Shown: positions 1 through 64,000 of the stretch, piece after piece | Numbering within the stretch: position 1 is the stretch's first letter | Layout of the letters: each line of letters begins with the position of its first letter | Origin: Desulfatiglandales bacterium | GTDB lineage: Bacteria; Desulfobacterota; DSM-4660; Desulfatiglandales; Desulfatiglandaceae | Assembly: GCA_963666345.1 (NCBI GenBank) | Contig: OY762721.1 | Span: forward strand, 160,001-224,000 | Reading direction: 5' to 3' | DNA length: 64,000 nucleotides | Program-made: the position numbers and the translations under genes | The notes under the pieces: model-generated | Told to the model about the DNA's origin: nothing | The model's input: only the letters and a program-made list of their open reading frames with translations | Databases searched by the model: none

Positions 1-559
1 AGGCTGTTGAACCTGTAGGAGTGGCTATTATGAGACCGTCTGCGCGAAAAGTGGTCAGGAATTCATTGTTTATGGTTACTTCCAGATCTATGATCCTTGC
101 CAGTGTGGCCTTGTTTATTACAACGTCGTTTAAGACACTAAATCTGCACGCCTCTTCCTTTCCCTCCCTGACAACCCTTGTTTCGAGCATTGCACGGCTC
201 TCCACCTTCAAACCGCCCTTTATCATCATCTCAAGGACCGGATAGAGCTGTTCAAGGCTTATGCTCGTAAGGAAGCCCAGACCTCCGAGATTTACGCCGA
301 GCATAGGAATCCCATAACGCCCGATTGATCTGGCCGCACCCAAAAGGGTCCCGTCCCCGCCCAGGACAACAACCCGGTCGACAGTGGAGGGAATGATTTC
401 AGCTCCTCCGGACTTTATTTCACCCGATTTTTCAGGACCCATCTCGTATAAAAAGGCATCGATGTCTCTCTTATTGAACCATTGATAGAGACGTTCGGCT
501 TCATGTCTTGCAGGCTCGTAGCGTTGCTTATAAACTATCCCAACCGATCTGTATGCCAT
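1..559 (-). CDS. nadK: NAD(+) kinase, 3' end truncated by window edge
   Basis: Not in the ORF track. Manual minus-strand translation from ATG 559 (MAYRSVGIVYK...) gives VVVLGGDGTLL, NLGGLGFL and DGLIIATPTGSTA, the NAD kinase signatures. AGAGG RBS upstream. Confidence 0.93.
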   Translation of the reverse strand, partial: MAYRSVGIVYKQRYEPARHEAERLYQWFNKRDIDAFLYEMGPEKSGEIKSGGAEIIPSTVDRVVVLGGDGTLLGAARSIGRYGIPMLGVNLGGLGFLTSISLEQLYPVLEMMIKGGLKVESRAMLETRVVREGKEEACRFSVLNDVVINKATLARIIDLEVTINNEFLTTFRADGLIIATPTGSTA

Positions 560-573
560 TTGTGGAAAATCCT

Positions 574-2298
574 CTATCTGTTTCGGGGAAAAAGCGGCAC
601 TGTCCGGAAATTCATTACATCCACAAGTCCCATGTCCGTCAATTTCAGTTCAGGTATGACCGGAAGTGCCAGGAATGAAAGCGTGCCTAACGGCTCCTCT
701 AATGAACACCCGAGCCCCCAAACGACTCTCTTTAATTCCTTTAACCGGCCAACAAGCCTGTCAATAGGTTCCCTGCTCATAAGTCCCGCAACCGTTAGAG
801 GAACGCTGGCCACGATTTTTCCATCCACGGCAACTGTAAGGCCTCCCCCAATAAGCCGAACTTCCTCGACTGCCCGGTAAATATCATGATCGTCAACCCC
901 AAGTGCGATAACATTGTGAGAGTCATGTGCAACGGAAGAGGCAATGGCACCCTGCCTGAGCCCGAAACCCCTTACAAGTCCCCTTCCGATTCTTCCGCTT
1001 CCGTTGTGTCTTTCTATTACAAAGAGCTTGAGGGTATCTGAATCTGTGTCAGAGACAACCATGCCTCCTTCTGAATGAACCTCTTCTAAGATCGTTTCTG
1101 TTTCTATCTGGCCGGGAATCACCTTTATGATCAATGCCTTCTCCCCCTGAACCGGTATCTGAAAGCTTCCAGATGAAAGGCCCTTTATATTCAACGGTTC
1201 CGTATCACCACCGGCTTGTCTTTTTTCTGGGTACCCCTTGAGTTGCCCATCCCTAACGACCTGTATTCCATCCTTGAATACGGATTTCACAACGAATTCA
1301 TTCAGGTTCTCCAGCACGGTAAGATCGGCCTTGAATCCGGGCGCAACCGCTCCCCTTTTCCTTAAACCAAAGTACTCGGCCGGATTAAGCGTTACCATCC
1401 GCAAGGCTTCAACAGGGTCGAGCCCCAGCGAGACCGCCTTTTTGAGCAGGTAGTTGAGATGCCCCCTTTTCACTATATCCCCGGCGTGAAGGTCATCTGA
1501 GACAAGACAAAACCGCCTTGAACCCAAATCAGCCACAAGGGGGATGAGTGCCTTCATATTCCTTGCGGAACTACCTTCCCTAATCATTATCATCATACCG
1601 GCTTCGAGCTTTTCGAGCGCCTCCCGGTAAAGTGTTGTCTCATGCTCGGATCTTATTCCGCTTGTCACATATGCCTGAAGGTTTCGACCGCTGAGCAGGG
1701 GGGCGTGACCGTCGATCACCTCTCCGTCAAAAACGGATATCTTTTCAAGCACATTCTTGTCAAGACCGATGACACCGGGATAATTCATCATCTCGGCAAG
1801 CCCCAGTATACGGGAATCCTTCTTTATTTCGGTCAGGGCCTGGATACCAAGCTCAGCCCCGGCAGTTTCAAGATGAGTGGAAGGCACGCAGGAAGGGGCA
1901 GTGAAAAAGATATCAAATGGTATTGAACGACTGTCATCGAGCATGAAAGAGATACCTTCAACCCCTTTCACATTGGCAATTTCATGAGGATCAGCCACGA
2001 TGCAGGTAGTGCCTGCCATAAGAAGAGACGGAGCAAGCTCGGACGGGACCAGCATAGTGCTTTCAATATGGATATGTCCTTCAATAAATCCCGGAACCAG
2101 GAAACGGCCAGAGATGTCAACCTCCTCATCTCCTTTGTATGCCTCCCCCAATCCGGCGATATAACCATCCGATATGGCCACGTCCGTTTTCCCGATTCTT
2201 CCTGAAAACAGATTGACCACCCTGCCCCCTTTAACCACCAAATCCGCGGGCATATCCCCTTTTGCAACTGCAATTCTCTTTTTCAATATATCAAGCAA
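574..2298 (-). CDS. ade: Adenine deaminase
   Basis: 574 aa. Amidohydrolase HIHIES, DPHEIANV, EMMNYPG, DGHAP, SDD and VAHDSHN motifs of the AdeC family. Confidence 0.93.
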   Translation of the reverse strand: MLDILKKRIAVAKGDMPADLVVKGGRVVNLFSGRIGKTDVAISDGYIAGLGEAYKGDEEVDISGRFLVPGFIEGHIHIESTMLVPSELAPSLLMAGTTCIVADPHEIANVKGVEGISFMLDDSRSIPFDIFFTAPSCVPSTHLETAGAELGIQALTEIKKDSRILGLAEMMNYPGVIGLDKNVLEKISVFDGEVIDGHAPLLSGRNLQAYVTSGIRSEHETTLYREALEKLEAGMMIMIREGSSARNMKALIPLVADLGSRRFCLVSDDLHAGDIVKRGHLNYLLKKAVSLGLDPVEALRMVTLNPAEYFGLRKRGAVAPGFKADLTVLENLNEFVVKSVFKDGIQVVRDGQLKGYPEKRQAGGDTEPLNIKGLSSGSFQIPVQGEKALIIKVIPGQIETETILEEVHSEGGMVVSDTDSDTLKLFVIERHNGSGRIGRGLVRGFGLRQGAIASSVAHDSHNVIALGVDDHDIYRAVEEVRLIGGGLTVAVDGKIVASVPLTVAGLMSREPIDRLVGRLKELKRVVWGLGCSLEEPLGTLSFLALPVIPELKLTDMGLVDVMNFRTVPLFPRNR

Positions 2299-2304
2299 GC
2301 ATGT

Positions 2305-2907
2305 TCACCTTGTCACCTTTCCTATTACCCTCCAATCTTCTTTCCTGTCAGAGGAGGTGTCGACCATAAGATGGACAATGGACAGTTCGGGAAAACGCTT
2401 CTTCAAATCTTCCAGATCGACCGGCTCGAATCGTTTTTTGTTATTTGTGTAGGCCTTTTCCGTAAGGGCGTTTGACTCGTAATTTTCTTTTGTCCGCCTT
2501 GAAATGCGATTCAGAGAGACCTCCTGAGGGCATTGCGTTTGCTGTATTACAAGTGTCTTGCCGTTTCCGGCCGCAACTTCCGCCGCTCTCCTTCTGAGTA
2601 CCTGGGTAACAAAGGTGGCATCCAGGATTATGCCCCCTTTTTTATGGGCCAGTTCATGGGCCATCCTGAACATTTCATCATATACCATTGTCCTTTTGTC
2701 CATATTCGCCGCCACTTTTTCGTCAAATATGTCCTCCCCTGTCAGGACCTCAAGCCGTATTATATCCGACCTGATCACGATATAATTCTTTATCTGTGCG
2801 ATAACCTCCGTTGTTTCAGTCTTATATGATGCGGGAAGCCCGCACGCAATGAGCACGGTTTCAGGCCCAAGCTCTTCCTGCATGAAATCCAAAAAACTCT
2901 CATCCAT
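2305..2907 (-). CDS. P-loop kinase-like protein (AAA_33 / COG0645-like)
   Basis: Walker A-like CGLPASYKT, SDIIR and ILDATF...RR. Resembles the C-terminal half of the bifunctional phosphotransferase/ATP-binding proteins. Confidence 0.75.
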   Translation of the reverse strand: MDESFLDFMQEELGPETVLIACGLPASYKTETTEVIAQIKNYIVIRSDIIRLEVLTGEDIFDEKVAANMDKRTMVYDEMFRMAHELAHKKGGIILDATFVTQVLRRRAAEVAAGNGKTLVIQQTQCPQEVSLNRISRRTKENYESNALTEKAYTNNKKRFEPVDLEDLKKRFPELSIVHLMVDTSSDRKEDWRVIGKVTR

Positions 2908-2946
2908 TCTTTCTCTCCTTCCGGTTAAATCCTTGATCAGAGGACT

Positions 2947-3939
2947 TTAGATATATGAACGGGCAAGACGGAAATATCTGTGCGCCCTTTGAGCCGCCGC
3001 AGCCTTTTCCTTTTCTCCTATTCTATCATCATCCAGTTGAAAACTGTTTACCTTTCCTCTCACAAAGGCCCTGTAAACCTTGTAAAAGACAAGCAGGTCT
3101 TCTACTCCTACATCTCCCGTATGTCTGCAGTATTGTTTCCAGAGGTGATCGGAGAACTCGACGCCTCCATGAAACTCCAGGTCCATGAGTAGAAACGCGA
3201 TATCCGCGATAGTATCACTGTAACGAAACCTGTCATTGAATTCAATGCAATCAATTACAGCAAGATCATCAGTAAAGCAGATATGCTCCATATGAAGGTC
3301 GCCATGACAGTCTCTTATCTTTCCCCTGTCTATCCTCCGGGAGAACATCTCCCTTTTGTCCCTGTAAAAGTCGGCCGTCCACTCTTTAAGCGCATGAAAA
3401 TCATCATTTCTAATGCTAATATCAATATATTTTCGGACCTGCTCAAAATTTTCGTCCGTATTGACTCTGAACTTTTCAGCTCGCCCGAATTGATCGATTT
3501 GAGGGCTTCTCAAGGCATTTTTATGGAAACCGGCCAATGTCTCAGCCACCTTGTCAAGGTCTGAATGAGACAGGCATCCATTGTCAAAGAGGGACTTCAT
3601 GAGCCTTTCTTCAGGTATGCGCTTCATCTTCACCGCATATTCGACCGGTTCGCCTCTTCCTTCCAGTGTGTGCCTTCCATGATCAAGACTAATCGGGACT
3701 ACATCCAGGTAGATACCTTTTGCCAGGCGTCTGTTGAGCATCAATTCCTGTTTGCAGTAAAAATGCCTTTTTTCAAGATCCGAAAAATTGAGAAACCCGA
3801 AATCAACAGGTTTTTTTACCTTGTAAACCGTTTCATCCGCTATAAATACGATCGATATGTGGGTCTGAACCACTTCCACCTTTTCCGGTGTAAAAGGGTA
3901 TGAGACGGGATCTTTAAGGTCGGTTATGAGATCTGTCAT
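2947..3939 (-). CDS. Aminoglycoside-phosphotransferase-like protein (COG2187-like)
   Basis: QTHISIVF, YKVKKPVDFGFL, HGDLH and IDCIEFNDRFRY..D...DIAFLLMDL motifs. Confidence 0.85.
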   Translation of the reverse strand: MTDLITDLKDPVSYPFTPEKVEVVQTHISIVFIADETVYKVKKPVDFGFLNFSDLEKRHFYCKQELMLNRRLAKGIYLDVVPISLDHGRHTLEGRGEPVEYAVKMKRIPEERLMKSLFDNGCLSHSDLDKVAETLAGFHKNALRSPQIDQFGRAEKFRVNTDENFEQVRKYIDISIRNDDFHALKEWTADFYRDKREMFSRRIDRGKIRDCHGDLHMEHICFTDDLAVIDCIEFNDRFRYSDTIADIAFLLMDLEFHGGVEFSDHLWKQYCRHTGDVGVEDLLVFYKVYRAFVRGKVNSFQLDDDRIGEKEKAAAAQRAHRYFRLARSYI

Positions 3940-4829
3940 TATTCTCCTTCCTTTGGTTTAATTCCGAACTGTTCCGCCACGAATCGCGGTATAGGCAAGG
4001 TTCCCATTATAACCGGTTGCTGGTGACAGTCTGATCCTCCGGAGGCCATTAAGCCCTCTTTTCGTGCAAAACTGAGATAGGAGGATGTCACCTGCCTGGA
4101 ATGGCTGGAATGCCAGCATTCTACTCCGTCCAGATATGCAATCATGCCTTCCTTTATTATCCGATGCTGCCCCTTTATCGATGGGGTGAAAGATGCCAGA
4201 GACGTTCCCCTGGGATTGGCCGGGTGGGCGATAAAGATCTTTCCCCCCGCATCCCTGATAAGGGATGCGGCCTCCTCGAGGGACACAGGCATTTTAGGAA
4301 CATTACATCTTACAAGGTATTTGTCAAAGGCCTCCTGTTTGTCAGACACGATCCTCTTTTTTATAAGATAGTTTGCTATGTGGGGTCGTCCGAACGCACC
4401 GTCGACCGTCTCCTCTATAGCTTTCAGGTCTTTATGCGTAAAAATCGGGATTTTCCTTTTCTCTAGTTCCAGATTCAACCTTTCAAGTATCTGCTCTGCC
4501 CTCTTTTTTCTGTACGCCTTTAACTGTTCCAGCTTTTTTAAAAGTGCGCTATTGCCTATATCGAAGCCGTAGCCGAGCAGATCAAGTGACGCAGGTTTTG
4601 AATCCCTGTATCCGGGATGTGAGAAGGAAATATTAAGCTCTACGCCGCTCAGGTAGTCAATACCGTATTCAAGCGCCAGTTCCATTGCCCTCTGCTGACA
4701 CTCGATGGAGTCATGGTCTGTTATGGAAATGACATCTATCTTTCTCTTGTTCGCTTCGGCAAATATCTCATCAACGCTGAATTTGCCGTCAGAGCCGTCT
4801 TTGGAGTGAACATGCAGGTCAACCTTCAT
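3939..4829 (-). CDS. PHP domain metal-dependent phosphoesterase
   Basis: DLHVHS..SDG, ITDHD, GRPH, AHP and GGSDCH motifs. The stop overlaps the next start (TAATG). Confidence 0.9.
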   Translation of the reverse strand: MKVDLHVHSKDGSDGKFSVDEIFAEANKRKIDVISITDHDSIECQQRAMELALEYGIDYLSGVELNISFSHPGYRDSKPASLDLLGYGFDIGNSALLKKLEQLKAYRKKRAEQILERLNLELEKRKIPIFTHKDLKAIEETVDGAFGRPHIANYLIKKRIVSDKQEAFDKYLVRCNVPKMPVSLEEAASLIRDAGGKIFIAHPANPRGTSLASFTPSIKGQHRIIKEGMIAYLDGVECWHSSHSRQVTSSYLSFARKEGLMASGGSDCHQQPVIMGTLPIPRFVAEQFGIKPKEGE

Positions 4830-4931
4830 TTTTCCTTTTTTCCTTTCATCTCTGTTTATCTGCCCGGCCCCTCTCCGGGGTATACCGGGGGCAGGTGCTC
4901 CGGAGCGGGATTTTCTACCCGACTCAGTTTT

Positions 4932-4959
4932 TTTATATTAGCGCCTGCTGACAGGTCAA
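4932..4959 (-). promoter_or_regulatory. Putative sigma70 promoter for the PHP-...-nadK operon
   Basis: Minus strand reads TTGACC-N16-TATAAA, about 100 nt upstream of the PHP start. Confidence 0.5.
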
Positions 4960-5173
4960 GTAAAAGGTGCCTATTTCATTGACTTTTCCGCTTCTGTTTT
5001 TTTATATGAAAAAAGTCCGTTTATAAAGATCAGACACCCGCCATGAGCTTTTTGAAGAATAAATGAGGGCTCGGGCAGGAAATGATTTACTCAATCATTC
5101 AAATAAGAGAAAATCAGATTCTTGAACATGCAAAAAGCAGCGTTAAACCTTCCATAAAAAAGGGAGCAAGACA

Positions 5174-5989
5174 ATGCAAGACAGGATAGCTGAGACTGCG
5201 CGATTCCTTTCATCCAAGATCGACTCCCCTCCTGTCATAGGGATGATTACCGGAACAGGTCTTGGTTCACTTACGGAAAACATGGATACCCGAGTCAGCC
5301 TTTCGTATGACGAAATACCTCATTTTGCCAGATCCACCACACAGGGTCACAGGGGCAACCTGGTTTTCGGCAGACTATCAGGAAGGCCTGTCATTGCTCT
5401 TGACGGCCGTTTTCACATGTATGAAGGATATTCACCTCAGGAGGTGACATTTCCTGTCAGGGTCATGGCCTCATTAGGGGTAAAGTATCTTCTTATCTCA
5501 AGTGCGGTCGGGGGGCTTAATCCCCTCTTTAAAAAAGGTGAGCTCATGGCGGTTACGGACCATATCAACCTGACAGGTAAAAATCCTCTTGTCGGCCCTA
5601 ATATGGATGACTTCGGCCCACGTTTTCCGGATATGAGCCGCGTCTATGATTCCGAACTGCTTGAAATGGCGGAAAAAATAGCATTGAAAAAAGGCGTTTT
5701 TCTTCGTAAAGGGGTTTACGGGGCGGTTATGGGACCGAGCCTTGAAACCCCTGCTGAAACGCGCTTTCTGAGAATGATAGGCTGTGATGCCGTGGGTATG
5801 TCAACAGTCCCTGAGGCGATTGCGGGCACCCACTGCGGAATGAAAATCATCGCAATAGTCGTTATCACCAATGTGAATCTTCCGGACTGCATGTCAGAAA
5901 CCTCTCTTGAAGAGGTCATCTCCGCGGCTCAAAAGACAGGACCCTCGCTCTGCATGCTTTGGGATTCGCTTATAAACGAACTTTACTGA
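5174..5989 (+). CDS. punA: Purine nucleoside phosphorylase (trimeric, inosine/guanosine type)
   Basis: GTGLG, GRFHMYEG, DHINL, ETPAE, VGMSTVPE and ITN motifs. AGGGAG RBS. Confidence 0.9.
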   Translation: MQDRIAETARFLSSKIDSPPVIGMITGTGLGSLTENMDTRVSLSYDEIPHFARSTTQGHRGNLVFGRLSGRPVIALDGRFHMYEGYSPQEVTFPVRVMASLGVKYLLISSAVGGLNPLFKKGELMAVTDHINLTGKNPLVGPNMDDFGPRFPDMSRVYDSELLEMAEKIALKKGVFLRKGVYGAVMGPSLETPAETRFLRMIGCDAVGMSTVPEAIAGTHCGMKIIAIVVITNVNLPDCMSETSLEEVISAAQKTGPSLCMLWDSLINELY

Positions 5990-6029
5990 CCCCCGGCGGG
6001 GCTCCCAACTCTAATTTACAGGGGTTTTC

Positions 6030-7343
6030 ATGCATCTTTTCGATATTTCTATTGAAAACGGATTAATCATAACCATGGACGAAGAAAGGTCCATAGTAAG
6101 AAATGGGGTCTTGGGTGTAAAAGGAGACACCATCTCCTTTGTGGGTCCGTCAAAAGAAATTTCCTTTAAGGCGCTAAAGAGTATTGACGCAAGAGGTTGT
6201 CTTGTCTTGCCGGGTCTTGTAAACTGCCATACCCATTCCGCAATGAGTCTGTTCAGGGGCCTTGCCGATGACCTCCCGCTCATGGAATGGCTCACGAGGT
6301 ACATATTTCCGGTGGAATCGAAGATAAACGGTCAATTCGTTTATGACGGAACCCTTCTGGCCTGCGCCGAGATGATCATGAGCGGAACAACCACCTTCTG
6401 TGATATGTACATCTTTGAAGATCAGGTAGCTACCGCCGCAAAAGAGGCGCATATGAGATGTCTCGTAGGAGAAGTGCTCTATGACTTCCCCTCCCCAAAT
6501 TACGGAGATATCGATAAGGGATTTGAATACACGGAGGCCCTTATAGACAGATGGAAATCCGATCCTCTTGTCTCCATTGCGGTCGAGCCCCATTCACTTT
6601 ACACCTGCAGCCCGGAGCTGCTTACGAGAGCGATGAGGATAGCCACGGACCATGATGTCCCCTATATCACGCACTTTGCGGAGACTCTATCCGAGATAAA
6701 AGAAATAAGGGAAAGGTTCAAAAAATCTCCGCTGGAACATCTTGAGGACCTTGATCTGCTCGGTCCAAATCTCGTTGGCGCCCACTGTGTCCACCTAGAC
6801 AACGGGGAACTGTCCAGAATGGCGGACAGCGGAATGAAGGTGGTAAATAATCCTGAAAGCAATATGAAGCTTGCCTCCGGAATCGCCCCGGTTCCTGAAA
6901 TGCTTTCTTTGGGAATAACCGTAGGTCTTGGTACCGACGGTTGCGCCTCGAACAACAATCTGGATCTTTTTGCGGAAATGGACATGGCCGCGAAAATACA
7001 CAAGGTAAACACCATGGATCCTACCGCGGCTGATGCCGTCACCGTACTTGCAATGGCCACAATCGAGGGTGCCAGGGCGATCGGGCTGGAAGGAATAACA
7101 GGCTCCCTTGTGAAAGGCAAGAAGGCGGATATCATAATAATGGATGTATGCAAACCGCATCTAACTCCGATGTACAACCCCTATTCTCAAATTGTATATT
7201 CGGCGAGGGGAAACGACATTATCCACAGCATAATAAACGGAAAAATTGTAATGGAAGACAGAAGGCTTCTAACTCTTGATCTTGAAAGGATACTGGCACG
7301 CTCTCACGATCTTGCAGGCAAGATAAAATCCTGGCTTTCATGA
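6030..7343 (+). CDS. mtaD: Amidohydrolase, MTA/SAH (5'-substituted adenosine) deaminase family
   Basis: PGLVNCHTH, RGLADDLPLMEWL, PHSLYTC, HFAE, NPESNMKLASG and GTDGCASNN motifs. Confidence 0.85.
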   Translation: MHLFDISIENGLIITMDEERSIVRNGVLGVKGDTISFVGPSKEISFKALKSIDARGCLVLPGLVNCHTHSAMSLFRGLADDLPLMEWLTRYIFPVESKINGQFVYDGTLLACAEMIMSGTTTFCDMYIFEDQVATAAKEAHMRCLVGEVLYDFPSPNYGDIDKGFEYTEALIDRWKSDPLVSIAVEPHSLYTCSPELLTRAMRIATDHDVPYITHFAETLSEIKEIRERFKKSPLEHLEDLDLLGPNLVGAHCVHLDNGELSRMADSGMKVVNNPESNMKLASGIAPVPEMLSLGITVGLGTDGCASNNNLDLFAEMDMAAKIHKVNTMDPTAADAVTVLAMATIEGARAIGLEGITGSLVKGKKADIIIMDVCKPHLTPMYNPYSQIVYSARGNDIIHSIINGKIVMEDRRLLTLDLERILARSHDLAGKIKSWLS

Positions 7344-7424
7344 CATTTTCCCTGTCATTTTGTCCCGGCTTTTTATGGTGTATAGCATTGACGACCTGTC
7401 CAATATGGATTTATAAGAGTACAC

Positions 7425-8210
7425 ATGTCTGATTGTTCCCCCCTTGTAGCCCTTGGAAGCAGGCTTCGTGGAATCCCCCAGGTTATCACCCTCGGCGTGA
7501 AGCCCAACTTCCTGGATTACGACCAAGAAGAAAGAAACCTCATCAAGGAAAGCAGGATCATCCTTTATCCCAGTCGTAATTATGCTCAGTTTTTCAATAC
7601 ATCGGGGAAAAGGACCTTTCCTGGTCTTGAGACTTATCTCTATGCCGACAACAAGATTATGCAGACAACCCTGTTCTACATGATGGAGATACCTCACCCA
7701 AGGACGAGGATATATTATCACCTTCATCATGAAGGCATTCTTAAAGAATTCTCGTTCCCATTTATAGGGAAAATACCGAGAGATTCGGCACGGGGAAGAG
7801 GAGTGTTTTTGATTCGAGAAAAGTCTGAATTAAGGGATTACCTGAGCCTGACCAATGTTGCATACATACAGGAATTTCTGCCGCATGATCGTGACCTCAG
7901 GGTTGTTCTGATCAACTACGATCCCGTAATCGCCTATTGGAGATATAGCGCCGAAAATAATTTCAGGACCAATCTTGCACAGGGCGGGACGATATGTTTT
8001 GATGATATTCCCGAAAAAGCGGTACAGTTGGCGGTCGAATGCGCAAAGAGATGTAAATTCGATGACGTGGGTGTCGATCTCATCTGCTCCGGCGCACGCT
8101 GGAGCGTGATAGAGGCAAACATGAAATATGGTAGAAAGGGGCTCAGGATGAAAGACCTGGACCTTAAAAAAATAATGACGCAAAAGCTTGTTGCAGGTGA
8201 GATAGGATAA
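7425..8210 (+). CDS. RimK-like ATP-grasp ligase
   Basis: SARGRGVFLI, YIQEFL, DLRVV, FRTNLAQGG, GVDL and EAN ATP-grasp motifs. Confidence 0.82.
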   Translation: MSDCSPLVALGSRLRGIPQVITLGVKPNFLDYDQEERNLIKESRIILYPSRNYAQFFNTSGKRTFPGLETYLYADNKIMQTTLFYMMEIPHPRTRIYYHLHHEGILKEFSFPFIGKIPRDSARGRGVFLIREKSELRDYLSLTNVAYIQEFLPHDRDLRVVLINYDPVIAYWRYSAENNFRTNLAQGGTICFDDIPEKAVQLAVECAKRCKFDDVGVDLICSGARWSVIEANMKYGRKGLRMKDLDLKKIMTQKLVAGEIG

Positions 8211-8317
8211 GCTCAATCAGGAGATGCACGTTACCTGGCATGCTATGCGACGCAGTTGCTCCAGTAAATTTATAACAATAAAAATCAGTTCAGGTTCAAA
8301 CAAGGAAAGACAGTCCC

Positions 8318-11300
8318 ATGAAAGGTAAATTCCATTTAACAGCCGCGCTGCTTATCCTGCTTTTTTTCATCCCCTTATGTGTTCTGGGATACCTGTTTTT
8401 CAGGGTCACAGACGATGCTTCAAACAGGATTGAAAGGGGTGTCATAGAACGGATCATAGCCGCTGAAAGCCCGGTCTTCTACGACGACGGCAAAACCCCC
8501 ATAGGTGTGTTTTTTGAAAAAACCCACAGGAGCTACATAAAATATGAAGACATTCCCAAGACATTCGTAAAGGCTATCGTAGCCTCGGAGGATAGGGCTT
8601 TTTTCAGGCACTGTGGTTTTGATATCAAGGCCATATTACGGGCCTTTCTTGCAAACCTCGGTTCAGGAAAGGTCGTTCAGGGGGGAAGCACCATAACCCA
8701 GCAAACCGCAAAAAACGTATTTAGGCGAGAAAAGAGGTCTTACAAGGCCAAATTCAAGGAACTTATCCAGGCCTTTTTGCTTGAGCGAAGATATTCAAAG
8801 GAGGAAATCCTTGAGATGTATGCAAATCAATTCTTTGTAACAGGATACGGCAAGGGATTAGGTATTGCATCACAATATTTTTTTGCCAAAGACGCCCGGG
8901 ATCTGGACTTGGTAGAGGCTGCATTCATAGCAGGCTCATTAAAGGGGCCGAATCGTTACAATCCCTTTATAAAAACAGGGGAAAAAGAAAAACAGAGGGC
9001 ACTGAAACTTGCTAAAGAGAGAAAAGATTATGTCCTTTCAAATATGTTAAGAGAAAATTTCATAACAAGAAGTGAATACCTGGAGGCAAAGTCAAAAGAG
9101 GTTCCATTTAAGGAGGGAAAGATAACCTACCGCCTAAGGGTAGTGATGGACTACATTCGTCGACAGCTGGAATCCGACTACTTCAAGGAGATTCTGCTTG
9201 AACAGGGTGTAGACAATATAGCAACTTCCGGCATAGGGATTTTCACCTCAATAAACAAGCAAATCCAGGACCAGGCACTCCGAAGCCTCAGACAGTGGCT
9301 GCCGAGGCTTGATGTGCAGCTAAGAGGGTATGGGAGCATAAATGACGACATGATACCGGAGGTAGGAGCGAAAGGCCTACCCGGAAAATTGACTGACGGA
9401 CTTCCTTTTTTCGCGCGTATAACCCATATCGCTCAAAACTCGGAGGCAGGCTCCCTTGTCGTGGCATGGAATGGGGGTGGAGGAATAATAGGATATGAGG
9501 GGATGAAGGATATGGGTGAGGCCTGGATAAAATGGAAAAGGGGAAGCTGGTCCAGATTTCAAAAAGCGGATGTCCCCTCTTTTTTGAAGATCTTTTGCGT
9601 GGGGGAACTGATTCCGGTCAGAGTGTTTGAAGAATCTCAGGGAAAACCGGCAAAAGGACTTTGCCTCGCGAGCGTCCCTCAATTGGAAGGAGGTCTGATA
9701 GTTCTTCAAAAGGGCATGGTCAGTGCCATGGTGGGTGGATTTTACGACCGTTTTTTCAACAGGTCCGTAGATGCCAGAAGGCAGCTTGGTTCCATCTTCA
9801 AGCCCTTTGTCCTGAGCGCCGCCCTGAATCTAAAATGGAACAGTCTGGACCCGCTTGAAAACATTACGACATTTTACGACTTTGAAAACACCGATTATAT
9901 TCCGCGACCCGATCACAGACCGGAAAGCGACAAGGTGTCTCTTGCATGGGCGGGAGTTAAATCAGAGAATCTTGCTGCAGTTTGGTTGCTTTACCACCTC
10001 ACCGATAATCTGACTCTTGGCGAATTCAGGAAAATTGTTGAGATTACCGGATTTTCAAGGAGGGAGAACGAAGACTACAGCGCCTATGAAAAACGACTGA
10101 GAGACGGATTCGGTATCCTTGCCGGAAGTGAAACGCTGAGAGAGGCGGCCTTTGAAGAATCGAAAAAGGAATTGGGATCGGACATCATCTTCGGCGATTT
10201 TGGCGATGCCGATGTTACAGGCGAGGTAATAAAGAAAACAAACAGGCTCTATTATAATCTGAATCTTGAGGATCTGGATATTGAGGAATCTGAGGTCGCT
10301 CAACTTGAAAGATACGATTTTTCGAGGCTTATCGAAAAGGCTTTTAAAATCAAAGACCTTTTAGGCAAAATTGAAGCGTCTTATTCAACAAAAGTCCTGT
10401 CTGAAACAGGAAGGCGTACGCTGATAAACGTCGCTTCAAGACTTTTTTTTGATCTGGAGCACCAGGGCAGAATTATATATTCGGAAAATCCGAAGTCGAT
10501 CAGCCCTTCCCTTCTGGCTGCCCTTAAACCTGATGACCTGCTGGATAAAGTGGCGTTTTTGAGCGCAAAAGACATCTGGGTCGAAGGCGTCATGCCATGC
10601 CGGGCACTGGAGCTTCTTGCTTCATACACTGAAAACGGATACAAGAGGCTGGCTTCCAAAAGGCCATATGAACTGGAGACATTATCCAAGATGCGCGATT
10701 TCAGGACCCTGATAAATATCTCATATGTGGTTTATCTTGCAAAAGAACTGGGCATTATGACTCAGCTTGATCCGGTGCTTTCACTTCCGCTGGGACCCAC
10801 TTCCATAAGTATAATGGAAGCCGCACTTGCTTACAACAGCATCATGACCGGCAATGCCGTAACCCCGCTGGCAGATGGCGGAGTTGAAATGATTCCTCTT
10901 ATCACAAAAATCACTGACAGACAGGGAGAGGTGATATGGAAATACTCCCCTAGACAGAAAAAGGTCCTCTCAGACAGGGTCCGTTCTCTAATGGTCGATA
11001 TACTCAGGAAGGTCGTCAAGGTCGGAACAGGAAAAAAGGCTGAAGAGGCTGTAAGGGTGATGCTGAACATGGAAGGGAAAGATATCGGAGTACCGGTTCC
11101 TTCTTATGGAAAAACCGGTACTGCCAACCGGTTTACCAATTCCAGTTATGTGGGTTTCATTCCCGGCATTAACACGGAATCAGGAGAAATGGACCTTAAT
11201 TCAGGTTATGTGATCGCAGGATATGTGGGATATGACGATAACAGACCGATGAAGTCTGATAAATTCTCCATATATGGTTCATCAGGTGCCCTTCCCCTCT

Positions 11301-11560
11301 GGATTGACACGGCAAATGCAGTAGTTAACACCGATAAATATAAAGAGAACTTTCAGCCTGCCGAGCTTATATTTGAAGATACTGGAAAAGGTTTTTACCA
11401 GGGGATGATCCCGGTAAAGGTTTCCCCCGCCTCCGGTCTTCCCGCACCTGAAGAAAAAAGGACCGATTCCACTGCTGAAATAATTACCGAGGCGCAGTTT
11501 AAGGATGAAAGGCTCATACTTAAAAGGCATTTTGAGCCTGTAACAGGAGGAACGAATTGA
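8318..11560 (+). CDS. Class A penicillin-binding protein (transglycosylase + transpeptidase) with large insertion
   Basis: N-terminal TM helix. GT51 motifs EDRAFFRH and QGGSTITQQTAKN. Transpeptidase SIFK, SEN and KTG motifs. 1080 aa. Confidence 0.9.
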   Translation: MKGKFHLTAALLILLFFIPLCVLGYLFFRVTDDASNRIERGVIERIIAAESPVFYDDGKTPIGVFFEKTHRSYIKYEDIPKTFVKAIVASEDRAFFRHCGFDIKAILRAFLANLGSGKVVQGGSTITQQTAKNVFRREKRSYKAKFKELIQAFLLERRYSKEEILEMYANQFFVTGYGKGLGIASQYFFAKDARDLDLVEAAFIAGSLKGPNRYNPFIKTGEKEKQRALKLAKERKDYVLSNMLRENFITRSEYLEAKSKEVPFKEGKITYRLRVVMDYIRRQLESDYFKEILLEQGVDNIATSGIGIFTSINKQIQDQALRSLRQWLPRLDVQLRGYGSINDDMIPEVGAKGLPGKLTDGLPFFARITHIAQNSEAGSLVVAWNGGGGIIGYEGMKDMGEAWIKWKRGSWSRFQKADVPSFLKIFCVGELIPVRVFEESQGKPAKGLCLASVPQLEGGLIVLQKGMVSAMVGGFYDRFFNRSVDARRQLGSIFKPFVLSAALNLKWNSLDPLENITTFYDFENTDYIPRPDHRPESDKVSLAWAGVKSENLAAVWLLYHLTDNLTLGEFRKIVEITGFSRRENEDYSAYEKRLRDGFGILAGSETLREAAFEESKKELGSDIIFGDFGDADVTGEVIKKTNRLYYNLNLEDLDIEESEVAQLERYDFSRLIEKAFKIKDLLGKIEASYSTKVLSETGRRTLINVASRLFFDLEHQGRIIYSENPKSISPSLLAALKPDDLLDKVAFLSAKDIWVEGVMPCRALELLASYTENGYKRLASKRPYELETLSKMRDFRTLINISYVVYLAKELGIMTQLDPVLSLPLGPTSISIMEAALAYNSIMTGNAVTPLADGGVEMIPLITKITDRQGEVIWKYSPRQKKVLSDRVRSLMVDILRKVVKVGTGKKAEEAVRVMLNMEGKDIGVPVPSYGKTGTANRFTNSSYVGFIPGINTESGEMDLNSGYVIAGYVGYDDNRPMKSDKFSIYGSSGALPLWIDTANAVVNTDKYKENFQPAELIFEDTGKGFYQGMIPVKVSPASGLPAPEEKRTDSTAEIITEAQFKDERLILKRHFEPVTGGTN

Positions 11561-12882
11561 AAAAGGAAATACTTTTATCCATCTTCTTTCTTGTCTTCAT
11601 TTTGGAGGGATGCCTGCCGGCGACACAGAGGGGTGCTACAGAGGGATCTACTTACTACTACGGTTCTTCGGATGCGGGCACCCTGAAGATCATAAAAGAA
11701 AGGGTCTCATACCTTGAGAACCACCTCAAAGAGGAAGACGTTCCAAAAAACAACAGGGCGGTATCAGAGGGGTTACTCGACATCTACAGGGATATTTCTT
11801 TTGAGATGTCAAGGCCTTATTATGAGAGAAACTACAAGATATTTTCAGATAACATCATAAAGGGGGTAATTGGTCTTGACAGGGCCTATTTTTTGACTGC
11901 GGAAAAGTCCTCTGTCGGAACAACAGGTTCTGCGGGCATGTTTGGAAAGGAAAGGAAGGAAATACTCTCCCTGTACCGCGAAAAAAAATATGAAGACCTC
12001 ATAGAAAGGTACAAGGAACTTGAATCATTACATGGAGCTGATTTATTTGACCCGCATATGGCCCTTGCCTTTAACCTTTCCCTGGGAAAGCTCAGGAGGT
12101 TTTCAGAGGCGGTCTCTTTTGGAAGCCGCCTTTTTTCAAAGATTCAAGGTAATCCGGAACCAATCGAACTCACCACCCAAATGGCAGGCTGGCAGTTGCA
12201 GCTTGGCAATATCAAAGAGGCAAGGGAACTACTTGTTGAGCTGGAAAAAGGCCATGAAAAAAGATCCGTCTCCATTGAAAGGCTTAAAGAAAATATCAGA
12301 ATCTCCGGCATAAAAACGCCCGTCTCCTCTCCTCCCGGACCTCTAAAGGATACCCAATTTGAAAAGGCAGAAAAACTTATTGAAGAAAAGATGTTTTCAG
12401 AGGCCAGAGAACTTCTTCTGAAAATGGCGGACAAATCCGATTCTCCGCCGGAAAGGACCTTTGCTGTAAAATCTCTTCTGATAAATCTTGAAAAGGCTGA
12501 GGAGGAATATCTGGAAAAGCAGATATCCTTGATCTCCATGAAAAAAGGCTCCCTTGATATAGCCATAAATCTGATAGAAAAGGAGCGTTATCAGGAGGTC
12601 CTCACCGGGCTCAAAGGCCTTGATGAAGAAGATATGAGTCTGGAGTTAAAGGCGATAAAAAGAAAGGCCGTAGACGGGCTTGTAAGAAAACAGAGCAACA
12701 GGGCTGCAAAGATCTTTCTAATGGCTGAGAACGAAAAAGATCTTGAAAAGAAAAAGCGATACCTTGAACAATCATATGAAATACTTCTCAACCTGGCAAA
12801 AAGTCACCCGTCCTCGACATTAATAGACAGGGTGAAATCGTATGCCGAAAGGGTAAAAAAAGAACTTTCGCGATTCAACTGA
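11557..12882 (+). CDS. Putative lipoprotein, helical/TPR-like
   Basis: MKK, hydrophobic core and lipobox LEG-C19. Charged amphipathic helices. TTG start overlaps the PBP stop (TTGA), AGGAGG RBS. Confidence 0.7.
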   Translation: MKKEILLSIFFLVFILEGCLPATQRGATEGSTYYYGSSDAGTLKIIKERVSYLENHLKEEDVPKNNRAVSEGLLDIYRDISFEMSRPYYERNYKIFSDNIIKGVIGLDRAYFLTAEKSSVGTTGSAGMFGKERKEILSLYREKKYEDLIERYKELESLHGADLFDPHMALAFNLSLGKLRRFSEAVSFGSRLFSKIQGNPEPIELTTQMAGWQLQLGNIKEARELLVELEKGHEKRSVSIERLKENIRISGIKTPVSSPPGPLKDTQFEKAEKLIEEKMFSEARELLLKMADKSDSPPERTFAVKSLLINLEKAEEEYLEKQISLISMKKGSLDIAINLIEKERYQEVLTGLKGLDEEDMSLELKAIKRKAVDGLVRKQSNRAAKIFLMAENEKDLEKKKRYLEQSYEILLNLAKSHPSSTLIDRVKSYAERVKKELSRFN

Positions 12883-12910
12883 GAACGCTTACAGACAAAT
12901 AGAGGATAAT

Positions 12911-13831
12911 ATGATAGAGACAAACATACCGGTTTCCTGCGCTGAGGTCGTCGGGCTCGGCCAGGCCTGTGTCGACTATCTGGGAGATCTCCCTTTCTAT
13001 CCTTTGGAAGACAGCAAGGCCGAGCTGCGGAGCCTCGTTATCCAGTGCGGTGGTCCGGCCTCAACCGCATTGATAACCCTGGCCAGTTTCGGGATCAAGA
13101 CCTCTTTTATAGGCTCTATTTCCGATGATTTTTCAGGCTGTAAAATCAAAGAGAACCTTTTAAAAAAAGGGGTTGACATCTCATGTCTCAAAATCACCCC
13201 CGGCTTCACCTCTCAACTCGCATTCATAACCGTTTCAGCAGGTTCAGGGAAAAGGACCGTCTTCTGGCACAGGGGAACCGTTCCTCATTTGAAAGCTACA
13301 GACGTGGATATCTCCCATTTTGGATCGGCAAAGATACTCCACTTGGACGGCCTTATGGAAGAGGCCTCGATCAAGGCCGCGGAACAGGCTAAGGATATGG
13401 GTATCCATATTGTTCTTGATGCAGGTACTCTAAGAGAGCAATCCATAAAGCTGGTGTCCCTCTCAGATACGGTTATAGTATCGGAAGGATTTGTATCATC
13501 AATTTCAACGCCCGGGGCTTGCCATAAAGACTCGCTTGAATATCTCAGGTCCCTCGGTCCTGAAACCGCCGTAATAACCCTGGGCGAAAATGGAAGCATC
13601 GGGCTCGATAAACAAGGTTCTGTAAGTCAGAAGGCATTTGATGTAAAGGTAATCGATACCACGGGGGCCGGTGATGTCTATCATGGGGCCTATATATACG
13701 CCATGCTCAACTCATGGGGCATGGCCCGATGCATGCACTTTGCCTCTGCCGCCGCCGCCTTAAAGTGCAGAAGCCCCGGAGCCCAGCAAGGCATACCAAC
13801 CCTTGAGGAAATAGCGCAGATAGTCGGATAA
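12911..13831 (+). CDS. PfkB/ribokinase family carbohydrate kinase
   Basis: GGPA, ITLGENG and DTTGAGD signature. Confidence 0.9.
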   Translation: MIETNIPVSCAEVVGLGQACVDYLGDLPFYPLEDSKAELRSLVIQCGGPASTALITLASFGIKTSFIGSISDDFSGCKIKENLLKKGVDISCLKITPGFTSQLAFITVSAGSGKRTVFWHRGTVPHLKATDVDISHFGSAKILHLDGLMEEASIKAAEQAKDMGIHIVLDAGTLREQSIKLVSLSDTVIVSEGFVSSISTPGACHKDSLEYLRSLGPETAVITLGENGSIGLDKQGSVSQKAFDVKVIDTTGAGDVYHGAYIYAMLNSWGMARCMHFASAAAALKCRSPGAQQGIPTLEEIAQIVG

Positions 13832-13873
13832 TAGTGACAATGACGTTTCTGGGAGGATCTACTGATTAAAGAC

Positions 13874-14695
13874 ATGGAAACTTTTAACCGAATGAAGGGA
13901 TCAAAAATACTGATAAAGGGTGCAGGTGAAAAGGCAAGCGCGGTTGCTCACAGGCTTTACCTTTGCGGATTTAAAAAGATAGTCATGACTGAACGGCGGT
14001 ATCCTCTTGCCGAGAGGAGGCATGTGTGTTTCTGTGAGGCCCTTTTTGACAAAAACAAAGAGGTCATGGGTGTGTCAGCAAGGAAAACGGACCCGAGCCT
14101 GGAGGATATTAAAAAGGCTTGGTCATCCGGCATGATTGCTATTGCAAAAGATCCGAATTTGAGCATATTAAGCGAACTCAGGCCTAATGTCTTTATCGAT
14201 GCGGTCATGTCAAAAAGAAATACCGGAACAGGAAAGGATCTGGCACCATGCGTTATCTCCCTCGGCCCCGGGTTCAATGCGGGCGTTGACGCACACTATG
14301 TAATAGAAACAAATCCGCTAAGCAATTTCCTGGGCGGAGTAATAACAGAGGGGAAAGCAGAAAAAGACACGGGAATACCGCCTTCCGTATCAGGTCTTGA
14401 CCAGGAACGAATCATAAGGTCGCCTTCAGAGGGAATTTTGAGGTCTCATAAAAAAATAGGTAATTCGGTCGAAAAGGGAGAAGATATAGGTTCTGTTGGA
14501 GGGGGTATACTGAAATCCCCGACTAAAGGAGTTATATGGGGGCTGGTAAGAGACGGTGTAAGGGTGAAAAAGGATCAGAAGATTGGAGATATCGATCCCA
14601 GGGGAGATGAAAGGTCGTGCCATGAGATCACTCCTCATTCAAGATCTATTGCCGGCGGGGTAATAGAAGCGGTATTGAGATTTCATCTCTGCTAA
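13874..14695 (+). CDS. yqeB: Selenium-dependent molybdenum hydroxylase system protein, YqeB family
   Basis: IKGAGEKASAVAHRL, DAVMSKRN.G, LGPGF.AG.D...VIET, KIGDIDPRG and IAGGVIEA, matching YqeB. Confidence 0.85.
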   Translation: METFNRMKGSKILIKGAGEKASAVAHRLYLCGFKKIVMTERRYPLAERRHVCFCEALFDKNKEVMGVSARKTDPSLEDIKKAWSSGMIAIAKDPNLSILSELRPNVFIDAVMSKRNTGTGKDLAPCVISLGPGFNAGVDAHYVIETNPLSNFLGGVITEGKAEKDTGIPPSVSGLDQERIIRSPSEGILRSHKKIGNSVEKGEDIGSVGGGILKSPTKGVIWGLVRDGVRVKKDQKIGDIDPRGDERSCHEITPHSRSIAGGVIEAVLRFHLC

Positions 14696-14850
14696 TCCCA
14701 AAAACAATCGTGGCCTTTATTCCTATATAAAGGAAGGGGGGATCAATTGTATAAAAGTGCTGATACTGTCTAAATAGACATACCCGATATCTTACCTAGG
14801 AAGGCCGCCCGCTGCCATAAATTATACAATAATGATCTGTCTGTTTTTTT

Positions 14851-15042
14851 CTATATATCGCTTTCAAGTATAATCTTGTGCTCAAGCAGGGAAAATTTCT
14901 TTATTCTCCCTCTTAAATGCCTTTCCTCTCCAAAGAGGTCAACCATTTTCACTTCCCCCCTTTCTTCTTCAATGTAGTCAACATCTTCGAACAAAAGCTC
15001 TTCTCTACCCTCATTTTCAATATAAACCGATGACTGGCACAT
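14851..15042 (-). CDS. cooT: CooT family nickel-binding protein
   Basis: 63 aa with Cys2 (MCQSSVY), EDV, DLFGE and C-terminal HKI. AGGAG RBS. Confidence 0.85.
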   Translation of the reverse strand: MCQSSVYIENEGREELLFEDVDYIEEERGEVKMVDLFGEERHLRGRIKKFSLLEHKIILESDI

Positions 15043-15099
15043 AAAAAACTCCTAATGTTGTTTTTTGTCATTCAAGATAATATCAAAAAGGCTCATACC

Positions 15100-15270
15100 A
15101 AAAAAACCACGGACACACGGATTTTAATCGTGCCTTCGTGGCGTAAAATTACCCCTAGAACTGATAAGACCTGATAAACCTGCTGGACGGAATCTTACAC
15201 GCAGGGGCTCCATCACTAAAGCTTATGGGTCAAGGTAATTCATGAAAAAGGACTTCATGTCCCGATTTCA
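15100..15270 (-). ncRNA. Candidate structured small RNA / 5' leader upstream of cooT (family unknown)
   Basis: Three consecutive hairpins (15242-15271, 15147-15240, 15107-15141) followed by U7, downstream of TTGACA-N18-TAAAAT (15304-15275). Confidence 0.45.
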
Positions 15271-15410
15271 TAAAATTTTATCCGCCCTCTCACTTGTCTG
15301 TCAAGCCGTTTTTGAGTTCACCGGCTATTGGCAATATTTATTCAATCTGGTAAACTTGATATAATAAAATATTATGCATAATGCTCAACTCCTTTTACCG
15401 AGGTCAAGAA

Positions 15411-18020
15411 ATGGCAAAAATCAGTAAGATACAGGTTTCATCAGGTCTATACTGGGTGCAAGTGCCTGAGGCCGGCCTATATATTATGTGCGGCTGCCCG
15501 GCAGACAGCGTAAAACACCTAAAGAAAATGGGGCTTATCGTTGCCTCTGAAAAGCATGGAACCTCCTTTGAGACAGGCCCCAACGCCATTTTGCTTTCAG
15601 ACATACTGGTACAAAAAGAATGTTTTTCAAACCTGGCCGAATTCCCCGTACTTCAAATGCTTTACAAGCAGGGGATGATCCTGCCGGGGCATCCCAATAA
15701 TACAGGGGTAAGACCTATTCTCATAGGTTCCCAAGAGCAGGTAGCCTCACAGATGCAATATATTTACCGTGGCAATTACGGCCTGATCTCAAAAAAAGAA
15801 ATAATGGAAACCGGTATATCTGAAGAAACCGCAAACGATCTGATGCGGCTCAAATTGAAATTTGCCTTTGGAAACATACGTCACACAGAGGATCTGCTCG
15901 ACTCAAAGATCGTAAAAAAAGAGCCGGTTGAAATAAGAAATGGCCTTTTTATTCGCAGACTCAAGCTGAATCTATTTGAATTGACATATAATGGTGAATC
16001 CGTCACAGTCGACTTGAATCTGGGTCAAAATGAGTCATATGAGACACCTTATCCACTTGGATTTCACAATATAAGAAGGGAATATTTCGCAGTCGTTCAT
16101 GCCGGAGAAGGCGACGGATGGAACGTAAATCACCCCTGTATGTCAAGCATACTAATGTTTCAGGGTAAAATATACCTGATCGATGCAGGCCCTAATATTC
16201 ACCATAGCCTCAAATCACTAGGTATAGGGATAAATGAAATCGAGGGAATATTCCACACCCATGCACACGACGATCACTTCGCGGGTCTTACGACCCTTAT
16301 GAGATCGGGCCGTAAAATAAAATATTACAGCGTCCCGCTGGTGCGCTCTTCCGTGATAAAAAAACTTTCAGCCCTGGCAGCCATAGGGGAGAAAGATTTT
16401 TCAAGATATTTCAATATATATGACCTTGAACTGAACAGATGGAACGATATCAGCGGCCTTCAGGTGAAACCGCTCCTTTCCCCTCACCCGGTTGAGACGA
16501 CAATCTACACATTTCGCACACTGAGCGAAAAAGGATATATATCTTATTCACACTATGCGGATATAACCTCCTTTGGCATCTTGAAAGAGATGCTGACGAA
16601 CGACACATCCGAACCGGGGATATCGAAATCCTTTTACGAAGAGGTGCGAAGGCAATACCTCGCAGGTGCGAATCTCAAAAAGCTGGACGCAGGCGGAGGC
16701 CTGATACATGGAAACGCCATTGATTTTAAACATGACACCTCTTCCAAGATACTCCTGTCCCACAAGTCCTCAGAACTGAATGTAACAGAAAAGGAGATAG
16801 GGTCAGGTGCGCCTTTCGGTATGGTTGATGTACTTATCCCCTCAAACCAGGACTACCTCTATCAGTATGCATTCAGGATCCTTAGCACGCATTTCCCCGG
16901 CATATCCCACGACAGGATAAACATACTTTTAAACAATGAGGTGAAGACATTCAATCCCGAATCAATACTTGTAAGGAAAGACGAGATAAACAGTCATATA
17001 TACCTGATACTTACCGGAGACGTAGAGGTTATCCGGTCTGAATCTGGCACCTGCAATCTGCTGTCCGCCGGTGGGTATGCAGGAGCCGACTCAGGTCTTA
17101 ATAGCTTTCCCTCAAGGTATACATATCGGGCCGCCAATTTTGTCCAGGTTCTGAAACTGCCCGCCGCTCTTTGCATCGATATAATCAAGGAAGAAGGGGC
17201 GTTCGAGAATATTTCCAGACTGCTGGGGATTAACAGCTTTCTTCTAAACACATGGCTGCTTGGCGAGGAGGTCCCCTTTTTGACCCAGATGAAGATAGCC
17301 GCCAGCATGAAATTAAAGACCTTCAAGTCGGGTGAGAAGATACCCGCGAACTGCGGGCCATGCATCAAGCTTGTAAAAGAGGGCAAACTGAATATCTACC
17401 TTGAGAGCAACCTTTTTCAGACGCTGGGTCCAGGCGGTTTTTTCGGTGAGGCAGAGGTGCTTTTCGGAACTGCCGACAGTTTCAGCCTTAAGGCGGTTGA
17501 ACCCACTTCTATTTATTTCATACCGAAAGACTTACTTATCAATATACCGATAGTGCAGTGCAAGCTTTTTGAAACCCATGAAAAAAGAAAGATAATGATC
17601 GCAACCCCGGAACTTATGACCATGCTTCTCTTTGAATGGAAGAAGGAGTATGAAACCGGGCTTACGGAAATTGACAGCGACCATAAATGGCTCCTTGAAC
17701 TTGCTGAAACCCTCTGTGCAAAAAATGCCATCGGCGAGTCAAAGTCGGTAGTAAAGGAGCATTTGAGGCTTCTGATAGACAATACCAAGGCCCATTTCAA
17801 AAGGGAAGAGGCCCTTATGCGCAAGCATGGATACCCCCCTTACAGCGACCATGTGGAAAAACATGAAAGACTGATAAAGGAAGCCGGAAATCTGGATAAG
17901 GAACTGGATACCGGTGAAATTCAGATGAACAAACGTTTTATCGGTTTTATTAAGAAGTGGGTCGTAAGCCACATAATCTACGAAGACATCAAGATAGGCG
18001 CCCATATAAGAGGCGAGTAA
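15411..18020 (+). CDS. MBL-fold hydrolase + two cNMP-binding domains + C-terminal bacteriohemerythrin
   Basis: MBL HTHAHDDH. cNMP-like YLILTGDVEV and GGFFGE. Hemerythrin DSDH, HFKREE, H...H and HIIYED. Start at ATG 15411 after GAGG (track start 15381). Confidence 0.85.
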   Translation: MAKISKIQVSSGLYWVQVPEAGLYIMCGCPADSVKHLKKMGLIVASEKHGTSFETGPNAILLSDILVQKECFSNLAEFPVLQMLYKQGMILPGHPNNTGVRPILIGSQEQVASQMQYIYRGNYGLISKKEIMETGISEETANDLMRLKLKFAFGNIRHTEDLLDSKIVKKEPVEIRNGLFIRRLKLNLFELTYNGESVTVDLNLGQNESYETPYPLGFHNIRREYFAVVHAGEGDGWNVNHPCMSSILMFQGKIYLIDAGPNIHHSLKSLGIGINEIEGIFHTHAHDDHFAGLTTLMRSGRKIKYYSVPLVRSSVIKKLSALAAIGEKDFSRYFNIYDLELNRWNDISGLQVKPLLSPHPVETTIYTFRTLSEKGYISYSHYADITSFGILKEMLTNDTSEPGISKSFYEEVRRQYLAGANLKKLDAGGGLIHGNAIDFKHDTSSKILLSHKSSELNVTEKEIGSGAPFGMVDVLIPSNQDYLYQYAFRILSTHFPGISHDRINILLNNEVKTFNPESILVRKDEINSHIYLILTGDVEVIRSESGTCNLLSAGGYAGADSGLNSFPSRYTYRAANFVQVLKLPAALCIDIIKEEGAFENISRLLGINSFLLNTWLLGEEVPFLTQMKIAASMKLKTFKSGEKIPANCGPCIKLVKEGKLNIYLESNLFQTLGPGGFFGEAEVLFGTADSFSLKAVEPTSIYFIPKDLLINIPIVQCKLFETHEKRKIMIATPELMTMLLFEWKKEYETGLTEIDSDHKWLLELAETLCAKNAIGESKSVVKEHLRLLIDNTKAHFKREEALMRKHGYPPYSDHVEKHERLIKEAGNLDKELDTGEIQMNKRFIGFIKKWVVSHIIYEDIKIGAHIRGE

Positions 18021-18037
18021 AACCTTTCAGATAATTT

Positions 18038-18526
18038 CTATTCAGGTTCTCTGTATAGCCCCAGGATACCTGACCTTGCGAGTTTTTTTATACCCATAGG
18101 CTCAAGCAGTCTTATGAGCGCTTCAATTTTTTCAGGGCCTCCGGTTGCCTCTATTATGTAATGGCTGGCACCTGTGTCAACAACCTGACACCTGAAGGTG
18201 TCAACTATCCTCATTATCTCCTGCCTGTTATTCACGCTGGCCTTGACGCATATAAGGGCCATTTCACGCCTAACAGCCCTTTCAATCGTCATGTCCCTTA
18301 CTTTTATGACGTTTATCAGTCTTCTCAAATATTTAAAGATATGCTCCAGATGTTCATCGTCTGTCCTTGTCGTTATGGTTATCCGTGACATCTTGGGATT
18401 TGCCGTGGGAGCACCGCATATTGTCTCAATGTTGTAGCCGCGACCTGCAAATAGGCCGGAGACCCTGGCAGTCACACCCGGTTCATTTTCAACCAGCATC
18501 GTTATTATATGTCTTTCCTGTTTCAT
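18038..18526 (-). CDS. ilvN: Acetolactate synthase small (regulatory) subunit
   Basis: LVENEPGVTARVSGLFAGRGYNIE ACT domain; REMALICV...ARSG. Confidence 0.9.
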   Translation of the reverse strand: MKQERHIITMLVENEPGVTARVSGLFAGRGYNIETICGAPTANPKMSRITITTRTDDEHLEHIFKYLRRLINVIKVRDMTIERAVRREMALICVKASVNNRQEIMRIVDTFRCQVVDTGASHYIIEATGGPEKIEALIRLLEPMGIKKLARSGILGLYREPE

Positions 18527-18716
18527 AACCCCTTCTCAAAAACAAAAATTACCATATACCTTAGCCCTTTATTTATCCCTAGGGCAAGCTTTTTTCATTG
18601 GCCGGCACACCTTCCCCGCTTTTATTGCAGAGAAGGGCCTTGTAATCAAAATTAAAGTGGTTAAATTTTACGTTTCGTTTAATCTATAAATATTTTGACT
18701 TTGGAGACACCTAAAC

Positions 18717-20564
18717 ATGTCGCAAAACATGAAAAACGACAGACTGAGAAACATCGCCATAATCGCCCATGTGGATCATGGTAAAACAACACTTGTAGAC
18801 TCCATGTTCCGCCAAAGTGGCATGTTCAGGGAAAATCAGCAGGTTGACGAACGACTTATGGATACCATGGACCTTGAAAAGGAACGAGGCATCACAATAG
18901 CGGCAAAAAACTGTTCAGTCGTCTGGAAGGGCGTCAGAATCAACATTATCGATACCCCGGGTCATGCCGATTTCGGCGGAGAGGTCGAACGGGCGCTCTC
19001 CATGGCTGACGGTGCGATACTGCTTGTCGATGCATCTGAAGGCCCCCTGCCCCAGACCCGTTTCGTCCTGAAAAAGGCCCTTGAGGCTCACCTTAAAATC
19101 ATTGTCGTCATCAACAAGGTAGACCGTCAGGACGCACGACCCGACGAGGTTCTTGATGAGATATACGACCTTCTCATAGACCTGGATGCAAATGATGAGC
19201 AACTTGAATTTCCCCTGCTCTACGCAGTGGGCAGGCAGGGCATAGCCATGAAAAACCCTGAAGAAAAAGGCGAAAATATCCATATTCTCATGGACACAAT
19301 TATTGAAGAAATCCCGGGGCCTTCCCACGACCTGAAAGCGCCATTCCAAATGCTGGTATCAGATCTGGGCTATTCAGATTACATGGGCAGGCTTGCTATT
19401 GGAAAGGTCTTTAACGGAATCGCACGTTCAAGAGACAGCCTTGTATGCATAGATGAAACCGGCAAGAGTATCCCCTTGAAGATATCCAAGCTTCAGGTAT
19501 ATGAGGGCATAAAATTAAATGACGTAGATGAAGTGAAATCAGGGGATATAGCGGTTATTGCAGGCATTGAAAAGGTCAAGATAGGCGATACCATCTGTAA
19601 CCTTCAGAACCCGCATGCTCTTCCCCGTATACGAGTTGATGAGCCAACCGTATCGATAAAATTCACGGTCAATGACTCTCCCTTCGGGGGCAAGGAAGGA
19701 CGCTATGTACAGTCCAGCCGCATCCGGGAACGCCTCCTGAAGGAGACGCTTCTCAACGTCGCCATCCAGGTGGAAGAGGCAGAAGACCGTGAGAGTATGA
19801 TGGTCAAAGGAAGGGGAGAATTCCAACTTGCGATCCTCATTGAAACAATGCGCAGGGAGGGATATGAATTCTGCGTCGGACGGCCGAAGGTAATCTACAC
19901 TTACAAAGACGGCAAAAAGCTTGAGCCGATGGAACGACTCCTGGTAGACTGCGAAGAAGGCTTTCTGGGTGTGGTTACCGAAAAGCTTTCTCTTCGAAAG
20001 GGAAAGATGACAAACATGGTCAACAATGGAAACGGGAGGGTAAGGATCGAGTACTCCCTTCCCAGCCGTACCTTGATCGGCTACAGGGATGAATTTCTGA
20101 CCGACACCAGGGGCACAGGCATAATGCACTCTCTATTTGACGGCTACGGCGAATTCCGTGGAGAGTGTCTCAGTCGGTTTACCGGCTCAATAGTGTCAGA
20201 TCGCAGCGGAAATGCCGTTGCCTATGCCCTTTCCAACCTCGAGCCGAGGGGGCGTCTGTTTTTACAGCCGTGCGATCCGGTCTATGAAGGAATGATTGTA
20301 GGTGAGCACAACCGTGGCCAGGATATCAACGTGAATCCCTGCAAGGAAAAGAAGCTGACCAATATGCGGGCCGCAGGAAAGGATGACAATGTGATCCTTT
20401 CCCCGATAAAACCGATGACCTTGGAGCAGATCATTAGTTTTATCCGTGAGGACGAAATGGTTGAGGTTACGCCTCTTTCACTTCGAATGAGAAAGACGGT
20501 GCTTACCGCACAGCAGCGTCGAATAATGCGCCCCTCCAGGATAAACAGTCAGCAAGCCGCATAG
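18717..20564 (+). CDS. typA: Translational GTPase TypA/BipA
   Basis: AHVDHGKTT, ERGITI, DTPGHADFGGEVER, GRGEFQLAILIETMRREG and KKLTNMRA. Confidence 0.96.
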   Translation: MSQNMKNDRLRNIAIIAHVDHGKTTLVDSMFRQSGMFRENQQVDERLMDTMDLEKERGITIAAKNCSVVWKGVRINIIDTPGHADFGGEVERALSMADGAILLVDASEGPLPQTRFVLKKALEAHLKIIVVINKVDRQDARPDEVLDEIYDLLIDLDANDEQLEFPLLYAVGRQGIAMKNPEEKGENIHILMDTIIEEIPGPSHDLKAPFQMLVSDLGYSDYMGRLAIGKVFNGIARSRDSLVCIDETGKSIPLKISKLQVYEGIKLNDVDEVKSGDIAVIAGIEKVKIGDTICNLQNPHALPRIRVDEPTVSIKFTVNDSPFGGKEGRYVQSSRIRERLLKETLLNVAIQVEEAEDRESMMVKGRGEFQLAILIETMRREGYEFCVGRPKVIYTYKDGKKLEPMERLLVDCEEGFLGVVTEKLSLRKGKMTNMVNNGNGRVRIEYSLPSRTLIGYRDEFLTDTRGTGIMHSLFDGYGEFRGECLSRFTGSIVSDRSGNAVAYALSNLEPRGRLFLQPCDPVYEGMIVGEHNRGQDINVNPCKEKKLTNMRAAGKDDNVILSPIKPMTLEQIISFIREDEMVEVTPLSLRMRKTVLTAQQRRIMRPSRINSQQAA

Positions 20565-20641
20565 AGCGCACACGCCCCCAGTGTTAAGCCATCCAAGGGA
20601 CCGGGGTGATTTCCGTCCTCATCAAAGGGGAATCAGACGGC

Positions 20642-21874
20642 ATGGAGGATAAAAAAGAACAGGGTTCTTTTCCTGCCCTTCATTCATTTAAATACAGGGA
20701 TTTTAGGTGGCTCTGGATAGGCACCTTTTTCTCATTCGCAGCGGTAAATATGCAGCAGATCACAAGGGGCTGGCTCATACTAAGGCTGACCGATGACTCA
20801 CCTCTTGCACTTTCATTGGTAATGATGTCTTTCGCACTCCCGCTCACTTTTGCCTCGCTCATAGGTGGAGCGATGGCGGACAGGGTCGCCAGGCAGAAGA
20901 TGATAATCATCTGCCAGAGCGGTAACGCATTTATGACCCTTCTGCTTGCGATCCTTGACATTACAGGTCTGGTCCGTTTCTGGCACCTCATGGTCCTCGG
21001 ATTCATCAACGGAACCCTTGCCGCCTTTAACATGCCAAGTAGACAATCGATCGTATCAGACATAGTCTCCCAAAAAGAACTTATGAATGCCATCTCCTTA
21101 AACAGTGCCGGGATGAACCTCACGCGTATAGTTGGACCGGCTCTGGCCGGGTTTCTGATCATCTATTTTGATACAGGGCTCGTTTTCCTGATGATCGCCT
21201 GTGTGCATGCCGTTTCTGTAGTCTGCACCTCCTTTATTGCCACCGGCAAGAAAAGTACGTCCGATCCAGGACAAGGGGTGTTTTCCGACATCCTGCTGGG
21301 TTTCCGATATGCCAGGGGAAACAGTACACTTTTTTGCCTCGTAATAATGTGCTTTGTGCCTGCGCTCTTCGGTTTTCCTTATATTGCACTCCTGCCCGCG
21401 TGGGCAAAAGAGGTACTTGACGTAAAGGCCGACGGTCTGGGATTTCTAATGATGTTTATGGGATTGGGCTCCCTTACCGGGACCCTGGTGCTGGCATCAA
21501 TAAGGCATATGAAAAAAAGGGGCACGGTCCTGCTGGCCAACAGTCTGGGATGGGGAATTTCGCTTTTCGTCTTTTCACAGAGTCTCTCATATTCTACCGC
21601 CTTTGCCGCACTTTTCCTTGTAGGCCTTATAAGCGCGGTGTTCATGTCGCTCAACATGACCTTGATGCAGTCATATTCATCCAACGAAATGAGAGGCAGG
21701 ATCGTGAGCATGGCCATGATGACCTTCGGCATAATGCCTCTTAGCGCAGTCCCCTTCGGGGCTGTCGCTGAAAAAATAGGGACGGCCAATTCCCTCGGCA
21801 TCGCGGGCGTGCTTTTGCTCCTTTTTACAATAACATTTATCTTTCTGTTTCCCCGATTCCGAAAGATCTCCTGA
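20642..21874 (+). CDS. MFS transporter (MFS_3/H+ antiporter-like)
   Basis: About 12 hydrophobic segments, GGAMADR, NAISLNS and MRGRIVS. Alternative GTG start at 20606. Confidence 0.88.
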   Translation: MEDKKEQGSFPALHSFKYRDFRWLWIGTFFSFAAVNMQQITRGWLILRLTDDSPLALSLVMMSFALPLTFASLIGGAMADRVARQKMIIICQSGNAFMTLLLAILDITGLVRFWHLMVLGFINGTLAAFNMPSRQSIVSDIVSQKELMNAISLNSAGMNLTRIVGPALAGFLIIYFDTGLVFLMIACVHAVSVVCTSFIATGKKSTSDPGQGVFSDILLGFRYARGNSTLFCLVIMCFVPALFGFPYIALLPAWAKEVLDVKADGLGFLMMFMGLGSLTGTLVLASIRHMKKRGTVLLANSLGWGISLFVFSQSLSYSTAFAALFLVGLISAVFMSLNMTLMQSYSSNEMRGRIVSMAMMTFGIMPLSAVPFGAVAEKIGTANSLGIAGVLLLLFTITFIFLFPRFRKIS

Positions 21875-21878
21875 CAGG

Positions 21879-23051
21879 GTGAATCCTCAACAGATGCCAG
21901 ACAACAGAGAAAAGCTTTACACAAGGCAATTCATCCTGATGGCCCTCTCAAATTTCTTTGTGATAACAAGCTACGGGACATTTTATATGTTCCCCTTGTT
22001 TATAAACTCCCATGGCGGTTCAAAAACGGACATAGGTATAATTATGGGAGTCGCAGCCCTTTCCTCCGTGCTTTTCCGTCCCTGCGTATCCCGGCTAATA
22101 GATATCGTGGGAAGGAGAAAAGGCTACACTATTGCCTGCCTCGGCATGGCTGCCTTTGGACTTTCCTATGTCCTTTTTGATGGAGACCTGAGGGAATTCT
22201 ATATTCCGCTTCTATTCGTGAGGGTTTTTCACGGAATCGTGGTGGCCCTTTACTTCACATCCGGCTATACTTACGTGGCGGATATCATACCCTCGTCGCG
22301 CTTAACCGAAGGTGTCGGCATGTTTGGTGCGACAGGGCTTACCGGAATGGCCATTGGTCCCGTAATTGCCGAAGCGGTTATCAAGTCCGCCGGTTTCCCG
22401 ACCCTTTTTGTAACTTCCGCCCTGATAGCAGTTACAGGAACATTGACGCACCTCCCACTCCCGGAATCATACGTTGCATCCGGAAGAGAGAACGGCACCC
22501 AGTTTTTCTCCCTTCTTTCAAAGAAAAAGACAAGAACGGTTGCCGCTCTTTCCATGCTTTTCGGCCTGAGCCTGGCAGCATCCACGAACTTCGTGGCACC
22601 CTTTGCCGAGGAAATGAACCTTCCGCTCATATCCCTTTACTTTATATCCTATTCAGCATCCGCGGTTATCATAAGGGTTTTCGGCGGAACACTCGCGGAT
22701 AGATTCGGGGAAATCAAGGTCCTCCCCTATTCCCTTGTTTTCACGGCTTCAGGCTTTTTCAGTCTCATACTGCTTCAGGGCAATTGCGCACTCCTGATGG
22801 CGGGATTACTTGTGGGTTGCGGCACAGGGCTCCTTTTCCCCTGCCTTAACGGACTGGCGGTCCGTCATGAGCCCATTCAAGACAGGAGCAAGGCAACGGC
22901 CATTTTTACCGGCGCGATTGATTCGGGACTGTTTCTGGGCTCCATAACACTGGGGGTAATCGGGGAATGGGGAGGTTATAAGATGCTCTTCCTAGTAGCA
23001 GGCCTTGGGATACTTTCAGGCCTCTGCACCAGGCGTAATGTAAAAGGCTAG
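21879..23051 (+). CDS. MFS transporter
   Basis: About 12 TM segments; LIDIVGRR and GTLADRFG motif A repeats. Confidence 0.88.
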   Translation: MNPQQMPDNREKLYTRQFILMALSNFFVITSYGTFYMFPLFINSHGGSKTDIGIIMGVAALSSVLFRPCVSRLIDIVGRRKGYTIACLGMAAFGLSYVLFDGDLREFYIPLLFVRVFHGIVVALYFTSGYTYVADIIPSSRLTEGVGMFGATGLTGMAIGPVIAEAVIKSAGFPTLFVTSALIAVTGTLTHLPLPESYVASGRENGTQFFSLLSKKKTRTVAALSMLFGLSLAASTNFVAPFAEEMNLPLISLYFISYSASAVIIRVFGGTLADRFGEIKVLPYSLVFTASGFFSLILLQGNCALLMAGLLVGCGTGLLFPCLNGLAVRHEPIQDRSKATAIFTGAIDSGLFLGSITLGVIGEWGGYKMLFLVAGLGILSGLCTRRNVKG

Positions 23052-23473
23052 CAAGGCTCCACTGAGGGGAGATTTCGTGTCTTTTTTAAGGCGCTTCTGT
23101 GCCTTTTGTTATCAAGCCTCTTCCTTTTTGAGGAAGCCGGAGGCCTTGTCTGTTTCCTTTTTCTGGGCCTCTTAAGCGCCCTTTTCAAAAGCCCTGCGAG
23201 TCTTTCTCTTGCATCCTGCCTGTTTCTTTCCTGGCTTCTGAATCTCTTCGCCTCTATAAGTAAGACGCCATTGTCGGTGATTTTCTTTCCTGCCAGTCTT
23301 ATGAGCCTTTTCTTTACCTCTTCAGGGATAGAACCTGAGCTTTTCACGTCAAACCGGAGCTGAACCGCAGTAGCCACCTTGTTGACATTCTGCCCCCCTG
23401 GACCGGATGAATGAATAAAGGATTCATTAATTTCTTTTTCGTCAATTTTCACACCAGCTTCGATAATGATCAC
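23048..23473 (-). CDS. arfB: Alternative ribosome rescue peptidyl-tRNA hydrolase ArfB
   Basis: SSGPGGQNVNKVATAVQLRF, RSQERNR and basic C-tail. GTG start 23473 after GGAGG (track start 23530). Confidence 0.93.
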   Translation of the reverse strand: MIIIEAGVKIDEKEINESFIHSSGPGGQNVNKVATAVQLRFDVKSSGSIPEEVKKRLIRLAGKKITDNGVLLIEAKRFRSQERNRQDARERLAGLLKRALKRPRKRKQTRPPASSKRKRLDNKRHRSALKKTRNLPSVEPC

Positions 23474-23844
23474 GCAAAGATCCTCCATGCAACTCTGATT
23501 CATACGGAAAGAGTCAAATTTCAGCCACAACAGTTAAAAGCTCCCCGGCCAGGCCTGGAAACTCTTTTTTTGGTGACACGGTCAACGCTGAACAATCAAT
23601 TTATTATTATCCCTTGCGCTCAATCATGATTGACTTTTCGAAATGTTTATTCTAGAAAAATTATAAGTTTTTATATACTTGAAAATATTTTTTCATATTG
23701 CTGCTGATTTTTTTTCAAACGGAAGTCGAAATTCATTGTAATTATTTATAATATAGGTTTTATAGATCCACTGTGTCTTAATAGAAAACTGCCACCTTTC
23801 TATAACTGATAATCAAAACCAACCTTATAAGGAGGAAACAAAAA

Positions 23845-23985
23845 ATGGCTGCCTTTATAGAAGCGATATCATACAATAGCTGGGCGTATATGTTTTTAAT
23901 GGGGGGAATAATCGTTGCCATCTATGTGGTGCTTTTTTTAATAACCAAGAGATATATAAACATTCATAAACAAGACGAGGTCTAG
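23845..23985 (+). CDS. Small single-TM membrane protein, 46 aa (unannotated)
   Basis: AAGGAGG RBS, then MAAFIEAISYNSWAYMFLMGGIIVAIYVVLFLITKRYINIHKQDEV*. Below the ORF-track cutoff. Confidence 0.65.
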   Translation: MAAFIEAISYNSWAYMFLMGGIIVAIYVVLFLITKRYINIHKQDEV

Positions 23986-24167
23986 AAGGACACTGTTAAT
24001 GAAGCTTGCCCCGGTTTTCCAAAGACACGACTCAATATTTCAATATTTTTTTCAATCCATAGGCATTACCATAAAACCGGGGTGAGTTCTTTATCTCCAA
24101 GATATTAATTCGAATCAAAACCTTCCTGCTTTCAATTTCGGGCAATCAGGCGTAAAAGGAGATCAGA

Positions 24168-25118
24168 ATGGAGCGACTTATAAAGAATATAAGCATTCCT
24201 GTCGACGGATCCAAAAACTCCCTCAGATCCATTGACTATCTGGGCCTGATTTACAGCAGCAGTACGATGAATATTTCGGTAAACCTCATCTATATAATGC
24301 CGTCTCTGCCTTCACTAATTGAAAATGGGGGGAAGATTGACAAGAATACCTACGCTTCTGTTATTAAGGCAGAAAAAAAGATACTGGATCAGGCAACGGG
24401 GATGCTTGAAAACGCAAAAGAACTGTTGATCGAAAAGGGTTTTGATAATGAGACGATTAAAATTTCCTATAAAAAACAGCGCTCGGGAGTGGCCAAGGAT
24501 GTCTGCGAATGGGCTTCCGGTAAAAAAACCGATGCACTTCTTTTGACCAGAAGGGGCCGGGGTGAGACGGATCTGGAAGCACTTTTCATGGGAAGGGTTT
24601 CAAATAACATTGTAGAGGCTTGCAAAGAGTCCCCGGTCTGGATACTAGGAGGCCAGGCACCCTCCAACAAGGTTCTAATAGCACTAGACTGTTCCGAAAA
24701 TGCCCTCAGGGCGGTTGACCACGCGGCCTTTATGCTTTCCGACACGGATTGTCCCATTACAATCTTCCATGCGATAAGGGACCTCAAGAGGTTTATCCCA
24801 AATGAAATTGTCGATGACGCTCCTGAGCTTGAAGAGCTGTGGAATAGAAAAGAAGGGAAGATGTTTTCACCTTATCTGGAAAAGGCAATGTCCATGCTTG
24901 AAAATTCCGGAATCTCCAAGGACCGTGTAACGACCAAAATCGCTCATGGCACAAGAAGCCCTGCCGAGGATATCCTTAGAGAGGCAAGGGATAATGAGTA
25001 TGGAACGATTGTCCTGGGCAAACGTGGGAACTCCAAGGTAAAGGACTTTTTGTTCGGTTCTGTGACAAGGAAGCTTCTGTATAAAGCGGTAGGCCGCTGC
25101 CTCTGGATAGTGCAATAA
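24168..25118 (+). CDS. Universal stress protein, tandem Usp domains
   Basis: IPVDGSKNS...RRG...MGRVS and IALDCSEN...VLGKRG...FGSVT. AGGAG RBS. Confidence 0.9.
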   Translation: MERLIKNISIPVDGSKNSLRSIDYLGLIYSSSTMNISVNLIYIMPSLPSLIENGGKIDKNTYASVIKAEKKILDQATGMLENAKELLIEKGFDNETIKISYKKQRSGVAKDVCEWASGKKTDALLLTRRGRGETDLEALFMGRVSNNIVEACKESPVWILGGQAPSNKVLIALDCSENALRAVDHAAFMLSDTDCPITIFHAIRDLKRFIPNEIVDDAPELEELWNRKEGKMFSPYLEKAMSMLENSGISKDRVTTKIAHGTRSPAEDILREARDNEYGTIVLGKRGNSKVKDFLFGSVTRKLLYKAVGRCLWIVQ

Positions 25119-25140
25119 GGAATAGAACCCGTCATATTGC

Positions 25141-26826
25141 TTACCCGGCGGTATTATTTTCCTCTGTTATATCAGACAGTAAGTTTTTCTGCATTTTTTC
25201 CACACCAGGGGTTATGAAAGGGACGTTGCTTTTCTTCCAGGCAAGGCCGTCTTCGATAAAATAGGCAAGGACCTTCCTGTCATCGCATACATCGGCTCCT
25301 CTTCTTTTTCGATTATTAATCCTGGCCATCATGCATATCGTTCCATACAAATAACAACTCAGAAAAGTAATCCTCCTGAGAAAAAATTCCTTTTGCACTA
25401 TATTTCTCCCGTAAACAAGAAGCCCTCCATATATAAGTAACCTGATTTTCCTGCTGCTTGATCTTATAAACCGTGCGCCCTTTTTCATGACCGGAACCGC
25501 CGAAAGAGGCGTTTTCCATCCTTTTTCCCCGAGCATGCCTGAAATGAGAAAAAGGAGCGTTTTGAGTCCTCCGCCGGAAAAGGCCTTTATGGATCTGTTT
25601 AATCGTCTGATCAGATAAACTGGGGGATAGATCGAGTGGATCTCGGTGGTGCCCTCAAATACCGTTGCCACCCTGAAGTCCCTCATCCTCTTTTCATAAG
25701 GCATGTTTGAAAGATAACCGGCCCCCCCTGCCACCTGAAGGCCATCATAGAGGGCATCCCAGGCCTTTGTCGTTCCGAATAGTTTGCAGTGGGAACTTTC
25801 CATGGCAACCGTTGAAACCGGATCATCCATAAGCATGCCAGCGGTAAAAGCGGTCATCGCTTCTGTCACCGCGCCATAAACCTTCGCCTTTACCATCTTT
25901 TCCTGGATAAGTTCAAAGGAATTTATAGGTACACTGAACTGTATTCTTTTCTTTGCCCTCATCTTCATGTCCTCATAGGATTGCTTCATTATTCCAGAGG
26001 ATGCCGCCCCTAGGGCCATCCTTCCATAGTTCAGTATGCTCATGGCAATTTTAAAACCATCTCCAGGTCTTGCCAGCAAATTTTCAACCGGCACTTTAAC
26101 ATTATTGAAATTAATTGATGCGGTGGAACTGGCCTTCAGCCCCATCTTCGGCATGTCCCTGCCTATTGAAACACCCTCCCTGGCTGTCTCCACGACAAAT
26201 GCCCCCATAAAACCCGGTTTTTCAGGATTTAGCTGGGCAAAGACGGTCAGCCCTCCTGCGTAGTTGGCATTGGTTATATAGGTCTTCTGTCCGTTAAGAA
26301 GATAATATTTTCCGTCCTCAGAAAGTATTGCCTTGGTCTGGATATTTTTCGCATCCGATCCGGTCAAAGGCTCGGTAAGTGCATATGAGAATATCATTTC
26401 ACCTCTTGCCGCAGGCACAAGATATCTATTCTTCTGTCTTTCATTTCCATATAGGACAATTCCTTTTGTTCCTATGGAAAGATGCGCCAGGCTCAGAATC
26501 GCCAGTGCCATGTCTGAGGCGGCTACCTCTTCAACCACCTTCAGATATTGAAGCAGATCAAGCCCCATCCCACCATACCGGCTGGGTATATTAAGCCCGA
26601 AAAATCCTAGTTCGCTCAGTTTTTTTAATAAATTTTCAGGTATTGCCCCCTTTTCTTCAAGTAACGAAGGAGGGTATTCTTTCTGAAATGCCAGAAAATT
26701 TTCTATAATTTCTCTTGTGGTCTCATCACCTTCGATATCCCTGAAAGATGAGAACCTTTTATTGTCAAGGATTCCTTTGTAAAGATCAGAGAGAAACTGT
26801 CCGTCACCCATAAAAACACCCCTCAT
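25141..26826 (-). CDS. Acyl-CoA dehydrogenase (long, VLCAD/ACAD9-like)
   Basis: YALTEPLTGSD, LNGQKTYITNA, KMGLKASST, R.QF, GGAGY and FEGTTEI. Start may be ATG 26811. Confidence 0.9.
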   Translation of the reverse strand: MRGVFMGDGQFLSDLYKGILDNKRFSSFRDIEGDETTREIIENFLAFQKEYPPSLLEEKGAIPENLLKKLSELGFFGLNIPSRYGGMGLDLLQYLKVVEEVAASDMALAILSLAHLSIGTKGIVLYGNERQKNRYLVPAARGEMIFSYALTEPLTGSDAKNIQTKAILSEDGKYYLLNGQKTYITNANYAGGLTVFAQLNPEKPGFMGAFVVETAREGVSIGRDMPKMGLKASSTASINFNNVKVPVENLLARPGDGFKIAMSILNYGRMALGAASSGIMKQSYEDMKMRAKKRIQFSVPINSFELIQEKMVKAKVYGAVTEAMTAFTAGMLMDDPVSTVAMESSHCKLFGTTKAWDALYDGLQVAGGAGYLSNMPYEKRMRDFRVATVFEGTTEIHSIYPPVYLIRRLNRSIKAFSGGGLKTLLFLISGMLGEKGWKTPLSAVPVMKKGARFIRSSSRKIRLLIYGGLLVYGRNIVQKEFFLRRITFLSCYLYGTICMMARINNRKRRGADVCDDRKVLAYFIEDGLAWKKSNVPFITPGVEKMQKNLLSDITEENNTAG

Positions 26827-26882
26827 ATAATTTCATAGTCTGCAAACAGCAGAATTATTCTCTCCAGAGGCGGTAAAGGCCC

Positions 26883-27065
26883 CGTTAAATCCATGGAGTT
26901 TTGGAAACCGTGCCCTCTGTTTCTGCACTCTATTTTTTTTCATACCATGCACCTCCATGCTGGCACATATACAAAATCACCCGGACCGGTGATTTTCTTT
27001 TCCACGATATCCCCTGTCCTAGGATCGAAGACTTCTTCACATTCCTTAAAGTTTGAAACATTCAT
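26883..27065 (-). pseudogene. Probable degraded cupin-domain gene
   Basis: AAGGAG RBS and ATG 27065 give MNVSNFKECEEVFDPRTGDIVEKKITGPGDFVYVP. The cupin motif-2 continuation (SMEVHGMK) is in another frame and the first frame stops at TGA 26940. Left boundary approximate. Confidence 0.55.
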
Positions 27066-27519
27066 AATTTTCTCCTTTCAATTTAACGGCTTCGTAAAAG
27101 GGCTAAATGTCCGGCGTTCAGCGCCCTTTCACTTCATAATAAAATGCAGATTCATTTTTAAAATATCACAATAGAAAATCATATTCCACAATGATCATAT
27201 GCCGTACATTCTCAGGCATACGGCATTGAATTAAAGGGTCCATTATTCTCTGACTTTCGCACATCTTACAGGTTGAGCCAAATCCTGGAACCTGGGGGAA
27301 ATTGACCTACATCGACGGTCTTCAATTTCACCGATTTTTTTCTCATGCTCTCGTGCCGGCGATGGAGATCATATATCTTGACAGGCGGCTGTCTACTTTG
27401 AGAAATTGGGGACCCGCTCTTAAACAACATAAACCCTATTCCGTTCCCTGTTTATTTATTTTCTCCTGCGGGTAGGGCTAACGAAAATAAACGATTATTA
27501 CGCAAAATTGGGATATTTT

Positions 27520-28149
27520 ATGGGCCTTATACGAGGATCTGCCACTTTTACACGCTTTTATGTTGACGGGAATCTTACTGAAGACTATGCCGAGCGTCTT
27601 CCCGATCAGATCAAACGCTTCTCATTCAGGCGTCTTGACGAGCATTCCATCTCTGATCGTTCTACAGGCTGGGTCAATTTGATGAATATATTCAGTACCG
27701 ATTTCGATGCAAAGGAATTCCTTACGCCTCCCTATTTAACGCTGTCCTATCGCATCGACTCGAGGAATGTACCCAGAAACGCACTCACGCAGCACTGTCT
27801 GGAGGCGGAAAATGAGATAAAAAAGGCCGAAGGCCTTGAGTTTATACCCAGGGGTAAAAAAAAGGAGCTCAGGGATTTTATTTGGGCTCAATTGATAAAA
27901 AGGGCGATCCCTAAGACAAGCACATATGACATGATCTGGAATCTTGAGACGTCATTTGTATTTTTCGCTGCAACAAGCAGTAAAGTCATAGATGAATTTT
28001 CAGATATCTTTTTTAAAACCTTTAATCTTGCTCCCTCTCCCGTCTACCCTCTTTCACTTGCCCGTCTGAACCTGGAAACGGAAGACCATAACCCTGCGCC
28101 CCTTGAAGCACTCGTGCCCATTGATTTCAAAGGAGGAAAGGAAATATGA
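27520..28149 (+). CDS. RdgC-like recombination-associated protein (first of pair)
   Basis: GSATFTRF, STGWV, YRIDSRNVP, KKELRD...RAIP and F.KTF pattern of RdgC N-terminal-like proteins. Confidence 0.7.
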   Translation: MGLIRGSATFTRFYVDGNLTEDYAERLPDQIKRFSFRRLDEHSISDRSTGWVNLMNIFSTDFDAKEFLTPPYLTLSYRIDSRNVPRNALTQHCLEAENEIKKAEGLEFIPRGKKKELRDFIWAQLIKRAIPKTSTYDMIWNLETSFVFFAATSSKVIDEFSDIFFKTFNLAPSPVYPLSLARLNLETEDHNPAPLEALVPIDFKGGKEI

Positions 28150-28673
28150 ATCTACTGGAACAGGTGGAGGGTTCGGAATTTATCGGAAGGGATTTCCTCG
28201 TATGGCTCTGGTTCAAGAGTGAAACCAATGACGGCATTATAGAGCTTGAGGAGGTAGGGTTCGCGGAGATCGTTCTTGAAGGCAAGCTGACTCTGGAAAC
28301 AGAGGGCGCGGATTACACGGAATCAATAACCTGTTCAGGAAGCATCCCTCTTTTGAAAGAGGCCCGGTTCGCCCTTACACAAAACAAAAAACCGACCCTT
28401 GCAGGCATAAGACTTATAATGGGTGACGACGAGTTCCTATTTTCCCTTGATTCCAGATGGATGAACTACAAGGCACTTAAGACGCCACGGATCATGGAGG
28501 ATTACAAAGACGACCCTGACGGGCTTTTTTATGAAAAGTTCGGGCTCATTGAAAAGGCGGTTTCGATGATGGACTCGGTCTTTATTCACTTCATAAAACT
28601 GAGGCTGTCTGAAACATGGACCGAAAGAGAATCACCTGATCTCATGAATTGGATAAATAAAGGGAAAGAATGA
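28146..28673 (+). CDS. Hypothetical protein, RdgC C-terminal-half-like
   Basis: IGRDFLVWLWFKSE and EARFAL...K motifs. ATGA overlap with the upstream gene. Confidence 0.65.
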   Translation: MNLLEQVEGSEFIGRDFLVWLWFKSETNDGIIELEEVGFAEIVLEGKLTLETEGADYTESITCSGSIPLLKEARFALTQNKKPTLAGIRLIMGDDEFLFSLDSRWMNYKALKTPRIMEDYKDDPDGLFYEKFGLIEKAVSMMDSVFIHFIKLRLSETWTERESPDLMNWINKGKE

Positions 28674-28783
28674 GAGTACTGTTACTTCAGCAGGTTATTT
28701 GACCTACCGGACCTGGACCGATCTCTCCTTGGATCAGGCAGGAAAATATTTACGGTTTATAGATCTCGGTCTCCTTTTTCGCC

Positions 28784-30376
28784 TCAGACCTGCTCCTGAG
28801 TCTTATGAAAAGTAATTTCAGGCCATTGTTCCATGCACCTTCCCAGACGCCAGCTACTTGTGGCCAGAAATGCAAGGCGGCCCGCAGAGTCCTCTGCCAG
28901 AGAATTTCTGTTCTCCTTTTCAAACTCCTTCATATAATTATTATCCGTACAAGACACCCAGCGAGCGGCTTCGTACCGGACATTATCATAAACCGTGTCA
29001 GCACCATACTCGTTTTTTAATCTCTCAGATGTTACGTCAAACTGAAGAGGGCCTACCGCACCCAGGATGTATTCGCTTCCCCCGAGAGGTCTGAAAACCT
29101 GAACGGCCCCCTCTTCCGACAGCTGAACAAGCCCTTTGTAAAGCTGTTTGCTTTTCATGGGGTTTTTCAGCCTTATTCTTCTGAAATGCTCCGGCGCAAA
29201 GCTTGGTATCCCGATGAATTTGAGGGCCTCCTTTTCGGTAAAGGTATCCCCAATCTTGATGGTACCGTGATTGTGAATACCTATTATATCGCCTGGAAAT
29301 GCCTCCTCTACGGTAGCCCTGTCCTGGGCCATGAACAGGGTCGCGTTGCCAAGGGAAATATCCTTTCCCGTTCTCTGATGGACGACCTTCATTCCCCTTT
29401 TGAATCTTCCGGAACAAATCCTCAGGAATGCTATCCGGTCCCTGTGGGCGGGGTCCATATTGGCCTGTATCTTGAACACAAACCCGGAAAACGACTTCTC
29501 ATAGGGAGAAACCGGCCTTGTGAGGCTTTCCCGTGTCAGGGGTGCCGGGGCCATTTCTACAAAGGCATCAAGAAGTTCCCTGACACCGAAATTATTTATG
29601 GCGCTACCGAAAAATACGGGTGTCTGATTTCCCTTAAGATAATGCTCCAGCTCAAATGGATCAGCTGCCACCTCCAAGAGTTCCACCTCTTCCCTCAAAT
29701 GATCCGCCTCACTTCCCAGAAGCTCATCCAGACGTGAATCGCAAAGGTCGGTTATCCTAACACCTTCCTGCAATTTACTGCTTTGCCCGCCCTTAAAAAG
29801 ATGCAGTTCCTTTATATAGCGGTTATAAACCCCCTTAAATGATTTCCCCATGCCTATGGGCCATGAAAGAGGCACACACTCGATCTGCAGCTTCTCCTCT
29901 ATGTCCGAAAGCAGGTCAAGGGGTGCCAGCCCGTCTCTATCCAGCTTGTTAATGAAGGTGATTATCGGAGTGTTGCGCATGCGGCACACCTCCATAAGCT
30001 TTTCTGTCTGGGACTCCACTCCCTTTCCACTATCGATTACCATCAGTGCGCTGTCCACGGCGGTAAGAACCCTGTATGTATCTTCGGAAAAATCCTGGTG
30101 CCCTGGGGTGTCGAGCAGGTTTATCTCGAAGTCTCTGTAATTGAATTTCATGGCGGATGTGGTCACAGAGATACCCCTCTCTCTTTCTATCTTCATCCAA
30201 TCGCTGGTTGCATGCCTGGCCGCTTTTCTTGCCTTTACAGCACCTGCCTGCTGTATGGCGCCTCCAAAAAGTAAAAGCTTTTCCGTAAGCGTGGTTTTAC
30301 CTGCGTCAGGATGGCTTATTATCCCGAAATTTCGTCGTTTTTCGACCTCTTTTCTGTGGATGCTATCTGAATTCAT
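28784..30376 (-). CDS. prfC: Peptide chain release factor 3
   Basis: [38 protein letters not shown] and [14 protein letters not shown]. Confidence 0.97.
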
Positions 30377-30399
30377 ATTCTCCCGCCTTTTATAAACAT

Positions 30400-30427
30400 A
30401 AAAACCGGGCCGAAATAAAGCCCGGTT
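30400..30427 (-). terminator. Intrinsic-terminator-like hairpin upstream of prfC
   Basis: Minus strand AACCGGGC-N9-GCCCGGTT followed by a T-rich tract. Confidence 0.55.
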
Positions 30428-30776
30428 GGTTTTAACTCTAATATAATGTCATGCCGGTAAAGGTCAACCCTGATCCATTGATCTTCATACCGACACCTGA
30501 GCCTGTTTGATACCTCAAATCTCTATTTACCGATAAACGCCGTGGATCTCACGATTGTCAAGTTTTTTCTCTGTCACGGCATTACAAGGTCTCATACAAT
30601 CTCGGATTGCCTAAAAGCAGCACCTCTCTATTAGCCATAAAAAGACCTCTTCCTAATCAGTCTTCAACAGGCACACGCCTTTTCGTCCGTACGATATCCT
30701 TCCGGGAGGACAAATAATATTTTGGGCAGAAGAGATCAAACATAAAATGACCCGTCATGTTTCTGTTCCTCTATGA

Positions 30777-31640
30777 CTATTTTTCTGAGTAATGGTAAAA
30801 GCCTCTGCCGCTCTTTCTTCCCAGCTGTCCCGCCTTCACCTTTTTTCTCAGGATATCGGGTGGAAAATGAGCAGGTTCCCTTGTTTCGTTATAGATCCCC
30901 ATGCGTGCGGCTAGCACCACATCAAGGCCTACCATGTCCATCAGCTCAAAGGGTCCCATAGGATATCCCAACCCCAGCCTCATCGCCTTGTCGATGTCCT
31001 GTGCGCTGGCAATACCCTTTTCCAGCAAGCGAAGGGCCTCCAAAAAGGCCATCCCGTTTATTCTGTTGACAATAAATCCTGCGCTGTCACGGTTTACAAG
31101 GACCGGTTCTTTTTCCAGGGAGATGACAAATTCCCTTATGCGGGAGACGGTTTCATCTGATGTCAAAACCCCCTTAACGATCTCGACAAGTCTCATGCGG
31201 TGAACCGGGTTGAAAAAATGTATCCCCGCGACCCTTTCCGGCTTTTTCAGCACAGAGGCAATCTCCGTTATCGGTATGGAAGACGTGTTGCTTCCAAGAA
31301 CGGTATTTTCGGCACAGCTTTTTTCCAGGCCTATGAAAAGTTCCTGCTTGGCATCCAGGTCTTCGATTATCGCCTCTATCACAAGATCTGCCGAACCCGC
31401 TTCTTCAATCGACTCCACCTTGGATATCCTTCCTGCTATTTCCCCAACCGGTCCTTTCAGGAGCCCCTTTGCAGAAAGCTTTTCCAAAGCCCACCTGACG
31501 GAATCAATGGCCTTTGAAACGGCTTCAGTTTCTAGATCGCTCATAAACACCTTGTAACCGGCCTGTGCGCAGGCCTGAACGATACCGGTTCCCATTGTTC
31601 CGGTTCCTATAACGCAAACTGTCTTCATATTCCTATTCAC
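30777..31640 (-). CDS. 3-hydroxyacyl-CoA (3-hydroxybutyryl-CoA) dehydrogenase
   Basis: GTGTMGTG, EAIIE, SNTSS, GIHFFNP, GFIVNR, PMGPFEL.D.VGLD and LGRKSGRGFY. Confidence 0.93.
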   Translation of the reverse strand: MNRNMKTVCVIGTGTMGTGIVQACAQAGYKVFMSDLETEAVSKAIDSVRWALEKLSAKGLLKGPVGEIAGRISKVESIEEAGSADLVIEAIIEDLDAKQELFIGLEKSCAENTVLGSNTSSIPITEIASVLKKPERVAGIHFFNPVHRMRLVEIVKGVLTSDETVSRIREFVISLEKEPVLVNRDSAGFIVNRINGMAFLEALRLLEKGIASAQDIDKAMRLGLGYPMGPFELMDMVGLDVVLAARMGIYNETREPAHFPPDILRKKVKAGQLGRKSGRGFYHYSEK

Positions 31641-31762
31641 CCTCTTCTGTGTTCTTTTCCACCCATTTTTTTATCTTTTCGAATAAAACCGGACCTGACA
31701 TATCTCATGTATCTATAAGACCCTTATCGGTTTTAAAGGAACCCCACGCACTTGATTTCCTC

Positions 31763-32866
31763 TTAAGGCACTATCACCGCCTTGAAGAACAGATCCTCGC
31801 CGGTGATTAGACCTCCTGCGAGTCTTACCGCCTTTTCAGCCTCTTCAAGGGGAAACCTGTGTGTAATGATTTCCTCAAGAGGATATTTTCCGGATTCAGC
31901 CAGTTTTATTGCTGGCAGTACGGAGTTTATGTTCTGGCTGAACACCCCCAGCACGGTCAATTCCTTTGTCACGATCTTATCGAGCACCACAGGTATCTCC
32001 TTGTCGGCACCATATAGACCGGGAAGGATTACCCTCCCATGTCGCCCGACCACGTCAAACAGGGCCTTAACGCCTTTACCGCTTCCGCTTACATCCATGG
32101 CGATATCGGCCATATTTCCTCCGGTGATCTCTTTAACGACACCTACAAGGTCCTCCTTTTCAACATCGACACACAAATTTGCACCGAATCTCTCAGCGAG
32201 TTCAAATCTTTTCTTGTCTTTTCCTATCCCCGCCACAATGATGTTGGAGGCGCCCGATTCCCTGGCCGCGATCACAGCCGCCATGCCCTGCTGGCCCGGC
32301 CCTATTATGACCACTGTTTCACCTATCGATACATTCCCCTTCATCCTCAGCCATCTTATGGCGTTACCCAGAACCGCACAGATAAGTATCCCGGTCTCGG
32401 CTGATATCTCCTTACTCACCTTATGAACCATTGCCCTTGGGTGGAGATAAACATGCTGACCATAGCCTCCGAAAAGGTGGGGCGGATTCCTGCAGGAAAT
32501 CATTGATCCGTAATTGTAATTTTTCTCGCATGTGACATAGTTTCCCGTAAGGCATGAAAAACACTCACCACATCCGAATGCATATTCAACTATCACGCGA
32601 TCGCCCTCTTTAAGCCCGTTTTTTTCCCCAAAATGTCGACCCAGTTTTTCAATCGTTCCTATGATTTCATGCCCCATTATTATGGGATAGGGCCTGGGCG
32701 CCTTAAAAGCCTTACCCTTGTAAATACCCGGATCCGAACCACACACCCCCGTCATCTCAACCTTTAGGAGCGCGTCATCATCCTTTATCGATGGGATATC
32801 GAATTCCCGCATCTTCATCTGTCCCGGTCCCTCCAGGACCATCGATCTGGTCTTTTTGTCGGCCAT
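31763..32866 (-). CDS. Zinc-binding medium-chain dehydrogenase
   Basis: GVCGSD, GHE, structural Zn CGECFSC......C and GPGQQG Rossmann motif. Confidence 0.9.
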   Translation of the reverse strand: MADKKTRSMVLEGPGQMKMREFDIPSIKDDDALLKVEMTGVCGSDPGIYKGKAFKAPRPYPIIMGHEIIGTIEKLGRHFGEKNGLKEGDRVIVEYAFGCGECFSCLTGNYVTCEKNYNYGSMISCRNPPHLFGGYGQHVYLHPRAMVHKVSKEISAETGILICAVLGNAIRWLRMKGNVSIGETVVIIGPGQQGMAAVIAARESGASNIIVAGIGKDKKRFELAERFGANLCVDVEKEDLVGVVKEITGGNMADIAMDVSGSGKGVKALFDVVGRHGRVILPGLYGADKEIPVVLDKIVTKELTVLGVFSQNINSVLPAIKLAESGKYPLEEIITHRFPLEEAEKAVRLAGGLITGEDLFFKAVIVP

Positions 32867-32968
32867 TGCACACCCCTCAAAACTCTGATGTAATGGGTCT
32901 TTTTTTCAATAAACCTGCTTCTTCAAGTAACTGTCTGAAAGTCTTCTTTAGCAAATAATATTGAAGGC

Positions 32969-34885
32969 TCACACCTGCCTTTTCCTTTTGATTTTAACCT
33001 GAATGAACTGCCACAGGAAAATCGTTACGGTCAACCCGAAGCCGACGATATCCGTATAAAGCCCAGGTTTGAGGAGCACGATACCTCCCGAAAACAGAAG
33101 CACCCTCTGAATAATATTCATGGATCTGAAAAAATAGCCTTCAAGGGAGGAGCCAAGCGCGGTGCAGCCCACCAGCGCGGTGAAAAGTGAAAAGGCTATG
33201 CGGAATATATTTCCCTGCCACAGCAGTACAGGATCGTATACAAAGAAAAAGGGTACGATATATGCTACAAGCGCTAGTCTGACTGCGGTAAAGCCTGTCT
33301 TGAAAGGAGAGGACCCCGCCACCCCTGCTCCGGCAAAAGCCGCAAGGGCTACCGGAGGCGTTATGGTTGACAGGCAGGCATAGTAAAACACGAACATATG
33401 TGCCGCAAGAACCGGAACCCCCAGGTTCACCAGGACAGGCCCCCCGATTATAACCGTGAGTATGTAAGCGGCGGATGTGGTAAGACCCATCCCAAGTATA
33501 AGAGAGGTGATCATTATATAGATCAGCGAGATGAAAAGATGTCCTCCGGCGGCGGAAATAACCAGGGTGGAAAACTTGAGGCCGAGGCCTGTCTGGGTTA
33601 TCACCCCTATTACTATTCCCGCAGACGCACAAGCCGTTACCACCTGAAGAGATCCCACGGCCCCCCGTTCGAGACTTTTCAATATCGTCGGCACACTCAT
33701 CCTGGTGTCTTTTTTCAGCATGCTGACGGCCACCACCGCTAAGATTGACCAGAACCCCGCCTTCATCGGAGAATATCCCAGCCCAAGGAGTATGACCAGT
33801 ATGATGGCAGGCAATACCAGATGTCCCCTTTTAACGACCTCCTTTTTGAAAGAAGGAAGCTGGTCTTTTGGAATTCCTGTCATACCTCTTTTTACGGCTT
33901 CAAGATGCACCATATAGAAAAGTGCGTAAAAATACAGGAGGGCCGGTATAAAGGCCGCAACGCACACTTTCAGGTACGATATACCTATCATTTCCGCGAT
34001 TATAAAGGCCGCGGCCCCCATTATGGGGGGCATGAACTGCCCTCCGGTTGACGCAACCGCTTCAACCGCCCCCGAGAAGGTAGCGCTGTAACCGATCTTT
34101 TTCATTAAAGGGATGGTAAAGGTCCCGGTACTGACGACATTGGCGACCGCGCTTCCCGATATCGTTCCCATGGTAGCACTGCTAAGGACCGCTACCTTTG
34201 CGGGTCCTCCCCTCAGATGCCCGGCAATGGAACTTGCAAAACCTATGAAAAATTCCCCTACCCCCGAGTGCAGCAGAAAGGCACCGAACAGTATGAAAAT
34301 AAAAATAAAACTTGCAGACACCCCCAGCGGAATGGTGAAAAGACCTTCGGTTGTCAGGTATTGGTAACTGATGAACATCTCCAGATCTATTGCACGGTGA
34401 CCCCATGTACCGGGTATCAGGTGACCCAGAAGTGCGTAGCCGACGGACACAAGCGTTATGATAGGAAGGGCTGAACCGAGTACACGTCTGGTTGATTCAA
34501 GTACTATTATGATCAGGATTCCCCCATAGACAAGATCGGCCGTAGTGGCGGCACCCCCTCTCAGAACCAACTCCTTGTATTCCGAGATTATATAAATAAG
34601 GCTGAAACAGCTCAGAATCATAAGGCCGAAATCTATTATATCGCCTATGATCCTTGAGCCCTTTCCCTTATCCTGTCCTTTAAAACAAGAGGCGGTTAGG
34701 AACGTTATAAGCAGGGCGAAAAGCAGGTGAATTGATCTCTGCACAACGGCGGAATAAAGGCCGAACTGAGATGTATAGAGATGAAACCCCGACATGGCAA
34801 GGCCGGTGACGGTCACAAGGAAGCCCTTGGTGAACATCCTTTTTCTTGCTGCCTGAAATGTCTGACCATTGATCATAAAGTCCAC
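32969..34885 (-). CDS. TRAP transporter fused 4TM/12TM permease
   Basis: RGGPAKVAV, SGSAVANV, ASTGGQFMPPIMGAAAF, GMGLTT and TPPVALAAF. Confidence 0.93.
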   Translation of the reverse strand: MDFMINGQTFQAARKRMFTKGFLVTVTGLAMSGFHLYTSQFGLYSAVVQRSIHLLFALLITFLTASCFKGQDKGKGSRIIGDIIDFGLMILSCFSLIYIISEYKELVLRGGAATTADLVYGGILIIIVLESTRRVLGSALPIITLVSVGYALLGHLIPGTWGHRAIDLEMFISYQYLTTEGLFTIPLGVSASFIFIFILFGAFLLHSGVGEFFIGFASSIAGHLRGGPAKVAVLSSATMGTISGSAVANVVSTGTFTIPLMKKIGYSATFSGAVEAVASTGGQFMPPIMGAAAFIIAEMIGISYLKVCVAAFIPALLYFYALFYMVHLEAVKRGMTGIPKDQLPSFKKEVVKRGHLVLPAIILVILLGLGYSPMKAGFWSILAVVAVSMLKKDTRMSVPTILKSLERGAVGSLQVVTACASAGIVIGVITQTGLGLKFSTLVISAAGGHLFISLIYIMITSLILGMGLTTSAAYILTVIIGGPVLVNLGVPVLAAHMFVFYYACLSTITPPVALAAFAGAGVAGSSPFKTGFTAVRLALVAYIVPFFFVYDPVLLWQGNIFRIAFSLFTALVGCTALGSSLEGYFFRSMNIIQRVLLFSGGIVLLKPGLYTDIVGFGLTVTIFLWQFIQVKIKRKRQV

Positions 34886-34970
34886 CGATAGTTGAAAACT
34901 GAAAAATGTAACGTGGAAGTATTCAAAAACGAACGTTGCTTATGATCGCTCAAACAGATTACTGTTCCCT

Positions 34971-35450
34971 TCAGGGCACTTCGATTAATACCTTGAGTGT
35001 TGTTCCTGCGGGGATCAACTCACTGAGATAAAAGACCTCGTCTTTAAATAGAAGCCTGTGATTTGCATCGCTTCTTGAGCCCATGATAAAGGTGACTTCT
35101 TTCACAACTCTATCGATAGCGGTTATCTCCCAGGTTCCATCTTTTTTTATGACAAAATTTTCATAGAAAAACCCCTGCCCGTTCAGGTTCGAACGACCGC
35201 CTGATTTTACATGAACAATAGATCCCCTGTCTTTTATCTGGAAGGTATCTCGGTAGTAAACCCTGTCATAGGAGTGAAGGAATTCGATAGCGAATCGATC
35301 CTTTTTTGAGACGGGAACACTCAAATACGTATTCCCGTCTCTGACACCCCTAATTGACAGATGTAAAGGTTCGTCTCCGGATTCCTGAGAGGATACGGGA
35401 AATGAAATCAGGATAAGGAGAGTCGTCAAGAGTGAAACGAACCTTTTCAT
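34971..35450 (-). CDS. DUF1850-like exported protein
   Basis: Signal peptide and F.HS motif (FLHSYD). Lies between the TAXI SBP and permease, the usual position of DUF1850. Confidence 0.7.
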   Translation of the reverse strand: MKRFVSLLTTLLILISFPVSSQESGDEPLHLSIRGVRDGNTYLSVPVSKKDRFAIEFLHSYDRVYYRDTFQIKDRGSIVHVKSGGRSNLNGQGFFYENFVIKKDGTWEITAIDRVVKEVTFIMGSRSDANHRLLFKDEVFYLSELIPAGTTLKVLIEVP

Positions 35451-35455
35451 ACCCT

Positions 35456-36424
35456 CTATTTTAATACGCCCTTTTCTTTGTAGAATTTGACCGCACCGTC
35501 ATGAAGAGGAATAGGGACCTTGTACGCAGCATCAAGGGTTATTTTTTTGTATTTCACATGGATATTGTCGATATCGCTCTTGTTATCCCAAAAGGCCCTG
35601 AGAAGATTATAAACCAGTTCCTTATCCAGATGTGTCGTGGTGTTGATTACTCCCATCCATGAAAGCACTTCAATGGGACTGTCCTGATCCTTGTAGATAT
35701 CGGCAGGGATCTGCCTGGGGACATAATAGGGATACTTGCTGTTTATCTTCTTCATCATATCTTCTTCTATATTTATAAACCTCACCTCTCTGGCGGTTTG
35801 AAGGTCCATTACTCCAGGCGCCGGAGTGCCCACCGCAAACATTCCTATATCCAGGTTCCCGTCCTTCAGTCCCTGTACCTGCTCGGCAATTGAAAGGAAC
35901 TTTGGATCGATATCGTCATAGGTTATCCCATACTCGGCAAGGATCAGCTTATTCATGATTTCTATACCGCTTCCGGGTGCCCCCAGGCCCACCTTTTTAC
36001 CCTTAAGGTCATAAAGGGACTTGATGGGAGATTCCTTCGGCACGACGATAATTTCATCTATCGGATAGAGGGACATCAAGGATCGCAAGGCCCCGAAAGG
36101 TTTCTCTTTTTCAAACTTTGCGATACCCTTGTATGCCCAGAAGGTCACATCAGGCATCATAAATGCCATATCTGTCTGTTTTTTCAACAGGGCACGCGTA
36201 TTTTCTATCGAGGCCCCGGATGGATAGGCTGTCGCCTGCACCCCTTCTATATTCTTGCTGATTAGATTGGCCCAGGCCCCTCCCAATGGGTACCATGTTC
36301 CGGCGGTTCCTGCGGTAGCAATGGAAAGCCTTGTTGTTGCGTTTACCGCACCAGCCGTAGCCAAAAACAGAAAAAGAGTTAACAACGCAAAAAAACCTAG
36401 AAACCTTCTGCTCGTAAATCGCAT
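35456..36424 (-). CDS. TAXI family TRAP solute-binding protein
   Basis: Signal peptide, ATAGTAGTWYPLG, SGASIEN, DLKGKKV.LGAPGSG and IPLHDGAVKFY. Confidence 0.93.
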   Translation of the reverse strand: MRFTSRRFLGFFALLTLFLFLATAGAVNATTRLSIATAGTAGTWYPLGGAWANLISKNIEGVQATAYPSGASIENTRALLKKQTDMAFMMPDVTFWAYKGIAKFEKEKPFGALRSLMSLYPIDEIIVVPKESPIKSLYDLKGKKVGLGAPGSGIEIMNKLILAEYGITYDDIDPKFLSIAEQVQGLKDGNLDIGMFAVGTPAPGVMDLQTAREVRFINIEEDMMKKINSKYPYYVPRQIPADIYKDQDSPIEVLSWMGVINTTTHLDKELVYNLLRAFWDNKSDIDNIHVKYKKITLDAAYKVPIPLHDGAVKFYKEKGVLK

Positions 36425-36451
36425 AGGGACCTCCTTTTGGACAAAAATGGT

Positions 36452-36505
36452 TTATATCGCCCTATCTTGTAACAACCCCTTGATTGTGTTATTTGCCACC
36501 GGCAT
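36452..36505 (-). CDS. Possible 17 aa upstream mini-ORF (MPVANNTIKGLLQDRAI)
   Basis: Near-perfect SD AAAGGAGGTGA directly before ATG 36505; TAA at 36452. Confidence 0.3.
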   Translation of the reverse strand: MPVANNTIKGLLQDRAI

Positions 36506-36652
36506 TATCACCTCCTTTCAAAAGGCCTTTTTCAAAGAAATAATTAATGGAAATCTCATGAAACATCCTGCTGCCAATGAGTCAGTTAATCGGGGAAAAA
36601 GGCAAAATCCGTTTAAATACAATATCAAAAGACATCCCGAAATACTTTTTTT

Positions 36653-38023
36653 CTATGGCTCATAGACCTTTTCAAAAATAGGTGTTTTCCGAGTCTCTTT
36701 CGGAAGAGTTCCAGGTGGTACCAATTCGATTTCAGGCCGAACCTTTATTGAGTGGTGAAGGGCATCCCCTATCCTCTTTTGCAAGCCGGGGAAATCCTGC
36801 TTACCGATTTCTTTTCCATGCTCAATTTTCACCTTCAACGGGGGTACAACCCTTGGAGGGGGTGCATTTAGGACTACTCGCATTTCGCCTGTTACTTCAG
36901 GTGAGAAGGTGGATACGATATTTTTTATAGAAACAGGATATATGTTTACCCCTTTTACTATAAGCATGTCATCCGACCGACCGATCAGTTTGGCGCGTCT
37001 TCCCTTAAATCCGCATCCGGGGCATTCTTCTGTGAAAATCTGCACGATATCTCCATATGCGTATTTTATGGCCGGGCATGCCTGTCTCTCAAGAGACGTG
37101 TGAACCATTTCACCGATCGCCCCGTCCACATCAGCATCTACAGGCTCTTTGGTGACAGGGTCGACCAGGTCCTCATAACTGGTGCAGACATCAGGAGCAA
37201 CCGCGTGGAGGCCATGGTATTCGTATGAATCACAGGAAATCCCCATGGCGTTACCGCATGGAGACCAATAGTCCCACACCCTGCAACCATAGGCGGATTC
37301 CAGTTTCTCTTTGATTTCAGGGATGGAAATACCAACCTCGCCGCATGTCAAAAGGCCCTTCAGACCGATTTCTCCCACCTCCTTTTTCATGGCTCTCGGG
37401 TATTTATCGATCAGAAACTCGGCCAGAGACGGTGTGCATGCCAGGTAAGTAGGCCTTGTAAGGTTGATGAATTGCATCAGGAGATCGGTGCCCGCCCTTG
37501 CGTCTATATCAATAGGAAGGGCCCCAAGTTCCCTCAGACCCCAAAGTGTCATGGTGGTGGCATAGATACCGAGAGCGAAAAAGAACACGACCCTGTCCCC
37601 CCTGCCCACACCTGCAAGTGAAAGTCTGTGCCCCAGTTGTTTGCCTATAAAATCAAGGTCTTTTTTGGTAAATGTGTAACTGAAGGTAGGTATTCCGGTT
37701 GTCCCGGAGGTAGTTCCTGTGAGGTAAATATCCTCAGGTTTCGCGCACAGGTGCATTCCGAACGGATGCCCCAGCTTTTCCAGAGATTCCTGAGCGCTTT
37801 TCCGTTCATCATCCTTCACCATGAACACAGGAAGTCTTCTCAGGTCTTCAATTGTCCTTATGTCTTCGGGTAATGCCCCTGCCTCATCAAACTTTCTACG
37901 GTAAAATTCGGAATTATCGTAGCAGTATCTAAGCTGTGGAACAAGTTTTATCTCCTGGTAATGTCTTATCTCCTCCGCCGACATCCCGTTCAATTGGTTT
38001 TCCAGATAGAAATCCTTTTCCAT
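36653..38023 (-). CDS. Phenylacetate--CoA ligase family (PaaK-like) AMP-forming ligase
   Basis: TTSGTTGIP, TPS, GE, YAYGD, GRSDDMLIVKGVNIYP and C-terminal K. Start ATG 38023 after AAGGAG (track start 38101). Confidence 0.88.
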   Translation of the reverse strand: MEKDFYLENQLNGMSAEEIRHYQEIKLVPQLRYCYDNSEFYRRKFDEAGALPEDIRTIEDLRRLPVFMVKDDERKSAQESLEKLGHPFGMHLCAKPEDIYLTGTTSGTTGIPTFSYTFTKKDLDFIGKQLGHRLSLAGVGRGDRVVFFFALGIYATTMTLWGLRELGALPIDIDARAGTDLLMQFINLTRPTYLACTPSLAEFLIDKYPRAMKKEVGEIGLKGLLTCGEVGISIPEIKEKLESAYGCRVWDYWSPCGNAMGISCDSYEYHGLHAVAPDVCTSYEDLVDPVTKEPVDADVDGAIGEMVHTSLERQACPAIKYAYGDIVQIFTEECPGCGFKGRRAKLIGRSDDMLIVKGVNIYPVSIKNIVSTFSPEVTGEMRVVLNAPPPRVVPPLKVKIEHGKEIGKQDFPGLQKRIGDALHHSIKVRPEIELVPPGTLPKETRKTPIFEKVYEP

Positions 38024-38780
38024 TTTGAGAGCTCCTTGATGAACGTTCTTTGAACCTCCCGAATACCGACTGCATCTTTGATTTTTCAGCCATCTTTCCA
38101 CCCACTTCCAGAATATGTTTCATACACAGATCGGAAGCGTGCCGGAAATCCCGTTTTTCCAATAGGTTGATAATCTCCAGGTGCTCCTTCATGGTCGTCT
38201 TGAACATCGATATGGAAGGCTGCGCTATTTCGAAAAAAGGGATAGAAAGTCCTACAACCAGCTTATGGGTCATACTCAAGACGGGATTTTCCGCCAGCTC
38301 GACAATTATTCGGTGAAATTCGAAATTGGCTGACAACCGCCTGTCATGTTTCTCCGCCCTGTAGTACTGCTCGGCCAGTTCCATGTTGGCTCTCATTCGC
38401 GCTATATCTTCATCTGTAATTTTTGAAGAAATAAATTTGCTTATAACGATTCCTTCAATCGCTGCCCTAGCCTCGGATAGCTGTTGAATGGTCAGATTTG
38501 ACATCCGCAACGCGTTTTCGATCTGATCAACGACTTCATTGATATCCGGTTCCTTTATATAGGCACCTCCCGTGCTTCCCTGACGAACCTCGATTACACC
38601 CGACTGTTCAAGCGACCTGATAGCTTCCCTTACGGTCACCCGACTTACTCCGAATATCTCAACGAGTTCTTTTTCGGGGGGGAGTTTGTCATTAGGACCA
38701 AGGTCTCCTCTTACTATCGCCTCCATCACCTGACTGGCGATTTCCTCATACATCCTTTTCTGTTTTAGTTTTCGAAACAT
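37929..38780 (-). CDS. GntR/FadR family transcriptional regulator
   Basis: KLPPEKEL...FGVSRVTVREA HTH, GSTGGAYI, and FCD domain N..FH. Confidence 0.92.
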   Translation of the reverse strand: MFRKLKQKRMYEEIASQVMEAIVRGDLGPNDKLPPEKELVEIFGVSRVTVREAIRSLEQSGVIEVRQGSTGGAYIKEPDINEVVDQIENALRMSNLTIQQLSEARAAIEGIVISKFISSKITDEDIARMRANMELAEQYYRAEKHDRRLSANFEFHRIIVELAENPVLSMTHKLVVGLSIPFFEIAQPSISMFKTTMKEHLEIINLLEKRDFRHASDLCMKHILEVGGKMAEKSKMQSVFGRFKERSSRSSQNGKGFLSGKPIERDVGGGDKTLPGDKTCSTA

Positions 38781-38792
38781 ACACCAAACCTC

Positions 38793-38845
38793 ATGTTATA
38801 AAATAATATGTTATACATTTAAATATATACCCATATCCATGTCAA
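38793..38845 (-). promoter_or_regulatory. Putative promoter and tandem GntR operator sites
   Basis: TTGACA at 38845-38840 (minus). ATGTTATA repeated at 38793 and 38808; the second copy ATGTTATACAT is near-palindromic. Confidence 0.55.
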
Positions 38846-39175
38846 GCACAATTTTAGTCAGTGCGTCTCCTAGTTCAACTTTCCGGATGCATCACTCAGA
38901 TACAATTCAAGCAAAATGGAAAACGCCTCTGGATTTCCGGGCATCGGGGGATTATTTTAGGTCCAAGGCCCCTAAAACACACGACTGAGGTGCATTCCCT
39001 ATATTCAGAAAAGCACCTCTTGTTGATGAATCGGGGAATGAATGCCCGACTTGACATGCAATGTTTTATAGCTACTCTTTAATAGAATAGCTTTCAAAAA
39101 TAACTAACCTGTAAAAAGGTATATTAATATTATTCCATTTTATCTTTTCATGATAACTTCCCCCAGGATAACCTA

Positions 39176-40024
39176 ATGACGGAATATATTTCAAACCATG
39201 AAGCTGCCATCAGGCTATCCTTTTTCTTCGGCATTCTCCTTGTAATCGCCATTCTTGAAATTCGCCGTCCCAGGAGGTCCCTTACCACTTCCAAGGCCAG
39301 TAGGTGGTTCGGGAATCTGGGGGTCGTAGTGATAGGATCCGCAGCATTGCGCGTGGTTTTTCCTATTACAGCCGTTCAACTCGCCATTGTGGTAAATGAA
39401 AAGGGATGGGGCATATTCAATGCCGGTGATCTGCCATACTGGCTGACAGTGGTTTTATCGATTGTTATACTGGATTTCATCATATACCTTCAGCATGTCA
39501 TGTTCCACGCCGTGCCCACCCTGTGGCGTCTTCACATGATGCACCATGCTGATCTGGACTTCGACCTGACAACAGGTATACGTTTTCACCCCATTGAAAT
39601 TCTCATATCCATGCTGATAAAATTTTCAGCCATATTAGTGCTCGGGGCGCCTGTTCTCTCAGTGATCTTTTTTGAGATCATTTTAAACGGCATGGCCATG
39701 TTCAACCATGGCAACTTCAACCTCCCCCTAGGTCTGGATCGCATCTTGAGACTTCTTGTAGTAACACCCGACATGCACAGGGTTCACCATTCGGTTTTTC
39801 CGAGCGAGACAAATTCAAACTACGGATTCAACCTATCCTGGTGGGACAGACTTATGGGCACCTACCGAGCCCAGCCGCGCCTTGGACACACGGAGATGAC
39901 AATCGGTCTTAATCAATTCAGGGACCCGTCAAAATTGAACCTCTTGTGGATGCTCATACTGCCATTTACAGGCAGACAGGGCGCCTATGCCATAAACCGC
40001 AGAGGGGCAAAGGATAAAAAATGA
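39176..40024 (+). CDS. Sterol desaturase / fatty acid hydroxylase superfamily membrane protein
   Basis: His boxes HVMFH, HMMHH and HRVHH; RFHPIE; NYG...WDRLMGT. Confidence 0.9.
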   Translation: MTEYISNHEAAIRLSFFFGILLVIAILEIRRPRRSLTTSKASRWFGNLGVVVIGSAALRVVFPITAVQLAIVVNEKGWGIFNAGDLPYWLTVVLSIVILDFIIYLQHVMFHAVPTLWRLHMMHHADLDFDLTTGIRFHPIEILISMLIKFSAILVLGAPVLSVIFFEIILNGMAMFNHGNFNLPLGLDRILRLLVVTPDMHRVHHSVFPSETNSNYGFNLSWWDRLMGTYRAQPRLGHTEMTIGLNQFRDPSKLNLLWMLILPFTGRQGAYAINRRGAKDKK

Positions 40025-40155
40025 TCCCGCCCACCAAATCAAGGCCTAAGACAGGCTCAAGACAATAAAAGGCTACGGCCCGCAGGAAACGGTCTTCCTT
40101 AAGTGAAATAAAAGGGTTTCAAGACTTTGCGGCAGGAGGCCTCAACTACCCGGCC

Positions 40156-41685
40156 TTACACAAGCATCTTCCGATCCAGGGTGCGGTACTGGATGGCCTC
40201 GGCTACGTGGTCCGCGCCTATTTCGACGCTTTCCTCCAGATCCGCGATTGTCCTTGCGATTTTAAGGATTCTGGCATGGGCCCTTGCGCTCAAGGCGAAT
40301 TTCTCCATCGCCCTTTCTATAAGATTGTTTGATTCATCATCAGTCACGCAGAAGCGCCTTATCTGGCGGCTGTTCATTGTGGCGTTTATGTGGATACCAG
40401 ATCTTTTAAACCTCTTCTGCTGAAGGCTTCGCGCCCTGACCACCCTATCAAGGACCTCAGCCGAGGAGTCTCCCTGCTCAAGGCCTGAGAGATCTTTAAA
40501 AGGCACACTCGGGACCTCCAGGTGGATATCTATCCTGTCCAGAAGCGGGCCTGAGATCTTTGATCTGTACCTCTGAATCTGTAGAAAAGAGCAGGTGCAG
40601 TCCCTCTTCGGATCACCCAGATAACCGCACGGGCATGGATTCATTGCCGCAACCAGCATAAACGAGGACGGATAGGTTACGGTTGAACTGGCACGGGCGA
40701 TCGTAACGGCCCCATCCTCTATGGGCTGCCTGAGTACCTCCAGAACATTTTTCCTGAATTCCGGCAATTCATCCAGAAAAAGGACCCCGTTGTGGGCAAG
40801 GCTTACCTCCCCCGGCTTAGGATTCTGCCCCCCACCTATAAGGCCGGCATCGGAAATGGTATGATGAGGCGAACGAAAAGGCCTGAGTCTTACAAGCCCC
40901 TTTCCTTTCGGCATAAGCCCCATGATGCTGTAAACCTTTGACGTCTCGAGGGCCTCTTCGAATGACAGTTCAGGTGTAATAGTAGGTAGACGTCTTGCCA
41001 GCATAGTCTTGCCTGAACCGGGCGGGCCGATCATAATCAGATTGTGCCCTCCCGCAGCGGCTATCTCCATGGCCCTTTTGGCACCTTCCTGGCCCCTGAC
41101 GTCCCTGAAATCAACCTGATATTCAGGCTTTTGAAACAGGGATTGAGGATCGACACTCAGACTGTCTATCCTTGAGTACCCTGCCAGATGATCAATTACA
41201 TCGGAAAAGGTGTCGACAGGATAGATTTTCGTCCCCTCTACAACTGCCGCCTCAGCGGCATTTTCACGGGGCAGAAATATTGATTCTATTCCCATCTCTT
41301 GCGCTGAAATCGCTATAGGCAGAACTCCTCTGACCGGCCGCACAAGACCGTCCAGGGCAAGCTCTCCTAAAAATATGCACCTGCTGAATGAAGAACCGTC
41401 TACCAGCCCGGTAGCGGCCAGGATACCGATGCCCATGGGAAGATCAAAGGCCGCCCCCTCCTTCTTTATATCGGCAGGGGCGAGGTTAACCGTTATCCTG
41501 TCGGCAGGGAAATGATACCCGGAATTCTTAATAGCCGCCTTTACCCTTTCCTTACTCTCTCTAACCGCACCCTCAGGCAGCCCAACGGTTGTAAAAGAAG
41601 GCAATCCCTGGGAGATATCAACCTCGACTTCCACGATATAGGCGTCTATGCCTATAATGGCGCTGCTCAGGACCCTGGAAAGCAT
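40156..41685 (-). CDS. comM: YifB/ComM family Mg-chelatase-like AAA+ ATPase
   Basis: VGLPEGAVRES, ITVNLAPA, GPPGSGKT, PFRSPHH, PGEVSLAHNGVLFLDE and NPCPCG. Confidence 0.93.
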   Translation of the reverse strand: MLSRVLSSAIIGIDAYIVEVEVDISQGLPSFTTVGLPEGAVRESKERVKAAIKNSGYHFPADRITVNLAPADIKKEGAAFDLPMGIGILAATGLVDGSSFSRCIFLGELALDGLVRPVRGVLPIAISAQEMGIESIFLPRENAAEAAVVEGTKIYPVDTFSDVIDHLAGYSRIDSLSVDPQSLFQKPEYQVDFRDVRGQEGAKRAMEIAAAGGHNLIMIGPPGSGKTMLARRLPTITPELSFEEALETSKVYSIMGLMPKGKGLVRLRPFRSPHHTISDAGLIGGGQNPKPGEVSLAHNGVLFLDELPEFRKNVLEVLRQPIEDGAVTIARASSTVTYPSSFMLVAAMNPCPCGYLGDPKRDCTCSFLQIQRYRSKISGPLLDRIDIHLEVPSVPFKDLSGLEQGDSSAEVLDRVVRARSLQQKRFKRSGIHINATMNSRQIRRFCVTDDESNNLIERAMEKFALSARAHARILKIARTIADLEESVEIGADHVAEAIQYRTLDRKMLV

Positions 41686-42027
41686 TTTTCAGATGCCCTT
41701 ATCCTAATTGTTCCATGTGAAGTGATATGAACCCGCTTTATCCGCAATAATAAAAAAACAACCGGTCAATCCTATGAGATTTTTTCTATTTACATTTTTA
41801 GAAAGAAATTATATAAGAATAAATTTATCCTGAAATAGAAGATATCGAAACAGAAGATTCTGTTTCAGATCCCCCTTTTCTTATTAAGTTTTTTTACCCG
41901 GAATTATCATACTGATGATCTGTTCCCTTATTGTAAAGGGAATGAAAAGATCCGGCTTTTTATCTGTTTTATTAATCTTGGCTTTTTTTATATTAACATA
42001 TTTTTTCAATTTATAGGAGACAAACAT

Positions 42028-42324
42028 ATGGCTCGCATAACCGTAGAGGATTGTCTGAAAAGAGTGGACAATAGATTCGGTTTGATTCACCTTGCGGCAA
42101 AAAGGGTTCGGCAACTCAGAAAAGGGTCAGAGCCTCTTGTTAAATGCAAGAATAAAGATGTCGTTGTAGCGTTAAGAGAGATCGCATCCGGGGATATTTA
42201 TCAATCCCCCGGTGCCCAAGGTTCTGCATTGGAAAATCAACCTGAAATAGACGCTCCTGAACTACCTGAAATCAAATCTCTGGAGGCTGAAACCGACCAA
42301 GAGGAGAAAGATGTTTCTCGGTAA
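42028..42324 (+). CDS. rpoZ: RNA polymerase omega subunit
   Basis: [10 protein letters not shown]...NRF.L...AAKR.RQL...ALREI. AGGAG RBS. Confidence 0.95.
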
Positions 42325-42327
42325 CAA

Positions 42328-43449
42328 ATGATGGAAAAAAGAGATTACTATGAAGTCCTGGGCGTTTCCAGAAACGCAGGACAAGAAGAAATAAAAAAGG
42401 CATATAGAAAGCTGGCACTCAAATATCACCCGGACAGAAACCCTGAAGACAAGGACGCTGAAGATCTTTTCAAGGAAGCGGCCGAGGCATACGATGTCCT
42501 GAGTGACAATGAAAAAAAACAGGTCTACGACCGATTCGGTCATCAGGGGCTTGAGGGAAGAGGCTTTACAGGTTTCAGCGGGTTCGAAGATATCTTTTCC
42601 AATTTCGGTGACATATTTGAAGATTTTTTCAGCTTCGGAGGCCGCAGGCAGAGAGGCTCAAGGGCAAGACAGGGTAAAAGCCTCAGGTATGATCTTGAAC
42701 TGAGCCTTGACGAGGCATTTTTCGGAATAGAAAAGGAGATCTCTTTTCAAAAATATGAAGGATGCGCGACTTGCGAAGGATCTGGAATGAAGCCGGGCAG
42801 TCAACCTCAAACGTGCCCGACATGCAACGGCAGAGGCCAGGTTATCAGGTCCCAGGGTTTTTTTCAGATCAGCTCAACCTGCCCGTCATGCCACGGACAG
42901 GGACAGATAATTACTGATCCCTGTGAAGACTGTGGGGGGCACGGCAAGGTATCCATTGAAAAAAGCATCAACGTGAAGATCCCTCCCGGAGTCGACACCG
43001 GTTCTCAACTGCGACTTCGAAACGAAGGAGAACCGGGTGAATTGGGTGGACCCTCAGGAGACCTCTTTGTTGTAATATATGTAAAGGAACATGAATTTTT
43101 CCAAAGAGACGGCGACGATCTGCGTTGTCAATTACCTGTTTCATTCGTCCAGGCAGCCCTTGGAGACACCATACAGATACCCATACTCGGTGAAGAAAAA
43201 GGATACAGGCTTGAAATCCCTGCCGGCACCCAGCCTGGAGATACCCTGAGGGTTTCAGGCAAGGGCATGTCGAGTCTCAGGGGAAGGCACAGGAGAGGCA
43301 ATCTTTATGTTCACATAAGCGTAAAAATACCGGAAAGGCTCAACCAGGAACAAAGGGAGCTTCTCGAGGCCTTTGCAAAGACGGAGGAGTTGGATATAAG
43401 CGAAAAAAAAGCTAAAAAAAAGGGCTTTTTAAAAAAGATAATGGCATGA
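42328..43449 (+). CDS. dnaJ: Chaperone DnaJ
   Basis: J domain with HPD, G/F region and four CxxCxGxG repeats. Confidence 0.96.
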
Positions 43450-43554
43450 AAGAGGTTTTTAAAGTAACAGGTTAACCCTCTTCACAAGCATTCGGGGTTT
43501 AAGTTTTAATTTACCAGAACCTACAGAATCCATTTAGAACGGGGCGATCAAACC

Positions 43555-43920
43555 ATGTTAAGTGATGAGAAAAAGCAATACTTTAAAGAATTACTCGGTA
43601 CCAGGCTAAACGAACTTTTAAACACAGCGAACAAGACGGTCAGCGGGATGACCGATCAGGGGCAGAATTTTCCAGATCCGACCGACAGGGCTTCAATGGA
43701 ATCAGACAGGAATTTTGAACTCAGGATACGCGACCGCGAACGCAAATTGATAGCAAAGATAAAAGAGGCCCTTGAAAGGATAGAACAGGGGACCTTCGGT
43801 ATTTGTGATGAATGCGGTGAAGATATCTCCGAAGAGAGACTGACAGCACGGCCGGTTACCACGCTATGTATCGAGTGCAAGAAAAAGCAGGAAACGGACG
43901 AGAAGGTAAAGGGATTATGA
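43555..43920 (+). CDS. dksA: RNA polymerase-binding protein DksA
   Basis: PDPTDRA coiled-coil tip; C4 zinc finger CDEC...RL.ARP...CIEC. Confidence 0.94.
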   Translation: MLSDEKKQYFKELLGTRLNELLNTANKTVSGMTDQGQNFPDPTDRASMESDRNFELRIRDRERKLIAKIKEALERIEQGTFGICDECGEDISEERLTARPVTTLCIECKKKQETDEKVKGL

Positions 43921-43955
43921 TCTGATATCCAGCAAACTCCCACGATGTTTCCAGC

Positions 43956-43988
43956 AGGCCGGTTAATGGAAAATGACCGGCCTTTTTT
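43956..43988 (+). terminator. Intrinsic terminator after dksA
   Basis: AGGCCGGTTA...TGACCGGCCT followed by a T run. Confidence 0.75.
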
Positions 43989-44074
43989 ACTCATTGAAGT
44001 TATCTGATGAAAGATATCATTTTCACCCCTGCTTCAGGTTGAAGACCTGAATGGCGTTGTGATAAACTTCTTAT

Positions 44075-46780
44075 ATGGTAAAAAACGGAAGAATAAAAGG
44101 CAGTGCAAAAAAAGAGGCCTCCAAGGACATCTATGAAGAGGTTATCACCACCCATATAAACGCCGATTTCGATGCCCTTGCCTCCATGATCGCTGCTCGC
44201 AAACTCTACCCTGAAGCAGCCCTTGTATTTCCCGGTTCGCAGGAAAAGAACCTCCGTAATTTTTTTCTTCAATCCACCTCTTATATTTTTGATTTCAAGA
44301 AAATCAAACAGTTGAATCTTGAAAGCATAAAAAAGCTTATCCTTGTGGATACGCGGCAGAGAAGCAGAATAGGCAGATTTTCAGAGGTCATTGATAGGAA
44401 GGATGTTGAGATCCACATCTTTGATCATCACCCTGAATCGGACGATGATATACGCGGGAGTTTCGAGTTAATAAAAAAGGCGGGTTCAAATACGGCTATT
44501 CTAACATCCTTATTAAGAGAAAGGCACATACCTGTTTCCCTTGACGAGGCGACGATCATGTGTCTCGGGATACATGAAGACACAGGATCTTTCACCTTTT
44601 CCTCCACCACTGCTGAAGATTACAAGGCCGCGGCGTGGCTTACCCAACAAGGTGCGGATCACAACCTCATAGCCGATATGCTTACCAGGGAACTTACGGC
44701 GGAACAGGTATGGGTACTCAACGACCTTACCCAAGCCGCCACCACCAGGGTGATAAACGGGGTTGAAGTGGTTATTACAAAGGTGATAAGGGACGATTAT
44801 GTAGGCGATTTCGCCGTGCTTGTCCACAAGCTGATGGAAATGGAGAGTCTTAACGTCCTTTTCGCGCTGGGCCAGATGGAGGACCGTATTCATGTGGTTG
44901 CCAGGAGTCGCATTGAGGAAGTAAACGTGGCGGAAATCGCCCTTGCCCTTGGGGGTGGAGGGCACCCTCAGGCGGCATCGGCAACGGTAAAAAACAAGAC
45001 ATTGATGCAACTTGAAAGGTCCCTTCTCGCACTGCTCAGAAACCGCATAAGACCTATCAAAAAAGCAGGTGACATGATGGTTTCACCTGTGATTAACGTC
45101 TCCCCCGAGGATACCCTGAAAAAGGCCACCAATCTTTTGACCAGGTACAATATAAATGTCCTGATGGTAATCAACGGGCAAGGAGCCCTGAAGGGTTATA
45201 TTTCCCGGCAGGTGGTTGAAAAGGCGGTCTATTTCGGCCTTGAACTGCTCAAGGTAAAGGAATACATGAATATCGAGTTTTCCATCGTAAGGCCTGAGGC
45301 AAGTCTAAGGGAGGTGCAGGAGCTTATTATAAGAAACAAGATGAGGATACTTCCTGTCGTGGAAAAGGGGGTCGTCGTCGGCGTTATTACCAGAACGGAT
45401 CTTCTTAATATCCTCCTTGGTGATCCGGTTATCCCGGAATTTCTTTATGATTTCAAGACGGATTCCCAATTAGCGCGCAAGAAAAACATGGCAACGCTCC
45501 TGAAGGAACGCCTGCCCAGAAAATTGATACGGCTCATAAAGGCGTTCGGGCACATCGGCGATACGCTGGGAACCAAAGTATACCTTGTCGGCGGGATTGT
45601 CAGGGATGTAATGCTCAAGAAGGAGAATCTCGACGTGGATATAGTTGTCGAGAAAGACGGGATCCTTTTTGCTCATGAATTTGCCAGACAACATGATGTG
45701 AGGGTTAGAAGTCACCGTAAATTCGGAACAGCCGTTCTGATATTCCCGGATGGATTCAAGGTTGATGTGGCTACTGCCAGGATGGAATATTATGAATCTC
45801 CGGGGGCACCCCCTGTTGTTGAGTCCAGTTCCCTCAAAATGGACCTCTACCGCAGGGATTTCACAATAAACACCCTTGCAATAAGGCTTAACAAAAGGGA
45901 ATACGGTACCCTGATAGATTATTTCGGTGCGCAGAAAGACATAAAAGAAAGGGTGCTTAGAGTACTTCACAACCTCAGCTTCGTGGAAGACCCAAGCCGG
46001 GTGTTCAGGGCCGTAAGGTTTGAAAACAGGTTCGGATTCAAGATCGGCAAACTCACCTTGGCCTTGATAAAGAATGCCGTTCGAATAAATACATTCAAGG
46101 ACGTTTCAGGAAGACGCCTTCTGTTGGAATTAAGGCTTATCCTTAATGAAGAAAATCAGTTGAGCGCAATAGACAGGATGCATCAACTCGATCTGCTTCA
46201 GGTCATATCACCAAGAATACGGTTTACCGAAACCTTAAGGTTATTGCTGGAGGAGATAGAAAAGGTTATTGGATGGTATAAGTTGCTTTTTCTTGAAGAG
46301 CCGGTTGAATCGTGGCAGGTTTATTGGCATGGCATTACATCACAGGTTGAACCCGGGCACCTGAAAGAAATCTTTGAAAAAATGGATTTCATTGATAAAG
46401 ACGGGGTCAGGATTCTCAATCAGAGAAAGGCCGTTACCAAGCTTTGGGATGAACTGTTCAGGTACAAAGGAGACAACTATCTTTTGTATACATTACTTAG
46501 CCCCTATGATACAGAATTATTGTTATATCTGATGGCAAAGGCCCAGAGTGAAAAGGTCAGAAGGCTTATTTCAAAATATTTCACCCAGCTAAAAGGCACA
46601 AAAGTAAGCATGAACGGAAAAGACCTTCTATCAATGGGCATAAAACCGGGACCTATATTCAAGCAGGTCTTTGAAAGACTCTTACAGGCCCGTATGAACG
46701 GTCTGCTTAAATCGAAGGACGATGAAATCGACTTTGTTCATAAAAATTTCAAGGAAAAAATAGCAGCCCAGCATCAATAA
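44075..46780 (+). CDS. DHH-DHHA1-CBS-CBS-class II tRNA nucleotidyltransferase (A-adding type)
   Basis: H.NADFDA, DHH, DTG, GGGH, two CBS domains, VGGIVRD...DVD, DLYRRDFTIN and EDPSR. Confidence 0.88.
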   Translation: MVKNGRIKGSAKKEASKDIYEEVITTHINADFDALASMIAARKLYPEAALVFPGSQEKNLRNFFLQSTSYIFDFKKIKQLNLESIKKLILVDTRQRSRIGRFSEVIDRKDVEIHIFDHHPESDDDIRGSFELIKKAGSNTAILTSLLRERHIPVSLDEATIMCLGIHEDTGSFTFSSTTAEDYKAAAWLTQQGADHNLIADMLTRELTAEQVWVLNDLTQAATTRVINGVEVVITKVIRDDYVGDFAVLVHKLMEMESLNVLFALGQMEDRIHVVARSRIEEVNVAEIALALGGGGHPQAASATVKNKTLMQLERSLLALLRNRIRPIKKAGDMMVSPVINVSPEDTLKKATNLLTRYNINVLMVINGQGALKGYISRQVVEKAVYFGLELLKVKEYMNIEFSIVRPEASLREVQELIIRNKMRILPVVEKGVVVGVITRTDLLNILLGDPVIPEFLYDFKTDSQLARKKNMATLLKERLPRKLIRLIKAFGHIGDTLGTKVYLVGGIVRDVMLKKENLDVDIVVEKDGILFAHEFARQHDVRVRSHRKFGTAVLIFPDGFKVDVATARMEYYESPGAPPVVESSSLKMDLYRRDFTINTLAIRLNKREYGTLIDYFGAQKDIKERVLRVLHNLSFVEDPSRVFRAVRFENRFGFKIGKLTLALIKNAVRINTFKDVSGRRLLLELRLILNEENQLSAIDRMHQLDLLQVISPRIRFTETLRLLLEEIEKVIGWYKLLFLEEPVESWQVYWHGITSQVEPGHLKEIFEKMDFIDKDGVRILNQRKAVTKLWDELFRYKGDNYLLYTLLSPYDTELLLYLMAKAQSEKVRRLISKYFTQLKGTKVSMNGKDLLSMGIKPGPIFKQVFERLLQARMNGLLKSKDDEIDFVHKNFKEKIAAQHQ

Positions 46781-46842
46781 ACTGCTGAGGCAAACGCAAG
46801 GCTGTTACAAAAGACCTTTGGTTGCCGGACCAGGCTTATTAA

Positions 46843-47547
46843 ATGGAATATGAAGTCAAACTTGAGATATTCGAGGGTCCCCTTGATCTTCTGATACACC
46901 TGATTCATAAAAATGAGGTCGATATATTTGATATACCTATCTCAATAATCACTGATCAATATCTCGAATACATTGATATGATGAAGGCGCTCAATGTGGA
47001 CATTGCGGGCGATTTTCTGGTTATGGCCTCAACTCTCATTCATGTCAAGTCCAAGATGCTGCTTCCGGGATTGAACAACGAGGAGGAAGATGATCCCAGG
47101 GTGGAAATAACACGTCCCCTTCTCGAATATATGAAGTTCAGGGAAATTGCCGGGGAGTTTTCAGACAGAGACCTTCTTGAAAGAGACGTCTTCAGGCGTG
47201 AACTGGCTCCCTATTTTGAAAAAGACCCCTCAGAGGACGAATCAAGGCTGGAGGTCAATCTGTTCCAGTTGATGGATGCATTCAAGCGCATAATTGAAAA
47301 AAGTCTGCCGGAACCTCAGTTGAAAATGCAGGGTGACAAATGGAGTTTAAAAGAAAAAATAGAGGCGATTACAGCCCTTGTAAAAGAAAAAGGGCCAGTC
47401 TTTTTCAGCGACATTTTCACATCTGACAGAGGCATGTCGGAAATGGTGGTTAGTTTTTTGGCCGTTCTTGAATTGATACATGTTGGTAAGATTAGAGTCA
47501 TTCAACCCAATTTGGAAAGCGACATACGCCTGATTCCATGTTTCTGA
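46843..47547 (+). CDS. scpA: Segregation and condensation protein A
   Basis: FEGPLDLL, DIFDIPI..IT.QYL, KSKMLLP and FLAVLEL. Confidence 0.94.
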   Translation: MEYEVKLEIFEGPLDLLIHLIHKNEVDIFDIPISIITDQYLEYIDMMKALNVDIAGDFLVMASTLIHVKSKMLLPGLNNEEEDDPRVEITRPLLEYMKFREIAGEFSDRDLLERDVFRRELAPYFEKDPSEDESRLEVNLFQLMDAFKRIIEKSLPEPQLKMQGDKWSLKEKIEAITALVKEKGPVFFSDIFTSDRGMSEMVVSFLAVLELIHVGKIRVIQPNLESDIRLIPCF

Positions 47548-47677
47548 ATAAGGATTATATCCAGCTGAGCGGTCGTGCCCCCTTGCCGAAAAACCTGTTG
47601 GTATTTTCGGCTCCCATTTTTCCAACCGGATTGGAAAGAAACCATAAACGATTTTCATTCGTAAGGTAAAATCTATC

Positions 47678-48298
47678 ATGTCGGATGAACTTAAGCTCAT
47701 AATTGAATCCCTTCTGTTTACCTCAGGCAGGCCCCTGAGCGTGAAAGACATAGCTTCTCTTCTGCCTGATGAAAAAAAAGGCATTGTAAAAGAGGCCATA
47801 GAGTCCCTTAAAGATGACTATGATTCTTTTGACAGGAGTTTTGTGCTCAAGGAGGTTGCAGAGGGCTACCAGTTCAGGACTAAATCCAGCTACTCGCCTT
47901 ACATACTCAATATGCTGAAAAAATCACCTGCCAGGCTTTCCCGAGCCGCCCTCGAAACGCTTGCCATTATAGCCTATAAGCAGCCTATAATACGCCAGGA
48001 GATCGAAAGGATACGTGGGGTGGACGCTGGCGGCATATTGAGAACCCTGATGGAAAAGGGAATAATAAGGATAATGGGCCGAAAAAAACTTCCGGGTCGG
48101 CCCCTTATCTATGGGACGACTAATAAATTTCTGGAAATTTTTGATCTTAAGGACCTTCAATCCCTTCCGAGGCTGAAAGAGATAAAGGAATTTTCACCTG
48201 ATGAAGAAAACGGTTCCGAAACCGGGACAGGGAGCCAACATGAAGGACATGAACAGGAAAACCGGGAACCGGATCAACCGAATAACGGTTCGGATTGA
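47678..48298 (+). CDS. scpB: SMC-Scp complex subunit ScpB
   Basis: IESLLF, LSRAALETLAIIAYKQP, IRGV and GRPLIYGTT..FL..F.L. Confidence 0.95.
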   Translation: MSDELKLIIESLLFTSGRPLSVKDIASLLPDEKKGIVKEAIESLKDDYDSFDRSFVLKEVAEGYQFRTKSSYSPYILNMLKKSPARLSRAALETLAIIAYKQPIIRQEIERIRGVDAGGILRTLMEKGIIRIMGRKKLPGRPLIYGTTNKFLEIFDLKDLQSLPRLKEIKEFSPDEENGSETGTGSQHEGHEQENREPDQPNNGSD

Positions 48299-48311
48299 AA
48301 CAAGGTAAATC

Positions 48312-49031
48312 ATGAGATTAAATCAGATAATAGCCTCGGCCGGTTTGACCTCGCGCCGCAAGGCGGACGAGTGGATCACGGCAGGAAGGGTTTCGGTAAA
48401 CGGCAGTCCGGTTCGAAAGCTGGGAACCAAGGCCGTGTGGGGCACCGACAGCATAATGGTGGACGGAAAAGAGATCCCCGGGCCTTCTGAAAGAATCTAC
48501 GTTATGATGAACAAGCCGTTCGGCTATATTTGCGCCCTTGAAGAACCTGAAGGCAGGCGGCTTGTCACAGACCTGCTTGAGGGGATCTCCACCAGGATCT
48601 ATCCTGTGGGACGCCTGGATTTTGATTCTCTCGGCCTCCTGCTCCTCACAAATGACGGGCAGCTCACCAATCGCCTTACCCATCCCCGATACGGTCTTCC
48701 AAGGACCTATAAGGCGACCATTGAAGGATCTATCTCCGATGAGGCATTAAAAAAACTGACCAGGGGCGTGAACCTGGACGACGGTCCGAGCGGTCCGAGC
48801 AAGGTGGCCGTCGTAAGCAGGAAAGGCAGGCAGAGCGTGGTAAGGATAACCATAACCCAGGGAAGAAACAGACAGGTGAGAAGAATGATTTCCGCGGTGG
48901 GGTACGACGTAGTTCATTTGATAAGAACCGGCTTTGGCACGCTAATGCTTGGTGACCTGAAATTGGGCAGATACAGACATATTGAGGATCAGGAGCTGAG
49001 AGATCTAAAAAGGCTCGTGGGTCTAAAATAG
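48312..49031 (+). CDS. rluB: RNA pseudouridine synthase (RluB/RsuA family)
   Basis: S4 domain SRRKAD, NKP.G, VGRLD and GRNRQVRRM. Confidence 0.9.
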   Translation: MRLNQIIASAGLTSRRKADEWITAGRVSVNGSPVRKLGTKAVWGTDSIMVDGKEIPGPSERIYVMMNKPFGYICALEEPEGRRLVTDLLEGISTRIYPVGRLDFDSLGLLLLTNDGQLTNRLTHPRYGLPRTYKATIEGSISDEALKKLTRGVNLDDGPSGPSKVAVVSRKGRQSVVRITITQGRNRQVRRMISAVGYDVVHLIRTGFGTLMLGDLKLGRYRHIEDQELRDLKRLVGLK

Positions 49032-49084
49032 TTTTTTTTGTTTACAAAGGATTCCTCATTATTGTATCAAGTCAGTAGTTCATC

Positions 49085-49159
49085 GGGCGGTTAACTCAGC
49101 GGGAGAGTGCCATCCTCACACGGTGGAAGCCCCGGGTTCAAACCCCGGACCGCCCACCA
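49085..49159 (+). tRNA. tRNA-Val (anticodon CAC)
   Basis: Acceptor GGGCGGT/ACCGCCC, anticodon stem CCATC/GGTGG with loop CT-CAC-AC, T arm CCGGG-TTCAAAC-CCCGG, encoded CCA. 75 nt. Confidence 0.95.
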
Positions 49160-49197
49160 CCTAAAAGGTATTGACAGACAAGCGTTCTGATTATTCG

Positions 49198-49237
49198 ACC
49201 TTCTGTAATTTCTATTATTACAGGAGGTTTTCTTTTT
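49198..49237 (+). terminator. Intrinsic terminator after tRNA-Val
   Basis: ACCTTCTGTAAT/ATTACAGGAGGT 12 bp stem followed by a T tract. Confidence 0.75.
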
Positions 49238-49504
49238 ATAGGCACACGAAATATTAGGCATCTTCCGACTCGGAATCCTCCACGCCTCGAGTCTGAAATC
49301 TTACTGAAGCCCGGCAGGAATTACAGAGAATTTAAAGGCCCCGGTCGACTGTGCGCGGATATGTCGTAAATATTAGTATTTTACCATATTGAAAAAGCAT
49401 TTAAAATTAAATTAACATGCTGGTTTTTAAATCGCTTTCATGTATACTTAAGGTATATGTTTTCCGTAAGGTTTGCACCCAACTGGGATTAGGCAGGTGG
49501 CGGA

Positions 49505-50155
49505 ATGTTTTCATTTCTATTCAAAAAAGAACATCACCTGGAATCTTTGATCTACGAATATCTTGATGCCCTGTCCGAGGCTCAGGAAAATTTCTCGCTG
49601 GCACTGCACGTGTGCGTTGAAAACCAGCATTGCGAGCAGTTTGATTTTCTCACGGAACAGACCCATAAGCTGGAATCCAAGGCGGATGACATCAGGGAAA
49701 ACATTAAATCCCTTATGTACAGAAAGGCCCTTATCCCCGACTCACGGGGTGATATTATGGGTCTGCTTGAGGCGATTGATGAGATCCCCCGTGTGTTCGA
49801 GGAAGTCCTTTACATACTCCAGCTTCAGAAACTTACCATTCCCGAATTCATACTTTTCGATTTCAACGAAATCATCCGCATAAGCCTGGAATGTTGCGAT
49901 CTGCTGGATAAGCAGGTCAGGATCTTTTTCAGGAGATCCGGAAGCATCCGGGAACTGATATCAAAGATTGATATAAATGAGAGTCATTGCGACCACATAG
50001 AGCGTCGAATCATCATGAATATCTTCAACTCCCAAACCGACCCCTTTCAAAAGCTGCAACTCAAAGAACTCATATTAAAGATAGGGGACATAGCGGATAA
50101 GGCGGAAAGCGTTTCCAGACGCGTAAACATAATCAACATGAAGAGGCGGGTCTGA
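49505..50155 (+). CDS. DUF47 / PhoU-like phosphate transport regulator
   Basis: Repeated E..AD and E..CD helices, R.DI..L...ID, I.DIADKAE. Directly upstream of the PiT gene. Confidence 0.88.
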   Translation: MFSFLFKKEHHLESLIYEYLDALSEAQENFSLALHVCVENQHCEQFDFLTEQTHKLESKADDIRENIKSLMYRKALIPDSRGDIMGLLEAIDEIPRVFEEVLYILQLQKLTIPEFILFDFNEIIRISLECCDLLDKQVRIFFRRSGSIRELISKIDINESHCDHIERRIIMNIFNSQTDPFQKLQLKELILKIGDIADKAESVSRRVNIINMKRRV

Positions 50156-51099
50156 TGTTATCTCTTTTGGGAGGTATCTTTCTGGGGTGGTCACTTGGAG
50201 CAAACGACGCATCCAATGTCTTCGGCACTGCCGTTTCCTCCAGGATGATCAAATTCTGGACCGCTGCCCTGCTCGCCTCTTTTTTTGTCATCGCCGGTGC
50301 CCTTGTATCTGGCAGGCCCGGAATCGAGACACTTAAAGGACTTACTACCTTCAAACTCGAACATGCGGTAATAATATCGATAGCCGCCGCCCTTACCGTT
50401 ACCGTCATGACGGTGATGGCCCTTCCCGTATCCGCATCTCAGGCGGTCATCGGCGGCATTCTCGGGATAGGCATCCTGAATAAACAGATTTATCTGTCAG
50501 GACTTGGAAAGGTGATCCTCTGCTGGGTCGGAACTCCCACAGGTGCCGCCCTGATTGCGTTTTGCACATACTACGCGCTGGGAAGACTGTATAATCACCT
50601 CAGGTTTACAATTTTTAACGCTGATATCCTGATCCGTACCTGCATGATAATAGCTGGGTCATACGGGGCATACGCCCTGGGAGCAAACAATGTGGCTAAT
50701 GTGACCGCTGTGTTCGTTGGTGCAGGCACATTGAGCGTCTTTAACGCGGCCCTTATAGGCGGGGCAAGCATAGCTCTCGGCATCCTGACCTTCAGCAGGC
50801 CGGTCATGGAAACCGTGGGTAGACGGCTAATCGAACTGGACCCCTTCTCCGCCCTTATCGTTGTCCTCTCACTTGCCATTACGGTACACATATACGCGCT
50901 CATAGGAGTGCCGGTCTCCACATCCCAGGCGGTAATAGGAGGAGTGCTCGGCATCGGCATAATCAAAGGAGTAAAAACCATAAGCAGGAAAACGCTGAGG
51001 CATATCCTCATTGCATGGTCCCTTACACCCATAATTGCCTGCTTTCTTTCCATGGTTATCTATTTTTCGGTACATTTGCGCTACATGCCTCATCATTAG
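50155..51099 (+). CDS. Inorganic phosphate transporter, PiT family
   Basis: GANDASN and GANNVAN repeats; PVSASQ and PVSTSQ. TGATG overlap. Confidence 0.92.
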   Translation: MLSLLGGIFLGWSLGANDASNVFGTAVSSRMIKFWTAALLASFFVIAGALVSGRPGIETLKGLTTFKLEHAVIISIAAALTVTVMTVMALPVSASQAVIGGILGIGILNKQIYLSGLGKVILCWVGTPTGAALIAFCTYYALGRLYNHLRFTIFNADILIRTCMIIAGSYGAYALGANNVANVTAVFVGAGTLSVFNAALIGGASIALGILTFSRPVMETVGRRLIELDPFSALIVVLSLAITVHIYALIGVPVSTSQAVIGGVLGIGIIKGVKTISRKTLRHILIAWSLTPIIACFLSMVIYFSVHLRYMPHH

Positions 51100-51327
51100 C
51101 GTCTTTTGAACCTTTTTTACTTCCATTTCAGCCTTTATCCGTTCCTGGGTCTTAAGGGCCCTTTTCTTTGAAAGGGCATTGGGTTACCATAAAATCGGTT
51201 GATCAGCTGTAAAGCCTTTTAGCTCTTGCCAAGATTCCGGATTATGATGTAAAGATAAAAAAGTGGGATTAAACTATATGTCTTTTTATGGTCTGCCCTA
51301 ACGCCGGAAACAAGGAGCGGCACGTAG

Positions 51328-51825
51328 ATGATCCAGAAAAAAATCTGCATGTTAGGAACATTCGCAGTCGGAAAGACAAGCATTGTAAGACGCTTTACGG
51401 AAGACATGTTTTCTGAAAAATATCTCACTACAGTTGGGGTCAAAATAGATAAAAAAGAGGTTGAACTCGACGGCGACAAGGTAATGCTGCTGCTATGGGA
51501 TCTTGAGGGTGAGGATGACTTTACCGAAATAAAACTCTCCTATCTGAGGGGGGCGTCAGGATACCTTCTCGTGGCAGACGGAACCCGCGCAGAGACTTTT
51601 GACATAGTAATTGATATCCAGAAAAAGGTGGAGGCATCACTGGGAACGCTGCCTTTTCTTTTACTCATTAACAAGTGTGACCTTACGGATCTCTGGGAGA
51701 TCGAGGAAATGGACGGCCTGCAGAGACTTTCTGAAAATGGATGGGATCTCCTTACAACAAGCGCCAAGACCGGTTTAAATGTTGACACGGCATTTGCAAA
51801 GCTGGTTGCCAGGATGATTCGATGA
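51328..51825 (+). CDS. Small Ras-superfamily (Rab-like) GTPase
   Basis: G1 GTFAVGKTS, G2 T, G3 WDLEG, G4 NKCD, G5 SAK. 165 aa. Confidence 0.92.
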   Translation: MIQKKICMLGTFAVGKTSIVRRFTEDMFSEKYLTTVGVKIDKKEVELDGDKVMLLLWDLEGEDDFTEIKLSYLRGASGYLLVADGTRAETFDIVIDIQKKVEASLGTLPFLLLINKCDLTDLWEIEEMDGLQRLSENGWDLLTTSAKTGLNVDTAFAKLVARMIR

Positions 51826-51838
51826 TAACAGGAGTAGG

Positions 51839-52924
51839 ATGAAAGGACCGGACGAAAAGATAACCGAACCTTTACTTGTCGAGCTCATGGCCGCTTTGGA
51901 CATGCTGGTATTGGAACGAATTAAGGCTTATGAGTACAGGGTACAGGGAGAGATTCCAAAATTTTTCAGACGCCTTTATCTTGATGGAGTTCCTGAAGGG
52001 GGGCCTTTCAGATTCTGGGAAATCGCGCCTTTTATAGATCATTTTCTTGAACAGGCTGAACCCTTCTGGATGCTGGGAAGCAGGGGTCGTCTCAATTCCG
52101 GCACCTGGATCGAAAACGACATAAAAGGCAACCGGTATCAGTTGAACGCATCGGCGCTCTGTATTGGGGACAGCAGGATTCTTCTAATCCAGAACCTTAG
52201 TCAGGAAAACGAAATACAATCAAAACTCAAGCAGAGCGCACGTGAGGCAATGCTGGCAAAACGGACCCTGGAGGCGCAGGTCAAGGCAAGGACAAAAGAT
52301 ATAAGAAACCGCGAAGAAGAACTTGCAGTACGCCTTTTGTCCGCGATAGAATACCGGCACGGGGACACAGGCGCTCACATACGCAGGATAGGCCTCTATG
52401 CGGAGCTGCTGGCCGCTAAACTTGGATGGACGCCTGAACAATGCTACGACATCCGTATCGCAGCCCCCCTGCACGATGTAGGCATGATAGCGATTCCTGA
52501 TTCCATTCTACTGAAACCGCGACGTCTGAATCCAGAGGAATTCGATATCCTTATGAAGCACCCTGAAATAGGTTACGAAATGCTGAAGGACTCCGAGATA
52601 CCGCTTTTGCGAATGGCAGCCGATATCGCAAGGTATCACCATGAAAAATGGGACGGCACCGGCTATCCGGAGGGCCTCTCCGGAGACGCCATTCCTCAAA
52701 GCGCGAGGCTCACAACCATATGCGATATATTTGATGCCCTTATTAATTCTCAGGTCTACAGGGGATCTTTGACGTTTGAAAGCGCAACAGAGATCATAAA
52801 AAGTGAGAGCCACCGATTCGATCCTGATATCTACAGCTGTTTTGTGGATATTTTACCGGAGATCCGGGCCATATGGTGGCAAAACCTGCAAGAGGGAAGC
52901 AAGGGGGAAAATACCGTTAAATAG
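51839..52924 (+). CDS. HD-GYP phosphodiesterase with N-terminal sensor-like domain
   Basis: H..R, LHDVG, HPEIG, HHEKWDGTGYP and DIFDAL. About 120 aa unknown N-terminal domain plus coiled-coil linker. Confidence 0.88.
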   Translation: MKGPDEKITEPLLVELMAALDMLVLERIKAYEYRVQGEIPKFFRRLYLDGVPEGGPFRFWEIAPFIDHFLEQAEPFWMLGSRGRLNSGTWIENDIKGNRYQLNASALCIGDSRILLIQNLSQENEIQSKLKQSAREAMLAKRTLEAQVKARTKDIRNREEELAVRLLSAIEYRHGDTGAHIRRIGLYAELLAAKLGWTPEQCYDIRIAAPLHDVGMIAIPDSILLKPRRLNPEEFDILMKHPEIGYEMLKDSEIPLLRMAADIARYHHEKWDGTGYPEGLSGDAIPQSARLTTICDIFDALINSQVYRGSLTFESATEIIKSESHRFDPDIYSCFVDILPEIRAIWWQNLQEGSKGENTVK

Positions 52925-52950
52925 ATTGCCATGCTTGACCACTCGATACC

Positions 52951-53844
52951 CTACCAGATCACACCGCCGCTTTCAAAACGCCTTTCATAATTTCTGCGGG
53001 ATGAGTCCAGAACCTCTCGGAGACGGACAAGGTTTGCCTCCACAGATGCCTCATATGGATCGACCTCTTTTCCATGACGAGACTTGAAATGTGCCTTCAT
53101 ATACCCTGTTATATCCCCCAGTGTTTCCAGCCGCAATTTAACTACATAATCGTAAAAGCTCTGCGTCTTTTCAATCAACATAAGCTCCGAATCAAAGCCA
53201 GGAACAGATGCCTCTTCAAATTCATAAAAAAGGAGGGTAAGCTTGCTCAGATATTCAGGGTCAGCCATCTGACCCAACAGATCGCATGCTGCCAGACACT
53301 TACCTATCAGCTCTATCTCCCTGTTTCTGAATGAGATCTCAGATATCTCCCTTCCCAGTATTGTGCTGAAGATCATACTTCGGCAGTCAGAGATATCTTC
53401 ACTGCTGCGTCCTCTTTTTCCGAGATACCCTGAGAGCAGATCAGCGCTTCTTTCTTCATGACCTACCGTGTGTTTGGCGCCGGTTCCGATCATATCCCCG
53501 GCTTCCTGTATAAGCCCGGTATCATGAAAAAGGGATGAGATAAGGCCCATTTCCATATCCCTTCTTGTTACGGTTTCTCCTGAAAGTCTTGCCCCGTTCA
53601 TAACCCTTGCCATGGCAAGAAAAACAGAAAGGGTGTGCTCAGAGTTATGATACGAGGTGTTACTCTCACGGTAGCCCTCGTATTCGCCTGCAAAAAGCCT
53701 CAAAACGTCGTCAAAAACCTCTTTTACAAGGTTCATTTTCATGTCGGGATAGGCCATTTCGCACACGGACATGACCTCTGAATATATCTCACTTTCAGTA
53801 TACGGTCCGATAAGTTCTCTCAGTTCATCGTTTTCAAGATTCAT
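52951..53844 (-). CDS. HD-domain metal-dependent phosphohydrolase
   Basis: YHNSEHT, FHDTG, HEERS and DLLGQMAD..Y..KL..LFYEF. Start ATG 53844 after GGAG (track start 53874). Confidence 0.82.
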   Translation of the reverse strand: MNLENDELRELIGPYTESEIYSEVMSVCEMAYPDMKMNLVKEVFDDVLRLFAGEYEGYRESNTSYHNSEHTLSVFLAMARVMNGARLSGETVTRRDMEMGLISSLFHDTGLIQEAGDMIGTGAKHTVGHEERSADLLSGYLGKRGRSSEDISDCRSMIFSTILGREISEISFRNREIELIGKCLAACDLLGQMADPEYLSKLTLLFYEFEEASVPGFDSELMLIEKTQSFYDYVVKLRLETLGDITGYMKAHFKSRHGKEVDPYEASVEANLVRLREVLDSSRRNYERRFESGGVIW

Positions 53845-53928
53845 CAATAAATCTCCACCGGCACAATGTTCCATGAAAAGCGTGTTGAATCATCTTCCGC
53901 ATGTCAGTAAAGAGCCGTCCGGCTTCAA

Positions 53929-54324
53929 TTATTCCCACCTGTCACCCCTTTTGCGCATCTCTATATGCTCCTCCGCCCTCCCCTTTTCATTGAAAAAGGA
54001 ATTCAAAAACCAGCTGACAATGCTTATGACAAGAGATCCTATCACGGCAGGCCAGAAACCGTAAACCTCAAAGCCGGAAATCACCCCTGATGCCATTTTC
54101 AACAAAAGCGCGTTGATAACGAATGTGAAAAGACCCAGGCTTATGATATTTATCGGAAGTGTAAGGATTATGATGACAGGACGGAAAAAGGTATTAAGGA
54201 TACCCAGGATGGCAGCGGTGAAAAAGGCACTGAAAAAGCCGCTTACGATTATCCCGTCTATAAGGTATGAGGCAAACATTATGGAGGCGGCAAGCATAAA
54301 CCACCTTAGCAGGAGCCATTTCAT
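53929..54324 (-). CDS. 4-TM membrane protein, YvlD/DUF360 ('phage holin family')
   Basis: LN...RP....LTLPI...SLGLF..VINA motif. Start ATG 54324 after GAGAGG. Confidence 0.88.
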   Translation of the reverse strand: MKWLLLRWFMLAASIMFASYLIDGIIVSGFFSAFFTAAILGILNTFFRPVIIILTLPINIISLGLFTFVINALLLKMASGVISGFEVYGFWPAVIGSLVISIVSWFLNSFFNEKGRAEEHIEMRKRGDRWE

Positions 54325-54586
54325 GGTTTTTCCTCTCACAATATCCTTTTCCGTAATCGCTCCACCGGCATTCGGCCTTCAACTTCCGGCAAAAGCATTC
54401 ATAAAGCAAGTATTTAAACCAATAACTTAATGTCGACGGTTGAGCCCTGCATCCCGAATCCCCCTATTTTCGGATAAACACCGTCTAATAATATAAAAAA
54501 AAATAGTTTCTTCTCAAGCTGATAATTTCAAGTTATCATTTGGGCTGAGCGAAACCGACTTAAACCCCGGTTGTCAAGCAGGAGAT

Positions 54587-55342
54587 ATGAGAATGGATAA
54601 AGATATTAAAAAAGGCGCGGAATTTATCGAAAATTCAAAGAATATCATGGTCTTTTCCGGAGCGGGGCTTAGTACCGAATCAGGCATCCCGGATTTCAGA
54701 AGCCCCGGTGGGGTCTGGGACAGGTATGATCCTTCCGATTTCGATTTTCAAAATATAATATCTGACGAAAGAATAAGGGAAAGATATTGGCAAATGAGCA
54801 CTGAATTTTATGAAAGCATGAGGGACGCGAAACCGAACAAGGCACATATTGCCTTAAAAAAACTGGAAGATAAGGGGAAACTGTTGGCAATAGTGACTCA
54901 AAATATCGACAATCTTCACCAGAAAGCGGGAAATTCAATTGAAAGGATTATTGAACTCCATGGAAACGCCTTTTCCGTCTCATGCCTTGAATGCGGGAAA
55001 AGATACGCAAGGGATCAGATTCAGGAACGGATAAGAAACGGAGTGAAAATCCCCTATTGTGACGATTGCTCAGGGATACTTAAGCCCGACACCATCTCCT
55101 TCGGTCAAACCATGCCTGAGGATAAGATGACCCGGGCATTCATTTGTGCAGGCGAATGTGACCTTTGCATGGTCCTTGGCTCTTCACTCGTGGTTTACCC
55201 GGCCGCATCGGTGCCTGATTATGCCTTAAAAAGCGGGGCCAAAATTATGATTATCAACCGGGATAAAACCCCGTTGGACCCAAAAGCGGACATCGTGATC
55301 CATGAATCCGTGTCATACGCGCTTGTCCGGATGATTGGGTAG
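54587..55342 (+). CDS. cobB: Sir2 family NAD-dependent deacylase
   Basis: GAGLSTESGIPDFRS, TQNID.LH, ELHG, CxxC...CxxC and GSSL.VYPAA. Confidence 0.93.
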   Translation: MRMDKDIKKGAEFIENSKNIMVFSGAGLSTESGIPDFRSPGGVWDRYDPSDFDFQNIISDERIRERYWQMSTEFYESMRDAKPNKAHIALKKLEDKGKLLAIVTQNIDNLHQKAGNSIERIIELHGNAFSVSCLECGKRYARDQIQERIRNGVKIPYCDDCSGILKPDTISFGQTMPEDKMTRAFICAGECDLCMVLGSSLVVYPAASVPDYALKSGAKIMIINRDKTPLDPKADIVIHESVSYALVRMIG

Positions 55343-55401
55343 GATATTTTTTCTTGAAGTAGGAGAAAGATAACTCTAAAGTGTATTGTTAAGGTTTTAA
55401 A

Positions 55402-55518
55402 AATGCCTCACTCGCGATTACCCTGTGGCTTGTTGCACAGGGTTAGCCGGCGATAGCAAGGTAAACAAAAGGCCTTAAAATTTGGAGATTCCCCGCAGCT
55501 TCCAGCGGGGAGTTTTAA
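55402..55518. repeat. Double-hairpin palindromic element (REP/IS200-IS605-end-like)
   Basis: ACCCTGTG-GCTTGTTG-CACAGGGT (55420-55443) and TTCCCCGC-AGCTTCCA-GCGGGGAG (55489-55512), both with GCTT-containing loops. Confidence 0.45.
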
Positions 55519-55535
55519 TTTATCCGGAGGAAATT

Positions 55536-56651
55536 ATGCTCAAAATCGGTTTTATAGGGTGGAGGGGCATGGTCGGCTCGGTCCTCATGGAGCGGATGCG
55601 TGAAGAAAAGGATTTCAAGGACTTTGAGGCCACATTTTTTACCACCTCTAATGTGGGAGGTAAAGGACCTGAAACAGGGCTTATGATTCCGCCCCTCAAA
55701 GACGCCTTTGACATTAAGCTCCTTTCATCTCTGGATATCATCCTGTGCTGCCAGGGAGGAGACTACACCAAGAAGGTCTATCCTGAACTGCGTTCAAAGG
55801 GATGGAACGGCTACTGGATCGATTCGGCTTCCACCTTAAGACTCAGCCAGGATAGCATAATAGTCCTGGACCCTGTTAACAGATCCGTAATAGACAAAGG
55901 GCTCAGCTCCGGGATAAAGACATATGTCGGCGGGAACTGCACGGTAAGTCTTATGCTCATGGCCGTTTCCGGGTTATTCGCCTCCGGACATGTGGAATGG
56001 GTCTCTTCGATGACCTACCAGGCGGCCTCAGGTGCCGGGGCAAAAAACATGAAGGAGCTTGCCGAGCAGATGTCTCTGATAGGCCGGGTCGCCCGGCCGT
56101 TTCTGGATGACCCCGCTTCCACCGCAATTGAAATAGACAGGGCCGTAACTGAAAGCATGAGGCAGGCGGACTTTCCTACAGACAATTTTTCAGCCCCGCT
56201 TGCAGGAAGTGTACTGCCCTGGATCGATTCTCAAATGGAATCGGGCCAGACACGAGAAGAGTGGAAGGGATCTGTTGAGACGAACAAGATACTTGGAAGT
56301 CAATCCCCCGTGCCGGTTGACGGGCTATGCGTCAGGGTGGGAGCAATGCGCTGTCACAGCCAGGCCCTTACCGTAAAACTGGATGCCGACCTGCCTGTTG
56401 ATGAGATAGAAGACATCATCAAAAAGGCAAACGACTGGGTACGTCTCATTGAAAACGACAAAAAATCAACCCTTGCACATCTTACACCTGCCGCCGTGTC
56501 CGGATCTCTGAACGTCCCGGTGGGAAGGATCAGGAAGATGCTCATGGGCCCTGAATATCTCGCCGCCTTCACTGTCGGCGATCAGCTTCTATGGGGTGCG
56601 GCTGAACCTGTTCGCAGGGTACTCAATATTATCATTGAGCATCTTCGCTAG
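55536..56651 (+). CDS. asd: Aspartate-semialdehyde dehydrogenase (E. coli-like type)
   Basis: IGWRGMVGSVLM, CQGG, WID, GGNCTVSLM, TYQAASGAGA and GDQLLWGAAEP. ATG 55536 after GGAGG. Confidence 0.96.
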   Translation: MLKIGFIGWRGMVGSVLMERMREEKDFKDFEATFFTTSNVGGKGPETGLMIPPLKDAFDIKLLSSLDIILCCQGGDYTKKVYPELRSKGWNGYWIDSASTLRLSQDSIIVLDPVNRSVIDKGLSSGIKTYVGGNCTVSLMLMAVSGLFASGHVEWVSSMTYQAASGAGAKNMKELAEQMSLIGRVARPFLDDPASTAIEIDRAVTESMRQADFPTDNFSAPLAGSVLPWIDSQMESGQTREEWKGSVETNKILGSQSPVPVDGLCVRVGAMRCHSQALTVKLDADLPVDEIEDIIKKANDWVRLIENDKKSTLAHLTPAAVSGSLNVPVGRIRKMLMGPEYLAAFTVGDQLLWGAAEPVRRVLNIIIEHLR

Positions 56652-56717
56652 CTTGCCGCATTCTTCACAGGGCTGTTGACAAATGTATATGTTTGATTAA
56701 TATAGCAACTGAGCCAT

Positions 56718-56815
56718 GGAAGTGGAAAGCTCACTGGTGGGGCTCCCGGACTTCAAATCCGGTGTGCCGGGCTAAACCCTCGGCAGGTGGGTTCGATTCC
56801 CATGCACTTCCGCCA
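56718..56815 (+). tRNA. selC: tRNA-Sec (anticodon TCA)
   Basis: GGAAGTG/CACTTCC acceptor, anticodon arm CCGGA-CTTCAAA-TCCGG, long variable arm TGCCGGG...CTCGGCA, T arm, G73 and CCA. TTGACA promoter-like site upstream. Confidence 0.95.
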
Positions 56816-56826
56816 AAAAAAACTCG

Positions 56827-56864
56827 AAAAGGCCCTGCAACCTCATTTAGCCGCAAGGCCTTTT
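56827..56864. terminator. Bidirectional terminator between selC and iorB
   Basis: AAAAGGCC.TGC...GCAAGGCCTTTT inverted repeat between convergent genes. Confidence 0.65.
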
Positions 56865-56875
56865 ATTCCGACCTT

Positions 56876-57496
56876 CTATTTTCTGACCATATTCACCCCG
56901 ATGTCAAAGGCCTCCAGGTTCACTGCGATCTTATCAGGTGACATCTTCCTTAACAGCACCGATTCGAAGCACTCACGGTCCAGGGGGAGAACCTTTGTTG
57001 CGGCTAGGGCGCCCACGGATATTATGTTACCGAAAATGGGATTTCCCAGCTTGAGGGCCTCTTCGGTGGCACCGATAAACCAGGCATTGAGACTCAGTAC
57101 CCCAACCCATTCCCTTATCTCTTTTAGAGCTGGACATGTCTGTTCCCCGGAGATGACCCCTATGGAGTGGATCGGCCTTGTATTGCAAAGGACCCCCACT
57201 TTCGGGTTTCCGTAATCCCTCAGGACCCGTATTGCTTCGGTCGGCTCAAGGGCCACGATCATATGTGCCCTGCCCTTCGGCATCTGGGGAGAAAAGATTG
57301 AGGCAGCGGAGATCCTCAGGTGGCTCATGACCGAGCCGCCCCGCTGCGAGGCCCCGAAGGTTTCACCGATGGTCACATAAAACCCGCGTCGGGACAGCAT
57401 GTCTCCCACCATCCTGGAGGCAAGGACGTTACCCTGGCCTCCTACACCAGCGATAATAAGGTTGTAGGGATCGCTTTTAAGCTGTGCGTTTTCCAT
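56876..57496 (-). CDS. iorB: Indolepyruvate:ferredoxin oxidoreductase beta subunit
   Basis: IAGVGGQGNVLASR, ETFGASQRGGSVMSHLR, ALEP.EA.R and N..AF..G. Confidence 0.9.
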   Translation of the reverse strand: MENAQLKSDPYNLIIAGVGGQGNVLASRMVGDMLSRRGFYVTIGETFGASQRGGSVMSHLRISAASIFSPQMPKGRAHMIVALEPTEAIRVLRDYGNPKVGVLCNTRPIHSIGVISGEQTCPALKEIREWVGVLSLNAWFIGATEEALKLGNPIFGNIISVGALAATKVLPLDRECFESVLLRKMSPDKIAVNLEAFDIGVNMVRK

Positions 57497-57499
57497 TTC

Positions 57500-59443
57500 T
57501 TAGGCAACCTCCCTTTTTTCGATGGCCCCTGACGGGCAGATGGAGGCACAAACGCCGCACCCGGCGCAGATAACCTCGTCTATCCCGGCCGTCTTTTTCT
57601 CACTGTCCCATACCAGACCCGGACACTTTAGAACCCTTGTGCACAGCCGGTTGCACCCGCAGTTCTCACCGATGCAGACTTTTTCATTCACCCACATATC
57701 GAACATCTTTTTGCCCTTCTTTTCAGGGCTCAGGGCACAGATCTGCCTGAGGATGACGACCTTGACACCTTTATCATCCTCCAGCGTTTCCAGCAGGGTC
57801 TCCTGTGTTTTTTCCATATCAAAGGGGTCCACGACCCAGACCTTTGCGCCCATTGCCTCGCAGAGCCCCTGTATGTCAATATCCGGGACTTCTTCTCCGC
57901 ACGCATTGACCTTAAGACCCGGATGGGCCTGAAAACCGGTCATTGCCGTTCCGCGGTTGTCAAGGACCACGAGGGTGATATTAGCCCTGTTATGGACGGC
58001 GTTCACCAGAGCGGGCATGACCGCATGAAAAAATGTGGAATCGCCGCACACAGAGACGATGGGCTGGTCCATGCCAAAGCCATCGAGTTTGCCGAATCCG
58101 CTGGCAAGGCCGGTCCCGCATCCCATGGCATGCAGTGTCTTGAGGGTTTCAAAACCGCTGGCCCCGGCGGCCAGGGAATAGCAGCCGATATCACCGCACA
58201 TGAAACCCTCCCGGTTGTCAATACTGAGCGCCTTATGGATGTTCCAGAAGGATGCCCTGTGAGGGCATCCGGGGCAGAACGTCAATGCCCGGTCCGGCGC
58301 CCCCTGGACAGCAATCTCCTGTGCCCTTTTTGCGTAGTCCTCGGAAACACTTTTATATGGGACATCCAGGATCTTTGAAAGGGCACCCACTAAAAGGTCG
58401 GGATTAAGTTCGTTTGTTGTGGGAAGGGTGCCGTCGTGCTTGCCGTGAAATGTTTTGATCCCGATCTTTGGGGCAATCCGCGCGGCAAGGGCCTCGATAT
58501 TGTCCTCTAAAAAGGGAAGCACCTCTTCCACTATCAGTACTCTTTCAGTAATGGACAGGTATTTCGTGAGTAAACGGTCGGGAAGAGGCCACGTGGTACC
58601 CAGTTTAAGAAGACCCACCCTGTCATCGACCCCGAGCAGATGGATCGCCTCCTTGCTGTAAAGCGTGCAGGCGGAGCTGGTGATAAGGAGGAGTTCGGGT
58701 GCCTCCGGCCCGGTGTAGGTGTTAAAAGAAGAATCCTCCATAAATTTTGCGGCCATACGGAGTCTCTCCTGCTGACGGGCATGAAGGGGGCCCACCATGC
58801 CCGGAAGATTAATTATGGGCCCCTTCATCTGATCCAGGAAGGCCCCGTTGTAGCGGAAGCGGGCCTCCGCCTTCACGGTGGGAAGTTCTCCCAGGACCAC
58901 GTTCCCGCTGGCATGGGAGAGCCTGGTCACGCTCCTCACCATCACCACGTTTCTTATCTCTTCCGAGAGCTCAAAGGCCCACTTGGTCATGTCCTTGGCC
59001 TCCTGGAAGCCCCCGGGCTCCAGGAGAGGAAATTCCATCATCTTTGCGTAGTACCTGGATTCTCCTTCGTTGGTGCTTGAAAGGGCCCCAGGATCTTCGC
59101 ATGATACCAGGACCATCCCTCCCCTCGTACCCGACTGGGCCAAGTGGAGCAGAAAGTCCGCGGCCACGTTCACGCCGACCTGCTTCATGACGGCAAGGGA
59201 GCGCAGACCCGCAAAGGAGCCTGCAGCGGCCACTTCTGTCGCCACCTTTTCATTTACCGACCATTCCACATAGATATTCCTCTCTTGAGAGACCCTTGAG
59301 AGGTTTTCGATGATTTCGGACGAAGGTGTCCCGGGATACCCGGCCGCCACGCTGATTCCCGCCTCAAGAGCCCCCTGGGCGATGGCGTCGTTCCCCATCA
59401 TCAGGAGCCTTTCCCCCTTTTCCGCCTGTAATAGGATAGGCAT
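57500..59443 (-). CDS. iorA: Indolepyruvate:ferredoxin oxidoreductase alpha subunit
   Basis: GNDAIAQG, YPGTPSSEI, EWSVNEKVA, CPGCPHR, GDIGCY, TPP motif GDSTFFH...LDN..TAMTG, C-terminal ferredoxin CAGCGVCASICP. Confidence 0.92.
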   Translation of the reverse strand: MPILLQAEKGERLLMMGNDAIAQGALEAGISVAAGYPGTPSSEIIENLSRVSQERNIYVEWSVNEKVATEVAAAGSFAGLRSLAVMKQVGVNVAADFLLHLAQSGTRGGMVLVSCEDPGALSSTNEGESRYYAKMMEFPLLEPGGFQEAKDMTKWAFELSEEIRNVVMVRSVTRLSHASGNVVLGELPTVKAEARFRYNGAFLDQMKGPIINLPGMVGPLHARQQERLRMAAKFMEDSSFNTYTGPEAPELLLITSSACTLYSKEAIHLLGVDDRVGLLKLGTTWPLPDRLLTKYLSITERVLIVEEVLPFLEDNIEALAARIAPKIGIKTFHGKHDGTLPTTNELNPDLLVGALSKILDVPYKSVSEDYAKRAQEIAVQGAPDRALTFCPGCPHRASFWNIHKALSIDNREGFMCGDIGCYSLAAGASGFETLKTLHAMGCGTGLASGFGKLDGFGMDQPIVSVCGDSTFFHAVMPALVNAVHNRANITLVVLDNRGTAMTGFQAHPGLKVNACGEEVPDIDIQGLCEAMGAKVWVVDPFDMEKTQETLLETLEDDKGVKVVILRQICALSPEKKGKKMFDMWVNEKVCIGENCGCNRLCTRVLKCPGLVWDSEKKTAGIDEVICAGCGVCASICPSGAIEKREVA

Positions 59444-59446
59444 CTC

Positions 59447-60574
59447 TTATCCCTCCTGTTCTCCGACTATCTTCCGGACCACGTCTTCACTTATCCTGAG
59501 TACGGAATGGCGTTCCTTCTCACCGCTATTCAGAAACCCCTGCTCAATACACTTAATGAGGGATCTTTTTCGCTTTTTGGAGGCCGCAAAGGCAAGATGC
59601 GCCAGGCTCCGTTCCGGTATCTCTTTAGTCTGAAGCCAGCCCTCGGAAACCGCTTTTTCAACGATTTCATTCCCTTTTTCCGAACGTATGACAAGGATGT
59701 TCCACTCAGGTTCCCCTTCCAGCACACCCACCGAGATGTCGGCCCACTCCGAGGTCATATCGGGACACACAAGGCATCCTTGTGGGACTAGGGGCCGGAT
59801 TTCATCCAGGGGGATCTCAATGCGACCTTCATCCGTCTCAAGCACAAAGATCTCGGCAGGCGGGGGGGGTATGTCCATCTTCCTGATCCCGCTGATATCC
59901 AACCGTTTCGAAAGCATTGCTATGAGTTTGCGTGTGTCAAGAGCCCAGGTGCAGAACAGCCCCACCACCAGGGCAACCGGATCGACGAAGTCGGGCCGAT
60001 CCAGCGGGTTCAAGCGCATCTGTTCAATGGCGGTAACCTGGCAGGGCGTTCCGACAAACCCCATACGGGTGTAACCCTCACGCGCACCCCGGTTCACGGC
60101 CGCAACCGTAGGGGCGGCCATGTACTTGGAGCCGGCGAATTCCACCACCTCGCTTGCTCTGGTTGCGATTTTTGGGACAGGCACCAGCCCCTCCCGGTCC
60201 GTGAGGACCGCCGAGTCGATTATTGCGTTTTCCAGGGCAAATGACATTATAGCGGACACTGCCCCGCCCGCCTGGAAGGGACCCTCTGACATCCTGTCAC
60301 CGGCCCTGGCGGCAAACACCTTACTGTAATCGCCCAGGGCGCTCCCTTCATAGGGTTTGCCCCGAAGGTTCTCGGACAGTTGGTCGAGATCAACTTCGGC
60401 CTTGGGGCAATGCGCGTAGCACCTCCCCTGTTCAAGATCGCACGGGAAGATCATGGCGGTCTTGCCCCTGTATGTCTTGAAATAAGGGCACAGGTCCACG
60501 CACGCCCCGCAAGCTACGCACAAATCTCTTTCATGGATATCTTTCAGAAGCTCATTTGGTCCATAGATATGCAT
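59447..60574 (-). CDS. FrhB/FdhB family (F420 hydrogenase beta-like) Fe-S flavoprotein
   Basis: N-terminal CVACGACVDLCP...CYAHCP, QAGGAVSA, GSKY, GTPCQ, VGLFC and C..C.D....ADISVG. ATG 60574 after GGAGG. Confidence 0.87.
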   Translation of the reverse strand: MHIYGPNELLKDIHERDLCVACGACVDLCPYFKTYRGKTAMIFPCDLEQGRCYAHCPKAEVDLDQLSENLRGKPYEGSALGDYSKVFAARAGDRMSEGPFQAGGAVSAIMSFALENAIIDSAVLTDREGLVPVPKIATRASEVVEFAGSKYMAAPTVAAVNRGAREGYTRMGFVGTPCQVTAIEQMRLNPLDRPDFVDPVALVVGLFCTWALDTRKLIAMLSKRLDISGIRKMDIPPPPAEIFVLETDEGRIEIPLDEIRPLVPQGCLVCPDMTSEWADISVGVLEGEPEWNILVIRSEKGNEIVEKAVSEGWLQTKEIPERSLAHLAFAASKKRKRSLIKCIEQGFLNSGEKERHSVLRISEDVVRKIVGEQEG

Positions 60575-60828
60575 CTCAGGAAAACCTCCCAGGCTCCTTT
60601 TGGCTTGAAAAATAGAGCAATTATCCGGGCCACCCGGATCCATACATTTATTTACTGTTGTTGATTTGTACTTGAAAACCCTGACCTTCTTCAGTGTCCG
60701 CCTTAAGGCTTTAAAATAAAAGCATGCCAGTTGTATTCTTCAATAAAATGTTGATATATGAAAGTATGGATTATGGCAAGGGATGTTCGCCTTCAATCTG
60801 TTTCTTTGAATATATTGATATATTACAA

Positions 60829-61056
60829 GATTGCATTCGTAAAAAGTCAAGATTCACACGGCACAGTAAAAAGCTCCAAATGCAAGGATTGCACTTCCGG
60901 GAACCCGCTTCGAAGCAGTGGCACTGAGCAAGGCCCGGTGGGATTTGCGAAGAAGCTTGAGGAATAAGGCGTACTTATAGTACGACGCAATGACGAAAGA
61001 TGAAGCATAATCCCGCCCCCGATGCGGGACAGTTGGACTTCTTACGATGCCGTCAA
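60829..61056. mobile_element. Non-autonomous MITE-like palindromic element
   Basis: Imperfect terminal inverted repeats: left CACGGCACAGTAAAAAGCTCC (with a second end-like GATTGCATTCGTAAAAAGTC at 60829), right GGACTTCTTACGATGCCGTCAA. Internal CGTAC/GTACG hairpin. No transposase. Related end at 27083-27100. Confidence 0.55.
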
Positions 61057-61233
61057 CATTAATCAACCTGCTGTCTTAAAAATACTCTTCTGCAGATAAG
61101 TCCGCGTCGGCAGGATCGGTCCGTTTTATCTGAATATGCCTGACAACAATGATCTGTTATTGCTCCTGACGGAGGAAATATTTTGACTAGGCAAGGTTTA
61201 ACAACTATATTTGCTCCCAAGGAGCTCATAGCT

Positions 61234-62295
61234 ATGAATAAAAAATATGGATCAAGTTTTTTTCTCATACTTCTACTCTGTTCTCTCCTCCTGTTGATGG
61301 GGCTTTTCCAGACCTATATCTCGGCAATAGTCTTTGCCCTGCTCATTGCAAGTGTATTCAATCCGATGTACCTGAGGTTAAATAAATTTCTGGGGAACAG
61401 GGAAAACCTTGCGTCGGCCTCCATGCTGGTATTCATTCTACTTGTGCTCATTATTCCCACTGTATGGTTCGTTGGAACCCTCTCCAATGAGGCATATGAT
61501 TTTTATGACCGTACCCGCGATTCGGTTTCTCTTGCTCAGATAAAGGAGACGCTGAACAGCGATTCCATATGGGTTGAAAGGGCAAGAAATCTCTCGGAAA
61601 AGGCGGGGATCGAATTCACGCCTGAATCGATTGAAAAACTTGCGGCTGGCCTTGGAAAACAGGTGGGCTTTTTTCTCTATAAACAGTTGAGTTCCGTTGC
61701 GTCCAACCTGTTCAATTTTCTCATCCACTTTTTCATGATGATGTTTACCATCTTCTATCTGTTCCGTGACGGGGCAAGGTTAAGGGAGTATATTACCCGG
61801 CTTCTGCCTGTGCCTGAAGAGCAGGTGGCAAAGGTCATAAAAAAATTCAATGAAATGGGGAGTTCCCTTATTTTTGGAAACGGCATCTCAGGTATTGTTC
61901 AAGGGATACTCGGAGGTATAGGCTTTGCCGTTTTCGGCCTCGGTTCCCCCCTCCTCTGGGGTTCCGTACTCGCCTTCATGGCCTTTTTGCCTATAATCGG
62001 TGCCTCGATCGTCTTTTTCCCCGCCACGGCCATACTCGTTTTTCAAGGTAAGATGTCCGTGGCCATAACTTATCTGCTCTACAACATGGTCTACAGCTCT
62101 GTGATAGAATATATAATAAAACCCCGCCTGATCGGACGGGGCATGGAGTTAAACGCGCTGTTGGTTTTCATCGGAATAATCGGAGGAATAAAACTTTTTG
62201 GAATTCTGGGAATTATTTACGGTCCGTTTATCATAACCATTTTTCTAACCCTTGCAGAGATCTACAGGATTGAATACAAAGATCAGACAGGCTAG
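61234..62295 (+). CDS. AI-2E family transporter
   Basis: FYLFRDG, QG..GGIGF, LPIIGA, IKPRLIG and GGIKLFGILGIIYGP. Alternative TTG start at 61183. Confidence 0.92.
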   Translation: MNKKYGSSFFLILLLCSLLLLMGLFQTYISAIVFALLIASVFNPMYLRLNKFLGNRENLASASMLVFILLVLIIPTVWFVGTLSNEAYDFYDRTRDSVSLAQIKETLNSDSIWVERARNLSEKAGIEFTPESIEKLAAGLGKQVGFFLYKQLSSVASNLFNFLIHFFMMMFTIFYLFRDGARLREYITRLLPVPEEQVAKVIKKFNEMGSSLIFGNGISGIVQGILGGIGFAVFGLGSPLLWGSVLAFMAFLPIIGASIVFFPATAILVFQGKMSVAITYLLYNMVYSSVIEYIIKPRLIGRGMELNALLVFIGIIGGIKLFGILGIIYGPFIITIFLTLAEIYRIEYKDQTG

Positions 62296-62339
62296 GAAGT
62301 CGTCACCGAGGAAATATCTATCCAAAGGAGAGAACAGAG

Positions 62340-62834
62340 ATGGACCCCAAAAAGATGCTCCAAGATAAGAAAATTTTGATAGTTGATGATGAAGTGGATA
62401 TCCTTGAGTTTCTTGGAGAAATCCTGGATATGTGCGATATTGACAAGGCTTCGGAGTTTCATGAGGCAAAGAATCTTTTGGAATCAAATAGTTACGACGT
62501 CACCATCCTGGATATAATGGGAGTACGCGGATATGAGCTGCTGGAAATCGCCCAGGCCCGGGATATCCCCGCTCTCATGCTGACGGCCCATGCGATTTCA
62601 AAGGAAAATCTGAAAAAATCGGTTGAAAAGGGTGCAAGCTATTATGTCCCAAAAGACGAGATAAACAATATTGATATCTATCTTTCAGACATACTCGAGG
62701 CGAGGGAAAAGGGCAAAAATGTATGGATAAAATGGTATGAGCGCATGAGCGGCTTCTGCAACAGAAGGTTCGGGCCGGACTGGAGAGATGAAGAACCTGA
62801 ATTCTGGGACGTGTACCTGAAAAATGACTCCTGA
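62340..62834 (+). CDS. Response regulator receiver protein with Trp-rich C-terminal extension
   Basis: ILIVDDE, phospho-acceptor LDIMG, LTA and YVPK. No DNA-binding domain. Confidence 0.88.
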   Translation: MDPKKMLQDKKILIVDDEVDILEFLGEILDMCDIDKASEFHEAKNLLESNSYDVTILDIMGVRGYELLEIAQARDIPALMLTAHAISKENLKKSVEKGASYYVPKDEINNIDIYLSDILEAREKGKNVWIKWYERMSGFCNRRFGPDWRDEEPEFWDVYLKNDS

Positions 62835-62931
62835 GCTCATCGGCTTTAATAATTCCTCGCAAAGTGTATGTGGAAATATCCTGATTGTTTTTTTGCGATA
62901 ACCTTTTGAGAAGTGCAGGAGAGGATGAAAC

Positions 62932-63972
62932 ATGAAGCAGCAAAGTGTGGGAATCACGATAACTCAGCACATCCTTAATCAGCAAAGGAAAAACCCGGAG
63001 GCAACAGGGGCCTTTACAACTCTTATTTCTGAGCTGATTGTGGCTGCCAAGGTTATCTCACGAGAGGTAAACAAGGCGGGGCTGGTTGATATACTCGGAC
63101 CGACGGGAAAAATAAACATCCAGGATGAGCAGGTGCAGAAACTGGATATCTTTGCCAATCAGGTAATGATTGAAAGGATGCAGCACATCGGCGAGCTCTG
63201 GTGCATGGGTTCCGAGGAAGACCCCGATCTCATCGAAATCCCCTCCAGGTATCCTAAAGGCGAATACATCCTGGTGTTTGACCCGCTGGACGGTTCCTCA
63301 AACATAGATGTAGACGTCAGCATCGGGACGATCTTCGGGATCTACAGGAAAAAGGAGAATAACGATTCCGGAGAACCGCTTCTCGAGGATGTGCTTCAAC
63401 CCGGTATTGAGCAGGTAGCCGCCGGCTATTTCATATACGGATCAAGCACTATAATGGTTTACACCACCGGAAAGGGAAACGGAGTGCATGGTTTCACCCT
63501 TTTCCCCGATGTGGGAGAATTTCTGCTTTCACACGAAGATATCAAGATACCTGAAAGGGGAAGGATCTACAGTGTAAACGAGGGAAATTACGCCCACTGG
63601 GATGAAAAGACAAAGGCACTCATTCAATATTTCAAGACCAAGGACAAGGAAACCAGCAGGCCCTACTCATCCCGTTACGTAGGCAGCCTGGTAGCGGACT
63701 TTCACAGGAACCTCCTCAAGGGAGGCATATTCATGTACCCGGCCGATCTGAAGGACCCCAAAAAGCCGACAGGAAAACTGAGGCTCATGGTTGAGGCAAA
63801 CCCGCTTGCCTTTATCGTTGAGGAGGCCGGTGGATATGCCAGCGACGGCCATGGCCCCATACTGGAAATAGAGCCTTCGCAGCTTCATCAGAGGGTCCCC
63901 TTGTATATCGGAAGCAAAAAGGACGTGGAAGTGGCGGAATCCTTCATAGGCGGCGGAAAACAGCCTATTTGA
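62932..63972 (+). CDS. fbp: Fructose-1,6-bisphosphatase class 1
   Basis: VQKLD, SEE, FDPLDGSSNID, NEGN, RYVGSLVADFHR and GKLRL..E.NP. Confidence 0.96.
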   Translation: MKQQSVGITITQHILNQQRKNPEATGAFTTLISELIVAAKVISREVNKAGLVDILGPTGKINIQDEQVQKLDIFANQVMIERMQHIGELWCMGSEEDPDLIEIPSRYPKGEYILVFDPLDGSSNIDVDVSIGTIFGIYRKKENNDSGEPLLEDVLQPGIEQVAAGYFIYGSSTIMVYTTGKGNGVHGFTLFPDVGEFLLSHEDIKIPERGRIYSVNEGNYAHWDEKTKALIQYFKTKDKETSRPYSSRYVGSLVADFHRNLLKGGIFMYPADLKDPKKPTGKLRLMVEANPLAFIVEEAGGYASDGHGPILEIEPSQLHQRVPLYIGSKKDVEVAESFIGGGKQPI

Positions 63973-64000
63973 CGGAATAGAACATCATTTCATTGAGCTC

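Follow-up and report, generated by a model that had tools for sequence, protein, structure and literature searches.

Among bacterial proteins, the Rup GTPases are the nearest relatives of the eukaryotic Ras and Rab proteins. Their Group 1 system was described by comparative genomics by Wuichet & Søgaard-Andersen 2014/15 (PMC4316618), with the gene order DUFY > DUFX(:OmpA) > Rup > signalling output. The passages on this group report that the Group 1 Rup GTPases lack the catalytic Gln of the G3 motif and that an invariant Gln is present in the N-terminal region of the output proteins, and they include the idea that this region complements a GTPase that is missing its catalytic Gln. The same passages name GGDEF/EAL fusions and histidine kinases as outputs and make no mention of HD-GYP proteins. 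The paper also states that no Rup GTPase had been characterised, and our literature searches yielded no experimental study of these GTPases. The biochemistry of the canonical loci is hard because it involves a large peptidoglycan-anchored membrane protein.

The window examined here, a stretch of 64,000 nucleotides from contig OY762721.1 of a Desulfatiglandales bacterium (GCA_963666345.1), contains 2 adjacent genes on the forward strand, which also carries the signals and domains described for them below. According to the ORF listing, the first gene (51328..51825, with the stop codon TGA at 51823-51825) encodes a GTPase of 165 amino acids, and the second gene (51839..52924, starting with ATG at 51839) encodes an HD-GYP protein of 361 amino acids. 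The spacer between them (51826..51838) is 13 nucleotides long and contains a second stop codon, TAA, and the sequence AGGAG at 51830-51834. Both open reading frames are intact and each has a good ribosome-binding site, which for the GTPase gene is the sequence AAGGAG read directly at 51312..51317. Pfam assigned PhoU_div and PHO4 to the upstream genes, while a convergent gene for an HD-domain protein and the genes for a holin-like membrane protein and Sir2 are located downstream of the pair.

A terminator-like hairpin of weak consensus located 3' of the PHO4 gene (51147..51161) is suggestive only, and such sites occurred at background frequency, with 6 in the scan versus 5.6 expected from shuffled sequences. 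Equally suggestive only is a candidate sigma-70-like promoter located 5' of the GTPase gene (TTGAAA, 16 nucleotides, TAAAAT; 51168..51195), which matches the consensus at 10 of 12 positions, with 12 such sites in the region versus 7.8 expected, again a background frequency. In the metatranscriptome run X1, a single contig of 151 nucleotides was identical over positions 51717-51863 and spanned the spacer, which is a weak hint of an operon, although the contig reaches only 25 nucleotides into the second gene and may derive from carried-over DNA. A contig from run X2 covers positions 52464-52686 of the HD-GYP gene with 5 differences in 223 nucleotides, a weak match. Both runs are represented by contigs with small shares, in which depth, strand and transcript ends are unreadable and uncovered parts carry no meaning.

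A preliminary description of this locus had portrayed the product of the first gene as a standalone Rab-like GTPase with complete G1 to G5 motifs but without a prenylation Cys and a catalytic Gln, encoded 13 nucleotides upstream of an HD-GYP protein with an unrecognised N-terminal domain and with no adjacent MglB/Roadblock or COR partner, and our analyses agreed with it on each of these points. The GTPase matched the Pfam family Ras (3e-33, residues 5-163), Roc (4e-22, residues 5-118) and the NCBIfam model small_GTP (3e-19), and its translation contains the motifs GTFAVGKT (G1), YLTTVGV (switch I), WDLEGE (G3), NKCD (G4) and SAK (G5). Nearly all of its top matches among the PDB sequences were Rab proteins, including Rab8A (4e-27), Rab10, Rab1 and Ypt, with E-values of about 1e-27 to 1e-22. 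Taken as sequence matches, these values and those of the HD-GYP protein are far beyond chance. The C-terminus ends with ARMIR and contains no Cys, and the position of Gln61 in Ras is occupied by Glu. The only Robl_LC7 match in the genome (G000:C1:3948769-3949005) is located about 3.7 Mb away, beside the gene for an MglA-like GTPase that scored just 28.6 bits against the Rup profile.

The region of the second protein that precedes the HD-GYP domain, residues 1-135, gave no match to any Pfam family even at E<=10, PAS models included. A word-based search with these residues recovered only the protein itself, and an HMMER search was required to reveal the family, which we refer to as NTDOM (51860..52243, about residues 8-135). 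The exhaustive HMMER search identified 540 cluster representatives at E<=1e-3, 116 of them at <=1e-10. In the test that the preliminary description had proposed, the outcome was positive: the homologues were fused to many different outputs, and the NTDOM was located N-terminal to the signalling output throughout. Among 111 representatives, Pfam assigned the C-terminal part to histidine kinases in 51, HD-GYP in 8, SpoIIE (PP2C) in 3, GGDEF in 2, GGDEF-EAL in 2 and Pkinase in 1, while 4 contained PAS/GAF domains only and 40, many of them short, had no Pfam match. The outputs in Desulfobacterota also include a sigma-54 activator and GGDEF.

The NTDOM models as a PAS-like fold. The AF2 model (pLDDT 89.3, pTM 0.79) has the predicted topology H-EE-H-H-EEE-H, ending in a helix at residues 121-134. 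The best Foldseek matches were LOV and PAS domains (E about 1e-3, TM 0.4-0.5), and all 50 entries listed by VIA-align were PAS, LOV or related sensor folds of the phytochrome or Cache type, with Z values of 5.5-8.0, a range flagged as possibly reflecting just a common arrangement. A Roadblock or longin fold was considered but did not occur among the 50 VIA-align entries and the Foldseek matches listed, which are of PAS type, and a distant relationship to these folds may still exist. Homology to the "X domain" of some loci was not detectable, with an hhalign probability of 0.9%. A long signalling helix (52199..52348, about residues 121-170) is predicted to lead from the NTDOM into the HD-GYP domain, and a matching helix of 50 residues (305-354) was found in the model of P0181, a natural fusion protein. 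The helix carries Q132, a residue that is kept in 92% of 305 NTDOM homologues.

To place the pair among its relatives, we selected the best 80 of 282 confirmed loci, from Cyanobacteria, Acidobacteriota, Desulfobacterota, Nitrospirales and Entotheonella. In 77 of these best 80 loci, a gene of the GTPase family was located beside the NTDOM gene on the same strand, upstream of it in 71 and downstream in 6. The 3 exceptions (L036, L072 and L076) have just 34 to about 2,070 nucleotides of upstream sequence, the latter of which is filled by a second NTDOM gene. The loci are not independent observations, since Nostocales and Acidobacteriota dominate the set. The phyletic patterns also agree: in one sample of 401 genomes from the phylum of the window, the NTDOM was found in 9 and a high-scoring GTPase (>=232 bits) in 8, all of them among the 9, and in the ninth genome the NTDOM is located at a contig end. 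Furthermore, 6 database proteins of 534-553 amino acids contain the GTPase, the NTDOM and the HD-GYP domain in a single chain, namely P0181 and P0270-P0274, the latter of which are 55-73% identical to P0181. In the fold predicted for the P0181 chain, each domain is confident, the linker at residues 173-193 is disordered and the pTM is 0.63, and the model is silent on docking.

The 2 genes could in principle be mere neighbours with unrelated functions. Adjacency by itself is weak evidence, and the closest relatives by taxonomy, the same-family loci L006 and L007, contain a paralogue of the GTPase that has Gln and different neighbours, which in L007 encode an FHA protein and a Ser/Thr kinase that contains a cNMP-binding domain. 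The recurrence of the pair across several phyla, the agreement within the 401 genomes and the fusion proteins contradict this explanation, and we regard it as extremely improbable. Sequence comparisons strongly support the view that the GTPase and the HD-GYP protein represent a conserved functional pair, in which the NTDOM would be the element linked to the GTPase. The preliminary description had proposed an HD-GYP module under the control of a GTPase, and the part that stands is the conserved pair with the NTDOM tied to the GTPase, whereas the module is not new, given the published Group 1 system (PMC4316618).

Among the loci retrieved with the NTDOM are those with exactly the layout published for that system. 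The N-terminal domain of DUFX was identified in 72 and DUFY in 70 of the 77 GTPase loci among the best 80 of 282, an open reading frame of at least 450 amino acids was located directly upstream in 68 of them, and a C-terminal OmpA domain was present in all 6 that were scanned. The locus in Acaryochloris marina (L057) agrees with the entry "<Rup<DUFX:OmpA<DUFY" in Table S2 (PMC4316618). From the loci of published layout we infer that the NTDOM is probably the region designated "N-term" in that paper.

Of 73 partner GTPases, 72 have Glu and 1 has Asp directly after the DxxG motif, and the window GTPase has Glu there. Of the columns compared across 38 GTPases, this protein retains all the invariant ones and 20 of 22 that are near-invariant. 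In a quick and weakly supported IQ-TREE phylogeny with 46 rows, it was placed in a group of 32 rows (SH-aLRT 90) that includes sequences from Acidobacteriota and from Cyanobacteria, A. marina among them, on a terminal branch of 0.89 versus a median of 0.24. We consider it fairly probable that the window pair belongs to the Group 1 Rup system as a form reduced to two genes, with the HD-GYP protein serving as the effector of the GTPase.

What is peculiar to this copy is that DUFX and DUFY were not found and that the HD-GYP domain has an altered D183/K225 pair, G237 and R314. The genes for DUFX:OmpA and DUFY were not found beside the window GTPase, and elsewhere in the genome the profile of the DUFX N-terminal domain gave no match at E<=1, that of full-length DUFX found generic OmpA domains only, and the DUFY profile gave only a coiled-coil-like match of 17.7 bits. 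Elsewhere in the phylum, the profiles did detect DUFX, in 5 of the 5 loci for which upstream sequence exists, and they detected DUFY in a further locus, L013. A reduced form is not unique to the window, as L038 is another reduced locus without adjacent DUFX or DUFY.

With these genes not found, the NTDOM is the sole candidate regulator left at the locus. In a rival explanation it would be a GTPase-activating partner that supplies its conserved Gln in trans to a GTPase lacking Gln61, the output then reporting the engagement of this partner. The absence of the G3 Gln from the partner GTPases and the presence of Q132 in most NTDOMs, that of the window included, agree with this explanation, as does the invariant Gln noted in the N-terminal regions of the Group 1 outputs (PMC4316618). 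However, Q132 is located in the helix at residues 121-134 that follows the PAS core, inside the predicted linker helix, where a Gln can be structural, and the conserved Glu at G3, which is not a random loss, suggests that these GTPases have a chemistry of their own. GAP folds are not known to include PAS-like domains, which counts against this explanation. Moreover, 2 or 3 genes for NTDOM outputs follow a single GTPase gene in L056, L059 and L069, an arrangement that suits effectors better than GAPs. Small GTPases use effectors to connect one switch to several outputs, and some effectors are also GAPs, so that the two roles can coexist. We consider a GAP function of the NTDOM unlikely. The architecture of the NTDOM favours an effector or sensor role, and we read it as the effector-side sensor of the GTPase, to which it would bind.

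The HD-GYP domain (52370..52831, residues 178-331; HD_5 1.5e-35) has intact metal ligands and an intact GYP motif. Its catalytic domain matched that of PmGH (PDB 4MCW) with an E-value of 2e-45, and the ligand positions H189, H221, D222, H250, H276, H277 and D305 of PmGH are identical in the window protein, while E185 is replaced by Asp. All eight metal ligands are kept, as Asp at this position fits the accepted E/D-T-G signature. The residues H174, which is located just upstream of the Pfam HD_5 envelope, M216, R228 and Q305 correspond to D183, K225, G237 and R314 in PmGH. Among 120 HD-GYP domains, made up of the window domain and its 119 closest relatives, the D183 column contained Asp in 113 and His in 6, the K225 column Lys in 117, the G237 column Gly in 98 and the R314 column Arg in 118, with Met, Arg and Gln in the last 3 columns found only in the window protein. 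The window domain has QxYR for RxY[K/R] and KPR for KPG, motifs that contact c-di-GMP in HD-GYP domains according to a preprint passage (bioRxiv 10.1101/2021.11.05.467447). With 4 conserved active-site residues changed, hydrolysis of c-di-GMP by this domain is in question.

These substitutions, together with the missing partners, could indicate a decaying or repurposed remnant that has lost DUFX and DUFY as well as the phosphodiesterase activity, and whose HD-GYP domain is now a cyclic-dinucleotide binder, a scaffold or idle. The mutations D183A and K225A abolished the activity of PmGH, as the mutagenesis results of that study report, whereas R314A did not substantially reduce it (PMC4159591). 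DUFX is kept in all same-phylum loci with upstream sequence, and the long branch of the GTPase in the quick tree points in the same direction. The homologue searches found no relatives between 57% and 100% identity that could reveal purifying selection. A metagenome scan for close kin of the HD-GYP protein recovered one identical copy (L112), and everything else in it was a generic HD-GYP that did not exceed 52% identity. Against decay stand the intact reading frames with their ribosome-binding sites, the retained invariant columns of the GTPase, the eight metal ligands and GYP motif, the existence of a second reduced locus (L038) and, weakly, the RNA-library contigs that match both genes. The exchange of Asp/Lys for His/Met is moreover a paired change, in which the His could act as a general acid. 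That the pair is a decaying or repurposed remnant seems rather unlikely to us.

A bolder proposal, which we regard as distinctly improbable, starts from the failure to find DUFX and DUFY in the genome. The GTPase would then run freely as a sensor of the cellular guanine nucleotides (GTP/GDP, possibly (p)ppGpp) and signal via the PAS-like domain directly to the HD-GYP enzyme, which, with the catalytic Asp/Lys replaced by His/Met and the guanine-contacting Arg by Gln, might have a nucleotide substrate other than c-di-GMP. If true, the pair would be a self-contained two-protein bacterial G-protein circuit with a new substrate specificity.

Under the preferred reading of the pair as a reduced Group 1 Rup system, the Rab-like GTPase, whose catalytic Gln is replaced by Glu, would cycle between the GTP and GDP states and in one of them bind directly to the PAS-like NTDOM of the protein encoded 13 nucleotides downstream. 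The NTDOM would then signal via the long helix and turn the HD-GYP domain on or off, the function switched being presumably the hydrolysis or binding of a cyclic dinucleotide. At canonical loci, the nucleotide state of the GTPase would be set by DUFX:OmpA, a membrane protein, and by DUFY, a coiled-coil protein. As these were not found here, the switch would have to use intrinsic exchange and hydrolysis, the NTDOM itself or an unlinked factor, and it may have no upstream regulator.

In the window pair and the natural fusions, the Rup system is pared down to soluble components, and its output can be read as an enzyme activity. With the two-gene form, the nucleotide dependence of partner binding and the choice between activation and inhibition become directly testable. 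The partner domain also gains a predicted PAS-like fold and a very strong co-occurrence signal, which provides material for a new domain family.

Compared with the Group 1 Rup system, the window pair shares the eukaryote-like G1 to G5 motifs, the absence of the G3 Gln and an adjacent output with an unassigned N-terminal region and a conserved Gln, and the NTDOM family shares c-di-GMP enzymes and kinases as outputs, the same taxa (Cyanobacteria and others) and the locus layout. It differs in that DUFX:OmpA and DUFY were found neither at the locus nor in the genome by profiles, and in that the output is an HD-GYP protein with unusual active-site residues. MglA/MglB and the actinobacterial conservon (CvnA-D) likewise combine a prokaryotic Ras-superfamily GTPase with a dedicated regulator, and the conservon adds a histidine kinase, whereas no Roadblock/MglB gene adjoins the window GTPase. 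Unlike the Roco proteins, this GTPase consists of the G domain only, without COR or LRR, and its Roc match overlaps the stronger Ras match.

The eukaryotic Rab proteins and their effectors provide the closest PDB sequences and share the principle that a single switch serves several effectors, although the window GTPase has no C-terminal prenylation Cys, has Glu for the catalytic Gln, and is paired with the PAS-like domain of a bacterial enzyme. The HD-GYP domain resembles that of PmGH, a trinuclear-iron c-di-GMP phosphodiesterase, in the eight metal-ligand positions, the E/D-T-G of the trinuclear subgroup and the motif HHExxDGxGYP, and differs from it in having His for D183, Met for K225, Arg for G237 and Gln for R314, and in its N-terminal regulatory domain. 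Finally, the NTDOM proteins are built in the order N-cap, PAS core, long helix and output, like the kinases, cyclases and phosphodiesterases regulated by PAS and LOV domains. Unlike these sensors, the NTDOM has no PAS match in Pfam, and the input proposed for it is a protein, the GTPase, rather than a small ligand or light.

The GTPase gene (51328-51825, + strand, 165 amino acids) and the HD-GYP gene (51839-52924, + strand, 361 amino acids) lay in the ORF listing and in the sequence as the preliminary description had them, on the same strand and 13 nucleotides apart. The TGA stop codon of the GTPase gene (51823-51825) was followed by TAA and AGGAG, with the second ATG after 13 nucleotides, and AAGGAG was located 5' of the ATG of the GTPase gene. 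Because of this spacing, the ribosome-binding sites and the convergent orientation of the gene 3' of the HD-GYP gene, the pair is, as read from the DNA, laid out as a two-gene operon. The intergenic region between PHO4 and the GTPase gene contained sequences resembling a terminator hairpin and a promoter, matches of a type that occurred at background frequency in the region. A metatranscriptome contig of 151 nucleotides was identical to 51717-51863 and spanned the gene junction, and a second RNA-library contig covered 52464-52686 with 5 differences; since these are assembled contigs with possible DNA carry-over, and only 25 nucleotides of the first are in gene 2, they give a weak hint that the pair is expressed.

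The 5' neighbors of the GTPase gene were PhoU_div and PHO4 (49505-51099, + strand), where the stop of the PhoU_div (DUF47) gene overlaps the start of the PHO4/Pit-type phosphate transporter gene, an ordinary Pit accessory/transporter pair. The convergent gene (52951-53874, - strand) encoded a protein of 307 amino acids with an HD motif and sub-threshold matches to the Npun_R2479-family HD metalloproteins (NCBIfam, 58 bits where the cut-off is 400) and to Pfam PDEase_I (E 0.014). It may encode another nucleotide phosphohydrolase, and is located outside the conserved Rup neighborhood, that of the Rab-like bacterial small GTPases.

The description of the GTPase as a Rab-like protein was accurate. 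The translation contained the motifs G1 (GTFAVGKT), switch I (YLTTVGV), G3 (WDLEGE, without the catalytic Gln), G4 (NKCD), and G5 (SAK), and no Cys at the C-terminus. It matched Ras (3e-33) and Roc (4e-22) in Pfam and small_GTP (3e-19) in NCBIfam, and the top matches among solved structures were nearly all Rab proteins, including Rab8A (4e-27). In a 38-sequence alignment of the family, the protein kept all of the invariant and 20 of the 22 near-invariant columns. Two genomes from the same taxonomic family as that of the window, G005 and G004, encoded GTPases about 50% identical to that of the window (L006:1501-1998 and L007:1501-2016, respectively), which retained the catalytic Gln (WD[VI]YGQD), had no neighbor with the N-terminal domain discussed below, and may belong to a different Rup-derived module. 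The gene in L007 was flanked by genes for a zinc-ribbon/FHA protein and a Ser/Thr kinase with a cNMP-binding domain. Outside the window, the sole Robl_LC7 (MglB-like) ORF of the genome was located directly 5' of the gene for a 210-amino acid MglA-like GTPase (G000:C1:3948769-3949723; L002, L111), forming a separate MglB/MglA pair.

The N-terminal domain of the HD-GYP protein, here called NTDOM, had been described as unrecognised, and residues 1-135 indeed gave no Pfam match with the threshold relaxed to E<=10. When 1.84 billion representatives were searched exhaustively with phmmer, 540 homologs were identified at E<=1e-3 and 116 at <=1e-10, by which measure NTDOM is a real, widespread family. 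Positions conserved among 305 sequences included P40, F65, F69, A73, W77, S87, G88, W90, E103 (Asn in the window), A104, A106, L115, Q132, and R135. For 111 of the best 150 matches, Pfam placed NTDOM at the N-terminus of signaling proteins or behind another region of about 130 amino acids; the outputs were 51 histidine kinases, 8 HD-GYP, 2 GGDEF, 2 GGDEF-EAL, 3 SpoIIE/PP2C, and 1 Ser/Thr kinase, while 4 proteins had PAS/GAF only and 40, many of them short, had no Pfam match. In the phylum of the window, NTDOM was also joined to a sigma-54 activator and further GGDEF outputs. Among the 119 proteins closest to the HD-GYP domain of the window, 64 contained NTDOM, so that NTDOM-HD-GYP is a common architecture.

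Stand-alone NTDOM proteins of about 150 to 165 amino acids with no output domain were also found (L042:3965-4426, L049, L051, L060, and P0002, the closest relative of the window NTDOM at 57% identity), and in acidobacterial loci such a gene was located 5' of the DUFX and GTPase genes. A second unnamed domain of about 125 amino acids (L056:1667-2713, L038:3076-4005, L015:1914-2960 on the - strand, and the N-termini of P0042, P0043, P0055 and others), with a consensus similar to SPAYL.VD..G.L..WGG.L..YG...FL.GLLP...ADIHI...WVLLLD, was located N-terminal to NTDOM in 21 of the top 150 representatives; elsewhere it was fused to Guanylate_cyc in a gene between those for the GTPase and NTDOM. An hhalign comparison detected no similarity between it and NTDOM (probability 0.9%).

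Among 401 sampled genomes of the phylum, 9 contained NTDOM and 8 contained a GTPase that the family profile scored at 232 bits or more, all 8 within the NTDOM-bearing 9. The ninth had NTDOM at a contig end, and 3 more genomes contained weaker GTPases (132-148 bits) without NTDOM. The GTPase gene was directly upstream in 5 of the 9 non-self NTDOM loci in the phylum; one of the other 4 had an intervening cyclase-like gene, one was cut by a contig end, and 2 were from a single genome, G347, with a GTPase 4.3 kb from one of them. A scan of one genome per species yielded 282 confirmed loci, and the best 80 were examined. A same-strand GTPase of this family was present in 77 of these 80 (upstream in 71, downstream in 6), which are dominated by Nostocales and Acidobacteriota, so that kin are non-independent observations; the other 3 had just 34 to about 2,070 nucleotides of upstream sequence, the latter stretch occupied by another NTDOM gene. 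By record label, the loci belonged to Nostocales and Acaryochloris, Blastocatellia and other Acidobacteriota, Desulfobacterales and other 'Deltaproteobacteria', Nitrospirales, and Entotheonella. The labels 'Klebsiella pneumoniae' and 'Heliobacteriaceae' on 2 MAG contigs with the full Rup module (L034 and L035) look like binning or naming errors; the genes in L034 had the same coordinates as in L033, labeled Deltaproteobacteria, and near-equal profile scores.

Furthermore, 6 database proteins of 534-553 amino acids (P0181 and P0270-P0274, the latter 55-73% identical to P0181) were single polypeptides made up of the GTPase, NTDOM and HD-GYP, the three modules that two genes encode in the window. 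One was encoded on a 1.57-Mb contig and one had 10 member sequences. The survey suggested in the preliminary description, of NTDOM homologs fused to other outputs beside Rab-like GTPases, thus recovered many output types, and this comparative evidence strongly supports a functional link between the GTPase and the HD-GYP protein.

Group 1 Rup was defined by Wuichet & Søgaard-Andersen (PMC4316618) as GTPases without the G3 Gln whose genes accompany those for the coiled-coil protein DUFY, for DUFX, which often has TM and OmpA, and for a signaling output; the latter is 'typically' GGDEF/EAL or a histidine kinase. The NTDOM-anchored loci share this layout exactly. An ORF of at least 450 amino acids was located directly upstream of the GTPase gene in 68 of the 77 loci, with a C-terminal OmpA domain in all 6 that were scanned, and profiles derived from the same loci in which they were counted matched the DUFX N-domain in 72 of these loci and DUFY in 70. 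The residue after DxxG in the partner GTPases was Glu in 72 of 73 and Asp in one, and the A. marina locus L057 was consistent with the entry for that genome in Table S2 (PMC4316618). In a quick tree with weak support, the window GTPase clustered with these members (SH-aLRT 90) on a long terminal branch (0.89 versus a median of 0.24). We conclude that the window module is a Group 1 Rup system.

The usual partners were not found in the 4.16-Mb genome (estimated 96.7% complete): the DUFX N-domain profile had no match up to an E-value of 1, the profile of full-length DUFX matched generic OmpA domains only, and the DUFY profile gave only a 17.7-bit match. The DUFX profile located DUFX directly upstream of the GTPase gene in 5 loci from the same phylum, one of which (L014) had the same NTDOM-HD-GYP output as the window. 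Reduced forms were rare in the 80 loci; the upstream genes were unrelated in L038, and L043 retained a coiled-coil gene only.

The HD-GYP domain (HD_5, residues 178-331, 1.5e-35) was closest among solved structures to the trinuclear-iron c-di-GMP phosphodiesterase PmGH (4MCW, 2e-45). All eight metal-ligand positions and GYP were kept, and with Asp in place of E185 the protein has the D-T-G signature characteristic of the trinuclear subgroup. D183 was replaced by His, as in 6 of 120 related proteins including that of the window, while the changes of K225 to Met, G237 to Arg, and R314 to Gln were each unique among the 120. According to the mutant data in PMC4159591, D183A and K225A abolished the activity of PmGH and R314A did not substantially reduce it; R314/K317 and the KPG motif are described as touching the guanines (bioRxiv 10.1101/2021.11.05.467447). 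Given these changed residues, we stop short of calling the protein a c-di-GMP phosphodiesterase; it may be impaired, use His as general acid, or prefer another nucleotide. The homolog searches returned no relative between about 57% and 100% identity.

An AlphaFold2 model of NTDOM from an 87-sequence alignment (pLDDT 89.3, pTM 0.79) consisted of a helix, two strands, two helices, three strands, and a C-terminal helix. The top Foldseek matches in PDB were LOV/PAS domains (E about 1e-3, TM 0.4-0.5), and the 50 listed rows of an independent all-against-representatives structure alignment were all PAS, LOV and related sensor folds (phytochrome, Cache-type; Z 5.5-8.0). Since Z below 8 can mean just a common arrangement, we refer to the modeled fold as PAS-like rather than place NTDOM in the PAS family. 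As in sensor domains, NTDOM is N-terminal and followed by a predicted long helix, of 50 residues in the fusion model, and then the output domain. Two or three NTDOM outputs were found behind one GTPase in L056, L059, and L069, and many output types with several per GTPase is, in terms of gene content, the pattern of one switch with several effectors. The sensor-like position, the varied outputs and their multiplicity lead us to favor direct binding, in which the GTPase in one nucleotide state would bind NTDOM and thereby regulate the output domain. A possible alternative is that NTDOM acts as a GAP in trans on the GTPase: the output N-terminal region is reported to contain an invariant Gln, for which the authors suggest possible action in trans (PMC4316618), and which is probably Q132, conserved in 92% of NTDOM sequences. 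With direct binding as the favored reading, DUFX would set the nucleotide state of the GTPase in full systems; as this regulator is missing in the window, the switch there would have to use intrinsic rates, NTDOM itself, or an unlinked factor.

The pair would be a convenient soluble system for testing a Rup GTPase biochemically for the first time. Modules of this kind were already described from genomes in 2014; to these the window contributes a rare variant of two genes, in which the output is an HD-GYP protein with unusual residues in its active site.
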